Below, one piece after another: positions 1-64,000 of a stretch of DNA of 64,000 bases. The stretch is from a virus: the IMG/VR virus record IMGVR_UViG_3300032087_002755; one strand, 5' to 3'. A program made the position numbers and the translations under genes. How positions within the stretch are numbered: the stretch's first letter is position 1; the number at the start of each line of letters is the position of its first letter. The notes beneath the pieces were generated by a model. The model was not told the origin of the DNA and did no database searches. It saw only the letters and a list, made by a program, of their open reading frames with translations.

Positions 1-9
1 CGTAAACTT

Positions 10-1257
10 GTGGAAGACCTTTTGGATATATCAATCTTTTCTACTATGGGAGATATCCTTAAGAAAAAGATTTCTAATCATACTGTTGAGGTTAGAGAGA
101 ATAATCATGAAATCGACTTACTTGAAGAAAGAATTAACGGACTAAATGAACAACTTAATGCACTTCGTGAAAATCGTGAATCGAAAATCCTAAAATATGA
201 AAATACCGTTGAGGAAACTCAAGAGAATATTAACAAACTTTTAGGGGACATAGATGAAAAGACGGAAAATGTGGTGGAGAAAAAATCCACCATCTCAGAT
301 AAAGATACTAAAGAGGATAAACTCAAACAAACAGTTGACATGGAAGCTAGACTTGAGGACGCTCGAAGAAAAGCAATTAAAGACATTGAATTCTATGAGA
401 ACAATGACGATTGTCCCACATGCAAACAGGGTCTAGACGATGAACACAAGAAGAAACACATTGAGGAAAAACAGAATAAGGTCGCAGAAATCAAGGAGGC
501 GGTGTCACAACTCGATTTACAAGTCGAAGACCTTAATACCCGAATCCAAGAAATCAACGGAATCCAAGACGAAATAACCACAATTCAAAAAGAGATTGGT
601 ATCCTACAAACAGAAGTTGTATCTAATCAAAAGTTCATTCAAAAAATGCAGAAAATGATTGCAGAACTCAAACAAGAAGGAACTGGTAATGGTGACGTGC
701 AAGAGAGAATCAGTGATAGTGAAGACAAACTAGATATTCTACATGCAAAGAAAGAATCATTAGTTGACCAACAACACTACTATGAAATTGCACAAGTGTT
801 ACTCAGAGACCAAGGTGTAAGACAAAAGATTATCAAACAGTATGTTCCTATTATGAACAAGCTGATTAACAAGTATCTTGCACAATTAGAATTCTATGTT
901 GGTTTTGAATTGAATGAAAAGTTCGAAGAAACAATCAAATCAAGATTCAGAGACGTATTCAAATACGATAACTTCTCACAAGGGGAGAAAATGAGAATTG
1001 ACCTTGCACTACTATTCACATGGAGAAGTGTTGCAAGAATGAAGAACTCAGTTAACACTAACCTATTGATATTAGACGAAGTTTTCGATTCTTCATTAGA
1101 CTCACAAGGAACAGACGATTTCTTAAAACTACTAAACACCTTGACGGAAAAGACAAATGCGTTTATCATATCTCATAAAGGAGAAACATTATATGATAAA
1201 TTTAATGACGTTATTAGGTTTGAGAAATACAAAAACTTCTCGAGAATTGCAGAATAA
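10..1257 (+). CDS. 46: T4 gp46-like recombination endonuclease ATPase subunit (SbcC/Rad50), 5'-truncated by window edge
   Basis: Coiled coil with zinc hook CPTC, signature FSQGEKMRIDLAL, Walker B LLILDEVFD, H-loop IISH. Confidence 0.95.
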   Translation: MEDLLDISIFSTMGDILKKKISNHTVEVRENNHEIDLLEERINGLNEQLNALRENRESKILKYENTVEETQENINKLLGDIDEKTENVVEKKSTISDKDTKEDKLKQTVDMEARLEDARRKAIKDIEFYENNDDCPTCKQGLDDEHKKKHIEEKQNKVAEIKEAVSQLDLQVEDLNTRIQEINGIQDEITTIQKEIGILQTEVVSNQKFIQKMQKMIAELKQEGTGNGDVQERISDSEDKLDILHAKKESLVDQQHYYEIAQVLLRDQGVRQKIIKQYVPIMNKLINKYLAQLEFYVGFELNEKFEETIKSRFRDVFKYDNFSQGEKMRIDLALLFTWRSVARMKNSVNTNLLILDEVFDSSLDSQGTDDFLKLLNTLTEKTNAFIISHKGETLYDKFNDVIRFEKYKNFSRIAE

Positions 1258-1265
1258 TATAAATA
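1258..1265 (+). promoter_or_regulatory. T4-type late promoter TATAAATA
   Basis: Exact consensus, 5 nt before ATG 1271. Confidence 0.75.
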
Positions 1266-1270
1266 GTAAT

Positions 1271-2578
1271 ATGAAATCATTCTCAGAAGTCACTAATCCA
1301 ATAGAGGGAGTCAAACTAGAATTACCTAAGTATACACCTACACTTAGTGAGGGAACAGACGCCTCAACGAAGTTCGAAGGTGTTATAGTTGCATGTCTTC
1401 AAAATGCAAAATTACCAAAGGACAAGTTCATAGAGAAAATGACCAAAGACGAGTATGTCACTGGTTTCCTTAAAACACCAAATAAATTATTTGCAACACA
1501 TAAAGTAAAATCAACAGAAGAGAAAATGGATATTCTTTATGATTTCGCACAAGTATGTAATGCAAAACTTCCAAGTGGTAAACATGACGCGGGTGCTGGT
1601 CAAAGTAAAAAAGGACTAAGTTCATTTTGGAAAGAAACCACTGGTAAAGGTATTGACACTTCAAAGGCAGATATAATTATTGGTGGTTATCCTTCTTCAG
1701 TCAAAGGCCCGAAAGCACAACTAATGTCGGGTAAAAAAGCAGAAGCTAAAGCAACTGTATTATCTGCATTACAAATGGTCAAAACAAGTGAAGACTTAAA
1801 GAATCAATTAGTAGATGCAGTAGACGTTTTTGTAGACAACACTAGAACAGTTGGTGCAGAAGTTAATGCTGGTAATCTTAAAAAAATGACACCCGAACAA
1901 GCAATCGAAAGTGGTAATGCAGAAGCTAAAAAGATTGTTGAAAAACAAGAAAAATTAAAAGGTGATATCAATAAATTATTTTCAAAGGCATTTAATAATC
2001 CCGAAGTCGGTGGTGCATTCGCATATGAAGCTATGACTGGTTTTGAAAAGTTTGGTGGTAATGCAATGAAACAAGGAAGTGGTGACACTAGTGGTATTGC
2101 AACACATATGGTGGTTTGGGATTACAGAATGGATAGAATCAAACAACTAAAGATTGATAGAAAGTTTGCCTCTGCAACTGCAAAGAAAATGTCCATGCGT
2201 GCAGATTTAAAATCCAACTCTTATAAAAAAGACAATAAAAAAGCAGGTTATAATTTCTATCAAGCAATTAGAGTATCAGCAGATGCACTATTAGACAAAC
2301 ATGGTGAACTTAAAAAATCTGCAAATGAACAAGTAGAACAAGTAAAAAATCAATTAAATGAAGGTGTAATCTCAGAGAACAAATTCGTAGACAAACTCAA
2401 AGACATATGGAACTGGATAAAAGGTAAACTAACTGCATTGTGGAATTGGTTTATAAATAAAATTACAGAGTTAGCAGAAAGTGCTAAAAAGTTAATAAAT
2501 GAATCTGTATCAGAAGCTATGAAAGTTTTTGAATTAGATGTAGACGTGAAAGTAAAAACTGAGGTGAACTTTAAATAA
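1271..2578 (+). CDS. Late protein of unknown function, probable head-internal protein; weak PD-(D/E)xK-like motif
   Basis: Start after late promoter; N-terminus MKSFSE resembles T4 capsid-targeting sequence; KADII...SSVK motif. Confidence 0.55.
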   Translation: MKSFSEVTNPIEGVKLELPKYTPTLSEGTDASTKFEGVIVACLQNAKLPKDKFIEKMTKDEYVTGFLKTPNKLFATHKVKSTEEKMDILYDFAQVCNAKLPSGKHDAGAGQSKKGLSSFWKETTGKGIDTSKADIIIGGYPSSVKGPKAQLMSGKKAEAKATVLSALQMVKTSEDLKNQLVDAVDVFVDNTRTVGAEVNAGNLKKMTPEQAIESGNAEAKKIVEKQEKLKGDINKLFSKAFNNPEVGGAFAYEAMTGFEKFGGNAMKQGSGDTSGIATHMVVWDYRMDRIKQLKIDRKFASATAKKMSMRADLKSNSYKKDNKKAGYNFYQAIRVSADALLDKHGELKKSANEQVEQVKNQLNEGVISENKFVDKLKDIWNWIKGKLTALWNWFINKITELAESAKKLINESVSEAMKVFELDVDVKVKTEVNFK

Positions 2579-3204
2579 TGTTAGAATTGATAGAAGAGGC
2601 CTCAAAGGTCTTACGCACACCACCACCCGAATTTGACTTTGATAAACCACCCGAAGACCCCGAAGAGATAGAATTCAACCTTGCAGCTGCAATGGAACAA
2701 TATGGTGGGATAGGTTTATCTGCAAATCAAGTTGGATTAAACTACAGAGTTTTTGTAATGAGAACTGCAGACAGTGGAACTAAAGCATTTTTCAATCCCG
2801 AGATTACTAAAGTATCTCAAGAAACAGAATTAATGAAAGAGGGTTGTTTATCTTTTCCCGACCTTTATCTAATGATAAAAAGGTCAAAAGAGATAGAACT
2901 TAAATATCAAGATGCACAAGGTGAAGAACACGTAATACACTTAACTGGTTTAGGTGCAAGGTGTGTTCAACATGAATGTGACCATTTAAATGGAATACTA
3001 TTCCTACAACGTGCATCTAGACTCAAACTGGAACGTGCTTTAAAAGCAAGACCTAAAGAGAGAAAAAAGAGAATTGATTATGAAACAAGAATTGCATTCG
3101 CCAGAGCTATACAAGAACGAGAACGTGCTGATTCTTCCGAATCTGATAACGGAACAGGAGTCGAAGGAACTGATTCAGTGGTTCAAGACTCACGAGCATC
3201 TTAA
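2578..3204 (+). CDS. def: Peptide deformylase
   Basis: Motifs GGIGLSANQVG, EGCLS, QHECDHLNG. Confidence 0.95.
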   Translation: MLELIEEASKVLRTPPPEFDFDKPPEDPEEIEFNLAAAMEQYGGIGLSANQVGLNYRVFVMRTADSGTKAFFNPEITKVSQETELMKEGCLSFPDLYLMIKRSKEIELKYQDAQGEEHVIHLTGLGARCVQHECDHLNGILFLQRASRLKLERALKARPKERKKRIDYETRIAFARAIQERERADSSESDNGTGVEGTDSVVQDSRAS

Positions 3205-3730
3205 AACTATAGGAGACGGGTCGGATTACACTGCAATAAACATATTGCATATCCACACCCAATGGATTCGAGATATCTTCAACAGATTAGCATTTGACGT
3301 TATTTCAGAAATATATAAACACTCGGGTTTAAGAGTGTATCCCGAAATGTGTGCAATAAATGAATGGCCTATCGGTGGTGTTCAAACACCACATAATGAC
3401 TCAGTATCAGACGTTGATATAAGAGAAGGACTTATAGACGAAACAAGTAGAGAATGGACTGTAATTCTCTATATAAATGGTCATGAATCCTATAAAGGTG
3501 GTGAAACTTACTTCCCAAATGAAGGGCCAGCAGGTCAAATAATGACTCCTATAAGGGGTACAGGCATAGCATTCAGAGGAATAGACCTAGAACACGGTGT
3601 ATACCCCGTCAGAAGAGGTGCTAGGTACACTATATCACAATGGTATAGTAGTGATAAGAACCGTATAATTACAGACGAAAGAACAAAAAACCTCGATTTA
3701 AACCACCATTCTTTAAGAGATTCCTCATAA
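3074..3730 (+). CDS. 2OG-Fe(II) oxygenase (prolyl-hydroxylase-like)
   Basis: HND...HGV...R motif, GGETYF; overlaps def 3' end. Confidence 0.85.
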   Translation: MIMKQELHSPELYKNENVLILPNLITEQESKELIQWFKTHEHLKTIGDGSDYTAINILHIHTQWIRDIFNRLAFDVISEIYKHSGLRVYPEMCAINEWPIGGVQTPHNDSVSDVDIREGLIDETSREWTVILYINGHESYKGGETYFPNEGPAGQIMTPIRGTGIAFRGIDLEHGVYPVRRGARYTISQWYSSDKNRIITDERTKNLDLNHHSLRDSS

Positions 3731-3748
3731 AATAATTCTTCTCAAGGG

Positions 3749-3778
3749 TTGACAATGACCCTCACTTTTTCGTATACT
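3749..3778 (+). promoter_or_regulatory. Conserved early sigma70-type promoter, copy 1
   Basis: TTGACA-ATGACCCTCACTTTTTCG-TATACT. Confidence 0.85.
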
Positions 3779-3805
3779 AATAGAGTAAAAGAAAAAAGGA
3801 GAATT

Positions 3806-4111
3806 ATGACATTTAACCCAATATTACGAGTTCCTAAAGGTAAAGAAGGAACACTCGACCCCTCAAAAATCTTAAACTATTTCCATGGATTAGGTTGGAG
3901 AACAACTCCAGTCAAAAACCAATATCAAAAATATTGGATTACCCACAAAATGGATATGTCACTAGACCCCCCTCAAAAATTAGAGTTAATCAGTGGTTCA
4001 AAATACTACAAATTAGTTATCGATTCAACAGAGTTTGGTATCGAATGTGGTGGTGATTTAAATGGTTGGCAATTTGCAGCTGAAATTAGAGATGCAATTA
4101 AATCACAATAA
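3806..4111 (+). CDS. Hypothetical early protein
   Basis: AGGAG SD before ATG 3806; downstream of early promoter. Confidence 0.7.
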   Translation: MTFNPILRVPKGKEGTLDPSKILNYFHGLGWRTTPVKNQYQKYWITHKMDMSLDPPQKLELISGSKYYKLVIDSTEFGIECGGDLNGWQFAAEIRDAIKSQ

Positions 4112-4114
4112 AAC

Positions 4115-4144
4115 TTGACAATGACCTTCACTTTTTAGTATACT
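4115..4144 (+). promoter_or_regulatory. Conserved early promoter, copy 2
   Basis: TTGACA-ATGACCTTCACTTTTTAG-TATACT; ATG 6 nt downstream. Confidence 0.85.
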
Positions 4145-4150
4145 ATAAAC

Positions 4151-6514
4151 ATGACAAAAAGAAACGAAAAAGACATACTTGCTAAACTAATGGCTACTGA
4201 GAACATTACCATTGTTCACAAGAAAATTGACACTGCATATTTTGATGTAAAGAATAGGATACTTGCTTGTCCTATCTTTAAAGAAGATATTTCTGCAGAA
4301 CTTTATGACCTATTCATGGGACATGAAGTTGGACATGCATTGAATACACCTTACGAGGGTCTTCACTCTGCATTAGAAATGAATAGAACACTTAAAGGAT
4401 ATCTTAATGTTGTTGAAGACGTTAGGATTGAGAAAGCAATCAAAAACAAATTCCAAGGATTAAGGAAATCATTCTACACTGCATACAACGAGTTAATGGA
4501 AATGGATTTCTTCCAGTTAAAAGGTAGAGACCTTTCAACACTTTCATTGATTGACAAAATTAATTTACAAACTAAAGTCGGTTCAAGACTTGGTCTTCAA
4601 TTCAATACAGTTGAACAAGGTTTCTTAGATATGTCAGAAGCATGTAAGACTTGGGAAGACGTTGTTGAATGTGCAACTGCAATCTATGAGTGGTCTAAAG
4701 AGAATGAGACAAGAACTGAAGATGACGAAATGTTAGTTCCTCAAATGTTTGACATTGGTGACGAAGAAGAAGACGAAGACGGAGACGAATCAGAAATAGA
4801 AGAATTTGAGAATGAATCTAAAGAATCTTCAGACGGTGGAGATTCAGACGAAGACGATGCAGAAGAGGATTCACTTCCCGAGTTAAACACTGATACTGGT
4901 GAGACTGAAGAGGAAAATGCTGAACAAGAAGAAGACATTGACGAATCAGACAATCAAGTTAAGTCTACTGGTGGTAAAGAAGGTGGACAAGGATTCCATG
5001 ACAACCAAGACGGTGCAAGGGAATCAATCACTGAACACGCTGCACATAACGGTGAAAACCAATTTCTTTCAGATGAGAACACAATCAAATCTACAATCAA
5101 TCTAAGAAAAGTGTTTGCAGAAAATGATATGCATGACGTTGTGATTCCTTTCAAACAAGTTCTTAAAGACTGGAAAGAATATGTTTCTGATTCTAGTTAC
5201 TACACTGCAGAGAAACTTGAAAAGAATTATGGAAGAGGTGTCTATACTGCAAAGAAACTAGAACAAAAGAACAAAAAAATTATTGCTCATATGGCAAAAG
5301 AATTTGAGATGAAACAAACTGCAAAAGTTTCTAAGAAAGCTTTCAGTGGTAAAACTGGTAAGTTAGATATGAATAGACTTGCAAAATATCAAATTGTTGA
5401 TGACATTTTCAAAAGAGCTATGTATCTTCCCGAGGGTGAAAACCACGGATTGAATGTTCTTCTTGATTGGAGTGGTTCAATTGCTGATGAGGTTGTAGAC
5501 CTTTTAGAACAATCAATAATACTTGCAGAGTTCTGTAGAAAAACAAACATTCCTTACAGAGTGTATCTTTTCTCTGATGGATATGCTAGTGGTGAGACAG
5601 ACGAATATGGATATCAGAGACATGACGGAAGACTTATTGAAATCTTCTCTAATGAAATGAGTAACAGACAATTCAAAGAAATGATGACTTATGTTGGTTG
5701 CATGTATGCAAACTACTTCTCTCAAAAAATTTCATGGAGAAACTATGAGAAAGCTATTGTTTCTTACAATGAGTTCTTCGGTGAGTATGGTGGAATTGAG
5801 AGTGACGGTGCTTACTGGGATTTAGAAACTAACTTCAGACCTCAAAACTATAGACTCGGTGGAACTCCACTTGACCAAACACTTGTTGCACTTAGAACTC
5901 TATTGCCTGAGTTCAATGCAAGATATCAAGTTGAGAAATCAATCTTGACTATAATCACTGATGGGTTTTCACATTCTGCAGACTTCTTAAGAGCGACTGA
6001 AGAAGAGAGAAAAGACATTGCAGAACAAGAAGAATTTATCGGTGACGGTGCATGGAGAACTTCAAGGTCTAGAGACTTAATTGACCCATATTCAAACAAA
6101 GTGTTCCCACTTAAACAAAAGAGTGATTACTATTCAAGGGAAGGTTTTGAAACAACTCAGAACATTCTAGAATGGATATCAGAGACTTGTGGTGTGATTG
6201 TTACTGGATACTTTGTTCTAGGTAAAAAAGGAGACTTGTACAACATTCTAGGATTTGTAGAAGATTCAAGGTCTTACTGTCATGACGAGGTTTGGAGAGA
6301 AATCAGAAAAGAAGGTAAAGTGTTCAAGTGTAGAGGATATAACAAACTGTTTATCACTTATGCAAAGAACATGAACACTGAAGGTTCTGATGAACTTGGA
6401 GACGAGTTTATTGATGCCAAAAAAGTGAGGGTAATGGCTGCCTTCAAAAGAAACCAAAAATCAAAAACCACTTCAAGGTTCTTGACTAACGAATTTATAA
6501 AGGAGATTGCATAA
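4151..6514 (+). CDS. CobT-like protein: N-terminal HExxH metallopeptidase-like domain, acidic linker, C-terminal VWA domain
   Basis: HEVGH; D/E-rich linker; MIDAS LLDWSGS, GGTPL, IITDG; near a MoxR/CobS ATPase. Confidence 0.85.
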   Translation: MTKRNEKDILAKLMATENITIVHKKIDTAYFDVKNRILACPIFKEDISAELYDLFMGHEVGHALNTPYEGLHSALEMNRTLKGYLNVVEDVRIEKAIKNKFQGLRKSFYTAYNELMEMDFFQLKGRDLSTLSLIDKINLQTKVGSRLGLQFNTVEQGFLDMSEACKTWEDVVECATAIYEWSKENETRTEDDEMLVPQMFDIGDEEEDEDGDESEIEEFENESKESSDGGDSDEDDAEEDSLPELNTDTGETEEENAEQEEDIDESDNQVKSTGGKEGGQGFHDNQDGARESITEHAAHNGENQFLSDENTIKSTINLRKVFAENDMHDVVIPFKQVLKDWKEYVSDSSYYTAEKLEKNYGRGVYTAKKLEQKNKKIIAHMAKEFEMKQTAKVSKKAFSGKTGKLDMNRLAKYQIVDDIFKRAMYLPEGENHGLNVLLDWSGSIADEVVDLLEQSIILAEFCRKTNIPYRVYLFSDGYASGETDEYGYQRHDGRLIEIFSNEMSNRQFKEMMTYVGCMYANYFSQKISWRNYEKAIVSYNEFFGEYGGIESDGAYWDLETNFRPQNYRLGGTPLDQTLVALRTLLPEFNARYQVEKSILTIITDGFSHSADFLRATEEERKDIAEQEEFIGDGAWRTSRSRDLIDPYSNKVFPLKQKSDYYSREGFETTQNILEWISETCGVIVTGYFVLGKKGDLYNILGFVEDSRSYCHDEVWREIRKEGKVFKCRGYNKLFITYAKNMNTEGSDELGDEFIDAKKVRVMAAFKRNQKSKTTSRFLTNEFIKEIA

Positions 6515-6717
6515 TGGAAGCAAAATACATGATGAATGAAACGTTCATTTTAAGCAGAGACGATTACAGGGATTTAACCAATAGGATAATGATACTGCAA
6601 TCGAGAAAAGAAGAAGCACCTTATATCGTGGAACACGATTATATCCAAGACACTTTTGAAGTGACACTACTGGATAACAGGTATACACTTAAAACAATAA
6701 TGGAGAAGACACAATGA
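6514..6717 (+). CDS. Hypothetical protein
   Basis: SD and stop/start coupling. Confidence 0.6.
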   Translation: MEAKYMMNETFILSRDDYRDLTNRIMILQSRKEEAPYIVEHDYIQDTFEVTLLDNRYTLKTIMEKTQ

Positions 6718-6959
6718 GAGACCCTTTAAGAGTAGACGAAGCATATTACATTTCACACCAAACGGATTACAGTAAATTTGCAGATGCAGTTATGGACGTG
6801 GGGCCTTCGCCTTGTGTCAGATATAATTGTCCACTAGTTAATGAGTGTGCAAGTGAAGAGAAGGAGTGTTTTGCCTTTAGAATTTGGGTCAACAATGGTG
6901 GTGAACTGAATGAAAAACAACAACTAAAAATGGGAACAAGATTTGAGTCAATTAAGTGA
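6714..6959 (+). CDS. Hypothetical Cys-rich protein
   Basis: Four Cys; ATGA overlap with upstream gene. Confidence 0.6.
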   Translation: MRDPLRVDEAYYISHQTDYSKFADAVMDVGPSPCVRYNCPLVNECASEEKECFAFRIWVNNGGELNEKQQLKMGTRFESIK

Positions 6960-6967
6960 TAAACTAC

Positions 6968-6997
6968 TTGACAATGGGTCTCACTTTTTAGTATACT
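6968..6997 (+). promoter_or_regulatory. Conserved early promoter, copy 3
   Basis: TTGACA-ATGGGTCTCACTTTTTAG-TATACT. Confidence 0.85.
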
Positions 6998-7044
6998 ATA
7001 CAAGATGAGAAAATTAACTAATAACTTAAAACCAAGGAGACTAT

Positions 7045-8295
7045 ATGGATAAAAGAAGTTACGATAGAAGTGAATCGATTGACGTGATGGGAAAACCGTT
7101 TCACTATACACCCGATAGGAAGGAATTCTTAGATGCATTGCAATCTAAGTATCCGAATCAATCGGTTTTTACTAAAGAAGAAATTGACAATACTGGGACA
7201 TTCCCGTATTGGGTGAAATCTTCTAGGTACAATTTTAGAGACAATGGTGTCTTTAATCTTACCCAAGTTATCGGTGGATACAACGGTGGATATTCTGAAT
7301 CTGCAGTAGTTCCTCCTGTAACGTCAGCACCTCAAGTGGTTGCAGTTGCACCACCAGTTGCTCCACAAAACATGCCTGTTGCAGCTGCAACTGAGTCTGT
7401 TAATATAAATGATAATGTAAAAATCATTCCCGAGAAAATGTCTAACTATGTTCCTTTTGGACACTTCAAAGATGTCAAGAACATAATCAAGTCTAAAATC
7501 TTCTTTCCAGTATTTGTTACTGGTTTGAGTGGTAATGGTAAAACATTAATGATTGAACAAACTTGTGCTCAATTGAAGAGAGAACTCTTCAGAGTTAACA
7601 TTACAATCGAGACTGATGAGGACGACCTAATGGGTGGTCACACTTTAGTCAATGGTAATGTCGTCTTCAGAGAAGGCCCTGTTATCAAAGCTATGAGAAA
7701 AGGTGCCGTGTTACTTCTTGACGAAGTTGACTTAGGTTCTAACAAACTTATGTGTCTACAATCAGTTCTTGAGGGTAAAGGATACCTAATCAAGAAAACT
7801 GGTGAGTGGGTTTCACCTAAAGAAGGTTTCACCATTCTTGCTACTGCAAACACTAAAGGACAAGGTTCTGATGATGGAAAGTTCATAGGAACTCAAATCA
7901 TGAATGAAGCCATGTTGGAAAGGTTTGCAATCACAATGCAACAAGAATACCCACCAGTGACAACTGAAAGGTCTATTCTTAAAAAAGAAATGGAGTTAAC
8001 TGGTGAAGTTGACGAAGAGTTTTGTGTCAAACTAGTAGATTGGGCAGACATAATCAGAAAAACCTACTATGAAGGTGCGATTGATGATGTTATCACTACT
8101 AGAAGACTGGTTCACATTGTGAATGCATACAGAATGTTCAATGACAAATTGAAGTCAATAACAATGTGTATTTCAAGATTTGACGAAGAGACTAGAAATA
8201 GTATCCTCGACCTCTACTCCAAGATTGATGCTGGAGTAGACTTGAATGCAGAAAACCCAGTTGACGAAACTGGGTCTTCAGAGTATAATGACTAG
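7045..8295 (+). CDS. cobS: CobS/MoxR-family AAA+ ATPase
   Basis: Walker A GLSGNGKT, Walker B LLLDEVD, ATANTKGQG, NEAMLERF. Confidence 0.9.
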   Translation: MDKRSYDRSESIDVMGKPFHYTPDRKEFLDALQSKYPNQSVFTKEEIDNTGTFPYWVKSSRYNFRDNGVFNLTQVIGGYNGGYSESAVVPPVTSAPQVVAVAPPVAPQNMPVAAATESVNINDNVKIIPEKMSNYVPFGHFKDVKNIIKSKIFFPVFVTGLSGNGKTLMIEQTCAQLKRELFRVNITIETDEDDLMGGHTLVNGNVVFREGPVIKAMRKGAVLLLDEVDLGSNKLMCLQSVLEGKGYLIKKTGEWVSPKEGFTILATANTKGQGSDDGKFIGTQIMNEAMLERFAITMQQEYPPVTTERSILKKEMELTGEVDEEFCVKLVDWADIIRKTYYEGAIDDVITTRRLVHIVNAYRMFNDKLKSITMCISRFDEETRNSILDLYSKIDAGVDLNAENPVDETGSSEYND

Positions 8296-8296
8296 T

Positions 8297-8602
8297 ATGG
8301 GTTTATTTAACAAGTCTAAGAAGATAGACTACAAATATAACGAGGGAGAACTCTTAAAGGAGTTCTCTCAGTATATTGATAAAACCTATGACCAACATTA
8401 TAGTTTAAACAAATACCAGTCCACTGAATTTATAATTGACAGTGGTCATGGTGAAGGATTTTGTATCGGGAATATACTAAAGTATGCCCAAAGATACGGA
8501 AAAAAAGATGGGAAGAATCGTGCAGATATACTTAAAGTATTACACTATGCACTTTTCATGCTACATGTTCACGACAAAGCAAATAAGGAGGCTAACAAGT
8601 GA
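8297..8602 (+). CDS. DUF3310-like protein conserved in T4-like marine phages
   Basis: HY...GFCIGNILKYAQRYGKK...DILKVLHY. Confidence 0.7.
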   Translation: MGLFNKSKKIDYKYNEGELLKEFSQYIDKTYDQHYSLNKYQSTEFIIDSGHGEGFCIGNILKYAQRYGKKDGKNRADILKVLHYALFMLHVHDKANKEANK

Positions 8603-9267
8603 TGAAAATAAGTAATGATACGAGAGATATCTTTAAAAATTTCTCAACAATAAACCAAGGGATAAAGGTTTCAAGTGGTAATACACTTCAGACAATCTCT
8701 AATATGAAAAACATTCTTGCAGTTGCAACTGTATCTGAGGAATTTCCTCAAGATTTCAGTATCTACAATCTGCCTGAATTCTTAGGTGCAACCAGTTTAC
8801 TGGACGACCCCGACTTTCAATTTGGTGATGCAAGTTTAACAATTGCAGACAACAATTCAAGTCTTGCATATTTCTATGCAAGTGAAGGTATGGTGACTTC
8901 ACCCGAGAAAATGATAACAATGCCTGATGCAGAGATTGGTTTTGATATCTCTTCTACACTTCTAAACGAGTTGCAGAAAGCAGCGAGTGTTCTAGGTGTG
9001 GGTGATTTAGTTCTTAAATCAGACGGTTCTACTATCACGTTGCAAGTGACTGATAAGAAGAATGCAACTTCAAACACATTCTCAAGAATCGTGGGTGAAG
9101 GAAACGGTGTCTCATATACCATGAACTTTAAGATTGAGAACCTTAAAGTCTTAGACGGAAACTATGAAGTCTTAGTTTCGTCAAAAGGAATCTCACACTT
9201 TAAAAACAAAGATGTGGATTTAGAATATTTTATTGCATTGGAGCCTGATAGCAAATACAATGTTTAA
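8599..9267 (+). CDS. 45: Sliding clamp
   Basis: KNFSTINQGI, FSIYNLPEFL, YFIALE; synteny 45-44-62-regA. Confidence 0.92.
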   Translation: MMKISNDTRDIFKNFSTINQGIKVSSGNTLQTISNMKNILAVATVSEEFPQDFSIYNLPEFLGATSLLDDPDFQFGDASLTIADNNSSLAYFYASEGMVTSPEKMITMPDAEIGFDISSTLLNELQKAASVLGVGDLVLKSDGSTITLQVTDKKNATSNTFSRIVGEGNGVSYTMNFKIENLKVLDGNYEVLVSSKGISHFKNKDVDLEYFIALEPDSKYNV

Positions 9268-9385
9268 CCTATATAATAGTGTAGGTATTGTGCTAGTCTC
9301 TGCAATGCATACGGGACATAAGACATCTCATCAATCTTCAAGGGTTCTTATGACAGTTAATTCGGAGGGGTTTTAACTTCTTATT

Positions 9386-10333
9386 ATGAAACAAGAGTTT
9401 TTATTTGTAGAAAAGTATCGTCCTCAAACAATTGAGGACACGATACTACCCGAAGGTATCAAAAATACTTTTAGGGAATTCGTGAAACAAGGTGAGATTC
9501 CAAATCTCATGTTATGTGGTTCTGCTGGTGTTGGTAAAACAACTATTGCAAAAGCACTTTGTAACGAAATGAATGCAGACTTTATTGTAATCAACGGTTC
9601 AGACGAAGGGAGATTGATTGATACTCTCAGAACCAAAATCAAAAACTTTGCATCTACAGTATCACTCAGTGGTGGTGCAAAGGTAGTCATTCTAGACGAA
9701 GCAGACTACATAAGTGCAGATAGTGTTCAGCCTGCATTGAGAAACTTCATAGAGGAGTTCTCAAGTAACTGTAGGTTTATCTTTACTTGTAATTACAAGA
9801 ATAGGATTATCAAACCACTACATTCACGAACCACTGTTATAGATTTCAAAATGAGACCCAGTGATAAACAACAACTTGCTGGTGTCTTCCTTCAAAGACT
9901 CAAAGAGATATGTGAAACAGAGAACATACAATATGACGAGAAGGTATTGGTTGAACTTATACTAAAGTTCTTCCCCGATTTCAGAAGGTGTATTAATGAG
10001 GTACAACGTTATGGTGTTGGTGGTGTAATAGACACTGGTCTTATTGCAACACTCGCTGAAGAGAAACTAACACCTCTCATTGATATGATGAGAGACAAGA
10101 ACTGGACTGGAATGAGAAAATGGGTTGCACAAAACTCAGACAATGATTTCGATTCCTTGTTCAGAAAAGTTTTCAATTCACTTGAACAAAGACTAGAATC
10201 TACTAGTATTCCAGCAAGTGTTTTGATTATTGCAGATTATCAATATAAATCTGCGTTTGCAATGGATAGTGAAATCAATTTCGTTGCATGTTTAACTGAA
10301 ATCATGTCGGAGTGTAAATTCAAAAATGGGTAA
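9386..10333 (+). CDS. 44: Clamp loader large subunit
   Basis: VEKYRPQ, GSAGVGKT, ILDEAD, LHSR. Confidence 0.95.
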   Translation: MKQEFLFVEKYRPQTIEDTILPEGIKNTFREFVKQGEIPNLMLCGSAGVGKTTIAKALCNEMNADFIVINGSDEGRLIDTLRTKIKNFASTVSLSGGAKVVILDEADYISADSVQPALRNFIEEFSSNCRFIFTCNYKNRIIKPLHSRTTVIDFKMRPSDKQQLAGVFLQRLKEICETENIQYDEKVLVELILKFFPDFRRCINEVQRYGVGGVIDTGLIATLAEEKLTPLIDMMRDKNWTGMRKWVAQNSDNDFDSLFRKVFNSLEQRLESTSIPASVLIIADYQYKSAFAMDSEINFVACLTEIMSECKFKNG

Positions 10334-10451
10334 ACTCAGACAATGGTTTCGTAATTGGTTTGATAAAGCAATCGAAAGGTCTATGCAAAGACAGGCAAAT
10401 AGATTGTTTGACAAGTCAAGGATTAAGTATAGAGATGGAGATAACACATGA
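10326..10451 (+). CDS. Small hypothetical protein (41 aa, not in ORF track)
   Basis: MGKLRQWFRNWFDKAIERSMQRQANRLFDK...; fills gap and overlaps both neighbours. Confidence 0.5.
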   Translation: MGKLRQWFRNWFDKAIERSMQRQANRLFDKSRIKYRDGDNT

Positions 10452-10717
10452 CACAATATGACAATAGAGTTCAATACCAAAGAGATTTGATTGCAGCTGA
10501 AGAATGGTCTAAGACTGTTAAATCAGTTCATGCACATTCACTTAGTTCAATGTGGTATGACACTAGACCCGAAGATACTGCAGATGGTAAATCTGTTTTA
10601 GATGTCCAATATAATAGTGAAATCATTAGAAGAACAACTTCAGACGGTGAAACAGTTATATTTGGAACACCATTGAAAGGTCAAGAACTTGTAGATTCAT
10701 ACATAAGACATAACTAA
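10448..10717 (+). CDS. Hypothetical protein
   Basis: GGAG SD; coupled to gp62. Confidence 0.6.
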   Translation: MTQYDNRVQYQRDLIAAEEWSKTVKSVHAHSLSSMWYDTRPEDTADGKSVLDVQYNSEIIRRTTSDGETVIFGTPLKGQELVDSYIRHN

Positions 10718-11109
10718 TGTCTAAACGAAATCCATTCGATTTTGTAAAGTCGGTCTCTTACGACAAAAAAGACCTCATGGTTGATGAGGTCGAAGAGAAA
10801 TCATATCAACCATTCCTAATAAACAAAGCATTATCTTATCACCAAGATTCTGTTTTTCTTACTAACGAAATGAATACTAGACACGGGTTAGACAACCGTC
10901 TTCAGTATGTCTTTTTCCTAAATACTCTAAGGAAAAGACAAAGATTTTCCAAATGGAGTAAACCTTACGTTAGTAAAAAACTCGATATAATTAAAGAGTA
11001 TTATCAGATATCAACTAGAGAGGCAAAAGAATATGCAACTTTACTATCTGAAAAACAATATCGTGAATTGAAAAATAGAATGACCACTGGTGGTAAAGAT
11101 AATGGATAA
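10717..11109 (+). CDS. 62: Clamp loader small subunit
   Basis: YQPFLINKALS, LRKRQRFSKW; position. Confidence 0.9.
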   Translation: MSKRNPFDFVKSVSYDKKDLMVDEVEEKSYQPFLINKALSYHQDSVFLTNEMNTRHGLDNRLQYVFFLNTLRKRQRFSKWSKPYVSKKLDIIKEYYQISTREAKEYATLLSEKQYRELKNRMTTGGKDNG

Positions 11110-11512
11110 CCAAGAAGACATAGTAAAAGACTTAGTAGAAGTCACATTCCCCGAAAAAGACGATTTCCTAAAGATACGTGAAACACTATCTAGAATAGGT
11201 GTTGCATCAAGAAAAGACAAAGAACTATTTCAGTCATGTCATATCTTACACAAACGTGGTAAGTATTATATCACTCATTTCAAAGAACTATTCAAACTAG
11301 ACGGTAAGCCGTCCAACTTAGACGAGTCAGATATTGCAAGAAGGAACACTATAGTGTCACTTTTAGAACAATGGAAACTAGTTTCAGTTGTCAATAAACA
11401 ACAAATAGAAGAACCAAAAGCACCCCTAAGTCAGATAAAAATCATTCCATTTAGAGAGAAATCCGAATGGAAATTGACCACAAAATACTCAATCGGTTCT
11501 CAAAATAACTAA
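11102..11512 (+). CDS. regA: Translational repressor RegA
   Basis: DDFLKIRETLSRIG, LFQSCHILHKRGKYYITHFKELF. Confidence 0.95.
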   Translation: MDNQEDIVKDLVEVTFPEKDDFLKIRETLSRIGVASRKDKELFQSCHILHKRGKYYITHFKELFKLDGKPSNLDESDIARRNTIVSLLEQWKLVSVVNKQQIEEPKAPLSQIKIIPFREKSEWKLTTKYSIGSQNN

Positions 11513-11522
11513 ATACCACTGT

Positions 11523-11530
11523 TATAAATA
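11523..11530 (+). promoter_or_regulatory. Late promoter TATAAATA
   Basis: Exact consensus. Confidence 0.7.
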
Positions 11531-11541
11531 AATCATAACAA

Positions 11542-11760
11542 ATGGAGGATACTATGTTCGCAGGAATAATAGATTTCATTATGGGAATTTGGAATTTACT
11601 AATGGTAATTCCAGTCGTAATATCGATTTGTAGTGTTATTGTCGCTTTGACACCTACACCACATGATGATAAGATATGGGCCAAGGTATACAAATACCTA
11701 GAAGTCCTTGCATTAGCAATTGGTAAAGCAAAGGATAAAAATCCATTGTTAGATAAATAA
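11542..11760 (+). CDS. Small membrane protein (holin-like)
   Basis: One TM segment followed by ALTPTPHDDK; late promoter upstream. Confidence 0.55.
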   Translation: MEDTMFAGIIDFIMGIWNLLMVIPVVISICSVIVALTPTPHDDKIWAKVYKYLEVLALAIGKAKDKNPLLDK

Positions 11761-11776
11761 ATCGAGGTAATACTTT

Positions 11777-12013
11777 ATGGAAATTATAATTGGAATTATT
11801 GTTATAGTTGGATTAGTTTGGTTTTTCAATAAGGATAAGGATTCGAAAGTCTCGAAACCAGCTCCTGCTCCTCAACCTAAGAAACCTAGTGTTGCAGAAT
11901 TGAAGAAGTTAACTAAGAATCAACTCTTAGAAATGGCAGATAAGAAGAGTCTTAAAGTCAAAAAGAGTGGTTCAAAAGCAGCTGTAATCAATGAATTACG
12001 TGACCAGTTATAA
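11777..12013 (+). CDS. Membrane-anchored protein with Rho-N/SAP-like helix-extension-helix domain
   Basis: N-terminal TM, Pro/Lys linker, LKKLTKNQLLEMADKKSLKVKKSGSKAAVINEL. Confidence 0.6.
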   Translation: MEIIIGIIVIVGLVWFFNKDKDSKVSKPAPAPQPKKPSVAELKKLTKNQLLEMADKKSLKVKKSGSKAAVINELRDQL

Positions 12014-12031
12014 ACTGAAACGTGATTGATA

Positions 12032-12057
12032 AAGAGGGGTCTATCGACCCCTTTTTT
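12032..12057 (+). terminator. Rho-independent terminator
   Basis: AAGAGGGGTC-TATC-GACCCC-TTTTTT. Confidence 0.85.
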
Positions 12058-12078
12058 GTGCGCAGACAATTTTAAAAG

Positions 12079-12086
12079 TATAAATA
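12079..12086 (+). promoter_or_regulatory. Late promoter heading the curli/cyclase operon
   Basis: TATAAATA just after terminator, 5 nt before ATG 12092. Confidence 0.75.
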
Positions 12087-12091
12087 AAGGT

Positions 12092-12385
12092 ATGGATATA
12101 TTTGCATTGATAAGTGAAGTGGGAGCTCCAATTGCTGGAAGTCTAGTAATGGGATTCTTTATCTTTACAGTTATCAAACAAATACTTGAAGGTGTTGTTG
12201 ATTCTATCAAAACCCTCACCATGTTTTGTAAGAGTTTAGAGAACAGAGCAAGAACAATGTCTAACGAAATGATTAAGATAGATATGTTAGTGTCAAGTGC
12301 TTTAGAACTCAGACCCGATATAGAGAGAATTGCACGTGCAGAGAACTTTATAGAAGACGGGAAACTAGACGTGAGAAGGGACTAG
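12092..12385 (+). CDS. Small single-TM coiled-coil protein
   Basis: LISEVGAPIAGSLVMGFFIF then coiled coil; resembles next gene. Confidence 0.7.
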   Translation: MDIFALISEVGAPIAGSLVMGFFIFTVIKQILEGVVDSIKTLTMFCKSLENRARTMSNEMIKIDMLVSSALELRPDIERIARAENFIEDGKLDVRRD

Positions 12386-12666
12386 TGGAAAATATAGCAC
12401 AACTTATATCTGATTATGGATTTCCAATCGTAATGATGGTTGGACTTGGATATTTCGTATATTACGTATGGTGGTTTGTGGGTGAACAATTAGAACCCGA
12501 AATCGAAAAACAACATTTTGCATTGATAAAAGTGATTGACCAAGTACGAATGTTAGACCAAGACTTGATTCGTCTACAACAAAAAGTAGACGTGGTTCTT
12601 GAATATAAAGAGAACCAAAAGAAAAAGGGAAACATAACAGATGATAAAGCCGATAGTAATAATTAG
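12385..12666 (+). CDS. Small single-TM coiled-coil protein (YvrJ/BhlA-like N-terminus)
   Basis: LISDYGFPIVMMVGLGYFVY then coiled coil. Confidence 0.7.
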   Translation: MENIAQLISDYGFPIVMMVGLGYFVYYVWWFVGEQLEPEIEKQHFALIKVIDQVRMLDQDLIRLQQKVDVVLEYKENQKKKGNITDDKADSNN

Positions 12667-13099
12667 TATTTGTTTTGCACTTAGTGTAAGTGCAGATGAA
12701 ATAGTTCACAAATTCAAAAGTCCTTCCTTCAGTGGAATAGGACAATCATCACATTATCTTACCATTGAGAACCAAGAGAAATCAAGACGTGATAAGATAG
12801 CACAAGACGTAGAAGACAGAATTGCAAAGGCAGAGAGAGACGCTAATAACACTACACTTGCCAAATTTTTAAGAAATGTCGAGAGCAGAATTTATGCTCA
12901 GATAGCAAAACAGTTAGTAGAAAATATGTTCTCTAACGGAGAAGCTGCACAATTCGGTTCCTTCACTATTGAAGGTAATACAGTCACATATGAAAAGATA
13001 ACACTAGACGATGGTGTAGAAGTTATCAGATTAACAATTGTATCCGATGACGGAACAACAACAACATTAGATATACCAGTTGCAACGGGAAGTTTCTAA
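12641..13099 (+). CDS. csgF: Curli assembly component CsgF-like
   Basis: Signal peptide, then HKFKSPSFSG (cf. CsgF FxNPxFGG); C-terminal TTTLDIP; adjacent to csgG. Confidence 0.8.
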   Translation: MIKPIVIISICFALSVSADEIVHKFKSPSFSGIGQSSHYLTIENQEKSRRDKIAQDVEDRIAKAERDANNTTLAKFLRNVESRIYAQIAKQLVENMFSNGEAAQFGSFTIEGNTVTYEKITLDDGVEVIRLTIVSDDGTTTTLDIPVATGSF

Positions 13100-14053
13100 A
13101 TGAACAGAATTGGACTAGTAGGACTCACGGTAGTCTTGTTCACTACAGGGTGTGCAAGTGTTCCTTCTATGACAGATAGTTGCACCTCTACAGTTATGGA
13201 AAGGGTGGGTTCTTGTATTGAAGAAGCACAAGTAGTGAAGATACCTACTTATCAAGAACTTGCAGAATTACCACCTGCTGAAACAATGCCTATCGTTGCA
13301 GTCTATGGTTTCCTAGATAAGACAGGACAAAGGAAGAGAATGGACGGAGTTGCCTCCTTCTCAACTGCAGTGACCCAAGGTGCAGAAGCATATTTAATTG
13401 ATGCACTTAAATCTGCAAGTGGTGGAAAATGGTTTAGGGTTGTAGAACGAACAAATTTAGATGCACTCGTAAGAGAACGACAAATCATACGTAGTGCTAG
13501 AGAAGACTTTGCAAATCAAGAAGGTAATGAGGATTCCCCAACAGGAATTCAACCACTTCTATTTGCTGGAATCCTACTTGACGGTGGGGTTATTGGTTAT
13601 GATACCAACATTGAAAGTGGAGGCCGAGGTGCAAGAACATTGGGCATCGGTGCTTCGAACTCTTATAGAAGAGATGTTGTGACTGTAAGTTTAAGAGGGG
13701 TCTCTACACTTACAGGTGAAATTTTACTTAATGTACAAACTACCAAAACGATTCTATCGACTGGTGGGGGGTATGACGTGTTTAAATTTCTAGACATGGA
13801 TACCCAATTAGTGGAAGTTGAAGACGGAGTTGCAACAAACGAAGGAGTATCGAAAGCTACTCGTTCTGCAATTGAACTTGCGGTCTTAGAATTAATAAAA
13901 CAAGGTGACGAAAGGGGATTTTGGAAGATAAATTGGCCGATAACTGAATCGAAAATAAAAGAGGAAGTGTCAGACTTTTTAGACGAAAATGAAATTGTCT
14001 TAGTTACAGAGGGAAAAACAAATGAAGAAAATAGAATATTCAATAAAGAATAA
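13100..14053 (+). CDS. csgG: Curli secretion channel CsgG (outer-membrane lipoprotein)
   Basis: Lipobox FTTGC; VAVYGFLDKTGQRK, STAVTQGA, WFRVVER, ERQIIR, GGVIGYD. Confidence 0.92.
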   Translation: MNRIGLVGLTVVLFTTGCASVPSMTDSCTSTVMERVGSCIEEAQVVKIPTYQELAELPPAETMPIVAVYGFLDKTGQRKRMDGVASFSTAVTQGAEAYLIDALKSASGGKWFRVVERTNLDALVRERQIIRSAREDFANQEGNEDSPTGIQPLLFAGILLDGGVIGYDTNIESGGRGARTLGIGASNSYRRDVVTVSLRGVSTLTGEILLNVQTTKTILSTGGGYDVFKFLDMDTQLVEVEDGVATNEGVSKATRSAIELAVLELIKQGDERGFWKINWPITESKIKEEVSDFLDENEIVLVTEGKTNEENRIFNKE

Positions 14054-14771
14054 ACTTCTTTTATTATGTTTATCATTAGGGTTAACTGGTTTCGTAACTG
14101 CAGCTGCAGATGATAACGAGATATGGTTACAACAGTCGGGTGACAATCTAACATTAGATTTCACTCAAAAAGGTTATGGAAACAAAGTTGGTGGAGATGA
14201 CTTTTCAAGTTCAGCAATTGACATGATTTTGACTGGTGGAACTAACAGTTTTACATTATTGCAAGATGGTGATGCTAACAAACTATACGGGCCTTTTATT
14301 GCAGATAACTCAACAGTAGATTTAACTTTCACTGGTGATTCAAATTCAATGGACTGGAACGTAGGATATGTTGGAAGTGCAGATAACTTAAACATGTTAG
14401 GAACTATTACAGGTTCATCAAACACATTTGATATTGATGTCGGATATGATGCATCTGCAGAATATCTTAACTGGGATTTATCACTCAGTGGTTCATCAAA
14501 TGTATTCACTACAAAAATAGACAGTGATAATGCTGTTTGGAATTGGACTATTACTGGTTCATCTAACGACATTAACACAAACCAATCTGATGCATCTGAT
14601 AATAGTATCACTGCAACTTTAACTGGTTCTACCAATGACATCGACATCATTCAAAAGAGTGGTTCAGATGCTGGGTGTCCTTCGGGGTCACTATGTAGTG
14701 GTATTATTGATGTATCTTTCGTGACTTCTAATGCAGATATTGACATCGTACAAAAAGACTCTGCTGATTAA
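14022..14771 (+). CDS. Secreted curlin-like beta-solenoid repeat protein 1
   Basis: Signal peptide; repeated strand-turn units ending GxxN (QSGDN, QKGYGN, QDGDAN, TGSSN, SGSSN, TGSTN). Confidence 0.75.
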   Translation: MKKIEYSIKNKLLLLCLSLGLTGFVTAAADDNEIWLQQSGDNLTLDFTQKGYGNKVGGDDFSSSAIDMILTGGTNSFTLLQDGDANKLYGPFIADNSTVDLTFTGDSNSMDWNVGYVGSADNLNMLGTITGSSNTFDIDVGYDASAEYLNWDLSLSGSSNVFTTKIDSDNAVWNWTITGSSNDINTNQSDASDNSITATLTGSTNDIDIIQKSGSDAGCPSGSLCSGIIDVSFVTSNADIDIVQKDSAD

Positions 14772-15867
14772 TATTTTACTTATTGGTTCACTTCAAGGTG
14801 AACCGATAGGTGAGATAACAGAATATAAAGGGTATGCAGGCCTGCAAAGGGACGGAGAGAATTCCGTTGTCCTTGCAGATAGTGAACCCGAAGTGTTGAT
14901 GTATGATACAGCACAAACTCAGAATGGGAGAATGAAAATACAGTTTCTTGGAGACGAGGAATTGGATTTAACAGAACACTCCAAGGTTTGGATAGACGAG
15001 GTCTACTATGACCCCGACCCTTCCAAATCTAAAATGGCCATACGAATGGCACAAGGCACCGCTCGATTTGCTTCGGGATTCGGTGGTAAGATAAAAAAAA
15101 GTAATATCAAAGTGTCCACACCCACAGCACAAATCGCTGTGGTTGGAACTGATTTCACTACAAGTATAGATGAAATCGGAAGGTCTCTTGTTATACTATT
15201 GCCTGATAAATGGGGTAACCCTTCGGGTAAAATTATCGTAAGTAACGCAGGTGGAAGTGTAACACTAGAAGAAGCCTATCAAGCAACTATGGTTTCTACA
15301 TTTGATGATTCACCGACTAAACCAGTAACAGTCAGTGGAATAAGTGTAGGAATGATTGATAATATGTTTATTGTCAATCCACCCGAGGAGGTGCAAGACC
15401 AAATTGCAGAAGAATCGTCTAACAACGAAAATGATAGTAGTAACATACTGGACGTGGACTTTTTAGAGTTCAATGATTTAGAAGAAGATTATTTTGAAGA
15501 TGACGAATTAGAATATACAGAACTCGATAGAGACTTATTAGATATCGATTTCTTACAGGATTTACTAGACGTAGTTTTAGATATTGACCGAAAGGTTGGT
15601 ATTGATGTAGAGAGAAAGGCAGACGCTTTTTCTGTTGCAAGAATAGAAGGAACTGCGTTTGGGTTTGACAAGGACACTCAATACAATACAATTGTTGACA
15701 AGGGTCTTGGTCAAATTTGGTTCTACAGGGAAGTTAATGGAATTATATCCATTAAAATACCAATCTATGCACAAGCAACGATTAGAACCACTACAGACGA
15801 AAAAGGTTCACTAATTAAAGTGGGTGATGGTTCGTCTATAAATATTACCATTACACAAACAAACTAG
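14731..15867 (+). CDS. FecR-domain exported protein with acidic linker
   Basis: Signal-like N-terminus; DTAQTQNGRMKIQF..LDLTEHSKV, VSTPTAQIAVVGTDF, GKIIVSNAGG typical of FecR domains. Confidence 0.8.
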   Translation: MQILTSYKKTLLINILLIGSLQGEPIGEITEYKGYAGLQRDGENSVVLADSEPEVLMYDTAQTQNGRMKIQFLGDEELDLTEHSKVWIDEVYYDPDPSKSKMAIRMAQGTARFASGFGGKIKKSNIKVSTPTAQIAVVGTDFTTSIDEIGRSLVILLPDKWGNPSGKIIVSNAGGSVTLEEAYQATMVSTFDDSPTKPVTVSGISVGMIDNMFIVNPPEEVQDQIAEESSNNENDSSNILDVDFLEFNDLEEDYFEDDELEYTELDRDLLDIDFLQDLLDVVLDIDRKVGIDVERKADAFSVARIEGTAFGFDKDTQYNTIVDKGLGQIWFYREVNGIISIKIPIYAQATIRTTTDEKGSLIKVGDGSSINITITQTN

Positions 15868-15875
15868 GAGATTAT

Positions 15876-16025
15876 ATGAATAGTATGTTAGAAAAACTTC
15901 GTAATTGGCACGAATTCCAAATTGACGGATTTCGAGATGCACTGAGACTAGACGATTACCATATGTTATGGTTATCATTCCTCAAGGGAGTAGTATTTAC
16001 ATTATTATTTTTATGGTTAATATAA
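15876..16025 (+). CDS. Small membrane protein (49 aa, not in ORF track)
   Basis: AGGAG SD; MNSMLEKLRNWHEFQ...WLSFLKGVVFTLLFLWLI. Confidence 0.6.
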   Translation: MNSMLEKLRNWHEFQIDGFRDALRLDDYHMLWLSFLKGVVFTLLFLWLI

Positions 16026-16030
16026 GTTAA

Positions 16031-16849
16031 ATGAAAGATACCACACTGAACATTGCAGTTTTATTTCTACTTTCCATATTAGGATTGGGGTGGTCAAGTG
16101 TGGCATCTGCTAATGATAATTCAATAACAATTAAACAAGTTAATAGTGGTGATAATGTTGATTTAGATGTAACACAAGAAGGTTTTGCAAATACAATTGA
16201 CTTTTCCTTTGACCACCAAAACAACACTATGAAATTAATTCAAAGTGGTAATAACAATTATATTGGATATACAGATGCATGGGGTTCGGGTTATCAGTGG
16301 GGTGGTGACCTAGACGGACAAAACAGTGATATAGAAATCAGACAAAAATGTTCTTTTGCAACATGTAATGACAATGATTTCCAATTTCATATTCAAGGTG
16401 ATTCCAATCAAGTTATCTTTGGTCAAGGATATGAACTCAATAATTCACTTACACCTACTTGGAGTTATGACGGAACTGAGCCTGGTGGAAACTTTGTAAG
16501 ATTAGATATTCATGGTTCCTCCAATGATTTTGTAGGAAGTCAGAAACAAGATACAAGTGCTGTTGAGCATAGTATGACTTGGAACATTTATGGTAATAAT
16601 AATTATGTCTATTCAAAACAAATGCAGAATGGAAATAAGACACTTACAGGAACAATCAACAACAGTAACAATACAATATCAACAGTTCAGAAAAAGGCTG
16701 GTGCTCACACTGCAAACATAACTCTTAGTGGAACTTACGGAACAAATCTTACCTTAACTCAAACAGGTGACACTGCACAATCATATACACTATCCCAAAC
16801 TTGTCAAACAGTTGGTGGTTGTACATTATCAGTAACCCAAGGAAATTAA
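16031..16849 (+). CDS. Secreted curlin-like beta-solenoid repeat protein 2
   Basis: Signal peptide ending ASA; QxGxxN repeats (QEGFAN, QSGNNN, QGDSN, HGSSN, YGNNN); Q/N/G/S/T-rich. Confidence 0.8.
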   Translation: MKDTTLNIAVLFLLSILGLGWSSVASANDNSITIKQVNSGDNVDLDVTQEGFANTIDFSFDHQNNTMKLIQSGNNNYIGYTDAWGSGYQWGGDLDGQNSDIEIRQKCSFATCNDNDFQFHIQGDSNQVIFGQGYELNNSLTPTWSYDGTEPGGNFVRLDIHGSSNDFVGSQKQDTSAVEHSMTWNIYGNNNYVYSKQMQNGNKTLTGTINNSNNTISTVQKKAGAHTANITLSGTYGTNLTLTQTGDTAQSYTLSQTCQTVGGCTLSVTQGN

Positions 16850-16850
16850 A

Positions 16851-17108
16851 ATGACAGAATGTCCACCCGAGTTTTATGAGTGTCTCACTGAAGAAGAGTA
16901 TGACGACATATTAGAACTCTTTGAAGAGAACAATATTTCAATGCCTGAATCAATGGGTGACGCAGAAGTAGCTGCACAATTTGTTTGGGAAGTTCTTTTT
17001 CTCGGCCCAGTAGAGTTAATCTCTATTGGACTTACAATGACGGTTCTTGCAACATATGGTTTAACAATATACTATATGTTTAAAAAGATACAAAAGAAAT
17101 TTAGTTAA
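16851..17108 (+). CDS. Small membrane protein
   Basis: Acidic N-terminus, C-terminal TM, basic tail; coupled to cyclase start. Confidence 0.65.
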   Translation: MTECPPEFYECLTEEEYDDILELFEENNISMPESMGDAEVAAQFVWEVLFLGPVELISIGLTMTVLATYGLTIYYMFKKIQKKFS

Positions 17109-18946
17109 TGTATAGTTGGAAAACAGTCCTAATCACAATAGGTGCATTAGTAGGACTTAAAATTTGGTCTCCCTATCTAGTAGAAAATATCACTTGGTCT
17201 TACTTTGATGTTTTACATCAATCTCAGGAAGTTATCAGGTCAGATGACATTGTCTTAGTCGACATAGACGAAAAATCACTTGAAGTGTTCGGTCAGTTTC
17301 CTATCAAACGTAGTATCTATAGGGATATCATGCTTGACACTCATTACACTAATACACATGTTTTTACTCAACTCTTCAATCAACCTGATAGAAATTCAGG
17401 AGAAGATGAAATTTTTGCAGAAGGATTAGTCAACCGATTATCAATTCTTGCAGCTGCACCAACCATACAAAAAGACACTGGTTCTGCACCCTTCGTAGGT
17501 AACTCTACCTTTGGGGGTGGAAGTGCAACAGACCACCTATGGAACTTCTCAGGAATTTCAAGTCCTATCAGGATACTTCAGGACAATACTTACGGAGTTG
17601 GGGTTACTGTTGCAACACCTAGTGTAACTGGGACTGCAAACTTTGACGGGACGACTAGGTCAATACCTTTAATCGTCACTGCAAACGAACAGGTATATCC
17701 GTCACTTGCACTAGAAACACTTCGTGCATTAAAAGACCAACCTTCATACCAAACTAAAATTACAGAAGTTGGAGTAGAGTGGGTAAGAATGGGTAGGGAC
17801 AAACCTATCACCACCACTTCAACAAGTGATGTTATGGTAACCTATTGGAACGAATTCCAACGGGTTTCTGCAGTAGACTTACCTAGTCTAAATCTTAATA
17901 ATAAGATTCTTGTTTGGGGACTGACTGCAGAGGGATTGAATAATCCAGTTTCAACCCCAGTGGGTGTATTGTATCCTCACGAAGTTCAAGCGAACCATAT
18001 CCAAACCGTTTTGTCAGAAGTTCGTATACAACAATCCTACTATCTTGAACAGCTAGAAATTGTTCTTCTTCTGATAGTTCTTGGATTGATATTGGTGATG
18101 GTTTACAAACTTCCCACAGCTCTTGCGGGGATAATGAGTCTAACACTTGTAGGACTTCAAATCTTCGGGAGTTATTATATTTGGACTTCAAGTTACGTTC
18201 TTTTCGATACCTTCTTTTCATCGATTGCCTCCTTGATTGTTTTCGGTCATGCTTCATTCAATCAATATTACACAACTTACAAACTCAAAGAACAAATTAA
18301 GAAGCAGTTCCAAAAGTATTTATCTCCCGACATGGTTAACCAACTTGCAGAAAACCCCGATTTACTTAAACTAGGTGGTGATAGAAAAGAGTTAACTTTC
18401 ATGTTTATGGACATATGTGGATTTACCCCCATAAGTGAACACTATATGAAACAGGACGACCCCGAAGGATTGGTAGAACTAATCAACAAGTTTCTTGACA
18501 TGCAAACTAAGATAATCCTAAATAACAATGGAACCATCGATAAGTATATGGGCGATTGTATTATGAGTTTTTGGAACGCACCATTAGATTGTCCGAATCA
18601 TGCTGAAATGGCAGTAAAGTCTGCAATAGAAATTTTAGAAGCAACCAAGGAACTCAATGAAGAACTCAAACCGCTTAATCTTCCACCCATTAACGTGGGT
18701 ATTGGGATTAACACTGGTGAGTGCATCGTTGGAAACATGGGGTCAGAACTTAGATTTGACTATTCCGTCATTGGAGACGCCGTCAATCTCGGTGCTAGAC
18801 TCGAGGGACAAACAAGAAATTATGATGGGGTGGACGTGTTGTTGGGAGAAGCAACATATCGACAATGTCCGTCTAGAGCATTCACTGAAGTCGACAGAAT
18901 TCTTGTCAAAGGTAAATCTGAACCAGTTACAGTTTACACTATCTGA
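17108..18946 (+). CDS. CHASE2-domain class III adenylate cyclase
   Basis: N-terminal TM, IVLVDIDEKSL, YPSLALE, TPVG..YPHEVQAN, three TMs; catalytic FMDICGFT, DKYMGD, IGDAVNLGARLEG. Confidence 0.93.
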   Translation: MYSWKTVLITIGALVGLKIWSPYLVENITWSYFDVLHQSQEVIRSDDIVLVDIDEKSLEVFGQFPIKRSIYRDIMLDTHYTNTHVFTQLFNQPDRNSGEDEIFAEGLVNRLSILAAAPTIQKDTGSAPFVGNSTFGGGSATDHLWNFSGISSPIRILQDNTYGVGVTVATPSVTGTANFDGTTRSIPLIVTANEQVYPSLALETLRALKDQPSYQTKITEVGVEWVRMGRDKPITTTSTSDVMVTYWNEFQRVSAVDLPSLNLNNKILVWGLTAEGLNNPVSTPVGVLYPHEVQANHIQTVLSEVRIQQSYYLEQLEIVLLLIVLGLILVMVYKLPTALAGIMSLTLVGLQIFGSYYIWTSSYVLFDTFFSSIASLIVFGHASFNQYYTTYKLKEQIKKQFQKYLSPDMVNQLAENPDLLKLGGDRKELTFMFMDICGFTPISEHYMKQDDPEGLVELINKFLDMQTKIILNNNGTIDKYMGDCIMSFWNAPLDCPNHAEMAVKSAIEILEATKELNEELKPLNLPPINVGIGINTGECIVGNMGSELRFDYSVIGDAVNLGARLEGQTRNYDGVDVLLGEATYRQCPSRAFTEVDRILVKGKSEPVTVYTI

Positions 18947-19250
18947 ACCACCTAGTAATCGTCAATGGACTATATTCATTAGTCTACAACTCTTAGATAT
19001 CTATACAACCTATCGTGGACTTCAATATGATTGTGTTGTAGAAATGAATCCAGTATTGGGTGAATCACCTTCTGTAAGTAAAATGTTTTTCACTAAGGCT
19101 GCTTTACTTGCACCAGCACTCAATTACGACTTAAAGAATGAAAATCTTTCACAAGAAGTCTTTAACGAATTAAACTCATTTATGACACTTGTAGTTGTAA
19201 ATAACATTAATACAGCCAATAAAGCAAAAAAATATTGCATAAAAAAGTAA
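18657..19250 (+). CDS. Membrane protein (DUF5658-like C-terminus) overlapping cyclase 3' end
   Basis: AAGGA SD at 18647; signal-peptide-like N-terminus; LQLLDIYTTYRGL...EMNP. Confidence 0.6.
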   Translation: MKNSNRLIFHPLTWVLGLTLVSASLETWGQNLDLTIPSLETPSISVLDSRDKQEIMMGWTCCWEKQHIDNVRLEHSLKSTEFLSKVNLNQLQFTLSEPPSNRQWTIFISLQLLDIYTTYRGLQYDCVVEMNPVLGESPSVSKMFFTKAALLAPALNYDLKNENLSQEVFNELNSFMTLVVVNNINTANKAKKYCIKK

Positions 19251-19257
19251 AAACCCC

Positions 19258-19286
19258 CTTGAAATTTTAGAAAAAACCCATATAAT
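19258..19286 (+). promoter_or_regulatory. Candidate sigma32-like (or sigma70) promoter upstream of hsp20
   Basis: CTTGAAA...CCCATAT; also readable as TTGAAA-16-TATAAT. Confidence 0.5.
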
Positions 19287-19299
19287 AGTAGTATGGTGT

Positions 19300-19307
19300 T
19301 ATAAATA
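19300..19307 (+). promoter_or_regulatory. Late promoter TATAAATA
   Basis: Exact consensus. Confidence 0.7.
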
Positions 19308-19445
19308 CCATTGTGAGAGAACTTTAAAAGAGCTCGGATTTGGAACTTGGATTGGGCAACGCCGACATCAAGTGACCCCATTTCTTCAAAAGAGCTCGGT
19401 TCTCGAACATTAATGCAATGCTCATTAGAGGTTGCACATTATAAA

Positions 19446-19462
19446 CTTGCTTAATAAAGGAG
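19446..19462 (+). promoter_or_regulatory. ROSE-type RNA thermometer hairpin
   Basis: CUUGCUU-aaua-AAGGAG: U(U/C)GCU motif pairs with the SD with a bulged G, 6 nt before hsp20 ATG. Confidence 0.8.
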
Positions 19463-19468
19463 AAAACT

Positions 19469-19885
19469 ATGACTATCTATGACGATGTCTTCGGGAAATC
19501 ATTCCCATTCGCAATCGGGTTCGACAGAACTCTTCAACTATTAGAACGTGCAGATGTACAATCTAATGCAAACTATCCACCTTACAATATTGTAAAAGTC
19601 GATGCAGAAAACTTTGTAATCGAACTTGCAGTAGCTGGATTTGGTAAGAAAGAAATTTCAATCTTAAAAGAGAAAGAAGTTCTTATCATTAAAGGTGAAC
19701 AGGAAAAAGAAGAAAGTAAAGAGTTTGTTCATCAAGGACTCTCTTCAAGAAACTTTACTAGAAGGTTTACACTTGCAGACGATATTGTCGTCAATGGTGC
19801 AGACATGAAGGACGGTATTTTGAAGGTATCACTTGAGAGAATTGTGCCTGAGGAAGACAAACCTCAAGAAATCAAAATTTCTTAA
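19469..19885 (+). CDS. hsp20: Small heat-shock protein Hsp20/IbpA
   Basis: IGFDR, YPPYNI, IELAVAGF, FTRRFTLAD, DGILKVSL, IPEEDKP-type C-terminus. Confidence 0.95.
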   Translation: MTIYDDVFGKSFPFAIGFDRTLQLLERADVQSNANYPPYNIVKVDAENFVIELAVAGFGKKEISILKEKEVLIIKGEQEKEESKEFVHQGLSSRNFTRRFTLADDIVVNGADMKDGILKVSLERIVPEEDKPQEIKIS

Positions 19886-19954
19886 AAACCCTCTTACGGA
19901 TACACCTGTTATGTTGTATAATAGGTGTATCCTTTTATATTATGGAGATTTACT

Positions 19955-20476
19955 ATGTTATCAACAGGTGACTTATTCCCTGCGTTCTCACTGCAAGGGG
20001 TTAATGAAAACAATGAATTTGTGAGAGTTACAGTAGAAGAAGGCTATACACCACTCAAACATGATTGGTCAGTGGTTTACTTTTATCCTAAAGACTTTAC
20101 CTTTATATGTCCTACAGAGATTGCTGGTTTCGACACATTAGTCGACCATGCAAACGTGATAGGAATTAGTGGTGATAATGAGTTCTGTAAATTAGCATGG
20201 AAACAAGATAATGAACTGATTGGAAATATCAGACATACACTTGCAGCTGATTGTGGACTTGGTTTATCGAATGCACTAGGTATTGTAGATGAAGAAAATG
20301 GTGTTTGTTATCGTGCAACATTTATTTTTGACAAAAACAGAGTCATTCAACATGCTTCAAGTAATGCATTAGACACTGGAAGAAACCATAACGAAGTTCT
20401 AAGAACTTTAAAAGGTTTACAAGCTGGTGGACTAACTGGTTGTGCATGGGACGATGGGGACGAGTTTGTCGGATAA
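19955..20476 (+). CDS. ahpC: Peroxiredoxin AhpC
   Basis: FYPKDFTFICPTEI, RATFI, GRNHNEVLR. Confidence 0.93.
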   Translation: MLSTGDLFPAFSLQGVNENNEFVRVTVEEGYTPLKHDWSVVYFYPKDFTFICPTEIAGFDTLVDHANVIGISGDNEFCKLAWKQDNELIGNIRHTLAADCGLGLSNALGIVDEENGVCYRATFIFDKNRVIQHASSNALDTGRNHNEVLRTLKGLQAGGLTGCAWDDGDEFVG

Positions 20477-21890
20477 ACTGTATCAAGTCTTAAAAGACAA
20501 TGCAAACGAGAAGGGTTTACCTTTAATTGAGGGTAAACTCTTTGATGCATTAACAGAAGAATACGGAAGAGAAAAGTTCCGTGAGGTTCTTGCAGATTAT
20601 ATTGAAAAAGAAAGACCCGAGTTCCCTCTAAAACAAATCTCTCATGAAGATATGAGAAACACCTTTATCAAACTTTTAAACTATGACGTATGGAAGTTTA
20701 TATACCCACACGAAAATTTAGAAGAAGAAGTCGTAGAAAAATATGACGACTACAAATACCCATATTCAGAATGGGGACACGGAATGGTCAATGCACCTTC
20801 CACATTCAATGACGCAAGTGATTACTTTATGCAACACCTAAGACTTGCATGTGATTCATATGGACATAGAGCACCATTGAATGCATTCAAAGAATCAACT
20901 GCAAAAGAATTAAAATCACCTCTCGGTGCAATATGGAGAGGGGTTAATGATATTCAAAAAGAGACAACAACAGACGTAGACGGAAATGAAGTTATTAGAT
21001 TAGTTGGTGGTTCATTAAGAGAAGACACCTACAGAATGGCATTCAGACTAGGAGCTTATATTGCAACACAATTCAAACCAGTAGTTGCAAAGTGTTTCTA
21101 TGAAATGACTGATGCAAGAGTTGTATTAGACACTAGTTGTGGTTGGGGAGATAGACTATGTGGATTCTTTGCAAGTCAAAGAACAGAAATGTATATTGGT
21201 TGTGACCCAAACCCAAACACATTCGAAGTATATAAGAAACAATGCATAGAATATGAAAAGATTCTTACAGGTAATAAACCTACAATTACAGAAACCGAAG
21301 ACAAGTTTATGTCAGTTGGTGAGAAGAGAGTTATAATTTATAGAAGTGGTGCAGAGGATATTCCTTATGATAAGTTCCCACCAGTAGATTGTGCATTTAC
21401 TTCCCCACCATATTTTTCAACAGAGACCTATAACAAAGGTGGAGAACACGAAGAAGACCAGTCATGGAGTAAGTTCTCAGAATATGAATCATGGAGAGAC
21501 GACTTCTTTATTCCAGTTTCTAAAAAATCATTTGAAGTGTTATCCGATGACGGACACTTACTTATTAATATTATGAATCCGAAGGTGAAAGGTAAAATGT
21601 TCCCTTCATGTGATGAAGTAGTAGACGAACTAAGAGAACACTTCAAAGGTCAGATAGGAATGAGAATCATGCAGAGGCCTCAATCTTCTACTGCATTCTT
21701 AGAGAAGTGGTCAGACGTAAAAGGTGAAAATGATAGTAATCAAGTATCTGATAAAGAAGGTATTGATAGAACTGCAATGCAAGACTTTATGAAAAAACTA
21801 TACATGGAAAATGTATGGTGGTTCTCTAAAACAAATAAAGACTTATTCTTACCTAACAGACGTAATACATTGGAGAGTTTCTTTGGGTAG
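20442..21890 (+). CDS. DNA amino-methyltransferase (m4C/m6A)
   Basis: Motif I VLDTSCGWG, motif IV FTSPPY; C-terminal clamp-binding-like TLESFFG; exact start uncertain. Confidence 0.85.
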   Translation: MHGTMGTSLSDKLYQVLKDNANEKGLPLIEGKLFDALTEEYGREKFREVLADYIEKERPEFPLKQISHEDMRNTFIKLLNYDVWKFIYPHENLEEEVVEKYDDYKYPYSEWGHGMVNAPSTFNDASDYFMQHLRLACDSYGHRAPLNAFKESTAKELKSPLGAIWRGVNDIQKETTTDVDGNEVIRLVGGSLREDTYRMAFRLGAYIATQFKPVVAKCFYEMTDARVVLDTSCGWGDRLCGFFASQRTEMYIGCDPNPNTFEVYKKQCIEYEKILTGNKPTITETEDKFMSVGEKRVIIYRSGAEDIPYDKFPPVDCAFTSPPYFSTETYNKGGEHEEDQSWSKFSEYESWRDDFFIPVSKKSFEVLSDDGHLLINIMNPKVKGKMFPSCDEVVDELREHFKGQIGMRIMQRPQSSTAFLEKWSDVKGENDSNQVSDKEGIDRTAMQDFMKKLYMENVWWFSKTNKDLFLPNRRNTLESFFG

Positions 21891-22206
21891 AACACCACTA
21901 TTTGACGAAGGTGTTTATTGTGTAGTAGACAATAACAAACTTAACATGTCAGGCATTCAAATTACTAAAGGAGAATGGGAAGGTGTTATCTATGTTTATG
22001 GTAAAGTAGAATTTGTAGAAGGTAAGAAACACTTAAATTTTCAAAGAGATATTGTTGTCGTTCCCGAGAATCATGACCTTGAAGAACTCCTAAATAATAT
22101 CGAACTAAATAATCTTATGGGAGATATATTGGTTGAACTCATAGAGGAACAAGCGAGGAAAGAGAATGAACAAAGAGATACTAAAGGAACAGATAAAAAG
22201 ACATGA
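21811..22206 (+). CDS. Hypothetical protein (true start probably further downstream)
   Basis: ORF fills gap between methyltransferase and lysozyme. Confidence 0.55.
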   Translation: MYGGSLKQIKTYSYLTDVIHWRVSLGRTPLFDEGVYCVVDNNKLNMSGIQITKGEWEGVIYVYGKVEFVEGKKHLNFQRDIVVVPENHDLEELLNNIELNNLMGDILVELIEEQARKENEQRDTKGTDKKT

Positions 22207-22621
22207 GGGTGAAGTCCTAGAGATTTATGAAGACTCACTAGGATATTTAACTTTTGGTGTAGGACACCTAGTTAAAGAAGGAGACCCCGAGTTTGGTCAA
22301 CCAGTAGGAACACCCGTTTCACAAGAAAGAGTAGACGAAGTATACGAACACGATTTTGAAAAACACGTAGAAGAAACAATTCATGTGTTTGAGTCAAAAG
22401 GTGGAGAAGACTTCTATGCACTTCCCGAAGATATACAACATGTTCTCATAAACATGACTTTCAATTTAGGTGGAACTAGATTTGGTAAGTTTAATAATAT
22501 GTGGAAAGGTGTTGTTGAATGTGATTGGGAAAAGGTTGCAGTCGAAATGGAAGACAGCCGTTGGTTCAAACAAGTAGGAAGACGTTCAATCGAACTACAG
22601 GAGATTGTCAGAAGTGTCTAA
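22166..22621 (+). CDS. Lysozyme (GH24, T4 e-like endolysin)
   Basis: HEG...YEDSLGYLTFGVGHL, NMTFNLG, SRWFKQVGRR. Confidence 0.9.
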   Translation: MNKEILKEQIKRHEGEVLEIYEDSLGYLTFGVGHLVKEGDPEFGQPVGTPVSQERVDEVYEHDFEKHVEETIHVFESKGGEDFYALPEDIQHVLINMTFNLGGTRFGKFNNMWKGVVECDWEKVAVEMEDSRWFKQVGRRSIELQEIVRSV

Positions 22622-22901
22622 AGTAAAATGTATTAGACTTGACACTGGAGAAGTATTGATTGGTTTTGTTTCTACTTCACTAATCAGTGGTGATTATACA
22701 ATCAGTGATGCACAAATTTGTTTAACAAATACCGAAGACGGAAAGTATGAAGTTAACCTTGCACCATGGATTCCGTTTGCAAAAGAATATACATTCACAA
22801 TAAATAAAGACTTAGTTCAAACAGTATTTGAACCAAGACCACAACTAGAAACTAACTTCAAAGTTGCAACTGGTAACAACAAAAGACAAAGGGGTAAATA
22901 A
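22605..22901 (+). CDS. Conserved hypothetical protein of T4-like phages
   Basis: IRLDTGEVLIG...LAPWIPF. Confidence 0.65.
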   Translation: MSEVSKVKCIRLDTGEVLIGFVSTSLISGDYTISDAQICLTNTEDGKYEVNLAPWIPFAKEYTFTINKDLVQTVFEPRPQLETNFKVATGNNKRQRGK

Positions 22902-23134
22902 TGGGAAGAGAAACACTATTAAAAGCACTATTGAGTCAATATCAAGGTGAAATGGATATTGCAATGGCAAACATTGAAGTATACAAAAACAATCCAGCTG
23001 GTATTGGTGAACACCCCGACATTGCTCAAGCACTCGATACTCAAATTGAGAAACTTGCAAATGCAAAAGAAAAGTATGATGTCACTTATGACATTTTACA
23101 CAACAAAAACAAAGTTACTACCTTGACAGAATAG
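22901..23134 (+). CDS. Hypothetical protein
   Basis: NIEVYKNNPAGIGEHPD. Confidence 0.65.
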   Translation: MGRETLLKALLSQYQGEMDIAMANIEVYKNNPAGIGEHPDIAQALDTQIEKLANAKEKYDVTYDILHNKNKVTTLTE

Positions 23135-23152
23135 ACCCCCTTGTAGTATAAT
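23123..23152 (+). promoter_or_regulatory. Sigma70 promoter for DNA polymerase (leaderless)
   Basis: TTGACA-18-TATAAT, ATG 6 nt downstream, no SD. Confidence 0.8.
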
Positions 23153-23158
23153 AACTAC

Positions 23159-25675
23159 ATGGATTTCTATACTAACGTTTGCAGAACACGTGACAAAATA
23201 CTTGTCAAAGGCTACAAGAACGGGAAACAACAAAAACTAACAGTTTCCTACAGACCCAATCATTACATTCCTTCAAAGAAAGGAGACACCCCATTCAAAT
23301 CATTAGACGGAAGGTCACTGGAAGCAGTGAACCTAAACTCTATGGGTGGTGCAAGAAAGTTCAGAGAACAATACAATGGTGTAGACGGATTCGAAATCCA
23401 TGGATACGACAGATATATCTACACTTATATTGCAGATAAATTTCAAGGTGACATAGAGTTTGACTTAAAACATATAAAGATTGCAACACTTGATATTGAG
23501 TGTGAGTGTGAAGACGGATTTCCCGAACCAACTCTTGCAACTGAAAAGGTCAATGCAATCTCACTAAAACCACTTGGTAAAGATACACATGTTTTTGGTC
23601 TTGGGCCTTGGGAACACAACAGAACAGACGTAGTATATCATAACTGTAATAGTGAGGTTGACCTCTTAACTCAGTTTATCAAATACTGGAGACAAGAATC
23701 TTTTGATATCATTACAGGTTGGAATGTAAACTCATTCGATATTACATATCTTTGTAATCGTATTGACAGAATACTAGGAGAGGGAGAACACAAGAAGCTT
23801 TCACCATGGAATCAATGTGACGTGAGAGAATTCATGTCTAACTATGGTCAAAGACAAATGATATTTAATTTATATGGTGTCAACGTTCTTGACTATCTTG
23901 AACTCTATCGTAAACATACATTCGTAAATCAAGAATCCTACAAACTAGAAAACATTGCACAAGTAGAACTTGGAACAGGTAAACTAGATTACTCAGAGTA
24001 TGGAAATCTACATACACTCTACAAACAGGACTATGCAAAATTCTTAGAATATAATGTCAAAGACGTTGTCCTTGTTGAACAACTAGAAGAAAAACTTGGT
24101 CTGATTGAATTGACTTGTGCAATGTCATACAATGCAAAGTGTAATTACAACGACACTTTCGGAATGGTGAAGTATTGGGAAACTATTATTTACAACTTCC
24201 TTAAAGAACAAAACATACAAACACCACCCCAAAGATTAAAGAGTGGTAATGATAAAACACACCAAATTATTGGTGCATATGTTAAAGACCCAATTGTCGG
24301 TGGACATGACTGGGTTGTCTCTTTTGACTTGAACTCACTGTATCCACATATCATTATGCAATACAATATCTCACCCGAGAAAATGATAAAGGGAAACAGA
24401 CAAGACTTGACCATTGACAGAATGTTAAACAAAGAATGTGATTTATCTTATGTCTATCAACAAGGTCATGCAGTATGTCCAAACGGTGTAATGTATTCTA
24501 AAAACAAACAGGGATTTCTTCCCGAACTCATGGAAAAATTCTATGACGAAAGAAAAGAGTGGAAGAAGAAAATGATTGGTTATCAGAAAGAACGAGAAGT
24601 CTGTAAAGAACCCAAACGTAAGAAAGAACTTGATACACTTATTAAACGTGCATATAACAATCAACAGGTTCGTAAGATTGCACTGAACTCTGCATATGGA
24701 GCTCTTGCAAATCAATACTTTGCATTCTTTTCTATTGACCTTGCAGAATCAATTACTACCAGTGGTCAGTTAATTATCAAATGGGCAGAGAAGACCATTA
24801 ACGAATTCTTAAACAAGACACTTAATACAGAAGGTGAAGACTATGTGATTGCAATGGATACTGATTCAGTTTATATCACTATGGATAAACTGGTTAAACA
24901 AGTGTTACCCGAAGAAACAGACAAGACTAAGATTGTAGATTTCCTAAACAAATCAGAGGGAATGATTGAACAAGTTCTTGCACGTGGTTTTGACGACCTT
25001 GCAGAATACACCAATGCATTCCAACAGAAAATGCAAATGGGACGTGAGGTAATTGCAGACAGAGGTATTTGGACTGCAAAGAAAAGATACATTCTCAATG
25101 TTCACGATAACGAAGGTGTCAGACTTGCAGAACCTAAACTTAAAATGATGGGTATTGAGACTGCAAAGTCTTCTACACCTCAATGGGTCAGAACCAAACT
25201 AACAGAAGCCTTAAAGGTGGTTATGAATGGAACTGAACAAGACCTATGGGAGTTCGTAGAGACTGCACGAAAAGAATTTAGAAACCTTCCACCCGAAGAA
25301 GTTGCATTCCCAAGAGGTGTTAAAAACCTCGTAACCTATTCAGACCCAGCTCATATTTACGGAAAGGGTACACCAATTCATGTTCGAGGTTCACTTCTAC
25401 ACAATCATTTACTGAAATCCAAGAACCTCAACATGAGATATGAAATGATTAAGAACTCAGACAAGATTCGTTTTGCATATCTCACAACCCCAAATCCAAT
25501 CAATGAAAATGTAATTGCATTCTCAAGTTCTTTACCAAGAGAGTTAGACTTACATAGATTCATTGATTATGATATGCAGTTTGATAAAGCATTTAATGAA
25601 CCATTAAAGAATATTGTTAATCTAATCAACTGGAATGTAGAACCAGTTGCAAGTTTAGATTCGTTCTTTGGTTAG
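23159..25675 (+). CDS. 43: Family B DNA polymerase
   Basis: Exo DIE, GWNVNSFD; Pol SFDLNSLYP, KIALNSAYG, MDTDS, KKRY; C-terminal SLDSFFG. Confidence 0.97.
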   Translation: MDFYTNVCRTRDKILVKGYKNGKQQKLTVSYRPNHYIPSKKGDTPFKSLDGRSLEAVNLNSMGGARKFREQYNGVDGFEIHGYDRYIYTYIADKFQGDIEFDLKHIKIATLDIECECEDGFPEPTLATEKVNAISLKPLGKDTHVFGLGPWEHNRTDVVYHNCNSEVDLLTQFIKYWRQESFDIITGWNVNSFDITYLCNRIDRILGEGEHKKLSPWNQCDVREFMSNYGQRQMIFNLYGVNVLDYLELYRKHTFVNQESYKLENIAQVELGTGKLDYSEYGNLHTLYKQDYAKFLEYNVKDVVLVEQLEEKLGLIELTCAMSYNAKCNYNDTFGMVKYWETIIYNFLKEQNIQTPPQRLKSGNDKTHQIIGAYVKDPIVGGHDWVVSFDLNSLYPHIIMQYNISPEKMIKGNRQDLTIDRMLNKECDLSYVYQQGHAVCPNGVMYSKNKQGFLPELMEKFYDERKEWKKKMIGYQKEREVCKEPKRKKELDTLIKRAYNNQQVRKIALNSAYGALANQYFAFFSIDLAESITTSGQLIIKWAEKTINEFLNKTLNTEGEDYVIAMDTDSVYITMDKLVKQVLPEETDKTKIVDFLNKSEGMIEQVLARGFDDLAEYTNAFQQKMQMGREVIADRGIWTAKKRYILNVHDNEGVRLAEPKLKMMGIETAKSSTPQWVRTKLTEALKVVMNGTEQDLWEFVETARKEFRNLPPEEVAFPRGVKNLVTYSDPAHIYGKGTPIHVRGSLLHNHLLKSKNLNMRYEMIKNSDKIRFAYLTTPNPINENVIAFSSSLPRELDLHRFIDYDMQFDKAFNEPLKNIVNLINWNVEPVASLDSFFG

Positions 25676-25683
25676 GAGACACT

Positions 25684-25857
25684 ATGAAACACATGATACG
25701 TTGGATGAAGATTAATGCATTTATTAATCTATATCTTGGAATAATTTTAACATTCGTTTTGATTGCACTGGTAGTGGATATTACACTGGACAGTTATTGG
25801 CATTCAAACGACTTCAAAGATTTACTTTTAGGTAAAGATGTGGCACCTACTGATTAG
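25684..25857 (+). CDS. Small membrane protein (57 aa, not in ORF track)
   Basis: AGGAG SD, one TM. Confidence 0.55.
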   Translation: MKHMIRWMKINAFINLYLGIILTFVLIALVVDITLDSYWHSNDFKDLLLGKDVAPTD

Positions 25858-26080
25858 TATAAAGTTTTATGTGTATAGTGTATCGACTGCACATACACTG
25901 ATAATGTTTTATATGTTCCCAATTATACCAATTGCAATAGGTTATATACTTCTTGCAGCTGCAATAGGTGGTTTTGGTTTGTATATTGCATATGATTACG
26001 ATAGAACATTCACTCAATACAAGAAAACTCAAAACCCGATGGATTGGGACTTGTTTGACACTAAATACCATAGGAGTTAG
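25838..26080 (+). CDS. Small membrane protein
   Basis: Hydrophobic segments. Confidence 0.55.
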   Translation: MWHLLISIKFYVYSVSTAHTLIMFYMFPIIPIAIGYILLAAAIGGFGLYIAYDYDRTFTQYKKTQNPMDWDLFDTKYHRS

Positions 26081-26127
26081 ATTCTCAGTTGGAGGTCTAA
26101 TGAAATTAATCCATAACGGAGTAAACA

Positions 26128-26403
26128 ATGAAAATAGCATATATTGCTATTTTTGTGGGTATATTACTTCCTTCTTGTGCCTCAGTTGGAGCAGTTATTG
26201 AAGGTGGTAAAGAGTTTACAACTGGTGTTGTCGATGGTGCAGTTCAAGGAACTCAAACATTGGTAAATGCAGTTGCAGATGATGTAGTCTCAGTTGGAAC
26301 TTTAGCAGCTAATACTGCAACAGGTGTTGTTAACACTGTAGCAGACGAAGTTGATAGACAGACAGATGAACTACAAGAGGAAGAGAAAACTGAAAAAAAG
26401 TAG
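26128..26403 (+). CDS. Small lipoprotein; possible -1 frameshift extension to 26495
   Basis: Lipobox LPSC; A/V/G/T-rich amphipathic region; ends A_AAA_AAG TAG. Confidence 0.75.
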   Translation: MKIAYIAIFVGILLPSCASVGAVIEGGKEFTTGVVDGAVQGTQTLVNAVADDVVSVGTLAANTATGVVNTVADEVDRQTDELQEEEKTEKK

Positions 26404-26483
26404 AGGAGGTCATTCCGACAGTTGTATTACTGGAGGCTATGATGCTCTATTGTTCAGAGTTCCCACAAAAATGTAGAACTAGA

Positions 26484-26512
26484 AGAGGGAACTAGTAGTT
26501 CCCTCTTTTTTA
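26484..26512 (+). terminator. Rho-independent terminator
   Basis: AGAGGGAAC/GTTCCCTCT stem followed by T run. Confidence 0.8.
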
Positions 26513-26530
26513 TTAACATAAATAAATATA

Positions 26531-26950
26531 ATGGCATATAGTAAACAAGTAGTAGATAGATTCGAAGAGGTTTTAAATAACCCCGAGAAACATGCAGTCG
26601 GAAGATTTGACCCTAAAGACCCAATGGTCGCAACGGGTATGACTGGAGCTCCTGCTTGTGGTGATGTCATGAAACTTCAATTGAAGTTAGACATGGACGA
26701 GAGAATCGTTGATGTTAAATTTAAAACATATGGTTGTGGAAGTGCTATTGCAAGTTCTTCTTTGTTTGTTGACATGCTTACAGGTAAAACTATCGAAGAA
26801 GCAAAACTAGTTAAAGATAAAGACATTGCAGAAGCATTAGAACTACCACCAATCAAATTACATTGTTCTGTTCTTGCAGAAGACAGTATAAGAAAAGCAA
26901 TAGAAAACTGGGAAGAAAAATCTTCTCATAGGAAACATAATTATGTATGA
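26531..26950 (+). CDS. iscU: Fe-S cluster scaffold IscU
   Basis: GAPACGDVM, FKTYGCGSAIASSS, LPPIKLHCSVLAEDS. Confidence 0.95.
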   Translation: MAYSKQVVDRFEEVLNNPEKHAVGRFDPKDPMVATGMTGAPACGDVMKLQLKLDMDERIVDVKFKTYGCGSAIASSSLFVDMLTGKTIEEAKLVKDKDIAEALELPPIKLHCSVLAEDSIRKAIENWEEKSSHRKHNYV

Positions 26951-27404
26951 GTATAAAGTAACAGTAGTCAAAGTCGTAGATGGAGACACTATTGATGTGG
27001 ATATCGATTTAGGTTTTGGTATGGTTTACAAAAAACAAAGAGTTAGAATGTTGGGTATTGACACGCCAGAATCTAGAACTAGAGATAAAGTCGAAAAATT
27101 ATTTGGTAAAGCAAGTAAGAAACACCTTAAAAAATTACTAGAGGAGTGTGAAAGTGTATCACTTGTATCACACGACAAAGGTAAATTTGGTAGAATCCTT
27201 GGTGAGTTATTTACACACCACGTAGAAGGTCACCCAGTATTTGGTCATAAAGTTAATATCAACAAACAAATGATATTAGATTCACATGCAGTTCCTTACA
27301 CTGGAGACAGTAAAGACCTAATTGAAGAACAACACTTGGATAACAGACAAAGAGTTATGCACCAAGGTTATGTAACACAAGAGGATATAGATAAAGTATC
27401 ATGA
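26943..27404 (+). CDS. Thermonuclease (SNase-like)
   Basis: VVDGDT, RVRMLGIDTPE, KFGRILG. Confidence 0.9.
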   Translation: MYEYKVTVVKVVDGDTIDVDIDLGFGMVYKKQRVRMLGIDTPESRTRDKVEKLFGKASKKHLKKLLEECESVSLVSHDKGKFGRILGELFTHHVEGHPVFGHKVNINKQMILDSHAVPYTGDSKDLIEEQHLDNRQRVMHQGYVTQEDIDKVS

Positions 27405-27571
27405 TTATAACAATAATGGACTGTTTCTATATCTTTATGATTGCAATAATCTTTGGATTTATTATACACCTAGAATCTAAAGTTAATCAACTTGTTTCTA
27501 TGATGGAAGAACATATCAAGGTTGACCAAAAACTTTGTGAAATTTCAAACAAATTAGACAAAACCCCCTAG
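27401..27571 (+). CDS. Small membrane protein (56 aa, not in ORF track)
   Basis: ATGA overlap, one TM. Confidence 0.45.
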   Translation: MIITIMDCFYIFMIAIIFGFIIHLESKVNQLVSMMEEHIKVDQKLCEISNKLDKTP

Positions 27572-27623
27572 ACAATAACGGACTACATATGTATAATAGA
27601 GTTATACATTATGGAGAAGTGTT

Positions 27624-28676
27624 ATGTCATTTATTAAAGATTTAGTCAAATCAACTGGAAACGAATATGCAAATATAGTTTCAGATGGTGTGGCTGCTGG
27701 AGACGTAGATACATTCGTAGATACGGGTAGTTATGTCTTCAATTCACTTTTGAGTGGTTCACTATATGGTGGACTTCCCTCAAACAAAATCACTGCAATC
27801 GCAGGTGAATCTGCAACAGGAAAAACTTACTTTGCCTTGGGTATGGTAAAACAATTCCTTGAAGACCACCCCGATTCTGCAGTTATCTATTTCGAATCTG
27901 AATCTGCAATCAGTAAATCAATGATTGAAGATAGAGGAATCGATTCAAAAAGAATGGTTATCGTGCCTGTGGTCACTGTTCAAGAATTCAGAAAACAGGC
28001 AATATCCATACTTGATAAGTATCTTGAAACACCCAAGGATAAGAGACCACCTATGATGATGTGTCTTGACTCACTTGGAATGTTATCAACTACTAAAGAA
28101 ATCGAGGACACTGCCGAGGGTAAAGAAACCCGAGACATGACTCGTGCTCAAGTTGTTAAAGGTGCATTCAGAGTTCTAACACTTAAGTTAGGACGTGCTG
28201 GTGTTCCAATGATTGTAACTAATCACACTTATGACGTGATTGGTTCTATGTTCCCTCAGAAAGAAATGGGTGGTGGAAGTGGTCTCAAATATGCAGCCTC
28301 TTCAATTATCTATCTTTCAAAGAAAAAAGAGAAGGAAGGAACAGAAGTCGTTGGTAATATCATTCATTGTAAGAATGCAAAATCTAGATTGACTGTAGAA
28401 AATAGAATAGTTGACGTAAGACTATCTTATGACAGTGGACTAGATAGATACTATGGTCTTTTAGACCTTGCACTTGCAAGTGGAATCTTTGAGAAAAGTT
28501 CTACTCGTATCAAACTACCAAATGGTAAAACAGAATTTGGTAAAACAATTAATAACAACCCCGAGAAATACTTTACACCCGATGTAATGGAAAGACTCGA
28601 AACAGTAGTAGAAGGATACTTTAAATATGGAAACACGAATAGAACAGACGATACTGAAGAACCTAGTTCAGAATGA
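27624..28676 (+). CDS. uvsX: RecA-like recombinase UvsX
   Basis: [23 protein letters not shown]; precedes gp41. Confidence 0.93.
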
Positions 28677-30024
28677 AGAGTTTGCACGAAAGTGCGTCCC
28701 ATTCATTAAGTCCGAGTATTTTGCCGATACTGATGAAAGAACTGTATTCAATGAAATACATGAATACTTTCAGAAGTATATCAAATCCCCAACTGTAGAA
28801 GCACTTCTCATAAATCTTGAAAACAATTCTTCTCTTAACGAGAGTATTGCAAAAGGTTCAAAAACTATAGTTGATAAGATTGGTAAAGATAAGGAGACCA
28901 CACCAAGTGAGTGGTTAGTGGAAGAAACGGAGAAATGGTGTAAAGATAGAGCAATCTATATTGCAGTCATGGATTCGATTGAAGTCATTGACAAGAAATC
29001 ACAAAGGTCTACTGGTGAAATACCCGAACTATTGAAAGACGCACTTTCCGTGTCCTTTGACACAAACATTGGACATGACGTGTTAGAAGACTCAGATGCA
29101 AGATGGGAATTCTATCATACGGAAGAAGAGAAGATTCCGTTTGACTTAGAATACTTCAACAAGATTACCAAAGGTGGATTACCAAACAAAACACTTAACA
29201 TTGTTCTTGCTGGAACTGGTGTTGGTAAATCATTGTTTATGTGTCACCAAGCTGCTTCATGTCTTATGATGAACAAGAATGTTTTATACATTACACTAGA
29301 AATGTCAGAGGAAAGGATTGCAGAGAGAATAGATGCAAACACTATGAATGTTCCTATGAAAGAATTACCCGACTTGTCTAAGAAAATGTTTGAGAAGAAA
29401 GTTGATAAACTGAAAAACAAAACTAAAGGTAAACTTATAGTCAAAGAATATCCAACTGCAACTGCACATGTAGGACACTTCAGACACCTATTACAAGAAT
29501 TGGATATCAAAAAAGACTTTCAACCCGATATTATATTTGTAGATTATCTGAACATATGTGCTTCACATAGAATCAAGCCAGGAGCTGGTGCAAACTCATA
29601 CACACTAGTAAAGAGTATTGCAGAGGAACTCAGAGGTCTTGCAGTGGAGTTTGACGTTCCATTAGTCAGTGCAACACAAACCACAAGAAGTGGATTTGGT
29701 TCTACAGATATAGGACTTGAAGATACTTCAGAATCCTTTGGATTGCCTGCAACTGCAGACTTAATGTTTGCATTGATTACCAGTGACGAACTAGAAGAAC
29801 TAGACCAACTCGTAGTGAAACAGTTAAAGAACAGATACAATGACCCTACAATCTTCAAAAGATTTGTAATCGGTATTGATAGAAGTAGAATGAAACTCTA
29901 TGATTGTGAACAAGAAGCTCAAGAAGAGTTATTTGAGAATACTGAGAGTTATAATGACGACACTCCAGTGTTTGATAGAGGAAGGAATGATGGTCAAAAA
30001 AGGGACTTTAACGACTTCAAATAA
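28627..30024 (+). CDS. 41: Replicative DNA helicase
   Basis: [31 protein letters not shown]. Confidence 0.95.
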
Positions 30025-30071
30025 AAACCCTCTTTACAGACCACCTAAATAATGTTATACTAGATGGTTCT

Positions 30072-30248
30072 ATGAAGAAAGTGATAAAAGGTTCAGAGGT
30101 TATTTCAAGTATAACCGAAAAAATTGAACTCAAAAAACAATTGAGAGATGCACGTGCATCTAAAGATATTAAAGAAATTGATAAGATTTCTAAAAAAATT
30201 GCAAAAATAGAGACAAAACTATCTTCCTCACCCCTTGCAAAATCCTAA
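30072..30248 (+). CDS. Small basic protein (58 aa, not in ORF track)
   Basis: ORF downstream of a TTTACA...TATACT promoter-like site. Confidence 0.45.
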   Translation: MKKVIKGSEVISSITEKIELKKQLRDARASKDIKEIDKISKKIAKIETKLSSSPLAKS

Positions 30249-30293
30249 ATAATAACATAGATTACATACACTATAGTTAATCACGGAGAAGAT

Positions 30294-30731
30294 ATGTCAA
30301 GAGAAACAGCAAAAACCCAATTAGAATCTGATATTGCAGCTTTAAATTCCAATAAAAATTGGTATAAAGGTGTAAGTGGTACTTATTCTGTTGTATCACA
30401 ACCTAATTCAAGTGATTTTGGTGCTGATAAAACAACAGTAAGTTTATCAGATTGGACAGGTACAGGTAGAACTGGTTGGTTAACTGCATGGAAAACTGCA
30501 AATTCTTCAGTAACTAAAGACGATTCACATAGTTTCCCTGCTGATATTGCCGATTACTCACATACAGATTACTTGCAACATTATTTCAGAAGACATGAAG
30601 ATATGGGTTCAGACTATGCTGATGACCATAAAGTCGTAACAGACATAGATGCAAATATCGCTGCACTTCAAACAGACTTAGATGCTATCAATGCATCTAT
30701 AGCTGCTGGTGAAGAAGACCTAGGGTCATAA
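30294..30731 (+). CDS. Hypothetical late protein
   Basis: GGAG SD; CTAAATA upstream. Confidence 0.65.
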   Translation: MSRETAKTQLESDIAALNSNKNWYKGVSGTYSVVSQPNSSDFGADKTTVSLSDWTGTGRTGWLTAWKTANSSVTKDDSHSFPADIADYSHTDYLQHYFRRHEDMGSDYADDHKVVTDIDANIAALQTDLDAINASIAAGEEDLGS

Positions 30732-30781
30732 ATTTCCATAAATAGTAGTAATATCACCAAGATTGTGGTATAATTACTATT

Positions 30782-31981
30782 ATGGGTGCAAAAAATCTAC
30801 ATTTAGAACATTTAGAAGACGAGATTATCAATCAAGGGATTGATGGTGGTCGTGGTGCTATAAACTTCTTACAGGGTCTTAGAGACATGTTGAAGGGTAA
30901 TAGTAATTCAAGTGTTAATATGACAGTCAAATGGGACGGAGCTCCTGCTATCTTTTGTGGTAAACACCCCGAAACCAATCAATTCTTTGTTGCAAAGAAA
31001 TCATTATTCAATAAAGAACCTAAATTCTATACTTCAGAACATGAAATTAAAAACTCAGACCTTTCGGGTCAATTACAAGAAAAGTTTCTAACTTCATTCC
31101 AATGTCTATCTAAACTATCTTGGAATACAATCATGCAAGGTGATTTAATGTATACCAATGATAAGAAAATGCAAAAGATTGACGGACAATCTTTCGTCAC
31201 ATTTCAACCTAATACAATCATGTATGCAGTCAATGTAGAATCAGATTTAGGTAAAAAGATTGCAAACTCTAAAATGGGAATCGTATTTCACACTACCTAT
31301 AGTGGTGGAACTATAGAAGACCTATCTGCAAGTTTTGGTGCAAACATATCCAAACTAGGAAACAGTTCAGACGTGTGGATTGACGATGCAACATACAAAG
31401 ATGTCAGTGGTAAAGGGTCAATGACTGCAAAGGAAACACTTGCACTTACACAAGAACTATCTAAAACAGGTAAAGCCTTTCATGGAATCAAAAGAAAGGA
31501 TTTAGATAAGTTCCAAAAAATACAGGAAGAGATAGGTAGAAAAGGTGCTGGTGCATCATACAAAACATATTGTAATACACTTATCAGAGGTGGTTCATAC
31601 AAACCAACCTATGACGGATACATGAAACACTTTGAGAACTATTGGAGAGACAAAGTAGTTGGTAAAGTCAAAACAGAAAAAACAAAACAGATTAAAACAG
31701 AGATTGGTGAACAACTTTATAACGAACTCAGAAGTTTAAAGAAAATGATAACTAATCTTACTTCATTTATGGGACACTTGGTTGTTGCAAAACAAATGAT
31801 TATAGAATCCCTAAATAGAGTAAAGAGTATCGGAACTTTTAAAAAGACTGCAACAGGTTTCGAGGTAGTTAACCCCGAAGGTTATGTTGCAATTGATAGA
31901 ACAGGTAGTGCAGTTAAACTCGTAGATAGAATGGAATTTGCATTCAATAACTTCACTGCACAAAAAGCGTGGGATAAGTAA
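30782..31981 (+). CDS. DUF6267-like protein with covalent nucleotidyltransferase (RNA-ligase-like) motifs
   Basis: TVKWDG (motif I), QGDLM (III), EGYV (IV), AVKLV (V); CATAAATA at 30737. Confidence 0.65.
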   Translation: MGAKNLHLEHLEDEIINQGIDGGRGAINFLQGLRDMLKGNSNSSVNMTVKWDGAPAIFCGKHPETNQFFVAKKSLFNKEPKFYTSEHEIKNSDLSGQLQEKFLTSFQCLSKLSWNTIMQGDLMYTNDKKMQKIDGQSFVTFQPNTIMYAVNVESDLGKKIANSKMGIVFHTTYSGGTIEDLSASFGANISKLGNSSDVWIDDATYKDVSGKGSMTAKETLALTQELSKTGKAFHGIKRKDLDKFQKIQEEIGRKGAGASYKTYCNTLIRGGSYKPTYDGYMKHFENYWRDKVVGKVKTEKTKQIKTEIGEQLYNELRSLKKMITNLTSFMGHLVVAKQMIIESLNRVKSIGTFKKTATGFEVVNPEGYVAIDRTGSAVKLVDRMEFAFNNFTAQKAWDK

Positions 31982-33264
31982 TGAAATCATTCAGTGCATT
32001 TTTAACAGAAGCTAAAGACAAAGGTGTAGTGTTTACCTTTGGTCGATTCAATCCACCTACAACAGGTCATGCAAAGTTAGTAGACAAACTTAAGAAAGAA
32101 TCAAAAGGTGATGACGTTCTATTATTCACTTCACACTCAAATGACAGGGTTAAAAATCCACTATCACATAAAGACAAAATCAAATACTTAAGAAATTTCT
32201 TTGGAAAGATTGTTCCTGATGCAAATGCAAGAACAGTATTTGAGATTGCAACACAATTACATAATAAAAAATACAAAAGAATAAAAATGGTTGTCGGTTC
32301 AGATAGAATTAGAGAATTTGAAAACCTATTAAACAAATACAACGGAGTGAAAGCACGTCACGGATTCTATAAGTTTGACGAAATCAATATAGTATCTGCT
32401 GGTGAAAGAGACCCCGATTCAGATGATGTCAGTGGAATGTCTGCAAGTAAACTCAGAGGATATGCAGAGAAGGGTGACTTTGATAATTTCAAACAAGGTG
32501 TTCCAACAAAGAACAAAGGATTGATTCAGAAACTTTATAACGATATCCGTAAAGGAATGGGTATTGCAGAAGGAACACTACCACACTACATGGTTGAAGA
32601 TTTAGTTAAAGAAGGAGTCTATGACCCAGGCACCTTTAAAGCAGTTTTCCTAAGTGGTGGGCCAGGCAGTGGTAAATCTGCAGTCGTAAAGAAATTAGCT
32701 TTGACTGCACTTGGTTTAAAAATGGTCAACACTGATAAAGCATTTGAGAACGGACTAAAGAAAGCAGGAATGTCACTTGACCTTAGAGGTGCAGACTTTA
32801 CTAAAGTAGACCCTATCCGTGCAAAAGCAAAAAGTATTACAGGTAAAAATCTAGAATCCTATATCGAAGGAAGACTAGGTCTTATCTTTGACACTACAAG
32901 TGCAAAGTCGGGTAAGATTAAGAACTACAAAAAACTGTTAGACACATTAGGATATGAATACAAAATGGTATTTGTTAATGCAAGTCTAGACAATGCACAA
33001 AAAAGAAATGACTTGAGGTCTAGAAAATTACCATCTGAGATTGTAAAACAAGATTGGGACGCTGCACAAAAAAATGCAAAAGAATATAAATCAATCTTTG
33101 GTAAAGACTTTGTAGAGATTAAGAATGATGACGACCTTGCAACACTAGATAAAAAAGCAAATTCACTATACAGTAAACTGTTAGGTTGGTCTACTTCATT
33201 CCCTAAAAACAAACTTGCATTACAATGGAAGCAACGAGAGTTGGATGCAAAACGAACTAAATAG
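31981..33264 (+). CDS. HIGH-family nucleotidyltransferase fused to P-loop kinase (AAA_33/zeta-like)
   Basis: FGRFNPPTTGH, VVGSDR, MSASKLR; second domain GGPGSGKS, IFDTT; N-terminus MKSFSAFLTE. Confidence 0.8.
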   Translation: MKSFSAFLTEAKDKGVVFTFGRFNPPTTGHAKLVDKLKKESKGDDVLLFTSHSNDRVKNPLSHKDKIKYLRNFFGKIVPDANARTVFEIATQLHNKKYKRIKMVVGSDRIREFENLLNKYNGVKARHGFYKFDEINIVSAGERDPDSDDVSGMSASKLRGYAEKGDFDNFKQGVPTKNKGLIQKLYNDIRKGMGIAEGTLPHYMVEDLVKEGVYDPGTFKAVFLSGGPGSGKSAVVKKLALTALGLKMVNTDKAFENGLKKAGMSLDLRGADFTKVDPIRAKAKSITGKNLESYIEGRLGLIFDTTSAKSGKIKNYKKLLDTLGYEYKMVFVNASLDNAQKRNDLRSRKLPSEIVKQDWDAAQKNAKEYKSIFGKDFVEIKNDDDLATLDKKANSLYSKLLGWSTSFPKNKLALQWKQRELDAKRTK

Positions 33265-33268
33265 TATT

Positions 33269-34603
33269 ATGTTAGAAGAACTTAGAGAAAAATTACGTAA
33301 GACCCAACAAGACAAAGAAGTTGAAGGCAAGAAAGGTTCTCAACCTAAGAAGTATTATGCTAAAGACGCAGACGGAGACGAAATGTCTAAGTCTACAAAA
33401 GATAAACGTGCATCTCACTTTGCTAATAATAAAGATAAAGAAGGTGAAGATGCATTTAAACCAGCACCAGGCGATTCACAAGCTGATACTAAACCTTCAC
33501 AACACACTAAGAAGTATAAGAAAATGTTCGGAGAAGGTGCAGCCGATAAGTCACTTCAAAAGAAAGCAGATAAGAGTGGAATGCCAGTTGGTATTCTAAA
33601 ACAAGTCTACAAACGTGGTGTTGCAGCTTGGAAAGGTGGTCACAGGCCAGGCACTACACCCGAACAGTGGGGACATGCACGCGTCAATTCCTTTGTAACA
33701 AAATCAAAAGGAACATGGGGTGGTGCAGACCAAGACCTTGCAAAGAAAGTACAAGGTAAATCAGAGTCAATCGAAGAAGCAGTTGATATCAAAAAAGCAC
33801 TTAAGAAAGTTAAAGGTCTAACTAAAAAACAATTAGAAGTGTTATCAACAATGAACACTACTCAGATATCAGTTGTTGTCAATCAATTATCTTCACTTGT
33901 CATGGGTGAAGCAATAAAAGAAGGTAAACTTGTAACTGATTGGAGAAGTATTTTAGATTACATATTCAAAAATATCAAAAAAATGATTGAAAAAGAATAT
34001 GAAAAGAATCCCGAAAAAGGTTTAGGAATGATTAATCAGTTGGGTTCATATGTTAAAATGAAAGTCACCGATAAGAAACAAGAGAAGGGAAAACTATTCC
34101 TTAAGTTTGGTGAGGAGTTAGCAGAAGACGCTGCAGTAGACGCTGCAAACCTAAAAGCAAAACAAGTTGAAGAACTTGAGAGATTAAAACAAAGACATGA
34201 AGAAGAGTTAGAAGCACTTACTGATAGACACGAAAGAGAAACCGAGAAGGTTGCAAAACAAAAAGAAAAAGAAACACTAGACAAACAGATTCAATCAAAA
34301 CGTGAAGCAGATAGAAAAGCTGCAGAAAAAACAAACGAAGAAAGAGATTACAAAAAGGAGTATGAGAATTACCACTCAGACCCCGAACAAATTAAAAGAC
34401 GTGCAAAAAGAAATGAAGCACGTAGAAGTCTTAAAGATAGAAAAGACATTAAAGGAAAAGACGTACACCATAAGGATAACAATCCTATGAACAATGACAA
34501 GTCTAATCTATCAATTGTATCTCAAAAATACAACAGAACAGAACCAAGACTTAGAAAACTTAAAGAAAAGGGGTGTTTACCAAATGCCAAAAAACGGAAA
34601 TAA
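33269..34603 (+). CDS. Multi-domain late protein with C-terminal HNH motif
   Basis: YKRGVAAWKGGHRPG..QWGHARVNSF domain; KDVHHKDNNPMNN..NL..YNR; CTAAATA at 33257. Confidence 0.7.
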   Translation: MLEELREKLRKTQQDKEVEGKKGSQPKKYYAKDADGDEMSKSTKDKRASHFANNKDKEGEDAFKPAPGDSQADTKPSQHTKKYKKMFGEGAADKSLQKKADKSGMPVGILKQVYKRGVAAWKGGHRPGTTPEQWGHARVNSFVTKSKGTWGGADQDLAKKVQGKSESIEEAVDIKKALKKVKGLTKKQLEVLSTMNTTQISVVVNQLSSLVMGEAIKEGKLVTDWRSILDYIFKNIKKMIEKEYEKNPEKGLGMINQLGSYVKMKVTDKKQEKGKLFLKFGEELAEDAAVDAANLKAKQVEELERLKQRHEEELEALTDRHERETEKVAKQKEKETLDKQIQSKREADRKAAEKTNEERDYKKEYENYHSDPEQIKRRAKRNEARRSLKDRKDIKGKDVHHKDNNPMNNDKSNLSIVSQKYNRTEPRLRKLKEKGCLPNAKKRK

Positions 34604-35267
34604 ACACGACAACGGAGTACACGAACTCGGTACAGACGAAACAGTAAAAGCATATCAAGAAGATACGCCTGGTCAAGCAGTAGAAAAATACGTAAAAGAA
34701 AACCAAAAGTCATATCACGATTCAAAGAAAACTTTTTCTCAAATTGCAATCAACGAAACACTTGATACACTCCAACAAGAAAAAACCAATCTACTAGACA
34801 ATCCATTCCGTTTAGGTTCTATGATGTATTTTGAAACGATTAAAGAAGCACGTAGATTAGTTACAGAAGACAGATACAAACTTACCGAAGTAGATAAGAA
34901 CATTTTAGATACAGATATCGGACAGTTTGAAGTATATGAGGGGGAGTTAGTACCATTAGATTGTCCTCAATGGGAACCCATAAACGAAGAAGAAGAACCC
35001 GAACTCAACAAACCAAAAGCAGGTGGCCCTAAGAAATACTATGTATACGTTAGAGACCCACAAACTAAAAAGATTAAAAAAGTCACATGGGGAGACACTA
35101 CAGGTCTCAAAGTGAAACTCGGAAACGAGAAAGCAAGAAAATCCTTCGCTGCACGACATAAGTGTTCACAACAGAAAGATAAAACTACTGCATCATATTG
35201 GGCATGTAGATTACCTTACTATGCAAAACAGTTAGGTCTTTCAGACGGAGGAAATTTTTATTGGTAA
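34584..35267 (+). CDS. Conserved hypothetical protein (basic C-terminal domain)
   Basis: KKYYVYVRDP..KKVTWG..RKSFAARHKC..YWAC. Confidence 0.7.
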   Translation: MPKNGNKHDNGVHELGTDETVKAYQEDTPGQAVEKYVKENQKSYHDSKKTFSQIAINETLDTLQQEKTNLLDNPFRLGSMMYFETIKEARRLVTEDRYKLTEVDKNILDTDIGQFEVYEGELVPLDCPQWEPINEEEEPELNKPKAGGPKKYYVYVRDPQTKKIKKVTWGDTTGLKVKLGNEKARKSFAARHKCSQQKDKTTASYWACRLPYYAKQLGLSDGGNFYW

Positions 35268-35279
35268 TGGAGATACATA

Positions 35280-35537
35280 ATGAAAAAAGAATTATATCAT
35301 ACTTATGCAAAAGACGACAGATATGCTGAAGTCTTTAAGTCAAAAGAAGGTTTTGAAGTAGACCTATACGAAGAGAAAAAACTCTTAGAAACAAGACAAC
35401 TATACAATCATTCAGAATCATATGCAGAAGATTGTGCCGACAATTGGGTTCAAGGTGTGTTTAATATAGAGAAAGAAGGAAGTTTCTATGGTTATAACGA
35501 AAAGTCTGATAACTTCTACCCCGAGATAGATGACTAA
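35280..35537 (+). CDS. Hypothetical protein
   Basis: GGAG SD; HSESYAEDCADNW. Confidence 0.65.
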   Translation: MKKELYHTYAKDDRYAEVFKSKEGFEVDLYEEKKLLETRQLYNHSESYAEDCADNWVQGVFNIEKEGSFYGYNEKSDNFYPEIDD

Positions 35538-35835
35538 CCCTTATAAAGACCAAGTATATACCCAACACGGGACTGAACTGAAATACGTCATTAGAACGTT
35601 TCTAAGGGACGTAGAGGTAGAGGAATTAGTTTGGCATAGGGACGATTCAAACAGAACCGTTCATATATTAGGGGGTGAAGGCTGGAAGTTACAGAAAGAT
35701 GACGAACTACCAGTTGAATTGGAAATAGGGAAAGATTATTACATACTGAAAGACCAGTATCATAGATTATTAAAAGGTGAAGGAGACTTAGTTCTTCGAA
35801 TAGAAAATGTACATTCATTTACAAAACAGGAATAA
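35530..35835 (+). CDS. Cupin-like small protein
   Basis: WHRD...YHRLLKG. Confidence 0.55.
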   Translation: MTNPYKDQVYTQHGTELKYVIRTFLRDVEVEELVWHRDDSNRTVHILGGEGWKLQKDDELPVELEIGKDYYILKDQYHRLLKGEGDLVLRIENVHSFTKQE

Positions 35836-36229
35836 AGAAAAGAAGGATTTGTGTCTTGAATGTGGACTTTGTTGTAATGGAAAGTTATTCAAACAAATGA
35901 TAATTACTCCTGAAGAGAGTAGATATTTTAAGAAAGATAAAACCCTTTTAAAAAGTATAGAGTTAATTGCAACCGATAATGGTAGAAAGTCCGTACATTC
36001 TTACGTAAAACTCCAAGCTTGTGACAATTTAGAGGAAGATAATAAGTGTTCAATCTATGAAAACAGACCACAAGTCTGCAGAGATTTTAAATGTGGAGTG
36101 TTAAAGTCATATGAAAAAGGAAATATGCACTGGAACACTGCACTAAATATTATCGAAGGAGTAAAGAATACACCTTCACGAGCAGGAGATAGGAAGAAAC
36201 TGCTCAATATTATGAACCTAAAGAACTAA
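35807..36229 (+). CDS. YkgJ-family Cys-cluster (Fe-S/Zn) protein
   Basis: CLECGLCC...C..L....CSIYENRPQVCRDFKC. Confidence 0.8.
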   Translation: MYIHLQNRNKEKKDLCLECGLCCNGKLFKQMIITPEESRYFKKDKTLLKSIELIATDNGRKSVHSYVKLQACDNLEEDNKCSIYENRPQVCRDFKCGVLKSYEKGNMHWNTALNIIEGVKNTPSRAGDRKKLLNIMNLKN

Positions 36230-36233
36230 AAAT

Positions 36234-36241
36234 TATAAATA
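36234..36241 (+). promoter_or_regulatory. Late promoter TATAAATA
   Basis: Exact consensus. Confidence 0.75.
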
Positions 36242-36249
36242 ATACTGTT

Positions 36250-36837
36250 ATGAGTTATAAATCAGAAAACTGGAAAGAAAAACTAGAACAAGTCCGTGGA
36301 CACATTGCTTTAAAAGAAGGTAGTGTAGAAAAGACTGCAGACGAAATAATTAACGAAGATATCGAAAACGACCTTTTAACTGGATTCGAAGAAGACGTTA
36401 ATCTTGAAGAAGAGTTAATCTTAGAAGCCTCAATGGGTGATGCAATTAAGAAAGTATTCAAAACCGATAGTGAAACAGAATCACTAGGTATTGCAAAACT
36501 TCTTAGTATGACAGACGTTAAAGTTGCACTCCAAATGCAGAAACAAAATCCAAAAGGATTTAAGAAAACTACATTCGCTATGGGTGCAGATAACAGTCAG
36601 AGAGACATGATTAAGGATAAAGACCTTCAAAGAATGTTTAAGAAAGCTGGTGTCAAACCATTAGACGATGAAGTTCAAGTTCAAGAAGAAAAACCAGTAA
36701 AAGAATCAGTAGAGAAATCTGCAGAAAAACTCGTAGAAAAAAATATGCTTGGTAGACTTGCAAAACAATTACATTTAACAACAGAAGGTAAACAGAAAAT
36801 GTTTGACTACTTCGAAAAAGGGGAATTAGAACAATGA
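36250..36837 (+). CDS. Late protein, probable head-internal protein
   Basis: K/E-rich; multiple (L/I/V)xE sites. Confidence 0.6.
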   Translation: MSYKSENWKEKLEQVRGHIALKEGSVEKTADEIINEDIENDLLTGFEEDVNLEEELILEASMGDAIKKVFKTDSETESLGIAKLLSMTDVKVALQMQKQNPKGFKKTTFAMGADNSQRDMIKDKDLQRMFKKAGVKPLDDEVQVQEEKPVKESVEKSAEKLVEKNMLGRLAKQLHLTTEGKQKMFDYFEKGELEQ

Positions 36838-37157
36838 AACTAACATCAATGGGTCTATCACCCGAATTACTAGAAGCGTCTAGAACGGTTTTACAGAACT
36901 CAAAAGAGTACGAAGATTTCTTTCAAGCAACACTTAAAAAGTTTGGTGTAACTTCACCTGCTGAATTAGATGGAGAAAAGAAAAAAGAATTCTTTGACTA
37001 TATCGATAAGAACTGGAAAGGTGACGATGAGAAGAAAGAAGAAGTAAAAGAAGGAGAACTTCCACCTGCGTTAAAGAAAGCAATCGATAAGAAAAAAGAG
37101 GACGAAGACGAGTCAGACGATGACGATGACGATGACGAAGATAAAGACGAGGACTAG
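36834..37157 (+). CDS. Late acidic protein
   Basis: KKFGVTSPAELD..KKEFF; poly-Asp tail. Confidence 0.65.
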   Translation: MKLTSMGLSPELLEASRTVLQNSKEYEDFFQATLKKFGVTSPAELDGEKKKEFFDYIDKNWKGDDEKKEEVKEGELPPALKKAIDKKKEDEDESDDDDDDDEDKDED

Positions 37158-37159
37158 TC

Positions 37160-38824
37160 ATGAATTTGTTTTACGAGGCAAAAAAGGTATTAGATAAGGA
37201 CGGGAAAGTTAATCCACTCGGCCCTTACGGAAAACAGAAACTTACAGGACGTGAGATTCAAGTCTATTTCAGACGAAACAAAGTTAAAGACAAAATAGTT
37301 AAGAAAGCAGTCGAGGTTGCATTAGACCTTGGTGGTGCAATGGATATTGCAATCAAATCCATTAGAGACTATTATGGGGATAAAGTCCTAAAATCAAAAG
37401 AAGTTCAAACTGCACTTAAATTTGCAAACGAAGAATCATTCAAAGATTCATTCAATATGTTAGACGAAGATTACAAAAAAGTAATCAAAATGTATCCAAG
37501 AGACAGAGATTGGAAAAAACTTATCACAAAACATAAACGTGCAATTGACTCAGTCAGAAAAAACGATGAAGATTTACCTAAAAAAGTAGAAGACGAATTA
37601 CTAACATGGGCTTCACAAGCAGGTGAAGTGGGTAGTAAAGACGATGCAGAAGACTTCATAATGTCAATTATTGACGAAGGAACATTGTCAGAAGGTAAGA
37701 ATCTTATGCCTGATATCCAAAAGATAGTTGACACTAAGGGTGCAGCTAAAGTCGGTGGTATAATGGTTGATATGTTTACTGCTTCAATGATTTCACAAAT
37801 CTATGGTAAAGTAAACGACTCAAACAAAAAGAAAATGGAGAAGTCAAATATCTCTACACTTGTTGACCTTGCACAAAAAATGATGCAGAAAATGGGTGAC
37901 AATATTGCAGAAGAAGTAAACCTACAAGAAGGAACATGGGCAGTCCCCGATTCATATACTAAACTAGTTAAACTCAATAAGTTCTTAAGTAAACCAGCAA
38001 ACTTCAAAGATGCACAATCCGTTCATAGATGGCACGTCCAAGCAGATGCACACTTCGGTGACGATTCATTCTCAGACGATATAGATGCATACAAGACTAC
38101 ACTTAAGGGTGGAGAAAATGATTTCTATGACAGAGGAAGTGTGCATAGTAAAGAATATATTGACCGCATGAAGAAATACAATAAGATTAAAGCTGGAACA
38201 GACTTAAGAGACGTTTTAGAGAAAGAATTAACAGATTGGACTGGTGGTGTTTTGAAATTCAAAAATCACGAGATTGTTCAAATGCCAAGAGATTGGTATA
38301 TGAAAGATAATCCAAATGAAAAAGACGATAAGTCTCCAGTAAAAGCAAAATTAGAGTCAGTAGATTACCATACAAATGTAATCGTTGAAAAGTTCAAAAG
38401 AGGTAAAGGAAGATTGAAGTTTAAGAAATCTCCTCCAATCAAAGTAGAAGGTAATGCAGTATCAAGAGCTCAACAAGCTGCAATTGCAATTGCAAAGAAA
38501 AAGAAAAACGAATCTATTATGGATTCATACAGACAAATGTGGGAATCTGAAACCCTTGAAGAGAAAAAAGAGTTCAAACAGAAAGATATCGATATAGTTG
38601 CAAAACTTACCGATAGAAACGAACACACATTATCACTTATGCATATTGCAAAAGCAGTAGGTGATAGGAAGGCAGGAAAAAAACTAGAATTAATTAGTAA
38701 GATGCATATGGAATACGGTTCTATGACTAAAGACCTTATGAACATGAGAAACGAAATCTATGACAATTTGAAGAAAGAAATGATGAAGTATTCGAATGGT
38801 AAAGACATGTATAATGCAACATAA
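37160..38824 (+). CDS. Large late polyprotein-like protein
   Basis: Modules separated by LDE, LSE, LQE, IVE, LEE sites. Confidence 0.6.
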   Translation: MNLFYEAKKVLDKDGKVNPLGPYGKQKLTGREIQVYFRRNKVKDKIVKKAVEVALDLGGAMDIAIKSIRDYYGDKVLKSKEVQTALKFANEESFKDSFNMLDEDYKKVIKMYPRDRDWKKLITKHKRAIDSVRKNDEDLPKKVEDELLTWASQAGEVGSKDDAEDFIMSIIDEGTLSEGKNLMPDIQKIVDTKGAAKVGGIMVDMFTASMISQIYGKVNDSNKKKMEKSNISTLVDLAQKMMQKMGDNIAEEVNLQEGTWAVPDSYTKLVKLNKFLSKPANFKDAQSVHRWHVQADAHFGDDSFSDDIDAYKTTLKGGENDFYDRGSVHSKEYIDRMKKYNKIKAGTDLRDVLEKELTDWTGGVLKFKNHEIVQMPRDWYMKDNPNEKDDKSPVKAKLESVDYHTNVIVEKFKRGKGRLKFKKSPPIKVEGNAVSRAQQAAIAIAKKKKNESIMDSYRQMWESETLEEKKEFKQKDIDIVAKLTDRNEHTLSLMHIAKAVGDRKAGKKLELISKMHMEYGSMTKDLMNMRNEIYDNLKKEMMKYSNGKDMYNAT

Positions 38825-38825
38825 C

Positions 38826-39362
38826 ATGAAAGATTTATTTAAAACATATCGTGAGATGCACTTACAAGAAGTGCAACAAAAAGAAGTTGATTCACTGAAA
38901 AAACTATCTAAAGATATGCAAGCAGTTCTAAAGGGTTATCAGAAGATTGCTAAAATGGGTGACAAAGAACTTAGGGACATGAAGTATAATAAAGATTACG
39001 AAGCAGTCCTTAAAGCAAGAGATGTAATCGTCTCATTGATTGGTAAAGTAAACACTCAAAAACTTTTAAATAAAGAAGAGACAACAGTAGACTTAGACGA
39101 AAGAATAAATTTTCATGGTAAAAGTCCTGCTGAAAAAAAGAACTCAGAGTTCGATAGAAAATCAGAAATCAATGGTTATAAAAAGATTTTAAAGTCTATT
39201 GAAAAGATTAACAAAGACCACGAGAAGTTTCAATATAACAATCGTGCATACGGCCCATCTAATATATTTAAAGGTCTACAAGAAGTTGAAAAAGCATGTT
39301 ATGACATGATACGAGAAATAGAACAAGGCAAATGGGACGGTAAAGTGGACTTAGACTCATAA
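38826..39362 (+). CDS. Late hypothetical protein
   Basis: Operon member; LQE and LDE sites. Confidence 0.6.
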   Translation: MKDLFKTYREMHLQEVQQKEVDSLKKLSKDMQAVLKGYQKIAKMGDKELRDMKYNKDYEAVLKARDVIVSLIGKVNTQKLLNKEETTVDLDERINFHGKSPAEKKNSEFDRKSEINGYKKILKSIEKINKDHEKFQYNNRAYGPSNIFKGLQEVEKACYDMIREIEQGKWDGKVDLDS

Positions 39363-39901
39363 TGGATAAAGTAGACGCAAGATACAGAACGTTTAAAGAG
39401 AAACTTAAGAAACTCGGATACGTTAAAACAGACGCAAAAAAAGTCAATGCAGTCATGGAAAAGATTGGTGACTTTGGAATGATGTCAGACGCAGGTAATA
39501 AGAAGATTGCACGTGCAGTATCACAAGCAAAGAACGAGAAAGATTTAAAAGACAAGTTAGATAAAATATCTACAATGGCAAAAGGTAAGTATGCAGAAGC
39601 TGAAGAAGACGAGGTGTATCAAAGAGCATTAGATGCATTTCAATCTAAAGCAAAAGGGGTTCAGAATAGACCCGACGCTGCAATGCTAATGCAATTACGT
39701 AAGTTCAAAGACGGAACCAAGGACGGTGAAGTCAGAACAGACGATATGAAGAAAATTAAGGTAAAAAACTCCGATGCGGTGAAAGTTCATGACGTTTTAA
39801 TGAAGCTTAAGACACCCCTTCGGTCTAAATACCTACAGTTATTACAAAAAGACAAAAAGTCTTTTGATAAGGCATTTAAAGCAATCTTAAGGGTTGCATA
39901 A
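39362..39901 (+). CDS. Late hypothetical protein
   Basis: VDARYRTFKE..KLGY. Confidence 0.6.
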   Translation: MDKVDARYRTFKEKLKKLGYVKTDAKKVNAVMEKIGDFGMMSDAGNKKIARAVSQAKNEKDLKDKLDKISTMAKGKYAEAEEDEVYQRALDAFQSKAKGVQNRPDAAMLMQLRKFKDGTKDGEVRTDDMKKIKVKNSDAVKVHDVLMKLKTPLRSKYLQLLQKDKKSFDKAFKAILRVA

Positions 39902-39915
39902 TATAGGAGAAGAAA

Positions 39916-40200
39916 ATGGCACTTTGGGGATTATTAGACAACGAAGCTTCTAAACCAAAATATCTTAACACTGCTGATAAAGCAGAATGTTACGGTGCTG
40001 ATACAGCTGAGGTCGGTGCGACTGCTGGTGTAAATTCTGAAGGTTGGGTATTAAGAAAAGTAGTAGGGTCAAGAACTCAATTTGAAACATTGGTTGCAAT
40101 GTCTTCAGGTTCAATGGGTGCTGACGTTGCTGACTTTGATGACGACTCAGACGTGAATACACCTGATGTTGATGACGATACAGTATTATCAGATAGTTAA
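39916..40200 (+). CDS. Small virion-associated-like protein
   Basis: MALWG..GWV..RTQFETLVAM. Confidence 0.6.
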   Translation: MALWGLLDNEASKPKYLNTADKAECYGADTAEVGATAGVNSEGWVLRKVVGSRTQFETLVAMSSGSMGADVADFDDDSDVNTPDVDDDTVLSDS

Positions 40201-40213
40201 TAGAGGATAAATT

Positions 40214-40654
40214 ATGAAAACATTTAAAAACTTTATCTTGGAAGACGGTGGAAGTCAGATTCCAACAGACGGTCTTGGACTTTTTGCAAGTTCAGCTGGA
40301 CTCAGTTCAGAAAAGGTACCACATGATATAGACGATGCAGACGTTAAAGCTAAGGTTAATGCAATCTTAGGTCAAGCTGCAGTGTCAGAATGGTTAAATC
40401 CAAAAGCCTGTGTTGCACAAATGGAAGCAAAACTTTCTCTATTAGGACTAAACAAAACAGGTGAATCAGACATAGAATTCACTGAAGGTAATGGTTCTTT
40501 CGACATTCAATTCAACAGATATGGTGTTGTAACTGGTAAAACAGTTGATACACCTCATGACGAATTTGAAAGAGAAGAAAAAATCGTATCACTTAACGTG
40601 AAATACGAACAGAACGAAAACGGAACATATAAAGTTATCGGTTCTTTAGTTTAA
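40214..40654 (+). CDS. Probable head-internal protein
   Basis: N-terminus MKTFKNFILE matches T4 capsid-targeting pattern. Confidence 0.6.
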   Translation: MKTFKNFILEDGGSQIPTDGLGLFASSAGLSSEKVPHDIDDADVKAKVNAILGQAAVSEWLNPKACVAQMEAKLSLLGLNKTGESDIEFTEGNGSFDIQFNRYGVVTGKTVDTPHDEFEREEKIVSLNVKYEQNENGTYKVIGSLV

Positions 40655-40658
40655 AGTA

Positions 40659-40676
40659 GTGTCCCTTCGGGGACAC
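40659..40676 (+). other. C(UUCG)G tetraloop hairpin
   Basis: GTGTCCC-TTCG-GGGACAC, no U tract. Confidence 0.65.
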
Positions 40677-40693
40677 CTACATACTATTACATT

Positions 40694-41065
40694 ATGAGTC
40701 TATTTGACAAAATCACAGCAAAAAACTTTACGGCATATGCAATGAAGCACTATGACGACCCTCAATGTGAAGACATAGAGGATTTTCAAGAAGACCTTCG
40801 CAGATTCAGATACCTTAAAAGATTATTACATAGATACCATGAAAATGGTGAATTACGTGAGCGTTTAATGCTGAATCACCTCATATGTATCTTTAATGTC
40901 TTTGGATATGACGCTTGCATGAGAATGTTAGAGTTCAAAATCAAAGATAACAACTACTGGTCTTCTATAAAAACTATGTTATTATTCCTAGGATACATAG
41001 AAGAAGGTTGGAAAACTGAAATTCAAATTGACGAAAAGTTAGCAGAACGGTTAAGAGACCTTTAA
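40694..41065 (+). CDS. Conserved hypothetical protein of T4-like marine phages
   Basis: YAMKHYDDPQC..FQEDLRRFRYLKRLL..RLMLNH. Confidence 0.7.
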   Translation: MSLFDKITAKNFTAYAMKHYDDPQCEDIEDFQEDLRRFRYLKRLLHRYHENGELRERLMLNHLICIFNVFGYDACMRMLEFKIKDNNYWSSIKTMLLFLGYIEEGWKTEIQIDEKLAERLRDL

Positions 41066-41084
41066 AAATACCTAAATAGATTAT

Positions 41085-41675
41085 ATGCGTATAGTCGACA
41101 CACTCATAGTATTCCGAATTCTTAAGATGTTAACCACACCTTGGAATAAAATGCAGGCTTTTAAGTTTGGTTTTATTGACATGAACGGAAACAGAATCAA
41201 AGAAATTGAGGACGAGAACGGGAAAATGGTTAAAAATGAACCAGTCACAAAAAAAGAAAAGTCTTCCCTCACTCCTCTACATAGATTGGTATTCAATCTT
41301 AAAAAAATAATCAACAAAGTTCCATTCGGTAAAACTCAATTTGCATCATATGTCACTGCACTTTTATTACTTAAAGAAGAATGTGATTTAGACAATGAAC
41401 AAGCAGAAGAGTTATACGAGAAGTTCTACAGATTCCTAAAAGACGAAGATTTATTACAACCCGAAATGATTACAGAAACAATCAATGTCGGTAGATTAGA
41501 ATTGGGAGAAACATATAATATTAGATTCCCACTCAAACAGCAAGGTGATATAATACACCAACATAGAGACCAAGTCCTTGTTCACTCTGAATACGAAAAG
41601 ATATATGGTATTCAAACATACATTGGATTTGTTAACGAAGAGAGAGTCATATTGACTGCAGATGATGTTTATTGA
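41085..41675 (+). CDS. Conserved hypothetical late protein
   Basis: FRILKMLTTPW..AFKFGFID..TPLHRLVFNLK. Confidence 0.7.
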   Translation: MRIVDTLIVFRILKMLTTPWNKMQAFKFGFIDMNGNRIKEIEDENGKMVKNEPVTKKEKSSLTPLHRLVFNLKKIINKVPFGKTQFASYVTALLLLKEECDLDNEQAEELYEKFYRFLKDEDLLQPEMITETINVGRLELGETYNIRFPLKQQGDIIHQHRDQVLVHSEYEKIYGIQTYIGFVNEERVILTADDVY

Positions 41676-42426
41676 ATCGATACAAGAAATAGATAACCTT
41701 ACCTTTGGTCAACAAAAGGACTTAAAGAAACCCAAGTATAAGACACTTACACTATGGGACGAAGGTTGGGAAACCATAATGTTGGGTGCATATCCCAAAG
41801 GTTCTAAAGTCGTAGAAGAACTTAAAGAAGTTCAGAGATTGGTAAAAGGTGCAACAGACGAACAGAAACAACAATATATCAATTGTGACGAAGACGGTGC
41901 ATACTATATCAAACAATACATGGACGACCATGACTTAGAATACAGTCAAGACACTATAGATTTTATTAGAAAACAGTGTAGTCCAGTAATCAAACACCAC
42001 AAAAACCATTTCAATCGTGCAAGACCATATCAAGTTGCAGAACATTTAGGAATGGAATTTGAGAGATTTAATACTGATACAAGTGAAACACCTTCATACC
42101 CTAGTGGACATACAACACAACCTTTAGTGGTTGCATTGTATTACAGTAAAATGTATCCACAACACCAAGCGGGTCTTATGAACGGTGCAAAGATTAGTGG
42201 ATTCGGTAGAGTCATAGCAGGATTGCATTATCCTTCAGACTATGAAGCTGGTGCAAAACTCGGTAGAGAACTATTTGAGTTTATGAAAGTAGAAGAAATA
42301 AAAGAAGATGCACCAATGAATTCTACAGGAGGTGCAATTAGTATGCCTCCAACAATGCAAAAAAAGAAAAGAGATAAGAGATACGATACAGATAACATGT
42401 ATAAACTCTTACGTAGATACATTTAA
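41662..42426 (+). CDS. PAP2/acid phosphatase-haloperoxidase family protein
   Basis: KxxFNRARP, PSYPSGH, RVIAGLHYPSD. Confidence 0.85.
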   Translation: MMFIESIQEIDNLTFGQQKDLKKPKYKTLTLWDEGWETIMLGAYPKGSKVVEELKEVQRLVKGATDEQKQQYINCDEDGAYYIKQYMDDHDLEYSQDTIDFIRKQCSPVIKHHKNHFNRARPYQVAEHLGMEFERFNTDTSETPSYPSGHTTQPLVVALYYSKMYPQHQAGLMNGAKISGFGRVIAGLHYPSDYEAGAKLGRELFEFMKVEEIKEDAPMNSTGGAISMPPTMQKKKRDKRYDTDNMYKLLRRYI

Positions 42427-42429
42427 GTT

Positions 42430-43587
42430 ATGAAATTTTTGAATTACCTAGCCCTTATTACGTCCATTGGAATTGCAACCATAGCTGCATATTTCAGTGT
42501 TCTTGGGCTTGCAACCATATTCAGTGGTGCATTCTTAGGTATTGTCATTATGGCAGGTGCATTAGAATTTGGTAAGATTGTCAGTGCGGCTTACCTACAC
42601 ATGTTTTGGGAGAAGTTAAATTACTTCAAGTATTATTTGGTAGTAAGTGTTATAGTGTTAATGTTAATCACCTCACTCGGGATTTTTGGATATCTTGCAA
42701 AAGCAAGTTCAGACACCTCATATGCAACTGAATTTGCACAACAGGAAATCAATCAAATAGACGGAAAAATAGGTAGAGAAGAGAACAGAATTGCACTAAT
42801 TGAAGAGAGAATCAGTGGATTAAACTCGGGTGGACTAGACGTATCAGACTCAGTCAATGCACAAATAGAGATAAGAGACGGTGCATGGGATAGAGTTCAA
42901 GGGGATATAGACTTTGCACAAGGTCAAATCGACAATTTAAGGTCTGAATTGAAGTCGCTTGACACTTCGGTATCAGAACTCAGAAACAGGGGTGTAGAGA
43001 CGATTACAGTGGACGAGGGGGTGTTTAATGACGAGGTTAGAGTCATTGATTATGTTGCACAAGCAGAGGAATTATATACTTCTCAACAACCCCAAAGAGA
43101 ACAAATCCGTGCAGATATTAAAGAACAACAGGGTAACATAGACAAGTATAGAGACCAAGCTCAGAACACTATAGACACTGCAAATACAGAAATCAGTAGA
43201 CTCCAAACTCTATCAAATGGAAATGCAGACGAAAAACTAGAAGAAATTGAAGAATACAATAGACAGATTGACACTATCTATGATACAATACAAGAGTTAA
43301 GAGAGGAAAAGTTTCCTTTCGAACAGGAAATACTCGGTTTTGAACGAGAAGTAGGGCCGATACAGTACATTGCAGAGGTTATATACGGACAAGAAGAGTC
43401 TGTCAAGTACCTTGACAATGCAATTAGATGGGTGATTTTTGCACTTATCTTTGTGTTTGACCCACTTGCAGTGTTACTATTGATTACAAGTATTGCACTT
43501 ATATCTAATCCGAGTGGAAAGACACCACGAGTATTAAAAATTTTAGATAGACCCACGGTCATAAGAGTACCAAAAAGGACTAAATAA
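42430..43587 (+). CDS. Membrane protein with long coiled coil
   Basis: Three N-terminal TMs, coiled coil, EVGPIQY..FVFDPLAV. Confidence 0.75.
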   Translation: MKFLNYLALITSIGIATIAAYFSVLGLATIFSGAFLGIVIMAGALEFGKIVSAAYLHMFWEKLNYFKYYLVVSVIVLMLITSLGIFGYLAKASSDTSYATEFAQQEINQIDGKIGREENRIALIEERISGLNSGGLDVSDSVNAQIEIRDGAWDRVQGDIDFAQGQIDNLRSELKSLDTSVSELRNRGVETITVDEGVFNDEVRVIDYVAQAEELYTSQQPQREQIRADIKEQQGNIDKYRDQAQNTIDTANTEISRLQTLSNGNADEKLEEIEEYNRQIDTIYDTIQELREEKFPFEQEILGFEREVGPIQYIAEVIYGQEESVKYLDNAIRWVIFALIFVFDPLAVLLLITSIALISNPSGKTPRVLKILDRPTVIRVPKRTK

Positions 43588-43603
43588 ATCATTAGGAGAT
43601 ATT

Positions 43604-43780
43604 ATGTCAGAACGAGAAGAATTTACAGGAACACTTGAGGAACTTAAAGAGTTTCTTCAAGCTGAATATGCAAAAGTAAATAGAGAAACTACACCAGCTT
43701 CTAAACTTGCAGAAGTTGATGCGTCTTATAATGCAAACATGGCTTTATTACAATCACAAATTGACGAACAGAACAGTTAA
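43604..43780 (+). CDS. Small hypothetical protein (58 aa, not in ORF track)
   Basis: AGGAG SD; similar to next ORF (ASY motif). Confidence 0.55.
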   Translation: MSEREEFTGTLEELKEFLQAEYAKVNRETTPASKLAEVDASYNANMALLQSQIDEQNS

Positions 43781-43818
43781 TACCATAAATAAAAGGTTAA
43801 ATTTAACAGGAGATTAAC

Positions 43819-44016
43819 ATGTCAGAAGAAGATAAAGGTACCTTTTCTGCTGCTCAAGCTAAAGCTGCAATCGAAGCCGACGCACCCGTTGCACCAGCTG
43901 CCGACCTAACAGGAGAAGCATTAACACTTGCACAAGCAAGTTATGACGCTTCTATGGTTACTCATAACGAGAAACTTGCAGAATTACAAGCAATCATTGA
44001 CGCAACAGTAGAATAA
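43819..44016 (+). CDS. Small hypothetical protein
   Basis: AGGAG SD; CATAAATA upstream. Confidence 0.6.
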   Translation: MSEEDKGTFSAAQAKAAIEADAPVAPAADLTGEALTLAQASYDASMVTHNEKLAELQAIIDATVE

Positions 44017-44057
44017 ACCCACTTGTATTTTCTCTCTTTTTATAGTATAATTAATGT

Positions 44058-45083
44058 ATGCTATGGTTAGAGAGAAAATATCTTTCCCGTATTGTTTCAC
44101 TCGTTGAACTAGGGAAATGGAAGAACGACAATACACTGAATCATCGGTGTTTATATTGTGGTGATTCCCAAAAGAATCAGTTTAAAGCTCGTGGATTCCA
44201 CTTTACAGTGGGTCAGAGTTTTGTCTACAAATGTCACAATTGTGGTCATTCGACCTCTTCAGTTAATTTTATCAAAGACCACTTTCCAGTTATTCATAAA
44301 GAATATCTAAAAGAGTGGTTGAAAGAAAAGGGTGTAAAACCTAAAAACCAAAAAATGTTGAGTGCAAACGAATTCAAGTTCACTCCAAATGAAGAATTAC
44401 TAAATATGAAGAAAGTCGATTTGAGTGCAGTAGCCTTTAAGGTAACCGACAAGGTGATTGCACAAGAATTTGTTGATTCTCGACAGATTCCTAAAGAACG
44501 ACAAGAAGAACTTTGGTTCACACCTCAGGCACAAACCTTACATTTATTATCCAATAAGTATAAGGACAGAGTTTTGGGGAATGACCCAAGAATAATATTA
44601 CCGTTCATAAGAGAGGACGGGGAACTGGTTGGTATCACGGGTCGTGCGATAAACGATTCACCTCTTAGATACCTAACCATGAGATTCCTAGATGATGTTC
44701 CACTCATCTATAATATACAAAACGTGGACAAAACAAAAACTATCTATGTGACTGAGGGGCCGATAGACAGTTTATTCCTACCTAATAGTATAGCAGTCGG
44801 TGGTAGTGATTTCAAAAAAATAGATGACTCGTTAAAGGACAATGCAATAATCATTTATGACAACGAACCACGAAACAAAGAAATAATTAAAAAGATTGAA
44901 GAGGTCATAGACCTTGGATATAACGTGTGTATTTGGAATGAAAGAAGAGTGAGTGAATTTAAAGATATTAATGATATGGTTCTTGGTGGTTTAACACAAG
45001 AAGAAATTGTAGAAATTATAAATTCTAATACTTACAGTGGTCTCTCAGCAAAAGCAAAATTACAGGAGTATAAGAAGATATGA
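44058..45083 (+). CDS. 61: DNA primase
   Basis: CLYCGDS..CHNC zinc finger; TOPRIM EGPIDS, YDNE, KDINDM. Confidence 0.93.
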   Translation: MLWLERKYLSRIVSLVELGKWKNDNTLNHRCLYCGDSQKNQFKARGFHFTVGQSFVYKCHNCGHSTSSVNFIKDHFPVIHKEYLKEWLKEKGVKPKNQKMLSANEFKFTPNEELLNMKKVDLSAVAFKVTDKVIAQEFVDSRQIPKERQEELWFTPQAQTLHLLSNKYKDRVLGNDPRIILPFIREDGELVGITGRAINDSPLRYLTMRFLDDVPLIYNIQNVDKTKTIYVTEGPIDSLFLPNSIAVGGSDFKKIDDSLKDNAIIIYDNEPRNKEIIKKIEEVIDLGYNVCIWNERRVSEFKDINDMVLGGLTQEEIVEIINSNTYSGLSAKAKLQEYKKI

Positions 45084-47398
45084 ATTCAGACATAAGAGTA
45101 TTGAAGTCAGACGGGTCGAAGGTAGAAATCAATTTAGATAAAATCCACAAAATGGTACACAAAGCATGTAAGAAGATTACAGGTGTATCAGAGTCATTAG
45201 TAGAAATGAATAGTGGATTACAATTCTATGACGGGATAACCACAAAGGACATACAAAAGATTCTAGTAAAATCTGCAAGTGATTTGATTTCACTTGAAAA
45301 TCCTAACTACCAATTTGTTGCAGCTAGATTATTACTCTTTGGAGTTCAGAAACAAGTATTCAACACCAAGTGGAAAGACTCAGAAATCTATCCACCACTC
45401 AAAGACATTATTCAACGAAACATTGACATAGGAGTATATGACGATGACATTCTAAAATGGTATAAAGAAGAAGAGTTAGACCAATTAGACAAATATATCA
45501 AACACTCACGTGACCTTACCTTTACCTATGCTGGACTACAACAGATTGTAGACAAATATCTAGTGCAAGATAGGAAGAGTGGAATGGTATATGAAACACC
45601 ACAATTCATGTATATGTTAATTGCTATGACTTTATTTAAAAAGTATAGTGGTGAACTAGGAGACAAATTAGAGTATGTCAAAAAATACTATGACGCGATT
45701 TCACAATTTAAAATCAATATCCCAACCCCCATCATGGCTGGAGTTAGAACTCCTTTACGACAATTTGCATCGTGTGTCCTTGTCGATTCAGACGACACTC
45801 TCGACAGTATCTTCGCAAGTGATATGGCGATTGGAAAATATGTTGCACAAAGAGCTGGTATCGGAATTAACGCAGGAAGAATTAGAGGACTTGGTTCTAG
45901 AATTAGAGGAGGTGAAGTCCAACATACGGGAGCTATCCCATTCCTTAAAAAATTTGAGTCAACTGTTAGATGTTGCACCCAAAACGGGGTAAGAGGTGGA
46001 AGTGCAACAGTGCATTTTCCAATATGGCACCAAGAGATTGGAGACATATTAGTATTAAAGAACAACAAAGGTACTGAAGATAATAGAGTTAGAAAACTAG
46101 ATTATTCAATTCAGTTATCAGAATTATTTTATAAAAGATTTCTTGCAAATGAAGATATCACACTATTCTCACCACATGACGTGGAAGGGTTATATGAAGC
46201 ATTCGGTACACCCGACTTTGACGAACTCTATGAGAAATATGAACGTGCAACTTCTATTCCTAAAAAGAAAGTAAGTGCAAGAGAACTATTTACCAGTCTT
46301 CTAAAAGAACGTGCAGAGACAGGTAGAATTTATATTATGAACATTGACCATTGTAACTCACATAGTTCATTCTTAGATAAGGTGAACATGAGTAATCTAT
46401 GTCAAGAAATTACTCTTCCTACAGACCCAATCCAACATATAGACGGACATGGGGAAATTGCACTTTGTATTTTAAGTGCAATCAATGTAGGAATTGTAAA
46501 AGAAGAGGAGTTGGAATCTCTTTGTGATTTATCAGTGAGAGGACTTGAAGAACTGATAGATTTCCAAGAATATCCAGTTGTAGCAGCTGAACAGTCAACC
46601 ATTGCAAGACGTTCCCTAGGAATAGGTTATATAGGACTAGCACATTACCTTGCAAAGAATAAAGTTCAGTATGGTGATTCAGATGCATTAAAACTGGTTC
46701 ACGACTTAACAGAGAGATTCCAATACTACCTTCTTAAATCGTCAAACAATCTTGCACGAATCAATGGTGCATGTATAGACTTTAACAGAACAAAATACAG
46801 TCAAGGATTATTACCCATTGACCACTATAAGAAAGACGTAGACGAATTGGTTCCAAACAATCTTAACATGGATTGGGACAAACTAAGAAAGGATATCAAA
46901 GAACATGGTCTTAGACACTCCACATTGACTGCACAAATGCCCTCTGAGAGTTCCTCAGTCGTCTCTAATGCAACGAATGGAATAGAACCACCTAGAGACC
47001 ACCTAAGTGTTAAGAAGAGTAAAAAAGGAACACTTAAACAGGTTGTTCCACAATATAGTATATTGAAGAATTTCTATACACTCTTATGGGACATGCCTGA
47101 TAATACAGGATATATCAATGTGGTTGCAGTTATGCAGAAATTCTTTGACCAAGCAATTAGTGGTAACTGGTCTTATAATCCCGAAAATTATGAAAACGGA
47201 GAAGTTCCAATATCAGTCATGGCAAGAGACATGTTGACCACATATAAATACGGGTGGAAAACAAGTTATTACCAAAATACCATGGACGGGAAAACAGAAG
47301 ACGTGGTTGGAGATATGCCAAGTGCAGTGGACGACGCTGCAAATGTAATGTCTCAATATGATGAGGGGGAAGAAGATTGTGAAGCATGTGCCATTTGA
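45080..47398 (+). CDS. nrdA: Class Ia ribonucleotide reductase alpha subunit
   Basis: ATP cone, QFASC, SNLCQEI, MPSESSS, C-terminal CEAC. Confidence 0.97.
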   Translation: MNSDIRVLKSDGSKVEINLDKIHKMVHKACKKITGVSESLVEMNSGLQFYDGITTKDIQKILVKSASDLISLENPNYQFVAARLLLFGVQKQVFNTKWKDSEIYPPLKDIIQRNIDIGVYDDDILKWYKEEELDQLDKYIKHSRDLTFTYAGLQQIVDKYLVQDRKSGMVYETPQFMYMLIAMTLFKKYSGELGDKLEYVKKYYDAISQFKINIPTPIMAGVRTPLRQFASCVLVDSDDTLDSIFASDMAIGKYVAQRAGIGINAGRIRGLGSRIRGGEVQHTGAIPFLKKFESTVRCCTQNGVRGGSATVHFPIWHQEIGDILVLKNNKGTEDNRVRKLDYSIQLSELFYKRFLANEDITLFSPHDVEGLYEAFGTPDFDELYEKYERATSIPKKKVSARELFTSLLKERAETGRIYIMNIDHCNSHSSFLDKVNMSNLCQEITLPTDPIQHIDGHGEIALCILSAINVGIVKEEELESLCDLSVRGLEELIDFQEYPVVAAEQSTIARRSLGIGYIGLAHYLAKNKVQYGDSDALKLVHDLTERFQYYLLKSSNNLARINGACIDFNRTKYSQGLLPIDHYKKDVDELVPNNLNMDWDKLRKDIKEHGLRHSTLTAQMPSESSSVVSNATNGIEPPRDHLSVKKSKKGTLKQVVPQYSILKNFYTLLWDMPDNTGYINVVAVMQKFFDQAISGNWSYNPENYENGEVPISVMARDMLTTYKYGWKTSYYQNTMDGKTEDVVGDMPSAVDDAANVMSQYDEGEEDCEACAI

Positions 47399-48377
47399 AG
47401 ATAGAACTGTAGAACTAGTAAAAAATGTCAAAACTCCCAGTGGTAAGAGAAAGTCATTATCTTTAAAAACAAACCAACTTACTGCAGATTTTATTAACAA
47501 CAGATATGTTGTACTCAGAGATTTTATAGACAAAGATATAATAACTTTTGCACTTGATTCATGGAAAACTGTAGAACACAATCCCGAATTATTAGATTTG
47601 ATTGCACGTGAAGAGAAACATGATATCACATATAAGTCACCAAAGGGTTCTATAGGAAAATCAAGAGGTGGATACTGTTCTCCATGGGGTGTTGCACTAA
47701 ATAGATACCTCAAAGACAAACTTAAAGGTGTTATTGACTTAGAGTTGGGTGAAACTTATTCATACACTAGAAAGTATGAGAGAGGTGCATATCTATCTGC
47801 ACATAGAGACAGACCAGCATGTGAAATATCTACAACAATATGTCTAGGATATAAAACAGACGATGGTAAACCTTGGAGAATATGGGTAGACAATTCTAGA
47901 AATTGGGTTGATACTGATGACCATGATTATCTACAGAGTGAAACTCAAAAGATACCAAACAGATTAAGAAAATCTGTTCCCATAGATTTAGAGGTTGGTG
48001 ACGTGTTACTTTACCAAGGCCCTAATGCAGCTCATTGGAGAGACCATTTAATTGGTGATTATAGTTATCATGTGTTTTGTCATTTTTATAATAGAGAAGG
48101 AAGAATGGCATTAGACCACCCAAAAAGTAAGTGGAGAGGATTTGATACAAATACTCATAGGACTCACTTTAAAGATGGTTATCAACCTGGCGGGGGAAGA
48201 TATACACCACCATGTGTTTTAGAATATGATGCTAGAGAAAGTAGATATCATATGGAAGAGTCTAGACCACAAGAATTGCAAGATGCATATGACCAATTTA
48301 GAGAGTCATATGAAAGTAGAGAGTTCGGCCCACCGTCTGAATTCTCAAATTTTTATGACATGGAAGATGATTTATGA
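47358..48377 (+). CDS. 2OG-Fe(II) oxygenase inserted between nrdA and nrdB
   Basis: HRDRPACEISTTICL, GDVLLYQG..HWR. Confidence 0.8.
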   Translation: MMRGKKIVKHVPFEDRTVELVKNVKTPSGKRKSLSLKTNQLTADFINNRYVVLRDFIDKDIITFALDSWKTVEHNPELLDLIAREEKHDITYKSPKGSIGKSRGGYCSPWGVALNRYLKDKLKGVIDLELGETYSYTRKYERGAYLSAHRDRPACEISTTICLGYKTDDGKPWRIWVDNSRNWVDTDDHDYLQSETQKIPNRLRKSVPIDLEVGDVLLYQGPNAAHWRDHLIGDYSYHVFCHFYNREGRMALDHPKSKWRGFDTNTHRTHFKDGYQPGGGRYTPPCVLEYDARESRYHMEESRPQELQDAYDQFRESYESREFGPPSEFSNFYDMEDDL

Positions 48378-49471
48378 CAGTATTTAATAAAAACAAAGTA
48401 GATTTCACAAAGAACAAGATTTTCTTTGGTGAAGAGTTAAACACTCAACGATTTGATGAGTTCAAATATCCAGTATTTGATAAACTCACTCAGACACAAT
48501 TAGGATTCTTTTGGAGACCCGAAGAAGTCTCTTTACAAAAAGACCGTGCTGATTATCAGAATCTTACTGAAGCACAAAAACACATTTTTACCTCTAATTT
48601 GAGGTATCAAACCTTACTCGACTCAGTTCAAGGTAGAGCTCCATCCATAGCATTTTTACCGTTTGTGACTTTGCCTGAACTTGAGTCTTGTATTATCACT
48701 TGGGACTTTATGGAGACAATCCATAGTAGAAGTTATACACATATCATTAAGAATGTGTATGCAAACCCAAGTGATATCTTTGACACTATACTAGACGAAG
48801 AAGCAATCGTAAAACGTGCAGAAATGGTCACTGAAAAGTATGACGAGTTCATTGCACTTGGTCGTAGAAGATTACTTGGTCTTAAAGTAGAGGATTACGA
48901 TTTATATAAAGCATTATACCTTGCACTTATATCAGTTAATATCTTAGAAGGAATCAGATTCTTTGTGTCCTTTGCATGTTCTTTTGCATTCGGTGAGTTG
49001 AAACAAATGGAAGGAAGTGCAAAAATCATATCTCTGATTGCAAGAGACGAATCACAACACCTTGCAATATCACAACACATACTTAAAGCCTATAAGAATC
49101 AAGAGAATGATAAGTTAATGAACAAAGTCATGAAGGATTGTGAACAGGAAGTGTACAAGTTATATGAGGATTCAGTAAATCAAGAAAAAGAATGGGCAGA
49201 GTTCCTATTCAAAGACGGGTCAATGATTGGACTAAGTGTTCCATTATTGAGTCAATATGTAGAATACATTGCAAACAAGAGATTACGTGCAATAGGTTTA
49301 AACCCTATATACGACATTTCAAGTGCAAATAACCCACTACCATGGACACAACACTGGTTCAACAGTAGAGGACTTCAGAATGCACCACAAGAGACGGAGA
49401 TTGAATCTTATCTCATTGGTGGTATTAAACAAGATGTCGATAACGACACATTCTCAGACTTTAAATTATAG
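48374..49471 (+). CDS. nrdB: Ribonucleotide reductase beta subunit
   Basis: FFWRPEE, LDSVQ, ETIHSRSY, EGIRF, RDESQH, APQETE. Confidence 0.97.
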   Translation: MTVFNKNKVDFTKNKIFFGEELNTQRFDEFKYPVFDKLTQTQLGFFWRPEEVSLQKDRADYQNLTEAQKHIFTSNLRYQTLLDSVQGRAPSIAFLPFVTLPELESCIITWDFMETIHSRSYTHIIKNVYANPSDIFDTILDEEAIVKRAEMVTEKYDEFIALGRRRLLGLKVEDYDLYKALYLALISVNILEGIRFFVSFACSFAFGELKQMEGSAKIISLIARDESQHLAISQHILKAYKNQENDKLMNKVMKDCEQEVYKLYEDSVNQEKEWAEFLFKDGSMIGLSVPLLSQYVEYIANKRLRAIGLNPIYDISSANNPLPWTQHWFNSRGLQNAPQETEIESYLIGGIKQDVDNDTFSDFKL

Positions 49472-49479
49472 GAGTAGAT

Positions 49480-49710
49480 ATGATTGAGATATATGGAAAA
49501 ACACAATGTCCATTTTGCGATAGAGCAAAAGCACTATGTGAACAAAAAGGAGTAGATTACGTCTATTATCAATTAGACGTGGATTTTGATAGGGAAAAAC
49601 TATTAGAACTATTTCCTACTGCAAGAACTTTTCCACAAATAAGAGAGAGAAAAATAGAAGCCAATTACGACTATATCGGAGGTTTCACTGAACTAGAAGC
49701 CTTGTTGTAA
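49480..49710 (+). CDS. nrdC: Glutaredoxin
   Basis: CPFC, TFPQI, IGGF. Confidence 0.9.
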   Translation: MIEIYGKTQCPFCDRAKALCEQKGVDYVYYQLDVDFDREKLLELFPTARTFPQIRERKIEANYDYIGGFTELEALL

Positions 49711-49976
49711 TGAAAAAGTATCGTTTGTATTTAAATCCACCTCACAAACAAACAGTATTGGATAGAAGGTGGGAACATTTATTTAAAAATATAGATAGAA
49801 TGTATCAAGAAGTCAGAGTATTGACTGCTGGATTAGATTTCTATCAACCCGAAGCAAAACACCCACTTCCGTATGCAACACTAGACGGTAAGAAAAAGAG
49901 TTTTGAGAACATATACAAACTTATAATGGTTCAGACGGGTAAAGCGGAAGACGACTATATTCCAAAGGAGGAATAA
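49710..49976 (+). CDS. Hypothetical protein
   Basis: Coupled ORF. Confidence 0.55.
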   Translation: MKKYRLYLNPPHKQTVLDRRWEHLFKNIDRMYQEVRVLTAGLDFYQPEAKHPLPYATLDGKKKSFENIYKLIMVQTGKAEDDYIPKEE

Positions 49977-50137
49977 TGGAATACGAAGTAGGATTTAGAC
50001 TATTTTGTCAAAATTGCAAATCAGAGTGTGAAGTGTATCACAACATGGATTCACACCAATACGAATTAGATTACTGCCCTTTTTGTGGTGCAGAAATAGA
50101 CGAAGACACTAGAGAAGAAATACACGAAGAGGAATAA
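49976..50137 (+). CDS. Small zinc-ribbon protein (53 aa, not in ORF track)
   Basis: CQNC...YCPFCG; GGAGG SD. Confidence 0.65.
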   Translation: MEYEVGFRLFCQNCKSECEVYHNMDSHQYELDYCPFCGAEIDEDTREEIHEEE

Positions 50138-50449
50138 GTGGAAATCTACTGTAAAGACAACAAAATGTTGGACAAGGCTATCAGTCTTGCAGAACAGTTG
50201 AATATTGCAGATGAACAGGGTGTCACTGTATACATAAAGAGACTTCCACCCTCATTCAAACAAAAAGGAATCATAGAATTCCCACGTCAATTCAAAGATG
50301 AGACACATATTGATATTTACATCAAATATGACTCAGAAAGATACGTCACACTTGCACACGAAATGGTGCATTTAAGACAGGTCATAACAGACGGAATCTT
50401 AGACGAAAACGAGGCTTATACCCTCGAAAAAACCCTCAAAATAGACTAA
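50138..50449 (+). CDS. HExxH metallopeptidase-like protein
   Basis: TLAHEMVHLRQ..ENEAY. Confidence 0.7.
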   Translation: MEIYCKDNKMLDKAISLAEQLNIADEQGVTVYIKRLPPSFKQKGIIEFPRQFKDETHIDIYIKYDSERYVTLAHEMVHLRQVITDGILDENEAYTLEKTLKID

Positions 50450-50467
50450 AAAAAGTCCCCAAAACAC

Positions 50468-50497
50468 TTGACAATGGGTGTCACTTTTAGGTATACT
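50468..50497 (+). promoter_or_regulatory. Conserved early promoter, copy 4
   Basis: TTGACA-ATGGGTGTCACTTTTAGG-TATACT; ATG 6 nt downstream. Confidence 0.85.
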
Positions 50498-50503
50498 AAC
50501 AGT

Positions 50504-51007
50504 ATGGAAAATAAAGTAATAAAGAGAATCTTCGTTGATATGGACGGAGTATTAGCAGATTTCAACACTGGTGTTGAGAATCTAACTGGGAGAGCATTCC
50601 CTAACACTGACGCTGGTCACAATGACTATGACGAAAGGAAAGAAGAGTTAACCAACAAGAGATTATTCAGAAATCTTCCACCTATGGAAGATATGTATGA
50701 CTTGGTTGCATATATCAGACACACTGGACTTCCTTGGGAAATCTTGACTGCTGCTGGTGTTATCAACAGAGAGTTAGTAGTGTTTGACAAAAACGAGTGG
50801 ATTAGAGAATATGTGAGTCCAAGTGTTGTTGTGACTTGCACTATGACTGGTAGTCAAAAAGGTATGTTTGCAATCAAAGGAAGTGTCCTTATTGATGACA
50901 GACAAAAGAACCTTGATGCATGGGAGAAACATGGTGGAATTGGTATCTTACACACTAGTGCAGAAGACACCATTAACCAATTAAAAGAACTTAGAAAAGG
51001 AGTATAG
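50504..51007 (+). CDS. HAD-family 5'(3')-deoxyribonucleotidase-like protein
   Basis: DMDGVLADF, ILT, K..W, LIDD. Confidence 0.85.
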   Translation: MENKVIKRIFVDMDGVLADFNTGVENLTGRAFPNTDAGHNDYDERKEELTNKRLFRNLPPMEDMYDLVAYIRHTGLPWEILTAAGVINRELVVFDKNEWIREYVSPSVVVTCTMTGSQKGMFAIKGSVLIDDRQKNLDAWEKHGGIGILHTSAEDTINQLKELRKGV

Positions 51008-51008
51008 T

Positions 51009-51410
51009 ATGGGATTAGATAGAATTAAAGACGGGACTGCAAGGTGGTATGTGGTTAACACTCAGAATCTTGAGGAGTATGGAACAAACTTCCATAAGTT
51101 CAAGGGTGGTTCCGAGTATGTGATTGGATTCCACGTGGACTTACTTGTCTTTGAGGAGAATGCATATGGTGAGGGTGAACACTCTTATTATGAGTCCCCT
51201 TCACTCACTGAAGCTAGTGTTGCAGCTTTAGTCATGAAACACGTCAACAGACTGAATGGTCTGAGTGGTTCTTTTGATTATATCACTAACATTGAAGTGA
51301 TTGATTCACCTTTTAACACACCCGACCACCCAACGTGGAGAGGTGGTGCAGAGGACTTGATTTCTGAAATCGAGGACTTGAGGGAATACAACAAAAATCT
51401 AGTTGCATAA
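51009..51410 (+). CDS. Hypothetical early protein
   Basis: TQNLEEYG..KFKGGSEY. Confidence 0.65.
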   Translation: MGLDRIKDGTARWYVVNTQNLEEYGTNFHKFKGGSEYVIGFHVDLLVFEENAYGEGEHSYYESPSLTEASVAALVMKHVNRLNGLSGSFDYITNIEVIDSPFNTPDHPTWRGGAEDLISEIEDLREYNKNLVA

Positions 51411-51441
51411 AATCCCCTAAACAATTCACCTATATATTACC

Positions 51442-51723
51442 ATGTTTAAGAAAATATGGAATTTTATCAAACGTATCCCTTATTATTCAATAAAGGTATC
51501 TCAATGGGTTGTTGAGACTTGTAAACGTCTCTTCACCAAACGTTTTAAAGTCACTGTATCATTTAATAGTGTATATGGAGACTCAGACGATAGAGTGTTT
51601 ATTACAAGAAAAGTGTTAATTCAGAAAGAAAAGCACTTGAAATTTAGGGACGACCATGGTAAAATAGTAGAATACAGGAGTTCGGGTGGACTGAACTATA
51701 TCATTGAGGAGTATGACGGATAA
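51442..51723 (+). CDS. Hypothetical protein
   Basis: ORF coupled to spanin gene. Confidence 0.6.
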   Translation: MFKKIWNFIKRIPYYSIKVSQWVVETCKRLFTKRFKVTVSFNSVYGDSDDRVFITRKVLIQKEKHLKFRDDHGKIVEYRSSGGLNYIIEEYDG

Positions 51724-52106
51724 TGCAACAGTTTTTTATCGCAATAATCCTTGTTCTCGGATTAAGTAGTTGGTATCTTTATAATGAAAACCAAACACTA
51801 ACTGCAAATAACCAAAAGTTAGAATATGCAGTAGAAGAACAAAAACAAGCTATCGTTGCAATTAAAGAGAATTACGAAAGACAAGGTAAATCTCTTTTAC
51901 AAATGACACGAAAAGCTGCAGAAGCAGAAGCTGAAAAAGCAGAATATCTTTCTATTTTTTCAAGACACAACCTAGATTTACTTGCATTGAAAAAGCCAGG
52001 TCTTATCGAAATAAGATTTAACAATGGAAGTGAAAAAGTAATGGAGGGATTAGAAAATGACACAAAAGAACTTTATAAGCTTACTGTGCCTGACACTACT
52101 GATTAG
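51723..52106 (+). CDS. i-spanin (Rz-like)
   Basis: N-terminal TM, coiled coil, KPGLIE; overlapped by a lipoprotein gene. Confidence 0.7.
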   Translation: MQQFFIAIILVLGLSSWYLYNENQTLTANNQKLEYAVEEQKQAIVAIKENYERQGKSLLQMTRKAAEAEAEKAEYLSIFSRHNLDLLALKKPGLIEIRFNNGSEKVMEGLENDTKELYKLTVPDTTD

Positions 52107-52608
52107 TGGTTGTTCTCTCATTCCAACAAGGAATGTAGAAATCGTATCAAAACCAATAGAGATAGATATCCTTCAACCCGATTTACCACGACCAGTGGAT
52201 TTGACTGCACCTAAATGGTTCGTAGTATCTGAAGCAAAGATTGCTAATCCGTGTAAACAAGTTATGAAACTTGACGAGAATGGTAATCACATTGTTAAAG
52301 AAGACGGAACACACCAGTTAACTAGACCAAAAGTTTGTGATAAGTCAGAAACAGAGAATCCCGAGTGGCCAGATGGATACACATATCTCGATAGATTCTT
52401 AGACGAAATGAAAAAACAAAATAATGGTGAAGTGTTGTTTGTTGCAACCACCATTGGTGACTACAAAGTCATGACAGAAGATATGCAAGAATTGAAAAGG
52501 TATATCAAACAACTTGGAGAAGTTGTAATCTATTATCGTAATGTAACAATGCCTAACGGAGAGAAAGGAGTGGGTGTTGGTGTGAAAAAGAATGACAAAG
52601 GAAATTAA
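52057..52608 (+). CDS. o-spanin (Rz1-like lipoprotein)
   Basis: Lipobox ISGC, Pro-rich region, YY at C-terminal helix. Confidence 0.7.
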   Translation: MTQKNFISLLCLTLLISGCSLIPTRNVEIVSKPIEIDILQPDLPRPVDLTAPKWFVVSEAKIANPCKQVMKLDENGNHIVKEDGTHQLTRPKVCDKSETENPEWPDGYTYLDRFLDEMKKQNNGEVLFVATTIGDYKVMTEDMQELKRYIKQLGEVVIYYRNVTMPNGEKGVGVGVKKNDKGN

Positions 52609-53356
52609 CCATACACCTTATAGTCCAATCAGAGGAGTTACAACACCTCTGTTTCCTATTCAAATATTCAGAGGAACATTACCTCTAAATCATGACCAAG
52701 TTGCACAATCAGTTAGAAGTGCAATAGAACCTATCAGAGAATCTATTGAAGAAACCAATATGAATTACACTACTTACTTCAATGGTGAAGTGAGAGAGGA
52801 AATGTTTAAAGAACCATGGTACAAAGATTTCTCAGATATAATAAAAGACACTTATGTCGCATGGTTGTCTGAATACTTTGGTCATGATTTTACTGAAAAC
52901 TGCAGAGACGACATACACCTATTTGCATGGGCAAACCAATATCTCCAACCTAATCATCATGACACACATAACCACCCCGATACAGTAGTCAGTGGAACTT
53001 ATTATGTCAAAGTAGATAGAGACAGTCAACCTATCAAATTTCTTAATCCAAATCCAGCAGCTTCAGTGTTTGGTGGTTCAAGACCCAAATCAATAAACCA
53101 CACGACACTACCTCATAATAACATAACAACAACTGGATATGGTATTACTCACCAAGAAGCATTTGTTCACCCAACTGAAGGTGAAGTGTTAATGTGGCCT
53201 TCTTACCTATATCATTCAGTTCCCTTTACAGAATCAAAAGACCCAAACTATGAGAGAATATCAATATCTTTTAATTTACACCATAGAGGGATAATCACCA
53301 ATAATGAAACAGGTAGAAATCTTAACTACAAATTTCTAGGAGAATCCAATGGGTAA
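52592..53356 (+). CDS. 2OG-Fe(II) oxygenase (TIGR02466-like)
   Basis: WAN..HNHP..SGTYY..PSYLYHSV..RISISFN. Confidence 0.85.
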   Translation: MTKEINHTPYSPIRGVTTPLFPIQIFRGTLPLNHDQVAQSVRSAIEPIRESIEETNMNYTTYFNGEVREEMFKEPWYKDFSDIIKDTYVAWLSEYFGHDFTENCRDDIHLFAWANQYLQPNHHDTHNHPDTVVSGTYYVKVDRDSQPIKFLNPNPAASVFGGSRPKSINHTTLPHNNITTTGYGITHQEAFVHPTEGEVLMWPSYLYHSVPFTESKDPNYERISISFNLHHRGIITNNETGRNLNYKFLGESNG

Positions 53357-54038
53357 AGTATTTGCATATGACGAAAGATTCAAACAATCAGAGAACTGGG
53401 ACGTATCCTATGACGGATTTGCACTAACCATTGACAACTTTTATGAGAATCCCGAAGAGATATATGAATATCTTTTAAATACAGATTATCCATTGTGGAA
53501 ATACAATCCCGAAAGAAAAAGTAAAAATGCAATTGAATACAATGATTGCAGAATCATAGATAAAATTGGTCACCCTACAAGATTGTATATAAATGACATG
53601 GAAAGAGTTCTAAATTGTTGTAGAAAACATTGGTGGAAATTTGATTATTCGTTTGATATGCAGTTTGAAGTAAATTGTTTTCAGACTATAACACAATTTG
53701 ACAATACACTTCAACACTACCCACATATAGATTCGTCCTTCGACACACCCGACCACCTATCAACACTCAACATGTTAGTTTATCTTGACAAAGAAGAAGA
53801 CGGTGGAACTGCAATATATGAAGGAACGTGGATTACTAACAACGAAGCGCAATCACTCCTATATCCAGTTGAAGACGATTTTGTATTGGATAGAGTGATA
53901 CCTGCGAAATTCAATAGGTGTGTCATATTCCCAGGCAATAGGTTGCATGGTGCATATATAAATGACTACAATAAATATACTGGAGACAAGTGGAGATACT
54001 CACAAGTGATTTTCTTCCACCCACAACAAAATGCCTAA
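53349..54038 (+). CDS. 2OG-Fe(II) oxygenase (DUF6445-like)
   Basis: IDNFYENP, PHID, GGTAIY, FNRCVIF..HGA. Confidence 0.8.
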   Translation: MGKVFAYDERFKQSENWDVSYDGFALTIDNFYENPEEIYEYLLNTDYPLWKYNPERKSKNAIEYNDCRIIDKIGHPTRLYINDMERVLNCCRKHWWKFDYSFDMQFEVNCFQTITQFDNTLQHYPHIDSSFDTPDHLSTLNMLVYLDKEEDGGTAIYEGTWITNNEAQSLLYPVEDDFVLDRVIPAKFNRCVIFPGNRLHGAYINDYNKYTGDKWRYSQVIFFHPQQNA

Positions 54039-54687
54039 CGCAATACCAACACCAACTAATAAACTCGAAGAAGGAAGAGTAAGAGTCATAAGGCCTTTAA
54101 AACATCTTGAGACACCACCTACACTCATAATGATTGCAGAAGAAGCATTAAGTAAAGACGATTGTGATATCATTATTAATGAACATGCAAGTACAGTAGA
54201 AGCAAAAGTAAGTGTTGGTGACGGGAATGTTGTCACTCCACATAAAAAAGAACTGTTAAACAATCATATGCCATGGAAGTATGACTTGAATGGAATTAAG
54301 ATAACAGTCGTTCCACAAGAAACAAATGCATTTAATATCATAACAGAAATCGTTGACCCATTCCTACCAAAGAATGACGACTATGGAATGATTTCATATA
54401 TGACCATACAGGAATATCCACAAGGAACATTCTTTGCAACTCATAAGGACGATGCAGAGTCAAACGATAGTGCAACAGTAATATTCACACTCAATGAAGA
54501 ATTTGAGGGTGGACAATTTCATATTAAAGGACATACAATTGCACAACGTAGAGGTTCTATGGTTTCATTTAATAATAACACTGAAGTATTTCATAGTGTA
54601 GACCCCATACTCAGAGGTACGAGATTTGCACTTTGTATATGGTTTTGTCCGTTTGAGGAACTAGACGATGCAGAGTCACAAGTGTAG
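54031..54687 (+). CDS. 2OG-Fe(II) oxygenase
   Basis: HKD, FEGG, HSV..G.R. Confidence 0.85.
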   Translation: MPNAIPTPTNKLEEGRVRVIRPLKHLETPPTLIMIAEEALSKDDCDIIINEHASTVEAKVSVGDGNVVTPHKKELLNNHMPWKYDLNGIKITVVPQETNAFNIITEIVDPFLPKNDDYGMISYMTIQEYPQGTFFATHKDDAESNDSATVIFTLNEEFEGGQFHIKGHTIAQRRGSMVSFNNNTEVFHSVDPILRGTRFALCIWFCPFEELDDAESQV

Positions 54688-54817
54688 TGTTTGTCATAAA
54701 ACAGTAAAAATGGAAGACATAAAATATCATACACCAGTAACAAAACCACCAGTGCATATATTTTGTGGGCCAGAATGTAGTTTAAAATATCATATGGAGA
54801 AAAGTGATGCCAGTTAA
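54668..54817 (+). CDS. Small Cys-rich zinc-binding protein (49 aa, not in ORF track)
   Basis: CSVC...FCGPEC. Confidence 0.5.
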   Translation: MQSHKCSVCHKTVKMEDIKYHTPVTKPPVHIFCGPECSLKYHMEKSDAS

Positions 54818-55046
54818 ATTTGGAAAAACAACTAAACAAGTTGAAAGGGGAACTAAAAAAGTTACAATAGTTCACGAATACATGAAGTGTCAATCAAATA
54901 AGACACTTATCGATGCATTCAATAAAGAGGGGACAAGACCTAAACTTAAACGTAAGATTAATGTCGAAATTGATAGACGTAATAAGTTAGGATTGTCAAA
55001 TATAATATTTACACGTGAGGAGAAATCAAATGGCATTTTGGGATAA
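54804..55046 (+). CDS. Hypothetical basic protein
   Basis: ORF in operon. Confidence 0.55.
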   Translation: MMPVKFGKTTKQVERGTKKVTIVHEYMKCQSNKTLIDAFNKEGTRPKLKRKINVEIDRRNKLGLSNIIFTREEKSNGILG

Positions 55047-55194
55047 ATTTACCGATTGGTTAGGTTTCGAATGGGTCAGAGCAAGAGACGAGAAAGGTCG
55101 TTTTGTTGCAGATGACAAGTCAACACCTAATATAGACGAATCAAAGAAAAAAGTCTACAAGTCAAAAACAACCAAAAAATCTAAAAAGAAATAA
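55030..55194 (+). CDS. Small basic protein (54 aa, not in ORF track)
   Basis: GAGGAG SD; RARDEKGRFVADDKSTP. Confidence 0.6.
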   Translation: MAFWDKFTDWLGFEWVRARDEKGRFVADDKSTPNIDESKKKVYKSKTTKKSKKK

Positions 55195-55200
55195 TTTACT

Positions 55201-55276
55201 GGGGCATTAGTTCAGTTGGGAGAACGCCTGCTTTGCAAGCAGGAGGTCATCAGTTCGATTCTGATATGCTCCACCA
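55201..55276 (+). tRNA. tRNA-Ala(UGC)
   Basis: Cloverleaf, G3:U70, TTCGA T-loop, encoded CCA. Confidence 0.97.
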
Positions 55277-55314
55277 GTTCGAGTCTTAAGACTTGAACTA
55301 TACTAAATACTAAT

Positions 55315-55932
55315 ATGAAATACTATTATACATATCGAGTTTTATTTAATAATGGTGACTATTACTTAGGCCAACACATTACTGATAATTTAGAAGATGG
55401 TTATACAGGTAGTGGAAAGAAACTCAATGAGAGAACAGACCCTTTCACATTTGATATACTAGAATACTACAATTCAGCAAAAGAATTAAACATTGCAGAG
55501 GCTGAGTTGATTGGTGATTTATGGTATACAGACCCCAAGTGTCTCAATATGAAAGAAGGTGGTGTTGGTGGTTGGACTGCAGTTAATAAGACTTTAGATA
55601 GGTCTTATATGTTGACTGAAGAGTATCGTGAGAAAAGGAGACAAATTGCAGAAAGATTACATAAGGAAGGTAAAATCAAGTCATTCACAAAAGAAGCATC
55701 TCTTAAAGGACTTCTTAGAACGAGAGAACTATATCCACAAGGAACATTCCTAGGTAAGACACATACTGAAGAGACTAAGAAGAAGATTGGTCTGAATAGT
55801 GCAAAACACATGAAAGGTGAAGGCAATCCACAATATGGTAAAATGTGGATAACCAATGAACAGGAATCTACAAGAATCAATAAGGGTGAATCTATACCCG
55901 AAGGTTGGAGAAAAGGACGAGTTATCATATAG
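55315..55932 (+). mobile_element. Free-standing GIY-YIG (Seg-like) homing endonuclease with NUMOD3
   Basis: YTY..YLG..H..GYTGSG, AEAELI, NMKEGG; HTEETKKKI; between tRNA genes. Confidence 0.8.
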
Positions 55933-56021
55933 GTGGGGTGGCAGAGTGGTTGAATGCACTGGTCTTGAAAACCAGCAAACTCGAAAGGGTTTCGTGGGTT
56001 CAAATCCCACCCCCACCGCCA
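55932..56021 (+). tRNA. tRNA-Ser(UGA)
   Basis: Long variable arm, CTGGT-CTTGAAA-ACCAG, G73, CCA. Confidence 0.97.
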
Positions 56022-56090
56022 TTTTCATAAAACCCTCTTATCAGATTCATTGATATGGGGTATAATAGAAGGTTAAAGGAGGTATATTAC

Positions 56091-56696
56091 ATGAAAAATA
56101 TACTATTAGGACTATTAGTCCTATCAACTACATTTGCATATGCAGATGTGAACGGAAGCATAGGTTACTCAAGTGACTATATGTGGAGAGGTGTCAGTCA
56201 ATCGGCAGGTGCATCATCATTAAACGCAGGTATCGAATTGGATTCTAATGGATTCTTTGTTGGTGCATGGGTAGGTGAGGTGGACTTCGGTGACGAAGCA
56301 ACTCAAGAGAGAGACCTATATGCTGGATATAATCTAAACGTTACAGATAGTTTAGATGTCACATTAGGTATAATCCAATATCGTTATGATAAAGGAGATT
56401 ACGAAACCATTGAAGAGGGATTTGTAAAGGTTGGATATAACAATCTAAACGTTGCATATTACTTGGATACGGATACAGAGGACGACTATGTACACCTACA
56501 ATATAGATTGTGGTTCATTGACGCACTTGACGTATCTCTCGGATACGGATACCATGATGAAGATAATGATTTTTCAGCATTGTTATTGTCCAAAACATTT
56601 AATGACTTTACACTAGGTGCATTAGTTATGTTAGACGAAGCGTTTGAAAATCAAACAACAGATTCAGTATCTTTTCACTTAACTTATAATTTTTAA
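56091..56696 (+). CDS. Outer-membrane beta-barrel (TIGR02001/TorF-like)
   Basis: Signal peptide, SDYMWRGVSQ, ERDLYAGY, terminal YNF. Confidence 0.85.
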   Translation: MKNILLGLLVLSTTFAYADVNGSIGYSSDYMWRGVSQSAGASSLNAGIELDSNGFFVGAWVGEVDFGDEATQERDLYAGYNLNVTDSLDVTLGIIQYRYDKGDYETIEEGFVKVGYNNLNVAYYLDTDTEDDYVHLQYRLWFIDALDVSLGYGYHDEDNDFSALLLSKTFNDFTLGALVMLDEAFENQTTDSVSFHLTYNF

Positions 56697-56699
56697 GTT

Positions 56700-57428
56700 A
56701 TGTGGGGACTCAGACATAAAGAGAGTGGTGAAATACGTGCTTTCTTTATGCATTGTCCCAAGACCTCGGGTACACGAATCCTTAGATACGTATCAAAAAC
56801 ATACGGTGACGAATATGAATTCAAAGCCATTGATACAATGTACAGAGAGGATAGTGTACTCCAACGGTCTATAGGTGAACGACAACTCATCTTACCCAAA
56901 TCACCAGTGGAGAATCATTCCCACTTAACACTTGGACAAGCATTCTACATGTATCCAAATTTAAAATCGTACATTGAGAGAAAAAACATAGACGTTTTTA
57001 CCATGGTACGTAATCCATACGATAGATTTGTATCGTGTGTAAGATTCATTCCAAATTTAATGATTAGTGATTTTGATAATCTTGGTCAGAGTGCAGTAGA
57101 CAGATTGAGTCTAAACGATTTCAATTACTATTACACTACACTTGCACTACAACCACAATATCTCTATTCCTATGCAGACGAGTCAGACACAAAACCTTAT
57201 GCACGGATTATTCATTTAGAAAAGGTGACTGGAACTAAATACGAAGTTACGAATGGAATAGAAGTTGACTTTACAGAAAAGACATGGACTAACGAACATG
57301 CAAGACAAGAGATTAGTGAGAATACAAGACATGTACCTTATTGGATTCCAAAATTTGAACTAGACGAAGGTACACGTAAGTTCGTAGAATGGTTTTATGC
57401 AGAAGACTTCAAAAGAATTGGGTATTAG
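56700..57428 (+). CDS. Sulfotransferase family protein
   Basis: FMHCPKTSGT (5'-PSB), VRNPYDRFVS (3'-PB), PQ, FYAEDF..GY. Confidence 0.8.
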   Translation: MWGLRHKESGEIRAFFMHCPKTSGTRILRYVSKTYGDEYEFKAIDTMYREDSVLQRSIGERQLILPKSPVENHSHLTLGQAFYMYPNLKSYIERKNIDVFTMVRNPYDRFVSCVRFIPNLMISDFDNLGQSAVDRLSLNDFNYYYTTLALQPQYLYSYADESDTKPYARIIHLEKVTGTKYEVTNGIEVDFTEKTWTNEHARQEISENTRHVPYWIPKFELDEGTRKFVEWFYAEDFKRIGY

Positions 57429-57470
57429 AATTATAGGTCAGTTAGGTAAACTTTTACTATAAATATATGT

Positions 57471-57920
57471 ATGACTCATAAACATCACATAATACCAAAA
57501 CACATGGGTGGAACAGACGACCCTTCTAATCTAATTACATTGACAGTAGAAGAACATGCACTTGCACATAAGAAAATATATGAAGAACATGGAAAAAGAG
57601 AAGACTACCTTGCATGGAAAGCTCTCAGTAAACAAATAGGCAATGAGGAGATATGGTTAAGAAGGTCTTCAATAGGTGGAAGAAATAATATGGGTAAACC
57701 CAAATCAGAAGAACATAGAAAGAAATTATCTAAATCAGTCAGTAAATACTTGACAGGTAAATACAAAGAAGGTGGTCATGGTGAGGAATTGAAACGAAAG
57801 ATATCCGAAAGTATGAAAGGTAACACCAATTCTAAGAACCACTCCTCTGAAGAATATAAAAGAAAACAATCCCTTGCAATGAAAAAGGCATGGGAGAAGA
57901 GAAAACAGAAGCTGGATTAG
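57471..57920 (+). mobile_element. HNH homing endonuclease with NUMOD3 repeats
   Basis: HHIIPKHMGG..NL..EEHALAH; KSEEHRKKLS; late promoter TATAAATA at 57458. Confidence 0.85.
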
Positions 57921-57985
57921 TTAAATCAGTATAACAATTGACTTGTAATCATTAGTAAGGGGAGCATAACCTCTATCCAGCACCA
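57911..57985 (+). tRNA. Atypical tRNA-Thr(UGU)
   Basis: GCTGGAT/ATCCAGC acceptor + ACCA; anticodon loop CTTGTAA; T-loop AGCATAA; D-loop lacks GG. Confidence 0.75.
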
Positions 57986-57990
57986 TATAC

Positions 57991-58027
57991 AGGGGGGTTG
58001 ACAATGACTCCCCTTTTTTCGTATAAT
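57991..58027 (+). promoter_or_regulatory. Early promoter copy 5 overlapping an intrinsic terminator
   Basis: TTGACA(57998)-ATGACTCCCCTTTTTTCG-TATAAT; AGGGGGGTT/GACTCCCCT stem + T run. Confidence 0.75.
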
Positions 58028-58033
58028 AATAGA

Positions 58034-58330
58034 GTAGGAAATCGAGACGGAAGTTAGTTGGTTGTGAGAGGTTGTTCCGTATAGATAAGGTGTTCCACAA
58101 TGTTAAAGTCAAATAAGACGTGGCATATAATCGTGAGTTGTGGAAGGAAACCGAACAGAGAAGCACTTGAAATCTTTGACGAATTGGAATAGTGTGGTAA
58201 ACGAATTTCCGTATGGTCACTACCTATTGACCTTAATAAAATTGGGGTAAGGCCTCACTAGAAGGACACGGTGTAAAGAATTGGGTATTAAAACCCAAGA
58301 CATTGAACGATTGTAGTCAAATAACAAAAG
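58034..58330 (+). ncRNA. Candidate large structured ncRNA of unknown class
   Basis: No + strand ORF in the track; own promoter; several nested helices; directly precedes tRNA-Asp. Confidence 0.6.
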
Positions 58331-58332
58331 TC

Positions 58333-58407
58333 GGTCTGTTAGTATATCGGTGAGTATGCCTCCCTGTCACGGAGGAGAGAGGGGTTCGATTCCCCTACAG
58401 ACCGCCA
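58333..58407 (+). tRNA. tRNA-Asp(GUC)
   Basis: CCTCC-CTGTCAC-GGAGG, TTCGA T-loop, GCCA end. Confidence 0.97.
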
Positions 58408-58536
58408 ACTTTCAATTGTTATAAATAATATTGTTACACAATTGTAACATAACTGAAACATTTAAGATACAAGAGTAAGTAGCCATATAGGTGAAGTCCA
58501 GTTGTCGGATAGTTTCTAACATAACAGGAGATAAAA

Positions 58537-58647
58537 ATGCGTAAATTAGCATCATTGTCTGCCTCGTATCTTAGGACACAAGCAGACAAATTCAATAAGT
58601 TAATGAAATCGGGACGACTTAATAAAGTAGTCAAATTAGTTTCATAA
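58537..58647 (+). CDS. Small basic peptide (36 aa, not in ORF track)
   Basis: AGGAG SD; late promoter TATAAATA at 58420. Confidence 0.55.
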   Translation: MRKLASLSASYLRTQADKFNKLMKSGRLNKVVKLVS

Positions 58648-58652
58648 TCCAC

Positions 58653-58681
58653 TTGACAGAAACCCATGTATCGAGTATACT
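58653..58681 (+). promoter_or_regulatory. Sigma70 promoter (leaderless)
   Basis: TTGACA-17-TATACT; ATG 6 nt downstream. Confidence 0.75.
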
Positions 58682-58687
58682 TAATAC

Positions 58688-59026
58688 ATGGGTTTTTTAA
58701 ATCTTAGTTCTAGTATTCGTTATTCCCCACATGGGAAAAAACGTAAGACGAATGCATTTAACAGACCAAAAAAATCCACTAAATATAAACAACTAATTGC
58801 AGAACAACAAAAACTTTATGACCAAGTGATGCAAGAGGTTGAAGATACGATTCCAAGTTGGGTAGGAACACATACAGGTGATATCACACCACGTAAAGAG
58901 CCTATGCAATACACTGGGGAACGTAAATTATTAGGAATCGCAACCATGCATAAATCGAACATGGTTCCTATCTTCGAAGAGGATAAAGAACATGCAATCG
59001 ATATTGCACGAATGCGAAGAAGTTAA
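58688..59026 (+). CDS. Conserved hypothetical phage protein
   Basis: YTGERKLLGIATMHKSNMVP. Confidence 0.7.
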   Translation: MGFLNLSSSIRYSPHGKKRKTNAFNRPKKSTKYKQLIAEQQKLYDQVMQEVEDTIPSWVGTHTGDITPRKEPMQYTGERKLLGIATMHKSNMVPIFEEDKEHAIDIARMRRS

Positions 59027-59055
59027 TATATTATAAATCTATAGGAGATTATATT

Positions 59056-59949
59056 ATGCCAATGCAAATGGTAGTTGTCAAAACAAAAGACAACGGTGTT
59101 ACAGGAGAAGAAGTTAATCAATTCTTCAGAAGGACTCAACGTCAAAGAATATTGCGACCGAATGAAGACGGAATCGCATTATATAAATTTCATGTTTATA
59201 CAGACGACCCAACAGGAATAGAAGAAAGGGACGAGATTAATATTATACCTTTCTTTGCACGTGAGAGTGACGTTATTACGGATTCTGCATATCGTAAACT
59301 GGATTTATTTAATTTTTCCAATTTCGGTGAAGGAACCAAGACATGTATTGTTGACCCAAGGTTAGTGTTCAAAGACTTTTCACTCGCGGAACTTGCAAGT
59401 GGTATTCCCGACGCTGGTACAACCCACGAAACACACCATACCTTCACACCCGAAGAAACTCAAGAAATTGCAGATAATAAAACAACCTTTATTCAACAAG
59501 CACACGCATGGTGGGACGGAACACCAACAACCTATCACCATTCGTTACTCATGTTTGTCCAAGGGGGTTGGGAATGGTTATTAACAGAATTTGCAAAAGA
59601 CCCCGAAGGAATTCAAAGTACCTACCCTGGCGAGGAAGGATTTCAGACATGGTTAGAGACGTTATTAGAAGACCCTAGACTCAAAGAAATCCCTATTACC
59701 TATGGTGCATTAGCAGAATACACCCCACATGACAGGGTTAAAAATACCCTATTGAATGACGAATTCGAAACCAAAGTACGTGGTACATGGGGTGACAACT
59801 TCCGTATGGGTGGTGACGAGGAAGCACTATTGTTTGAATTTGACCATGAATATCGTGACTTATCCAAACACTGTTCTTTTTTATATTTGAATCAACCACA
59901 TGGGGAAGACGCACGTGAAGACGAGTGGTTAGACCTATGGATTTTATAA
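59056..59949 (+). CDS. Divergent glycosyltransferase-like protein
   Basis: FHVYTDDPTGI...KLDLF resembles phage GT-A proteins; no clear DxD. Confidence 0.45.
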   Translation: MPMQMVVVKTKDNGVTGEEVNQFFRRTQRQRILRPNEDGIALYKFHVYTDDPTGIEERDEINIIPFFARESDVITDSAYRKLDLFNFSNFGEGTKTCIVDPRLVFKDFSLAELASGIPDAGTTHETHHTFTPEETQEIADNKTTFIQQAHAWWDGTPTTYHHSLLMFVQGGWEWLLTEFAKDPEGIQSTYPGEEGFQTWLETLLEDPRLKEIPITYGALAEYTPHDRVKNTLLNDEFETKVRGTWGDNFRMGGDEEALLFEFDHEYRDLSKHCSFLYLNQPHGEDAREDEWLDLWIL

Positions 59950-60593
59950 AAGACCCACGTTTTTTATATAATATTCCACAATTTTTATCACCCAAAGATT
60001 GTGACCATATCCAAGAGTATATTCACTTCATAGAGGGGGATATACTCAAGGGTGTCGACCCCAAAGAAAACGACTACAGCGGGTTAACCAATAGACACGG
60101 TTCTTATAACTTCTTTGAACAAGTCGACAGAGACCTCGATATCCCACTACCCACACTCATACGAGACTTGGTCTATGACTTTTTCCCTAACGAAGACACT
60201 GACGAGATTTGGGTCAAGAGTTGGGCCAATAAACTCTATGAAGGTGAACACTTACCCTTACACTACCATGGTGTAGACTTCGAGACCGACCCACATACGT
60301 TTATCTCAGGCAACATATTCCTATCAAACAACAAATACGACTGGTACACACACTACGCGACCTACGGCAATATAATCAACGAACAAGGTACATTATCCCT
60401 TATCTCCAGCTATCTAGAACATGGTGTTCCCCATAACCCAGTCCCTTACCACAGATATTCCACTGCGTTTGACGTATGGTTCACAAAACCCGAAGACGAA
60501 GATATAACACATATGACCTATTGGAACAAACACGCGACCTTCGGTGGTAAGACACACTTTATCCAACCCAAAGACCTAAAGAATAATGAGTAA
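59937..60593 (+). CDS. 2OG-Fe(II) oxygenase
   Basis: WAN..HYH..SGNIFL..HGV..RYSTAFD. Confidence 0.8.
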   Translation: MDFIKDPRFLYNIPQFLSPKDCDHIQEYIHFIEGDILKGVDPKENDYSGLTNRHGSYNFFEQVDRDLDIPLPTLIRDLVYDFFPNEDTDEIWVKSWANKLYEGEHLPLHYHGVDFETDPHTFISGNIFLSNNKYDWYTHYATYGNIINEQGTLSLISSYLEHGVPHNPVPYHRYSTAFDVWFTKPEDEDITHMTYWNKHATFGGKTHFIQPKDLKNNE

Positions 60594-60810
60594 ATCCTCA
60601 CGTGCAATCCATAAAGAGACTGCGACCACGGTATTCACAGGGTTACTTATCAACTATCCACTGAATCTCATAGGGTTGTATATACTCATAGATAGACTCG
60701 AATGGTCTAATAGTCTACACATAGGGACTACAATCACTGCATATATGACCTTTATTGCGTATACACGGGTCTATATCATACGCAGATACTTCTCTAAAAC
60801 CACTCTGTAG
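60586..60810 (+). CDS. Small two-TM membrane protein
   Basis: Two hydrophobic helices, R.Y.IRR.F end. Confidence 0.65.
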   Translation: MSKSSRAIHKETATTVFTGLLINYPLNLIGLYILIDRLEWSNSLHIGTTITAYMTFIAYTRVYIIRRYFSKTTL

Positions 60811-60992
60811 GGGGTGTAGGAATATAATCTCAGAGCGTCTTAGGGCGTTCCGAATATAATTACACACTTTAACACACTTCTACACACAAAATAATGGTAT
60901 ATGGGAGTAATGTGAGAATAGTGAATAAATGGAGTTTGCTCGGTGTTGTTCGGGGAGCTTAAACACTTATTTAGTTGGGAGTCAAGAGCCTT

Positions 60993-61090
60993 GCGAACCC
61001 CTTTGCTGTAAGGGTTTCAGAGCATGTCTCTCAGCACGACCCCATATACCCCCTCCCCGCAAACCCAAGCACAGCAAGGGTTTCAGAGCA
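60993..61090. repeat. Two copies of GC-RAACCC-N11-GGGTTTCAGAGCA
   Basis: Units at 60993-61024 and 61059-61090. Confidence 0.8.
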
Positions 61091-61122
61091 CCTCAGAGAA
61101 ACCTTCTGAGCCATACTGAGAC

Positions 61123-61152
61123 TTGACAATGACCCTCACTTTTTGTTATACT
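61123..61152 (+). promoter_or_regulatory. Conserved early promoter, copy 6
   Basis: TTGACA-ATGACCCTCACTTTTTGT-TATACT. Confidence 0.85.
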
Positions 61153-61185
61153 ATGTCTATAATGAGGAAATACAAAGGAGACATT

Positions 61186-61281
61186 ATGAAGACATTAAAG
61201 AAACACGGACTACTGGACAAAGACTTCCTTCAAGGGATATCATTGTTCTTACTCCCTATAGTATTAAAGGTGATTATATAA
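61186..61281 (+). CDS. Small early membrane peptide (31 aa)
   Basis: AAGGAG SD; MKTLKKHGLLDKDFLQGISLFLLPIVLKVII. Confidence 0.55.
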   Translation: MKTLKKHGLLDKDFLQGISLFLLPIVLKVII

Positions 61282-61406
61282 TGTATGTGTTAACGATTAA
61301 TGGTATTGTCTATCTGTATGATAATGAGAAAGACGCTCGTAAAGCCTTTCATGAGTCCGTTGCAAAGAATGGTCTTGATAATGTAAAGGTGACGTATAAT
61401 GGTTGA
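61281..61406 (+). CDS. Small early protein (41 aa; shorter start than ORF track)
   Basis: TAATG coupling, AAGGTG SD. Confidence 0.5.
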   Translation: MYVLTINGIVYLYDNEKDARKAFHESVAKNGLDNVKVTYNG

Positions 61407-61644
61407 TTCATATAACCTAACAGACGCTAACTGTATCATGGGTAAGTATCTTGCAACAGAGTGTCCCATTACCATTCAATTAACTAAACAGGAAATGGAC
61501 TTAGCCACTATGAAGACTGGAGATATTAATGCTTCATGGTATTCTATGTGTTGCTTAGTCCTTAGGCGAACGGGTGTAGAGATAATCGATAATATACACA
61601 TTGATTACCTAGTGGTTAACGGAAATAAACGTAAATTCCACTAG
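61399..61644 (+). CDS. Hypothetical early protein
   Basis: AAGGTG SD, overlap with upstream ORF. Confidence 0.55.
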   Translation: MVDSYNLTDANCIMGKYLATECPITIQLTKQEMDLATMKTGDINASWYSMCCLVLRRTGVEIIDNIHIDYLVVNGNKRKFH

Positions 61645-61676
61645 ACACGAAGCCTGTTTTAGTGTATAATAGAGTT

Positions 61677-61780
61677 ATATCACGAGATTTGACTAGGGAG
61701 TTGTATCGTGGATTGCTTTGAGAGAAGTCCCTAGGGTTGACACCACCGAGACAGTCCAAGGGGGAATGAGAAAGCCCCCT
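61677..61780 (+). ncRNA. Candidate ~100-nt pseudoknotted ncRNA
   Basis: Promoter TAGACA-17-TATAAT (61642-61670); CACGA/TCGTG stem whose loop CTAGGGA pairs with TCCCTAG; 3' AGGGGG/CCCCCT hairpin. Confidence 0.5.
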
Positions 61781-61782
61781 AC

Positions 61783-61812
61783 TTGACAATGGGTGTCGAT
61801 AAATGTTATACT
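61783..61812 (+). promoter_or_regulatory. Conserved early promoter, copy 7 (divergent spacer)
   Basis: TTGACA-ATGGGTGTCGATAAATGT-TATACT. Confidence 0.75.
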
Positions 61813-62270
61813 ATGAGTATAATGGGATAACTCGGCTACGTTTCCTACGAGGGCCTGAGAGACGTTCTAAGACGTTCTTTGAGGGGGTCAGTGGTGAGAC
61901 ATATCTGAGCAGCTCTGAGAACCTTAGAACAGTGCTGTGGGACTCCTAGGGGTTTTGTTAGTCGACTCAACCCCCCCTCAAATAGTTAACGGAGAGTGTA
62001 TGCAAAGACTAATAAATTTTTTTCGGGGGTATTTTGACTCTCTCAGCTATTTTCGTATTATCCTCTATATAAGCCTGATTTGGTTTTTCACCTATACACT
62101 TATATGGGTTTATGTTATAATGACACTATGAATATAATAATTAATGAAATTACAAATTTGAACAATATCGGCCTTGCAATCATACTCAGTTTTATGCTGG
62201 TCTGTTGTTATGGGGTTTATTTAATACTCAATGACACTGAAGACTGAATATACACCGATATACTAGATTT

Positions 62271-62705
62271 ATGAAAACATGTACCAAATGCAATAAGACA
62301 AAACCTGCGACTACTGAGTTCTTTCCAACAAGAGAGAAAGGAAACTTACGTGCAGACTGTAAGCTTTGTTATAATGCTTATATGAGAAGTATGAACTATA
62401 AGTATGCAAAGTCACATATGATAAATGATGCAAAGATTCGTGCAAAAAAGAAAGGTTTAGAGTTTGATTTAAACCCAAAAGATGTTATTTGGCCTACACA
62501 TTGTCCTATACTGGGAATAAAACTTGAACACAATAGAGGTACTTCCAAGGATAACTCTTACACTATTGATAGAATAGATAACACTAGAGGTTATACCATA
62601 GACAATATACAGATTATATCTAAACTTGCAAACCAAATAAAAAATAGTGCAACTCCCGAACAAGTGTATACTGTAGGGAATTATATGATGGAAAACTATA
62701 CGTGA
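62271..62705 (+). CDS. Zn-finger His-Me (HNH-like) endonuclease
   Basis: CTKC..CKLC; CPILG..TIDRIDNTRGY..NIQIIS..AN..K. Confidence 0.75.
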   Translation: MKTCTKCNKTKPATTEFFPTREKGNLRADCKLCYNAYMRSMNYKYAKSHMINDAKIRAKKKGLEFDLNPKDVIWPTHCPILGIKLEHNRGTSKDNSYTIDRIDNTRGYTIDNIQIISKLANQIKNSATPEQVYTVGNYMMENYT

Positions 62706-63565
62706 GAGAGACACCGACATATACACCTGTAGACCTCGTAGAAGGTATTCACTTTAAACGTGAAGACCTCTATGCACCTTATGGGGATTCTTTTATCAGT
62801 GGTGGTAAGATACGTCAGTGTAGAGACCTAGTTGAGAGAAACTTAGATTATATTCGCACTGAGTGTGGTAATACTATCGCAACTGCAGCCTCTATACACA
62901 GTCCACAGTCCCCTATTGTTGCTAGAGTCGCACAAGAGTTTGATTTGAATTGCATTATAGGGTTTGGGAATACCACTGTCGAGAAGTCGTTAAAACAGAT
63001 TCCTATGCAGTGGTGTCATGAACTGGGTGCAGAACTCGTAGTCTTATCTGAATCCCAAGGGTTCAACAACGTATTATATTCGAACTTAAATAAATTAAAG
63101 GAGACTAGACCTTTCTTTCCCATACTCTTTGGGTATGCAGCTCAAACCCACCGTGAGAGTATTGTTGACCGTATCTCTGAACAGGTGCAGAACATACCTT
63201 CAAAATGCCGTGTCTTGTATGTACCAGTGGGGTCGGGTGTTACACTCGCAGGGGTCTTAGAAGGTCGTAGGAAGTATGGTGGGGACTTTGATATCGTAGG
63301 GTTACAACCGTTTGGGTATGACCGTGTCGGAACCGTGACGGGTATCTGCGAAGGTATGGTGCATGAATACGATTATGAGTTTCGTAAGGGTAATTATCCC
63401 TATGCAAAACTCCACCCTCGTAATGTGGGGTCTATCGAATTGGATATGATATATGAATCTAAGGCCTTTGACATGGTGGATTGGAAAAAGAACGGTCACG
63501 AGTGTTATTGGATTATCGGTAATACAAATAAATTAAGGAGAGGCTATAATGAGTCCAAAGTTTGA
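62702..63565 (+). CDS. PLP-dependent fold-type II enzyme (ACC deaminase/D-Cys desulfhydrase-like)
   Basis: FKREDL..GGKIRQ, SPQ, VPVGSGVT, LDMIYESKA, YWIIG. Confidence 0.8.
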   Translation: MRETPTYTPVDLVEGIHFKREDLYAPYGDSFISGGKIRQCRDLVERNLDYIRTECGNTIATAASIHSPQSPIVARVAQEFDLNCIIGFGNTTVEKSLKQIPMQWCHELGAELVVLSESQGFNNVLYSNLNKLKETRPFFPILFGYAAQTHRESIVDRISEQVQNIPSKCRVLYVPVGSGVTLAGVLEGRRKYGGDFDIVGLQPFGYDRVGTVTGICEGMVHEYDYEFRKGNYPYAKLHPRNVGSIELDMIYESKAFDMVDWKKNGHECYWIIGNTNKLRRGYNESKV

Positions 63566-63845
63566 CGAAAAAGAATTAAAAAACAGTAATAGAATATTTA
63601 AATCCTCGACACCTAAATACACTACAGATTGGTATGTCAAGTGGACTTCGAGTTTCTTCATATTAATCTCTATGAGTATGCGAGGTATCGAAGGTTTACA
63701 GTTTTTAGACCTTTGTTTCTCACTGATAGGTGTCACAGGTTGGTTAATTGTTGGGGTTTTATGGAAAGACCGTGCGTTAATCCTCCTTAACGGTGTCGGT
63801 GTCGCATTATTATTAAGAACATTATTACAAACATTATACTTATGA
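63549..63845 (+). CDS. Small three-TM membrane protein
   Basis: DWYVKW..WKDRALILLN. Confidence 0.65.
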   Translation: MSPKFDEKELKNSNRIFKSSTPKYTTDWYVKWTSSFFILISMSMRGIEGLQFLDLCFSLIGVTGWLIVGVLWKDRALILLNGVGVALLLRTLLQTLYL

Positions 63846-64000
63846 TAGAATTTATATTTGTTGATTTATTGACATTACCTTTTAATATATTCGTTTGGGT
63901 ACTCAAATACTTTGGCTCTTTGTTGTTTTGGGTTGCACTGGTGTCGTACCTATGGAGTGTTCGAAGTCAGCTAGGGGATTGGTTATCGGATAAGTTTACT

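Follow-up and report, generated by a model that had tools for sequence, protein, structure and literature searches.

The window, a 64,000-nucleotide stretch of viral DNA, carries on its plus strand between positions 12092 and 19250 a tightly packed block in which all genes named in the first-pass annotation were found (Pfam, PHROG and hydropathy), with spacings of -41 to +8 nt at the gene junctions. The features, with the genes in their order along the strand, are:

12034..12056, + strand: intrinsic terminator at the end of the upstream unit on the regA side (folding energy -16.1 kcal/mol, z -4.96)
12079..12086, + strand: putative T4-type late promoter box TATAAATA, read from sequence
12092..12385, + strand: one-TM coiled-coil protein 1, 97 aa (phrog_18771, E 4e-24; published as 'HK')
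12385..12666, + strand: one-TM coiled-coil protein 2, 93 aa, paralog of protein 1 (phrog_18771, E 2e-23)
12641..13099, + strand: CsgF homolog with signal peptide (Pfam CsgF, E 9e-13, whole model covered)
13100..14053, + strand: CsgG lipoprotein channel (Pfam CsgG, E 7e-48)
14022..14771, + strand: curlin-like beta-solenoid protein 1, with periodic Q-x-G and G-[DS]-S-N repeats
14731..15867, + strand: exported FecR-fold protein, 378 aa (Pfam FecR, E 2e-9)
15876..16025, + strand: 49-aa tail-anchored TM protein (ORF, hydropathy)
16031..16849, + strand: curlin-like protein 2 (family profile against curlin structure 8c50, E 3.5e-8)
16851..17108, + strand: 85-aa acidic protein with C-terminal TM segment (ORF, hydropathy)
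17108..18946, + strand: TM-CHASE2-TM class III adenylate cyclase (Pfam CHASE2, E 8e-27; Guanylate_cyc, E 2e-17)
18657..19250, + strand: DUF5658 protein, 197 aa, with hydrophobic N-terminus (Pfam DUF5658, E 5e-7)

All parts of this curli/FecR/cyclase block are intact. By gene set and order it is the pelagiphage 'viral type VIII secretion (curli) plus FecR plus adenylate cyclase' module of a T4-like marine phage, in which the second curlin is optional; the module adjoins gp45, gp44/62 and regA, and a DNA search of the phage collection gave a single match of 537 nt, to the HTVC008M cyclase. Wittmers et al. 2022 described the module in podo- and myo-pelagiphages as small proteins called HK, CsgF, CsgG, CsgA/B, FecR, a second CsgA/B and the cyclase, found it at all 65 of the 65 GOV2.0 ocean virome stations examined, reported expression of the viral module genes in metatranscriptomes and noted that it takes up several percent of the phage genome (PMC9599517). 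The Melnitz GenBank record has the same genes annotated. The gene block is therefore already known and published for SAR11 and OM43 phages.

A terminator and a late promoter had been placed ahead of the block by the first-pass annotation, and both signals are present and conserved, although a mere 5 nt separate the box from the ATG at 12092. A U run follows the hairpin, and relatives carry a hairpin at the same place whose pairing is kept despite changed stem sequences. In nearly all loci of the lineage a [TCA]ATAAATA or CTAAATA box stands at a fixed spacing of 5-6 nt before the ATG, and all ten box copies in the window lie on the plus strand; we infer that the box at 12079-12086 is a late promoter. 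An internal copy of TATAAATA at 15837, kept in 24 of 25 relatives, was rejected as a promoter because it lies inside conserved coding sequence (S-I-N-I).

Pore, small membrane proteins and curlin-like subunits

The mature N-terminus of the phage CsgF reads FKSPSFSG, which we take, from a comparison made without alignment, to resemble the NPxFGG-type CsgG-binding motif of E. coli CsgF; the protein thus appears to carry a putative N-terminal CsgG-binding segment of the kind expected in type VIII secretion. The CsgG-family outer-membrane lipoprotein of type VIII (curli) secretion is also present: phage CsgG matches E. coli CsgG structures at E 3e-44, bears a TTGC lipobox (Cys after TTG) and keeps F56 of the E. 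coli constriction, with the other constriction residues partly changed. CsgF contributes a second constriction within the CsgG barrel (PMC9004378). As first remarked from the sequence, no CsgE, CsgC or CsgD is recognisable among the cluster proteins, a result that Pfam confirmed; nor did Pfam find CsgE in a Henriciella genome or in the records of four related phages.

The small TM proteins have been labelled histidine kinases (PMC9599517), a label that is unsupported. Protein 1, with a single N-terminal TM segment, contains zero His residues (sequence and hydropathy) and matched no Pfam, NCBIfam or PADLOC family; both proteins are shorter than 100 aa, and Pfam gave no HisKA or HATPase match in the small TM proteins of the cluster even at E 10. 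The first 20 residues of protein 2 weakly match a holin PHROG, and an ESM Atlas search with protein 1 returned YvrJ/BhlA-like leads below 0.9. Together with the late promoter and the CsgE gate that was not found by Pfam in the cluster, the four phage records and Henriciella, these leads would suit a reading in which the CsgG/F pore times lysis or permeabilises the cell in the manner of a pinholin or secretin, as proposed in PMC9004378, while the two small TM proteins play a holin-like role beside it and the cyclase feeds the timer. We consider this very improbable: none of the holin leads reaches a threshold, CsgG as an outer-membrane protein cannot depolarise the inner membrane, the conserved secreted curlin homologs would not be needed by a pure lysis pore, and a Henriciella locus has all five core genes but lacks the small TM proteins. 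Of the other small proteins, the 49-aa one is kept in relatives with CsgG identity of at least about 76%, and the 85-aa acidic one is conserved among close relatives.

Curlin-like protein 1 is conserved and is the sole solenoid protein in the minimal five-gene form of the cluster. Its AF2 model is an all-beta solenoid (pLDDT 78) that overlays Pontibacter CsgA (8c50) with Z 16.3 but a poor rmsd of 9.0 Å, and SufD-type beta-helices with Z 16.5-17; Foldseek with this model gave nothing at E 0.001, and only a wide VIA search put it among beta-solenoids. Curlin-like protein 2 belongs with it at the family level (hhalign of the two families, 99.5% probability) and is a hypervariable cassette, with 36-44% identity among relatives where the neighbouring genes reach 80-92%; its HTVC008M ortholog has a PA14 sugar-binding domain.

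The label 'curlin-like', applied at first sight of the sequence, divides according to the level at which it is asked. Family profiles favour it (best PDB match CsgA 8enq, E 0.0024, for protein 1; 8c50, E 3.5e-8, for protein 2), whereas the two single sequences of the window miss the Pfam Curlin_rpt cut-off (E 9.3 and 1.4), find nothing among PDB sequences at E 10 and, for protein 1, match NCBIfam CsgA at E 9e-5, below its cut-off. The Melnitz and HTVC008M orthologs clear the Curlin_rpt cut-off. Secreted curlin-repeat subunits, the remaining mark of type VIII secretion, are thus seen at the family level only, and the probable curlin assignment of the window's own proteins follows from family profiles, not from single-sequence thresholds.

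The FecR-fold protein and the CHASE2 cyclase

The FecR gene lies between those for curlin 1 and curlin 2, with a 41-nt overlap into the former. Its product is laid out as a signal peptide, a FecR domain, an acidic linker and a C-terminal beta-sandwich (AF2 pLDDT 83), the last with no usable ESM Atlas match. Residues 56-211 of the AF2 model overlay the PupR cell-surface signalling domain (6ovk_R) with Z 15.4 and rmsd 2.4 over 134 aligned residues. The PupR signalling domain itself binds an outer-membrane transducer. A FecR/PupR-type iron or sigma regulator was rejected for the phage protein because the FecR domain starts about 35 residues past a signal-peptide-like N-terminal helix, and neither the cytoplasmic anti-sigma domain nor the TM anchor is present. 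TPR repeats and an outer-membrane barrel are both absent as well. For two distant representatives of the FecR protein, the contigs measure 2.9 and 4.8 kb and are too small to show gene context.

The CHASE2 match spans residues 15-326 of the cyclase, between TM-like peaks at 7-25 and 318-336, and a periplasmic domain is predicted between the TM segments, as expected of a CHASE2 sensor. Alignment to Cya2 (2w01/6fht) and the K variant confirmed the metal Asp pair, the adenine-selecting Lys (DKYMGD) and the Asn and Arg of the GDAVNLGARLEG motif that had been read from the sequence before; the second specificity position is Ser, as read from the motif. On these aligned residues the protein is a class III adenylate cyclase with all catalytic residues. 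A Pycsar defence system, which pairs a PycC cyclase with an effector bearing a cNMP-binding domain, was rejected, since the PycC match (E 1e-24) reflects the shared cyclase fold, PADLOC gave no other match and the records of five related phages (HTVC008M, Melnitz and three related contigs) yielded no cNMP-binding protein. The cAMP output is therefore without a known reader in the phage, which weighs against a signalling role. The DUF5658 gene, which has no start codon past the cyclase stop, most likely begins at the ATG at 18657, where AAGGA-N5-ATG is conserved. It overlaps the cyclase gene by about 290 nt, its first ~96 codons lying in the +1 frame, and that frame of the cyclase gene is open for 96-141 codons only in loci with DUF5658.

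CHASE2 being a periplasmic sensor domain, and CsgE not having been found by Pfam in the cluster, four related phage records or Henriciella, one might picture an ungated pore that lets an outside solute or peptide into the periplasm, to be sensed by FecR and CHASE2. Such a nutrient or signal window, with the curlins as accessories, would agree with the import raised as a possibility in PMC9599517 and PMC7029224. It would leave the conserved curlins without explanation, and the conserved CsgF adds a second constriction to the CsgG barrel (PMC9004378); we rate it a long shot.

Conservation and origin of the module

The order of the two one-TM proteins, CsgF, CsgG, curlin 1, FecR, curlin 2 and the cyclase is kept in every sufficiently long related locus and in HTVC008M and Melnitz. 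This synteny extends over about 80 viral loci and these two phages while cyclase identity is only 35-43%, so that the module genes have travelled together through deep divergence; other T4-like phages have a minimal five-gene form of CsgF, CsgG, curlin, FecR and cyclase. The first-pass annotation had linked csgFG to FecR and the cyclase, a link that would fall if the genes did not co-occur in relatives. Since the neighbourhood check found the run kept as one conserved unit, that objection fails.

In a CsgG tree built by quick search, with SH-aLRT support and no bootstrap, the FecR/cyclase-linked sequences form a clade of 27 rows that includes the window, HTVC008M, Melnitz and Henriciella (SH-aLRT 99), and 35 ordinary cellular CsgG form a separate group (SH-aLRT 99). 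Neither FecR nor a cyclase lies within 10 kb of any of about 69 ordinary cellular CsgG loci. The CsgG of a Henriciella MAG is the one cellular copy nested within the phage clade; its locus comprises the five core genes but none of the small TM proteins, and its cyclase has no close orthologs in 150 other genomes of the family. The matches listed from a CsgG search of a 5.8-billion-protein set were phage copies, which is uninformative on cellular relatives. These data suggest that the pore-cyclase fusion arose once and was kept through about 60% cyclase divergence.

These observations bear directly on whether the module might join two co-inherited but separate functions: curli fibres serving host aggregation ('sibling capture') or a superinfection barrier, and a FecR-CHASE2 cyclase that independently reprograms host metabolism via cAMP or regulates the fibre genes (PMC9599517, PMC7029224). 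In cells there are CsgF-CsgG pairs that have no cyclase and FecR-CHASE2 pairs that have no CsgG, the cyclase is missing from some podophage modules (PMC9599517), and the hypervariable curlin 2, with a PA14 sugar-binding domain in its HTVC008M ortholog, is what one would expect of an adhesin. The placement of FecR between the curlin genes, with its 41-nt overlap, and the single origin and long retention of the fusion speak for a tighter connection, as does the loss from the phage FecR of exactly the outer-membrane part of its cellular counterparts; moreover, Melnitz-infected cells showed no clumping (PMC9004378). We regard separate functions as possible, if somewhat doubtful.

The proposed sensor and known systems

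Our preferred reading, to which we give a probability of roughly 0.4, is that the curli pore, FecR and the cyclase act as one late-expressed trans-envelope sensor. We infer its mechanism, as a whole, along the following lines. CsgG and CsgF would form an outer-membrane channel in the infected cell that exports and anchors the curlin-like solenoid proteins, curlin 1 serving as the conserved base, and curlin 2, variable and exposed, making contact with the ligand. On its periplasmic side the apparatus may be linked by the exported FecR-fold protein to CHASE2 of the cyclase in the inner membrane, and through this proposed coupling events at the cell surface or in the periplasm would alter cAMP synthesis in the cytoplasm. 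The phage module could thereby represent a cellular FecR-CHASE2 envelope sensor in which the curli pore replaces the TPR and outer-membrane barrel parts. That genes are neighbours in a phage genome is no proof that they work together, and the podophage modules that lack the cyclase and the second curlin indicate that the pore and fibre part can exist alone (PMC9599517).

A more elaborate version, which we think unlikely, would have the phage rebuild the sensor by keeping the FecR-CHASE2 core, dropping the TPR and barrel segments of the partner and adding the curli pore and a fast-evolving curlin tip. A surface antenna of phage make on SAR11 or OM43 hosts would then, late in infection, turn encounters with cells, particles or virions into a cAMP signal that tunes lysis or aggregation, with the Henriciella copy a bacterial domestication; the ideas of lysis timing and of superinfection sensing are speculative. 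Both SAR11 and OM43 rank with the most abundant bacteria of the sea. If pore, fibres, FecR and cyclase do act as a single apparatus, phages would for the first time be seen to build a trans-envelope sensor, which would also offer a handle on the activation of CHASE2 cyclases in bacteria.

The closest systems are HTVC008M gp011-019 and Melnitz genes 97-104, which share genes, order, CsgG clade and T4-like context with the window, whose lineage adds the 49-aa and 85-aa TM proteins and the overlapping DUF5658 gene. The reading of the small TM proteins as histidine kinases and of FecR as an iron regulator (PMC9599517) does not hold in the window, and CHASE2, present in the window's cyclase, is not mentioned there. 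To the published module we add the CsgG clade, the nested Henriciella copy, the FecR-TPR(-barrel) comparison, the unsupported HK label, the hypervariable curlin 2 and the DUF5658 overlap; the comparative points among these (single fusion origin, FecR barrel loss, nested cellular copy) sharpen a testable hypothesis without establishing it.

With bacterial curli (E. coli CsgA-G and alphaproteobacterial CsgF-CsgG-curlin loci) the phage cluster has in common the CsgG lipoprotein, CsgF and Sec-exported curlin-repeat solenoids, but no CsgE, CsgC or CsgD was found in it, its constriction is partly changed, its curlin repeats are very divergent and, unlike the ordinary cellular loci, its CsgG is linked to FecR and a cyclase. 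The FecR/PupR anti-sigma regulators share the periplasmic domain fold with the phage FecR, whereas the cluster has no ECF sigma factor or TonB-dependent transducer.

Among cellular CHASE2/FecR systems we compared S. meliloti CyaD1/D2/K with NsrA, Campylobacterota and Hyphomonadaceae. In S. meliloti the activation of CHASE2 cyclases reportedly depends on NsrA, a barrel protein of the outer membrane (PMC7529298); the stand-alone FecR-domain protein there is SMc02177, not SMc02178 as first annotated, and it is a cAMP/Clr target dispensable for signal perception (PMC5498481), a point against the sensor reading. The pairing of a CHASE2 class III cyclase gene with a nearby gene for a FecR-domain protein is common to the phage, the Hyphomonadaceae and the Campylobacterota, the last having a cluster of CHASE2 cyclase, FecR outer-membrane protein and TPR protein (PMC9239204). 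In 11 of 20 Hyphomonadaceae loci the cyclase adjoins a FecR-domain protein of about 1300 aa, with TPR repeats in all three that were Pfam-scanned and a C-terminal TonB-receptor-type barrel match in one of them. The earlier proposal that CsgG/F takes the place of the outer-membrane receptor draws partial, comparative support from these figures, and a phage FecR without TPR and barrel fits such a replacement: set against its cellular FecR-TPR-barrel counterpart, it is short and predicted to be soluble in the periplasm, and has the unrelated channel CsgG encoded alongside.

The curli-type gene cluster, its transcription signals and its published counterparts

The window, with a GC content of about 36%, comes from a marine myophage of the T4-like type, and the named phages closest to it are two members of the Kyanoviridae, Pelagibacter phage HTVC008M and Methylophilales phage Melnitz. 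The gene run described in the first-pass annotation is confirmed: downstream of cobS, the gp45 clamp, the gp44/gp62 clamp loader and regA, the named genes are read in order on the + strand, with junctions spaced by -41 to +8 nt.

Genes of the cluster (window coordinates, strand, product)
12092-12385, +, one-TM protein 1 (phrog_18771)
12385-12666, +, one-TM protein 2, paralog of protein 1 (phrog_18771)
12641-13099, +, CsgF
13100-14053, +, CsgG
14022-14771, +, curlin-like protein 1
14731-15867, +, FecR-domain protein
15876-16025, +, 49-aa TM protein
16031-16849, +, curlin-like protein 2
16851-17108, +, 85-aa TM protein
17108-18946, +, CHASE2 class III cyclase
18657-19250, +, DUF5658 protein, probably starting inside the cyclase gene

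CsgG matches its E. coli counterpart with an E value of 3e-44 and keeps the constriction residue F56, but neither Y51 nor N55. An alignment of the cyclase with Synechocystis Cya2 and the Lys variant of Cya2 (2w01, 6fht) shows that its two metal Asp residues, the DKYMGD Lys and the Asn/Arg pair are all in place.

The module itself is already known. Earlier accounts covered CsgF and CsgG only (PMC7029224, PMC9004378). Wittmers et al. (2022, PMC9599517) then described, in podo- and myo-pelagiphages, a module of histidine kinase(s), CsgF, CsgG, CsgA/B, FecR, a second CsgA/B and adenylate cyclase, with alphaproteobacterial affinity and transfer between phage families, which was found at all 65 of the GOV2.0 stations examined and also as transcripts; the GenBank record of Melnitz names the same six genes. 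These three papers and the Melnitz record mention neither CHASE2 in connection with the phage module nor the comparative points made here (synteny, the CsgG tree, the Henriciella copy and the FecR-TPR partners). The published histidine kinase label does not hold for the two proteins that open the cluster (12092-12666), both of which are shorter than 100 aa and lack a kinase domain even at E 10, protein 1 having no His at all. The two are paralogous, and each combines an N-terminal TM segment with a coiled-coil tail; BhlA/YvrJ-like small membrane proteins are weak leads for them that we do not count as evidence.

Upstream of the cluster, a hairpin at 12034-12056 (-16.1 kcal/mol, z -5.0) is followed by TATAAATA at 12079-12086, with an ATG 5 nt further on. 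Across the 43 distinct related upstream regions compared, the hairpin is retained with differing stem sequences and TATAAATA recurs exactly in 20, and a [TCA]ATAAATA or CTAAATA box keeps a constant distance to the start codon in almost every locus of the window's lineage; hairpin and box are both absent from more distant relatives (loci L076-L081 and HTVC008M). The window holds ten copies of TATAAATA against 5.9 expected, a count that alone is not significant, and all ten lie on the coding strand. Late expression of the cluster may reasonably be supposed, given the conserved box at a fixed distance and this strand bias. A second TATAAATA, at 15837-15844, falls within the conserved last FecR codons, 31 nt upstream of the 49-aa gene, and is retained in 24 of 25 relatives, a conservation for which coding constraint could account.

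No start codon is available to the DUF5658 gene downstream of the cyclase stop. Upstream of that stop, the +1 frame stays open over 96-141 codons in all 23 loci with DUF5658, divergent ones included, against 1-53 codons in 17 loci without it, and the +2 frame for 1-27 codons. Translation from the conserved ATG at 18657, which has AAGGA ahead of it (AAGGA-N5-ATG), would yield a 197-aa product with a hydrophobic N terminus. Synonymous diversity of the cyclase falls mildly in the overlap (0.244 vs 0.326 in the preceding codons), with no such drop in loci without DUF5658. These features point to a likely true out-of-frame overlap of about 290 nt; a frameshift fusion is also conceivable. Downstream of the cluster, most relatives have an Hsp20 gene, which in the window lies at 19469-19885 (Pfam match at E 1e-18; region 19259-19932). 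It has a separate sigma-70-like box and TATAAATA at 19300, and a strong terminator spans 19898-19932.

Curlin-like subunits and the FecR-domain protein

Taken as single sequences, the two curlin-like proteins of the window fall short of Pfam Curlin_rpt (E 9.3 and 1.4) and find no match in a PDB sequence search. At the family level they are nonetheless curlins: the same-position Melnitz proteins and the second one of HTVC008M pass the Curlin_rpt cut-off, the two families align with each other at 99.5% probability, the curlin 2 profile matches the Pontibacter curli subunit 8c50 (E 3.5e-8), and the best match of the curlin 1 profile is E. coli CsgA (E 0.0024). The curlin 1 alignment has invariant Q-x-G and G-x-x-N positions with a period of 22-26 residues, and its AF2 model (pLDDT 78, pTM 0.71) consists of stacked strand pairs and matches beta-solenoids with Z 16-17, among which 8c50 has the highest identity yet a poor rmsd of 9.0 Å. 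Curlin 2 shares 36-44% identity with its relatives, against 80-92% for the flanking genes, and varies in length from 211 to 301 aa; in HTVC008M (L001:6509-7834) a PA14 domain precedes the curlin repeats. By these comparisons curlin 2 is a swapped, hypervariable cassette.

In the AF2 model of the FecR-domain protein (pLDDT 83), a signal-peptide helix is followed by a beta domain (residues 27-190) and then by helices. Next come an acidic linker at about 240-273, which is disordered, and a C-terminal domain of seven strands (300-378) that is modelled with confidence. Residues 56-211 superpose on the PupR cell-surface signalling domain (6ovk_R; Z 15.4, rmsd 2.4 over 134 aligned residues) and on a Bacteroidales anti-sigma periplasmic domain (Z 13.4). 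The periplasmic fold is thus common to the phage protein and the FecR/PupR regulators, but the cytoplasmic anti-sigma domain of the latter is absent from the former, which accordingly has the FecR fold without being a FecR-type iron or sigma regulator.

Gene order and evolutionary origin

A tblastn comparison of twelve window proteins with 80 IMG/VR loci and HTVC008M recovered the core gene order in every locus of sufficient length, down to identities of 62-68% for CsgG and 38-43% for the cyclase. Other T4-like phages carry a minimal form consisting of two small proteins, CsgF, CsgG, a 230-aa solenoid protein, FecR and the cyclase.

Scanning 185,579 species genomes with a CsgG alignment gave 80 loci. 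Ten of these (L085-L092, L094, L095) are nominally bacterial MAG contigs, labelled Rhodobacterales, Saprospirales, Sphingobacteriales, Synechococcus, Flavobacteriaceae and others, that carry the phage-type cluster; the paralogous small TM proteins are among its genes, so these contigs probably come from phages and were binned into MAGs in error. About 69 ordinary CsgF-CsgG loci, mostly alphaproteobacterial, have neither FecR nor cyclase within 10 kb. The exception is a Henriciella sp. MAG, in which a 397-kb contig encodes CsgF, CsgG, a 504-aa curlin-like protein, FecR and a CHASE2 cyclase (L093:6466-12489) in housekeeping surroundings, between a TonB-dependent receptor, an FAD oxidase and an FAA hydrolase, at a host-like GC of about 52% and without the small TM proteins.

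In a quick IQ-TREE phylogeny of CsgG (62 rows, support as SH-aLRT only), all phage copies and that of Henriciella form a single clade (99) apart from 35 ordinary cellular CsgG (99), and the Henriciella CsgG groups with the minimal-form phages inside the phage clade (98), a nesting that points to capture from a phage. Among 150 other genomes of the family, none yielded a close ortholog of the Henriciella cyclase; in a large protein set, leaving aside one 96%-identical copy, its nearest relatives show 43-50% identity, and the two that were traced lie on phage contigs. The simplest reading would be a single origin of the fusion with later phage-to-bacterium transfer.

Cyclase partners and the proposed relay

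We put the probability that pore, curlins, FecR and cyclase form a single device, passing a surface signal to the cyclase, at roughly 0.4, and the first-pass interpretation to this effect is partly supported. Several points count against such a relay. The S. meliloti example of the first-pass annotation needs correcting in part: the FecR domain belongs to SMc02177 rather than SMc02178, and SMc02177 is a Clr/cAMP target that was dispensable for signal perception (PMC5498481). No cNMP-binding domain was detected in HTVC008M, Melnitz or three related contigs, control genomes being positive, and some modules have no cyclase (PMC9599517). Two co-inherited functions would be the main alternative, which we consider only somewhat less probable than the single device; a pore for lysis seems improbable, and a sensing window equally so. 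A Pycsar assignment was rejected, as the cyclase domain matches PycC models through a shared fold and no effector with a cNMP-binding domain was found in the five related phage records.

The single-device reading draws on the partners of CHASE2 cyclases in cells. Among 20 CHASE2-type cyclase loci in Hyphomonadaceae, 11 (L172, L178, L185 and eight more) adjoin a FecR-domain protein of about 1300 aa, and in all three such proteins scanned against Pfam, TPR repeats come after a FecR domain at the N terminus; in that of L185 alone, the C terminus matches the end of a TonB-dependent-receptor barrel. These proteins are a fused form of parts encoded separately in other bacteria. [quoted passage not shown] The proposal that CsgG/F and the solenoid proteins replace the outer-membrane receptor finds its best support in this comparison: relative to its cellular counterparts, the phage FecR protein has lost both TPR repeats and barrel, and it is encoded instead with an unrelated outer-membrane channel.

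Follow-up and report, generated by a model that had tools for sequence, protein, structure and literature searches.

A predicted ligase-like DUF6267 protein paired with a leader-bearing NMNAT-like/kinase fusion in a domain-shuffled enzyme cassette of marine T4-like phages

Marine T4-like phages are among the most abundant viruses of the ocean. The window analysed here, a stretch of 64,000 nt of virus DNA (IMGVR_UViG_3300032087_002755), comes from such a phage, and between positions 30737 and 33264 it holds a gene pair that is part of an enzyme cassette of marine T4-like myophages, conserved yet shuffled in its domains. Both open reading frames proposed in an earlier sequence-only reading are real: ORF 30782 encodes 399 aa and ORF 31981 encodes 427 aa, and the stop codon of the first overlaps the start codon of the second in the sequence TAATG (Table 1). 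Position 30737, given there as the start of the region, is not the start of an ORF and instead opens a CATAAATA late-promoter-like motif in the 50-nt gap that precedes the ATG of ORF 30782, which itself has three stop codons immediately upstream. CATAAATA occurs at three sites in the window, all on the plus strand, and since this count is not above chance its position upstream of ORF 30782 is suggestive at most; TATAAATA was counted 10 times where 5.9 were expected, a number reached by 7 of 100 shuffles. The proposal that these are late genes was not supported: its sole basis is this one octamer, and the pair sits in the replication region of uvsX and gp41. The DUF5824 gene that follows the pair probably starts at ATG 33269 rather than at TTG 33215.

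Table 1. Coordinates of the gene pair, its predicted elements and related cassette features in the window
Feature	Position	Strand	Evidence or remark
CATAAATA, T4-type late-promoter-like octamer	30737..30744	+	in the 50-nt gap 5' of ORF 30782; suggestive
DUF6267 protein, divergent ligase-like lysine-nucleotidyltransferase (predicted), leaderless	30782..31981	+	Pfam, AF2 model, VIA
Motif I, K50-W-D-G; K50 = predicted AMP acceptor	30929..30940	+	K50, D52, G53 invariant, 73/73
Motif III-like, Q119-G-D121	31136..31144	+	Q119 and D121 invariant
Helical insert, residues ~216-346, six helices	31427..31819	+	secondary structure of the model
Motifs IV-V, E366-GYVAI...GS..K379-LV	31877..31924	+	conservation, comparison with T4 Rnl1
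NMNAT-fold adenylyltransferase/P-loop kinase fusion, 427 aa, TAATG-coupled	31981..33264	+	Pfam, PHROG, HMM, structure
Capsid-targeting-like leader MKSFSAFLTE, residues 1-10; predicted cut after E10	31981..32010	+	T4 IPII/IPIII pattern
NMNAT-like domain, residues 13-198; T27-x-G-H30, S154-A-S-K-L-R159	32017..32574	+	VIA, motif conservation
Linker and retained leader M204-VEDLVKE↓G212, possible second protease site	32590..32616	+	N-termini of stand-alone kinases
P-loop kinase domain, residues 212-410, P-loop G226-S233	32614..33210	+	Pfam, PHROG, VIA
Next cassette gene, DUF5824 with HNH-like C-terminus	33269..34603	+	domain search
Second leader-bearing ORF, MKTFKNFILE, 146 aa, no family	40214..40654	+	leader search of the window
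PAP2 phosphatase gene, same cassette	41662..42426	+	domain fused to NMNAT-like domain in locus L033

ORF 30782 is a full-length DUF6267 protein (Pfam PF19782, E 7.5e-103), and judged by its sequence it carries motifs I, III, IV and V of the covalent lysine nucleotidyltransferases. The motif order noticed earlier was borne out, with KWDG at residues 50-53, QGD at 119-121, EGYV at 366-369 and VKLV at 378-381. Because K50, D52, G53, Q119, D121, E366, G367 and K379 are invariant across 73 homologs (33-68% identity), these motifs stand above chance; conservation does not extend to a further K-x-DG at residue 132. Motif V lacks its second lysine (K-x-K): the segment reads K379-L-V381, and V381 is nearly invariant in the same homologs. 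Between motifs IIIa and IV, the nucleotidyltransferase core is interrupted by a helical insert.

The AF2 model of ORF 30782 (pLDDT 92.7) agreed with this assignment, as ligases made up 47 of the top 50 chains in the VIA structure search, with RNA ligases first. The best match was Naegleria NgrRnl (Z 8.2, 182 aa, 3.8 Å, on a scale where the tool calls Z 7-8 common), REL1, Rnl2, Rnl1 and Trl1 were among the further matches, and DNA ligases scored below the RNA ligases (Z 5.5-6.2). RNA ligases also ranked first in an independent wide structure search. The alignments with ligases range over residues 4-393, yet only ~180 residues are aligned; the end-points of the aligned ranges put K50, E366 and K379 near K99, E227 and K240 of Rnl1. 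The proposed likeness to Rnl was recovered as a ligase fold by VIA but not by Foldseek alone, which gave no match below E 0.05. Searches of PDB sequences with the protein and its profile returned only low-complexity noise, an hhalign comparison of the family with T4 Rnl2 gave no match (probability 0.1), and the unfiltered DUF6267 HMM aligned with T4 Rnl1 in the motif IV-V segment alone, without significance. In profile searches, PF09511 (Rnl1/Trl1-type) matched 3 of the 73 homologs weakly (best E 6e-4) and was absent from ORF 30782 itself, PF09414 (Rnl2/Rnl5-type) matched none of the 73 members, and PF01068 (ATP-dependent DNA ligase) matched neither ORF 30782 nor its 73-member family. The model has neither an OB-fold nor motif VI, and the chain ends one helix past motif V. 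A protein atlas search with DUF6267 yielded unnamed viral clusters alone, and a search of a literature library found no paper on the family.

With the ATP-dependent RNA ligases (NgrRnl = Rnl5, 5cot/6vt0; T4 Rnl2, 2hvq; T4 Rnl1, 2c5u; Trl1, 6n0t), DUF6267 has in common the adenylyltransferase fold and the ordered motifs I, III, IV and V with invariant Lys/Asp/Glu/Lys, without an OB domain. With T4 Rnl1 it also shares the EGYVA..GS..K segment, in which 13 residues separate the Glu of motif IV from the Lys of motif V in both proteins (E366..K379 and E227-GYVAV...GS..K240). DUF6267 differs from the RNA ligases in the lack of detectable sequence homology, in its ~130-residue helical insert and long N-terminal helix, in the Val that replaces the second motif V lysine, and in the leader that most of its members carry. 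DUF6267 very probably has a ligase-superfamily fold, and the model describes it as a very divergent lysine-nucleotidyltransferase, nearest in fold to the ATP-dependent RNA ligases, whose activity is predicted.

The second gene was confirmed by Pfam, Foldseek and VIA as a HIGH/TxGH nucleotidyltransferase and a P-loop kinase fused in the domain order of NadR. T27-x-G29-H30 and S154-x-S156-K157-x-R159 were conserved in all 33 sequences compared. In VIA, the N-terminal domain matched NadM (Z 13.6), M. jannaschii NMNAT (12.8), NadD-type enzymes (11-12.7) and PPAT (11.8), and its named HMM neighbours were all NMN/NaMN adenylyltransferases. Full-length ORF 31981 found NadR in Foldseek (1lw7, 8x7f and 6gyf), with the same domain order and E 4.7e-7 (prob 1.00) for 1lw7, as the sequence-only reading had anticipated. 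The family models scored far lower than their cut-offs, with 28.4 bits for TIGR01526 (cut-off 341) and 17-21 bits for the NadD models (cut-offs 112-164). A reading of ORF 31981 as glycerol-3-phosphate cytidylyltransferase was rejected, as no such enzyme was found among the top 50 structures and the HMM neighbours were those named above. The kinase domain matched Pfam AAA_33 and Zeta_toxin and the PHROG polynucleotide kinase (E 1.6e-9), and its nearest structures were PSTK, Pnk, Kti12 and Pnkp1: PSTK gave Z 14.9, C. thermocellum Pnk (4gp6) 14.3, with 161 of 171 aa aligned at 2.8 Å, and T4 Pnk (1ly1) 12.5. The NAD kinase AvrRxo1 was also matched (Z 11.5), and NadR appeared only as a whole-chain alignment with an rmsd of 16.8.

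ORF 31981 shares the NMNAT fold, (H/T)xGH and SxxxxR with NadR (1lw7, 6gyf) and NadM/archaeal NMNAT (2qjt, 1f9a), and like NadR, an NMN adenylyltransferase joined to a ribosylnicotinamide kinase, it ends in a P-loop kinase. However, it lacks the HTH domain of NadR and scores far under the family cut-offs, has Thr for the first His of HxGH (as does PPAT), carries a kinase more like PSTK and Pnk than that of NadR, and bears a leader at its N-terminus and a leader-like joint within the chain.

Residues 1-10 of ORF 31981, MKSFSAFLTE, fit the pattern of T4 IPII/IPIII (MKTYQEFIAE in the T4 record), M-K-[ST]-[FY]-x-x-F-[IL]-x-E with a small residue next. A DNA-pattern search for this leader gave three matches in T4 (ipII, ipIII and gp61.1), while a reversed-pattern control gave none in all five genomes. 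Only two ORFs of the window bear the leader (Table 1); in Melnitz it stands on four genes of the module. It is found on proteins of the module, including most DUF6267 homologs, and on none of 36 gp41 or 17 UvsX proteins, so the capsid-targeting-like leader suspected earlier is real and module-specific. E10 of the ORF 31981 leader is conserved in 28 of 30 sequences, and the leader is disordered in the model. The LVKE↓G site noted at the domain boundary was likewise verified: it lies in a disordered linker (pLDDT < 50 for residues 197-204), E211-G212 is conserved in 31-32 of 33 sequences, and the joint aligns with the N-termini of stand-alone kinases, e.g. MERFLIKE↓GLYDPGIFK. ORF 30782 is leaderless, starting MGAKNLHLEH with stop codons upstream.

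Published cyanophage virion proteomes agree with the leader. Proteomics of purified S-SZBM1, S-CREM2 and S-SCSM1 particles has picked up homologs of ORF 31981 (PMC9146016, PMC10665884, PMC9602691), although the authors caution about carry-over of abundant proteins, and the S-SCSM1 paper also cites a virion homolog for S-CBWM1 and another estuarine phage. In S-SZBM1 virions, the leader-bearing enzyme was detected, while the leaderless DUF6267 protein (gene 141) is not on the published protein list. The idea that the pair is delivered by the virion thus fits the fusion only, because ORF 30782 has no leader and its leaderless S-SZBM1 homolog is unlisted. A gp21-type prohead protease is present in all four complete relatives, and a literature search for a capsid-targeting sequence in cyanophages found nothing. 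ORF 31981 matches the 10-residue leader form of T4 IPII/IPIII and Alt, which have a capsid-targeting sequence and gp21 processing, and its packaging and cleavage are predicted from the leader. Its cargo would be a metabolic-type enzyme pair, as against the small basic protein or ADP-ribosyltransferase carried in T4. Judging from the leader, the ORF 31981 fusion is, on balance, probably packaged in the head.

The pair lies downstream of uvsX-gp41 in a cassette that is conserved yet heavily rearranged. DUF6267 is followed by the NMNAT-like domain in 42 of 46 loci and has gp41 upstream in 27 of 33, and single-chain fusions exist, such as DUF6267 with CTP_transf (and DUF5824) and, in P0139, DUF5824 with DUF6267 and the NMNAT-like domain. 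Further attachments include RimK ATP-grasp with Zn-protease, PAP2, HNH-like and DUF5824 domains, in proteins of up to 1325 aa. The PAP2 phosphatase recurs in the cassette and in the window lies ~8 kb downstream of the pair. TAATG coupling, synteny, the single-chain fusions and recurring PAP2 all argue for a functional link of the pair. A tRNA linkage was sought and no tRNA gene was found nearby in 28 loci, the window's own tRNAs being >22 kb off; a domain search of ORF 31981 and its neighbours revealed no HAD, metallophosphoesterase, 2H or HD end-healing domain. NadV is absent from three of the four complete relatives, and a profile search of Melnitz, S-SZBM1 and S-WAM1 found no PF01068, PF01653, PF09414 or PF09511 ligase. 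In the complete relative G001 the module coexists with Rnl1, Rnl2, a DNA ligase and NadV, so it is not a mere replacement for them. DUF6267 comprises 2,591 clusters when grouped at 50% identity and occurs in 408 phage records, among cyanophages, pelagiphages and OM43 phages.

From the folds, motif conservation, coupling, leader and synteny, together with the published virion presence of homologs, we infer packaging, cleavage sites, catalytic activities and substrate as follows. Lys50 of DUF6267 would most likely be charged with AMP, which would then pass to a 5'-phosphate end before the break is sealed. Because ORF 31981 starts with a T4-type leader, its product would most likely enter the prohead, lose its leader to cleavage after Glu10 by the gp21-type protease and be injected along with the DNA, and a second cut after Glu211 might separate its two enzymes. 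The ORF 30782 protein, which lost its leader in the present phage, would for that reason probably act in the cytoplasm once expressed. In our working model, the kinase would phosphorylate 5'-OH ends, the ligase-like enzyme would seal them (RNA being likelier than DNA), and the NMNAT-like domain would make or regenerate the adenylyl donor, e.g. NAD+. Taken whole, from the cassette and the ligase-like DUF6267 to the packaged fusion and the healing and sealing model, this is our best explanation and is put forward tentatively; end healing and sealing of nucleic acid is the leading candidate function, ranked above NAD+ handling and a stand-in DNA ligase, and is itself possible rather than probable.

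A Pnk-like P-loop kinase beside a ligase-like enzyme is also seen in T4 Pnkp with Rnl1 and in bacterial Pnkp/Rnl/Hen1, but the window pair has an NMNAT-like fusion in place of the HAD or metallophosphoesterase 3'-end healing domain, and the tRNA and anticodon-nuclease context of the T4 system is missing. T4 Pnkp and Rnl1 mend cut tRNA, and to our knowledge the T4 repair enzymes are not packaged in the head. We also know of no role for an NMNAT-like domain in RNA repair, nor of PAP2 as an RNA-end phosphatase. The NMNAT-like domain is the most constant partner of DUF6267, with the kinase in just 19 of the 46 loci, an observation that stands against the healing and sealing model. For the two functions weighed in the earlier reading, RNA healing and sealing or NAD salvage, the searches found neither an adjoining end-healing phosphoesterase nor a tRNA linkage, nor NadV in three of four relatives.

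ORF 31981 might instead serve NAD+ handling, as a NadR-like NMN adenylyltransferase with a ribosylnicotinamide (or NAD) kinase that enters along with the DNA, either for NAD+/NADP+ upkeep against NAD+-depleting defences or for recycling the NMN that the host's NAD+-dependent DNA ligase sets free as the phage replicates; DUF6267 would then be unrelated or a consumer of the NAD+ produced. The full-length NadR matches in Foldseek, the NMN/NaMN adenylyltransferase neighbours of the N-domain and the AvrRxo1 match all speak for this, as do the cyanophage papers that name the virion-detected homolog NMNAT, the documented phage NadR/NadM systems (PMC9503650) and the absence of a DNA ligase of their own from Melnitz, S-SZBM1 and S-WAM1. 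However, the NMNAT/NadR model gives only 28 bits against its cut-off of 341, the PPAT fold is nearly as near, the kinase resembles PSTK and Pnk rather than the NadR kinase, three of four relatives lack NadV, most versions of the module have no kinase, and the tight coupling or fusion to a ligase-like enzyme is left unexplained, so that we regard NAD+ handling as somewhat unlikely. We think it more doubtful still that a whole rearrangeable kit of DUF6267, NMNAT-like adenylyltransferase, Pnk-like kinase, phosphatases and ATP-grasp enzymes is loaded via the leader, with DUF6267 and its NMNAT-like partner coupled in a cycle, the former taking AMP from NAD+ or another dinucleotide that the latter produces or restores locally.

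The same ligase absence, the location directly 3' of uvsX-gp41 and the DNA ligases among the structural matches would suit a DUF6267 that seals nicks at the fork in place of the absent T4 gp30, with its neighbour loosely related. Such a role is very unlikely, as the OB-fold domain and motif VI are missing, RNA ligases outscore DNA ligases, a leader on most homologs is odd for a fork enzyme, and G001 encodes a canonical DNA ligase besides the module. The module could also supply polyvalent injected effectors, head-packaged enzymes that alter host proteins or small molecules by nucleotidylation, phosphorylation or in other ways at an early stage of infection, with DUF6267 using ligase chemistry for end capping or for adenylylation of proteins or small molecules. 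Rampant domain shuffling with unrelated enzymes, the leader on many module proteins and the missing motif V lysine are consistent with this, and a published proposal that virions package proteins with several enzyme activities (PMC5512222) agrees with it; against it, a text search of the polyvalent-protein survey showed none of the module families listed, all catalytic residues for lysine adenylylation are kept, and the nearest folds are strand-joining ligases, leaving effectors an unlikely reading. That DUF6267 is structural or non-enzymatic and its motifs chance look-alikes is hardly credible: significant ligase sequence similarity is indeed lacking and Foldseek stayed above E 0.05, but none of the motif residues varies among 73 diverse sequences, and the VIA search both filled its top ranks with ligases and put the catalytic residues near those of Rnl1.

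DUF6267 is a large family of dominant ocean-virome phages without an assigned function, and its placement in the ligase superfamily can be tested directly by biochemistry. At the level of sequence, the leader provides an account of the "NMNAT/cytidylyltransferase" that recurs in cyanophage virion proteomes, and its presence or absence a simple rule for predicting injected enzymes. If the reading of the module is confirmed, the T4 internal-protein route would deliver whole nucleic-acid and nucleotide enzymes in marine phages, and the common annotation "glycerol-3-phosphate cytidylyltransferase / cell-wall AMG" would be corrected. Should the leader-loaded kit with its NAD+-coupled cycle prove true, these phages would provide the first RNA-ligase-type system that is linked to NAD+, and with it a new class of enzymes injected for repair or counter-defence.

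Both ORFs proposed as a pair by the sequence-only reading are present in the window and overlap through TAATG, and every motif it had listed was found in them. The start it assigned, 30737, lies outside ORF 30782 and marks a CATAAATA motif within the 50-nt gap before the ATG, which stop codons directly precede. This late-promoter-like motif occurs in the window as TATAAATA (ten sites) and CATAAATA (three sites), always on the + strand and in several cases just ahead of an ORF start; the total count showed no excess over shuffle expectation. The source is an uncultured marine T4-like myophage (GC ~35%, genes nearly all on the + strand), in which the pair neighbours genes for a gp46/SbcC-like protein, gp43 DNA polymerase, a staphylococcal-type nuclease, UvsX, gp41 helicase and NrdA. 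Among the named relatives of ORF 30782, those of the Methylophilales Melnitz phages come nearest (53% identity), followed by that of Pelagibacter phage HTVC008M (44%). It matches more than 400 phage records, mostly Kyanoviridae cyanophages and all annotating the gene as hypothetical, and marine metagenomes are rich in near-identical copies.

Features of the window and of related records
Record	Coordinates	Strand	Feature
Window	26517	+	Late-promoter-like site before ORF start 26531
Window	30782-31981	+	ORF 30782, 399 aa, DUF6267
Window	31981-33264	+	ORF 31981, 427 aa, NMNAT-like domain and P-loop kinase
Window	34494-35267		ORF 34494, resembling a fusion of two genes separate in relatives
Window	35807-36229		CxxCxxCC (putative zinc- or iron-chelating) domain protein within the cassette
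Window	36234	+	Late-promoter-like site before ORF start 36250
Window	40214-40654		146-aa ORF, no family match, start MKTFKNFILE; candidate small internal head protein
Window	41662-42426		PAP2-superfamily phosphatase gene at cassette end
Window	55201-58407		Three tRNA genes (Ala-TGC, Ser-TGA, Asp-GTC), distant from the module
Relative, locus L069	1734-3785		NMNAT-like domain fused to RimK-type ATP-grasp and retropepsin-like Zn-protease; likewise in relative P0225, there with DUF6267 too (proteins of 684-1325 aa)
T4, NC_000866	18966-19130		gp61.1, 54-aa hypothetical beside primase gene, start MKTFKEFIKE
S-SZBM1, OL473597	122311-123125		Adjacent small hypothetical genes 191 and 192, starts MKSFKSFLSE and MKTFKQYITE

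ORF 30782 is a DUF6267 member over its full length (E 7.5e-103), and a search of 1.8 billion representatives returned 2,591 related clusters. Sequence and profile searches found no sequence-level homology of DUF6267 to known ligases; the Rnl1 Pfam model was weakly matched by 3 of 73 diverse members (33-68% identity), among which K50, D52, G53, Q119, D121, E366, G367 and K379 are invariant. The confident AlphaFold model (pLDDT 92.7, pTM 0.88) has a long N-terminal helix and a beta-rich core (46-202) that resumes at 351-392 after a six-helix insert (216-346). Foldseek gave no significant match for this model, its sole coherent theme being capping enzymes and DNA ligases. An independent aligner ranked RNA ligases at the top (NgrRnl 7.5, Trl1 7.4, REL1 7.2, Rnl2 7.0, Rnl1 6.4), and in a second structural run ligases made up 47 of the top 50 chains, the best at Z 8.2 over 182 residues at 3.8 A, values that the aligner itself warns are middling. 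The best local alignment of the DUF6267 HMM to T4 Rnl1 is the EGYVA...GS..K segment, with the same spacing of 13 in both (E227-GYVAV...GS..K240 in Rnl1, E366-GYVAI...GS..K379 in DUF6267). Judging from the end-points of the structural match (model 1-392, Rnl1 chain 49-252), K50, E366 and K379 would lie near K99, E227 and K240 of Rnl1. Unlike known ligases, DUF6267 has the helical insert, lacks an OB domain and carries Val in place of the second lysine of motif V. Because fold, motif order and invariance agree, ORF 30782 is a predicted ligase-fold enzyme.

The proposed transferase-kinase fusion in ORF 31981 was borne out by HMM and structure. CTP_transf_like (19-122) and AAA_33/Zeta_toxin (220-385) domains were detected, with NMN/NaMN adenylyltransferases, PSTK and polynucleotide kinase as named HMM neighbours. 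In the model (pLDDT 82.5), disorder is limited to residues 1-11 and 197-204, and NadR is the top, full-length Foldseek match (E 4.7e-7). NadM gave the best match to the N-domain (Z 13.6), with archaeal NMNAT (12.8) and PPAT (11.8) also close; glycerol-phosphate cytidylyltransferase was rejected, no such structure being among the matches listed. For the kinase domain PSTK scored highest (14.9), and C. thermocellum Pnk (14.3), T4 Pnk (12.5), Kti12 and Pnkp1 were also among the nearest folds.

An NMNAT-like domain lies downstream of DUF6267 in 42 of 46 module loci (within 500 nt in 33), with the kinase in 19 and DUF5824 in 29; gp41 is upstream in 27 of 33. DUF6267, NMNAT-like domain and DUF5824 are also joined in single chains. 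Further versions carry either a RimK ATP-grasp paired with a Zn-protease or a PAP2 domain, which IMG/VR locus L033 fuses to the NMNAT-like domain. No tRNA genes were found accompanying the module in 28 loci. A term search of the comparative surveys PMC9503650 and PMC5512222 found no description of DUF6267 or its NMNAT-like association.

T4 IPII and IPIII both begin MKTYQEFIAE; the ten IPIII residues suffice for head packaging and are cut off by the prohead protease gp21 (PMC10229621, PMC9026906), a type of protease encoded in all four complete relatives. ORF 31981 begins MKSFSAFLTE, and ORF 40214 is the only other ORF in the window with the strict leader pattern. As a DNA pattern, the leader matched ipII, ipIII and gp61.1 alone in T4 and, in S-SZBM1, matched two small genes adjoining a virion protein gene, while the reversed pattern had no match in five genomes. 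Those two, genes 191 and 192, are likely cyanophage internal-protein analogues; gene 190 beside them encodes a virion structural protein seen by mass spectrometry. Across 80 IMG/VR loci, strict or loose leaders occur on DUF6267, nearly all NMNAT-like genes, stand-alone kinases and ORF34494-like genes, and on none of 36 gp41 or 17 UvsX proteins. The LVKE/G site noted at the domain boundary of ORF 31981 is read as a retained leader at the fusion joint, since MVEDLVKE/G aligns with stand-alone kinase N-termini. Similarly, an internal KKTFSQIAINE in ORF 34494, whose true start is likely the Met before PKNGNKHDNGVHE, aligns with the MKTFHELAINE N-terminus of stand-alone homologs and thus represents a second retained leader.

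Virion delivery had been proposed for both proteins. Homologs of ORF 31981 were detected by mass spectrometry in virions of S-SZBM1, S-CREM2 and S-SCSM1, and the S-SCSM1 paper further cites S-CBWM1 and another estuarine phage; the S-SZBM1 enzyme begins MRFRQFIIE/A. However, ORF 30782 is leaderless, as is the adjoining S-SZBM1 DUF6267 (gene 141, start MAKNTHLEH), which is missing from the published virion list. Of 73 DUF6267 homologs, 22 carry a strict leader, and the majority are extended at the N-terminus.

In Melnitz, S-SZBM1 and S-WAM1, neither NadV nor any further DNA or RNA ligase was found. A 195-kb relative carries the module alongside Rnl1, Rnl2, DNA ligase and NadV, so the module is no simple substitute for any of them. 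Of the functions advanced by the sequence-only reading, RNA healing and sealing or NAD salvage, we tentatively place end healing and sealing first, as a possible role of the pair, because the ligase-like enzyme and the kinase both resemble nucleic-acid enzymes. Yet this role does not account for the constant NMNAT-like partner, and NAD+-based readings of the module therefore stay alive.

What the first reader, a model, noticed from the sequence alone, without database searches (positions are those of the whole stretch)
58034..58330. Unannotated ~300-nt highly structured RNA co-transcribed with tRNA-Asp
Seen: a near-consensus promoter (57998-58027) is followed by sequence with no + strand ORF in the track and nested helices: ACGGAAGTT(58047-55)/AATTTCCGT(58204-12), GTTGTTCCG(58071-79)/TGGAATAGT(58185-93), TTCCACAA(58093-100)/TTGTGGAA(58138-45), CCTTAAT/ATTGGGG and TTGGGT/ACCCAA. 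A possible long-range pseudoknot is GTGAG(58064-68)/CTCAC(58254-58). Frequent G-U pairs favour an RNA-level structure. I see no tmRNA, RNase P, SRP or group I signatures. Known: large ncRNAs such as GOLLD and ROOL sit beside phage tRNAs. Inference: a possibly new phage ncRNA class.
Basis: partly seen in the sequence, partly recalled or inferred. Interest (0 to 1): 0.75.

Follow-up and report, generated by a model that had tools for sequence, protein, structure and literature searches.

The report
New folded RNA gene of marine phages
This stretch is a real gene for a roughly 285-base folded non-coding RNA with two pseudoknots; it belongs to an uncatalogued family found in over 130 uncultured marine T4-like phage contigs, often joined to tRNA-Asp or tRNA-Glu genes, and its job is still unknown.

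Summary
Window 58034-58318 matches no Rfam 15 family, even at E = 10. It has no conserved ORF. It belongs to a family found in at least 132 IMG/VR contigs plus metagenome contigs, with 85 distinct sequences.

Conservation starts exactly at a perfect sigma-70 promoter (57998-58027). It ends a few bases before tRNA-Asp (58333). In most relatives the unit ends at an intrinsic terminator instead.

On 72 distinct members, a nine-helix fold with two pseudoknots pairs 98.5% of cells. 41 of 54 pairs show compensatory changes, and 0 of 500 shuffles reach that. Neither pseudoknot was in the search model. G-U pairs outnumber A-C 233 to 5, which fixes the + strand.

The only tRNAs within 15 nt are Asp(GUC) and Glu(UUC), on either side of the RNA. 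tRNA-processing enzymes would therefore produce about the same RNA ends as the promoter and terminator do.

Function is unknown. My best guess is a stable, early, trans-acting RNA that binds a macromolecule. A ribozyme or a self-assembling RNA remain open.

Other agents of this scan reported the same family on other genomes. I found no paper describing it.

The parts
57991..58014 (+). G+C-rich hairpin followed by a T run. Its loop holds the -35 box, so the terminator and early promoter form one composite unit (PeSL-like).
   Evidence: Terminator-like site found. L116 and L152 carry the same design with changed stem letters. PeSL motifs of T4-like phages are described in PMC4122927.
57998..58027 (+). 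Sigma-70 type early promoter, TTGACA-18-TATAAT. The predicted start is near 58034.
   Evidence: 12 of 12 matches. Sequence conservation with relatives begins exactly here while the upstream flanks are unrelated.
58034..58318 (+). Structured non-coding RNA gene. The mature 3' end probably lies between 58313 and 58332.
   Evidence: Full-length covariance-model matches of 347 bits (R1) and 282 bits (R2). No Rfam match.
58037..58042 (+). H0 5' strand (GGAAAT). Pairs with 58205-58210 and closes the 5' four-way junction.
   Evidence: 93.5% of cells paired, 5 of 6 pairs with double changes. L100 has a perfect GGAAUC/GAUUCC.
58047..58080 (+). H1 hairpin: ACGGAA 58047-52 pairs with TTCCGT 58075-80. The 22-nt loop carries the invariant AG.TGGtTG.
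   Evidence: 98.5% paired, 5 of 6 pairs with double changes. Loop invariants.
58089..58152 (+). H2 domain: outer GG/CC (58089-90 with 58151-52) and inner TCCACAA 58094-100 with TTGTGGA 58138-44.
Evidence: 99.4% paired, 7 of 7 inner pairs with double changes.
58108..58124 (+). H4 hairpin (GTCA/TGGC) inside the H2 loop. With its flanks it is the most conserved block of the family (TTAAArTCAAtTAAGACGTG..ATAT).
   Evidence: Invariant columns. A pattern scan with this block found more than 120 IMG/VR contigs.
58129..58134 (+). Pseudoknot 1 (H3) 5' strand AATCGT, lying in the loop closed by H2. Pairs with 58307-58312.
   Evidence: 99.5% paired, 5 of 6 pairs with double changes. 100% paired on a structure-blind alignment. 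It was not part of either covariance model.
58163..58195 (+). H5: GCACT 58163-67 pairs with AGTGT 58191-95. The interior holds the conserved GAAAtt and GGgA.
   Evidence: 98.6% paired, 5 of 5 pairs with double changes.
58205..58210 (+). H0 3' strand (ATTTCC).
58215..58232 (+). H6 hairpin (GGTCA/TGACC) with loop CTACCTAT.
   Evidence: 100% paired, 2 of 5 pairs with double changes.
58222..58224 (+). Pseudoknot 2, loop side (ACC of the H6 loop). Pairs with GGT at 58270-58272.
   Evidence: All 3 pairs show double changes: ACC/GGU, GCC/GGC (L174), AGC/GCU (L193), AGU/ACU (L197). Whether the pairing is within one molecule or between two cannot be told.
58243..58257 (+). H7 hairpin (TGGGGT/GCCTCA). 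It is absent from the 'short' clade.
   Evidence: 100% paired, 4 of 6 pairs with double changes. Deletion in the short clade seen.
58270..58272 (+). Pseudoknot 2, 3' side (GGT), within the block AAGGACACGGTGTAAAGAA.
   Evidence: The block's apparent invariance came from how the first homologs were collected.
58282..58297 (+). H8 hairpin (TGGG/CCCA, plus T-A in the window).
   Evidence: 100% paired, 2 of 4 pairs with double changes.
58307..58312 (+). Pseudoknot 1 (H3) 3' strand ACGATT, preceded by the conserved Ga.ATTGAA.
58333..58407 (+). tRNA-Asp(GTC), 15 nt after the model's end. RNase P cleavage at its 5' end would release the RNA's 3' end.
   Evidence: ARAGORN and Rfam at 59.8 bits. No terminator-like site on the + strand in between. 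L098 has the same junction.
57911..57982 (+). tRNA-Thr(TGT)-like gene upstream, separated from the RNA by the terminator/promoter unit.
   Evidence: Rfam tRNA at 49.3 bits. ARAGORN misses it in the window but calls tRNA-Thr(tgt) at the same relative place in L116 and L152.

Best explanation
Window 58034 to about 58318-58332 is a free-standing gene for a roughly 285-nt structured RNA of a new family.

Shown:
- It is a discrete conserved unit that keeps the same ends in unrelated genomic contexts.
- It folds into a four-way junction (H0 closing H1, H2 and H5) followed by three hairpins (H6-H8).
- Two pseudoknots lock the fold. The 3' end pairs into the loop of H2, and the H6 loop pairs with the H7/H8 linker.
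- About 85 positions, mostly unpaired, are invariant.

Inferred:
- The host RNA polymerase transcribes it early from a consensus sigma-70 promoter.
- In this phage the transcript runs on into tRNA-Asp, and RNase P cleavage at the tRNA 5' end frees the RNA.
- In other phages the same ends come from a terminator, from a downstream tRNA-Glu, or from 3' processing of an upstream tRNA-Asp.
- The mature RNA acts in trans as a folded molecule. Most likely its invariant junctions and the H4 loop bind and hold a host or phage macromolecule, possibly one belonging to the translation or tRNA apparatus.

The target and the effect are not known.
For: Boundaries:
- Identity of about 93% starts at the -35 box and stops before the tRNA or terminator, and the flanks are unrelated.

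Family size:
- 53 metagenome loci.
- 85 distinct sequences.

Fold:
- 98.5% of cells paired, 41 of 54 pairs with changes on both sides, 0 of 500 shuffles reach this, and slid controls give 36-46%.
- Both pseudoknots are supported although absent from the models.
- The structure-blind MAFFT alignment gives 93.4% and 28 of 51 pairs.

Strand and coding:
- 233 G-U pairs against 5 A-C.
- No conserved ORF.

End formation:
- tRNA-Asp lies 5 nt upstream in 19 contexts and 8-15 nt downstream in 2.
- tRNA-Glu lies 7-15 nt downstream in 8 contexts.
- No other tRNA lies within 15 nt.

Modularity:
- L180 and L222 join a type-A 5' domain to the short clade's 3' domain.

Trans action:
- In most contexts nothing lies downstream to regulate, because a bidirectional terminator faces the capsid gene.
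Against: - There is no expression data for any member.
- The single sequence is no more stable than shuffles (z = -0.01). The supported nested helices give -34.8 kcal/mol against an MFE of -60.0.
- No partner protein gene is consistently adjacent. The neighbours are a NifU-like protein, a CHASE2 cyclase, gp55, a methyltransferase and small ORFs.
- The binding or decoy mechanism is pure inference.
- The 135-kb contig G001 carries the RNA but only tRNA-Ala and tRNA-Ser, so a role tied to phage tRNA-Asp or tRNA-Glu is unlikely.
- The cultured relatives Melnitz, Mosig and HTVC008M lack the RNA, so it is dispensable for the phage type.
Confidence: 0.55

Rival explanations
1. The RNA is a ribozyme. 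The invariant unpaired nucleotides around the H2/H3 pseudoknot and the H4 loop would form an active site that acts on RNA, for example on tRNA precursors or host tRNAs.
For: The size, two pseudoknots and 85 invariant, mostly unpaired positions are typical of large ribozymes. The RNA is repeatedly fused to tRNA genes. The order of strands H2-H4-H3-H2'-...-H3' resembles the P3/P7 pseudoknot of group I introns (read from the fold; recalled from memory, not tested).
Against: No match to any ribozyme family in Rfam at E up to 10. There are no exons and no P4-P6 equivalent. The long-range helix crosses H2, unlike P4 of RNase P. Phages that carry the RNA but no adjacent tRNA are the majority.
Confidence: 0.12
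2. The RNA self-assembles into dimers, rings or cages, like phi29 pRNA, ROOL or GOLLD.
For: Covariation cannot tell pairing within a molecule from pairing between molecules. The 3-bp H6-loop/linker pairing covaries. ROOL and GOLLD are phage RNAs often found near tRNA islands, and they form RNA-only cages (bioRxiv 10.1101/2024.12.08.627333). In 92 loci the gene lies within 3 kb of the major capsid gene.
Against: At 260-290 nt it is far smaller than ROOL or GOLLD. The short clade lacks H7 and the 5' half of the linker block, so pseudoknot 2 cannot form there in the same way, yet the RNA persists. There is no direct evidence of oligomers.
Confidence: 0.12
3. The region is only a long leader or processing scaffold of the tRNA-Asp precursor, acting in cis.
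For: There is no terminator between the RNA and tRNA-Asp in the window. Abutting tRNAs occur in about a quarter of contexts.
Against: 97 of the 107 contexts that have downstream sequence carry no tRNA within 100 nt downstream, and most end at a terminator facing the capsid gene. In the short clade the tRNA is upstream. The fold is kept regardless of the neighbour.
Confidence: 0.03
4. It is a highly diverged member of a known RNA family (RNase P RNA, two-piece tmRNA as in the related phage Melnitz, a group I intron, 6S or SRP RNA).
For: Related pelagimyophages carry a two-piece tmRNA (PMC9004378). Short strings recall RNase P conserved regions (AAAGTC, ACAGAGA), but this is a resemblance by eye only.
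Against: ARAGORN finds no tmRNA. No Rfam family reaches E = 10 on the window's copy or on a divergent member. There is no T-arm and no conserved tag frame. The topology differs from RNase P.
Confidence: 0.03
5. It is not an RNA gene but a small protein gene or a DNA-level element such as an origin or a protein-binding array.
For: A 99-codon ORF exists on the minus strand (57921-58220). The block ACACGGTGT is nearly palindromic.
Against: The ORF has no family match and overlaps the promoter and the tRNA-Thr gene. Longest ORFs are not conserved in strand or place. The substitutions are compensatory in helices. The excess of G-U over A-C (233 to 5) shows selection on one transcribed strand.
Confidence: 0.01

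Closest known systems
GOLLD and ROOL RNAs (large ornate phage and prophage RNAs)
   Same: Encoded by phages, often next to or among tRNA genes, sometimes covalently linked to a tRNA. Elaborate pseudoknotted folds supported by covariation. No partner protein, and function unknown.
   Different: No sequence or structure match to the Rfam models. Less than half their size (260-290 nt; GOLLD members often exceed 800 nt). A different helix layout. Restricted to marine T4-like myoviruses. Oligomerisation untested.
Phage T4 rnaC and rnaD (species 1 and 2 stable RNAs)
   Same: Small stable RNAs of unknown function inside the tRNA gene cluster of a T4-type phage, next to a GIY-YIG homing endonuclease, and presumably released by tRNA processing (annotation of NC_000866).
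   Different: No homology: the best R1 score in the T4 cluster is 5.7 bits. rnaC ends in a tRNA-like T-arm, which this RNA lacks. They are 119 and 139 nt.
phi29 pRNA (packaging RNA)
   Same: Phage-encoded structured RNA made early (own knowledge). A short covarying loop pairing (here ACC with GGU) could be intermolecular.
   Different: No homology. T4-type packaging needs no RNA (own knowledge). The RNA is absent from the related cultured phages.
Two-piece tmRNA with glutamine riboswitch of Melnitz-type phages
   Same: A large structured RNA behind an early promoter in the nearest cultured phage lineage (PMC9004378).
   Different: No tRNA-like domain and no tag frame. Not found by ARAGORN or by the Rfam tmRNA or glnA models. 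Melnitz, Mosig and HTVC008M have no copy of this RNA.
PeSL cassettes of T4-like phages
   Same: The gene is bounded upstream by a composite stem-loop and early promoter. It occurs as a movable unit in several hyperplastic regions, with recombinant forms (PMC4122927).
   Different: PeSLs describe how the cassette moves, not what its cargo does. Here the cargo is an RNA rather than an ORF.

Membership tests
GOLLD / ROOL (Rfam) | Match to the family covariance model | tested here: not met
   cmscan of Rfam 15 at E up to 10 gave no GOLLD or ROOL hit on window 57800-58700, on 58030-58322, or on the divergent member L009.
GOLLD / ROOL (Rfam) | Phage-encoded, located at tRNA islands | tested here: met
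   All members lie on T4-like phage contigs. About a quarter abut tRNA-Asp or tRNA-Glu.
GOLLD / ROOL (Rfam) | Homo-oligomeric cage | not testable with these tools
   Needs native gels or cryo-EM.
RNase P RNA | Match to the bacterial, archaeal or type-T RNase P models | tested here: not met
   No hit at E up to 10.
RNase P RNA | Nested long-range P4 helix flanked by the conserved CR-I and CR-V sequences | tested here: not met
   The only long-range helix (58129-34 with 58307-12) crosses H2, so it is a pseudoknot. Its flanks (ATAT....ATTGAA) are not the CR-I/CR-V consensus as I recall it.
tmRNA (one- or two-piece) | tRNA-like acceptor/T-arm domain and a tag reading frame | tested here: not met
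   ARAGORN finds no tmRNA in the window. No Rfam tmRNA hit. Short frames are not conserved.
Group I intron | P3-P7 pseudoknot together with a P4-P6 domain, flanking exons, and a match to the model | tested here: not met
   Only the crossing order of H2 and H3 resembles P3/P7. A 4-bp hairpin stands where P4-P6 would be. A promoter lies directly upstream, so there is no 5' exon. No Rfam hit.
T-box-like tRNA sensor | A specifier triplet that changes with the cognate tRNA | tested here: not met
   The GAC-containing H4 loop is the same in Asp-linked and Glu-linked members, as is the GAC-containing linker wherever that linker is present. No gene is regulated downstream.
T4 rnaC / rnaD | Sequence or structure homology | tested here: not met
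   R1 with filters off on the T4 tRNA cluster: best score 5.7 bits, and it does not fall on rnaC or rnaD.
PeSL-bounded mobile cassette | Stem-loop terminator fused to an early promoter at the cassette border, with the same cassette in different neighbourhoods | tested here: met
   Hairpin 57991-58014 encloses the -35 box. At least five different neighbourhoods and recombinant forms were seen.

The most novel reading that the evidence does not exclude
The RNA is a new functional class of large RNA from abundant ocean viruses. In either case it is made in bulk at the start of infection and released by the cell's own tRNA-processing enzymes.
Probability: 0.2. Interest if true: 0.9.

Novelty: categorically new. 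Interest (0 to 1): 0.72.

Why it matters
- Large RNAs with complex, conserved folds are rare, and nearly every one studied has revealed new biochemistry (ribozymes, riboswitches, RNA cages).
- This one is carried by T4-like myoviruses that are common in seawater. It sits behind a consensus early promoter and has a compact double-pseudoknot fold with about 85 invariant positions.
- It gives a well-defined molecule of about 285 nt that can be made in vitro for probing, cryo-EM, pull-downs and activity tests.
- It adds a third, unrelated example to the unexplained link between phage tRNA islands and ornate RNAs (GOLLD, ROOL).
- It shows tRNA-processing sites and promoter/terminator pairs being used interchangeably to define the ends of one RNA.
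- The covariance models built here would let this gene be annotated in viromes, where it is currently read as an empty gap behind the capsid gene.

Tried and rejected
- Rfam at gathering and at E = 10, on the window and on two element-only stretches: nothing but tRNAs.
- INPHARED phages by blastn and megablast: only the tRNA-Asp part matches.
- No whole genome is held for the window.
- MFE stability: z = -0.01, so uninformative.
- The 18-mer GGACACGGTGTAAAGAAT looked invariant. Hits outside the family proved to be chance: six GTDB genomes, soil and brackish contigs, and L022, where it lies inside a 421-aa ORF. Its invariance came from collecting homologs with that very string. A scan with another block found clades where it varies or is deleted.
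- tmRNA idea, prompted by Melnitz: rejected.
- RNase P and group I resemblances seen by eye: not supported by the models or by the topology.
- T4 rnaC/rnaD homology: rejected.
- Melnitz, Mosig and HTVC008M: no copy.
- Constant protein neighbour: none.
- Specifier-like switch between Asp-linked and Glu-linked members: none.
- Dependence on phage tRNA-Asp or tRNA-Glu: contig G001 has neither.
- Exhaustive scan for further covarying helices: none convincing.
- The catalogue of 8,495 IMG/VR candidate RNAs (PMC10690425) lists only motifs of 29-151 nt, and its supplementary sequences are not held. I could not check whether fragments of this RNA are listed there.
- One literature search was wasted on too loose a query.

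Full report
**What is in the window.** The region lies in a tRNA island of an uncultured marine T4-like phage.
- ARAGORN finds tRNA-Ala, tRNA-Ser and tRNA-Asp (58333-58407).
- Rfam adds a fourth tRNA at 57911-57982.
- A GIY-YIG/NUMOD3 gene and an HNH/NUMOD3 homing-endonuclease gene sit among the tRNAs.
Its -35 box sits in the loop of a terminator-like hairpin at 57991-58014.
- No terminator-like site on the + strand lies between the promoter and tRNA-Asp.
- No Rfam family matches 58034-58330, even with permissive filters at E = 10.
- Taken alone, the sequence folds no better than shuffles (z = -0.01).

**A discrete conserved unit.**
- A 22-mer from the region found six IMG/VR contigs. In the alignment, about 93% identity begins exactly at the -35 box and ends about 15 nt before the tRNA. 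Both flanks are unrelated, and in those contigs the unit ends at an intrinsic terminator.
- In L005 every other gene is on the opposite strand. The unit lies between a small ORF and the major capsid gene and converges on the capsid gene.
- The capsid protein is about 64% identical to those of Methylophilales phage Melnitz and Pelagibacter phages Mosig and HTVC008M.
- The 30-codon ORF of the window is cut by a stop codon in relatives.

**Size of the family, and a trap.**
- Scans with an 18-mer, with a gapped pattern and with a 19-mer gave 69 IMG/VR loci and 53 metagenome loci that match a covariance model over its full length.
- The 18-mer looked invariant. Hits outside the family were chance: six GTDB genomes, soil contigs, and L022, where it lies inside a 421-aa ORF.
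It added 63 loci, all of which match the model.
- In these new clades the 18-mer varies or is partly deleted, so its invariance came from how I had collected homologs.
- In all there are 85 distinct sequences of 215 nt or more.
- Melnitz, Mosig and HTVC008M have no copy. No INPHARED phage matches beyond the tRNA.

**The fold** (window coordinates):
- H0: 58037-42 with 58205-10. It closes a four-way junction.
- H1: 58047-52 with 58075-80.
- H2: 58094-100 with 58138-44, plus an outer GG/CC.
- H4: 58108-11 with 58121-24, inside the H2 loop.
- H5: 58163-67 with 58191-95.
- H6: 58215-19 with 58228-32.
- H7: 58243-48 with 58252-57.
- H8: 58282-85 with 58294-97.
- Pseudoknot 1: 58129-34 (in the H2 loop) with 58307-12.
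- Pseudoknot 2: ACC 58222-24 (in the H6 loop) with GGT 58270-72.

**Support for the fold.**
- On 72 distinct sequences, 98.5% of cells are paired and 41 of 54 pairs show changes on both sides. No shuffle of 500 reaches this, and sliding the partners gives 36-46%.
- The two pseudoknots were not in either model. Even so they are 99.5% and 97-100% paired, with double changes in 5 of 6 and 3 of 3 pairs.
- Examples for pseudoknot 2 are ACC/GGU, GCC/GGC, AGC/GCU and AGU/ACU.
- A structure-blind MAFFT alignment of 15 sequences still gives 93.4% and 28 of 51 pairs. RNAalifold found pseudoknot 1 on its own.
- G-U pairs outnumber A-C 233 to 5, so the promoter strand is the RNA strand.
- An exhaustive scan found no further convincing helices.

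I tested it on 30 sequences. Only TTCCACAA/TTGTGGAA and the core of TTGGGT/ACCCAA hold. The two long 5'/3' pairings, CCTTAAT/ATTGGGG and the GTGAG/CTCAC pseudoknot are paired in 78-87% of cells. They gain no consistent compensatory change and compete with well-supported helices.

**Conserved core and modularity.**
- 85 of 281 columns are invariant. Most are unpaired: AG.UGGuUG in the H1 loop, UUAAArUCAAuUAAGACGUG..AUAU around H4, AACAr.ga, GAAAuu, GGgA, AAACGA, uAUGGU, ACCU.rAuAAAA and Ga.AUUGAA.
- A 'short' clade of about 261 nt lacks H7 and half of the linker block and has a larger H6 loop.
- L180 and L222 join a type-A 5' domain to that short 3' domain. The two 3' domains therefore appear interchangeable.

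**Contexts and ends.**
- The major capsid gene lies within 3 kb in 92 loci, usually convergent.
- Among 116 distinct contexts, the only tRNAs within 15 nt are Asp(GUC) and Glu(UUC). tRNA-Asp is 5 nt upstream in 19 contexts and 8-15 nt downstream in 2, including the window. tRNA-Glu is 7-15 nt downstream in 8.
- Where a tRNA abuts the RNA, tRNA processing would place the RNA's ends within a few bases of where the promoter and terminator place them elsewhere. This supports the gene's boundaries independently.
- The 135-kb contig G001 has the RNA but only tRNA-Ala and tRNA-Ser. The RNA therefore does not depend on phage tRNA-Asp or tRNA-Glu.
- No protein gene is a constant neighbour.
- The hairpin-plus-promoter border matches the PeSL cassettes that shuffle genes in T4-like phages. 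That explains the many locations and the recombinant forms.

**Comparison with known RNAs.**
- GOLLD and ROOL share the phage origin, the tRNA neighbourhood and the unknown function. The Rfam 15 scans, which I take to include their models, do not match, and the present RNA is much smaller.
- T4 rnaC and rnaD occupy the same kind of place but are not homologous.
- tmRNA, RNase P and group I introns fail their defining features.
- A 2023 catalogue of IMG/VR candidate RNAs lists only motifs up to 151 nt, and I could not search it by sequence.
- Two earlier follow-ups of this scan described the same family on other genomes and reached the same view. I confirmed their main claims independently. I also add the two pseudoknots, the wider clades, the Asp/Glu restriction and the correction about the 18-mer.

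**Function.**
- Nothing here shows what the RNA does.
- An early consensus promoter, a compact knotted fold and invariant unpaired blocks fit a stable trans-acting RNA that binds a macromolecule. So do the lack of any downstream gene to regulate and the absence of a partner gene. I take this as most likely (about 0.55, including the gene model).
- A ribozyme and a self-assembling RNA, with pseudoknot 2 formed between molecules, remain open at about 0.12 each.
- A mere tRNA leader, a diverged known RNA, or a coding or DNA element is unlikely.

Noticed in passing
window 57911-57982: Rfam calls a tRNA here (49.3 bits; the anticodon loop reads UGU, so Thr) with an odd T-loop. ARAGORN misses it in the window but calls tRNA-Thr(tgt) at the same relative place in L116 and L152. 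The stop codon of the HNH gene (57471-57920) overlaps its first bases.
   Followed up: partly
window 55315-55932 and 57471-57920: Two free-standing homing-endonuclease-like genes sit between the tRNA genes: one GIY-YIG-like with a weak NUMOD3 match, and one HNH plus NUMOD3. T4 has a comparable arrangement, with segB inside its tRNA cluster next to rnaC and rnaD.
   Followed up: partly
window 58409-58448; also L152, L199 and L204 just downstream of the RNA: Repeated near-palindromes of the type TTGTTACA / TTGTCACA / TGTGACA follow the RNA or tRNA unit in several unrelated contexts, often next to further TTGACA promoters. They could be binding sites for a regulator. In the window they gave only weak CRISPR-repeat-like Rfam noise.
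   Followed up: no
L185:7506-9338 (- strand) and about 25 related loci: A 611-aa phage gene with CHASE2 and adenylate/guanylate cyclase domains lies a few hundred bases upstream of the RNA in one clade. This is a sensor-cyclase carried by a marine myovirus.
   Followed up: no
L223:1996-2478 (- strand) and about 27 loci: A NifU/IscU-like Fe-S scaffold gene is carried by short-clade phages. My ORF caller put its end about 15 nt before the RNA in many loci, where ARAGORN places a tRNA-Asp gene. I did not reconcile these two placements. A gp55 late sigma factor gene lies about 0.8-2.7 kb downstream of the RNA in 15 loci, on the opposite strand.
   Followed up: no
L104:2798-3081 (-) and L150:57-281 (-): L104 joins the 5' end of the L033 type to a type-A body, which breaks H1 and one pair of H0. 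L150 has an unrelated sequence in place of the 5' domain. These are either natural recombinants or assembly chimeras.
   Followed up: no
window 58281-58298 and the flank pair 58281/58298 in relatives: The position pair flanking H8 runs through U-A, U-U, C-C, A-C, C-A and C-G among clades. This hints at a non-canonical pair rather than a simple extension of the stem.
   Followed up: partly
window 58653-58700: A second strong promoter (TTGACA-17-TATACT, 11 of 12) lies about 250 nt downstream of tRNA-Asp. It is followed at once by a hairpin (CCCATGTAT...ATACATGGG plus a T run) and the start of a 112-aa ORF at 58688. This is another compact early unit.
   Followed up: no
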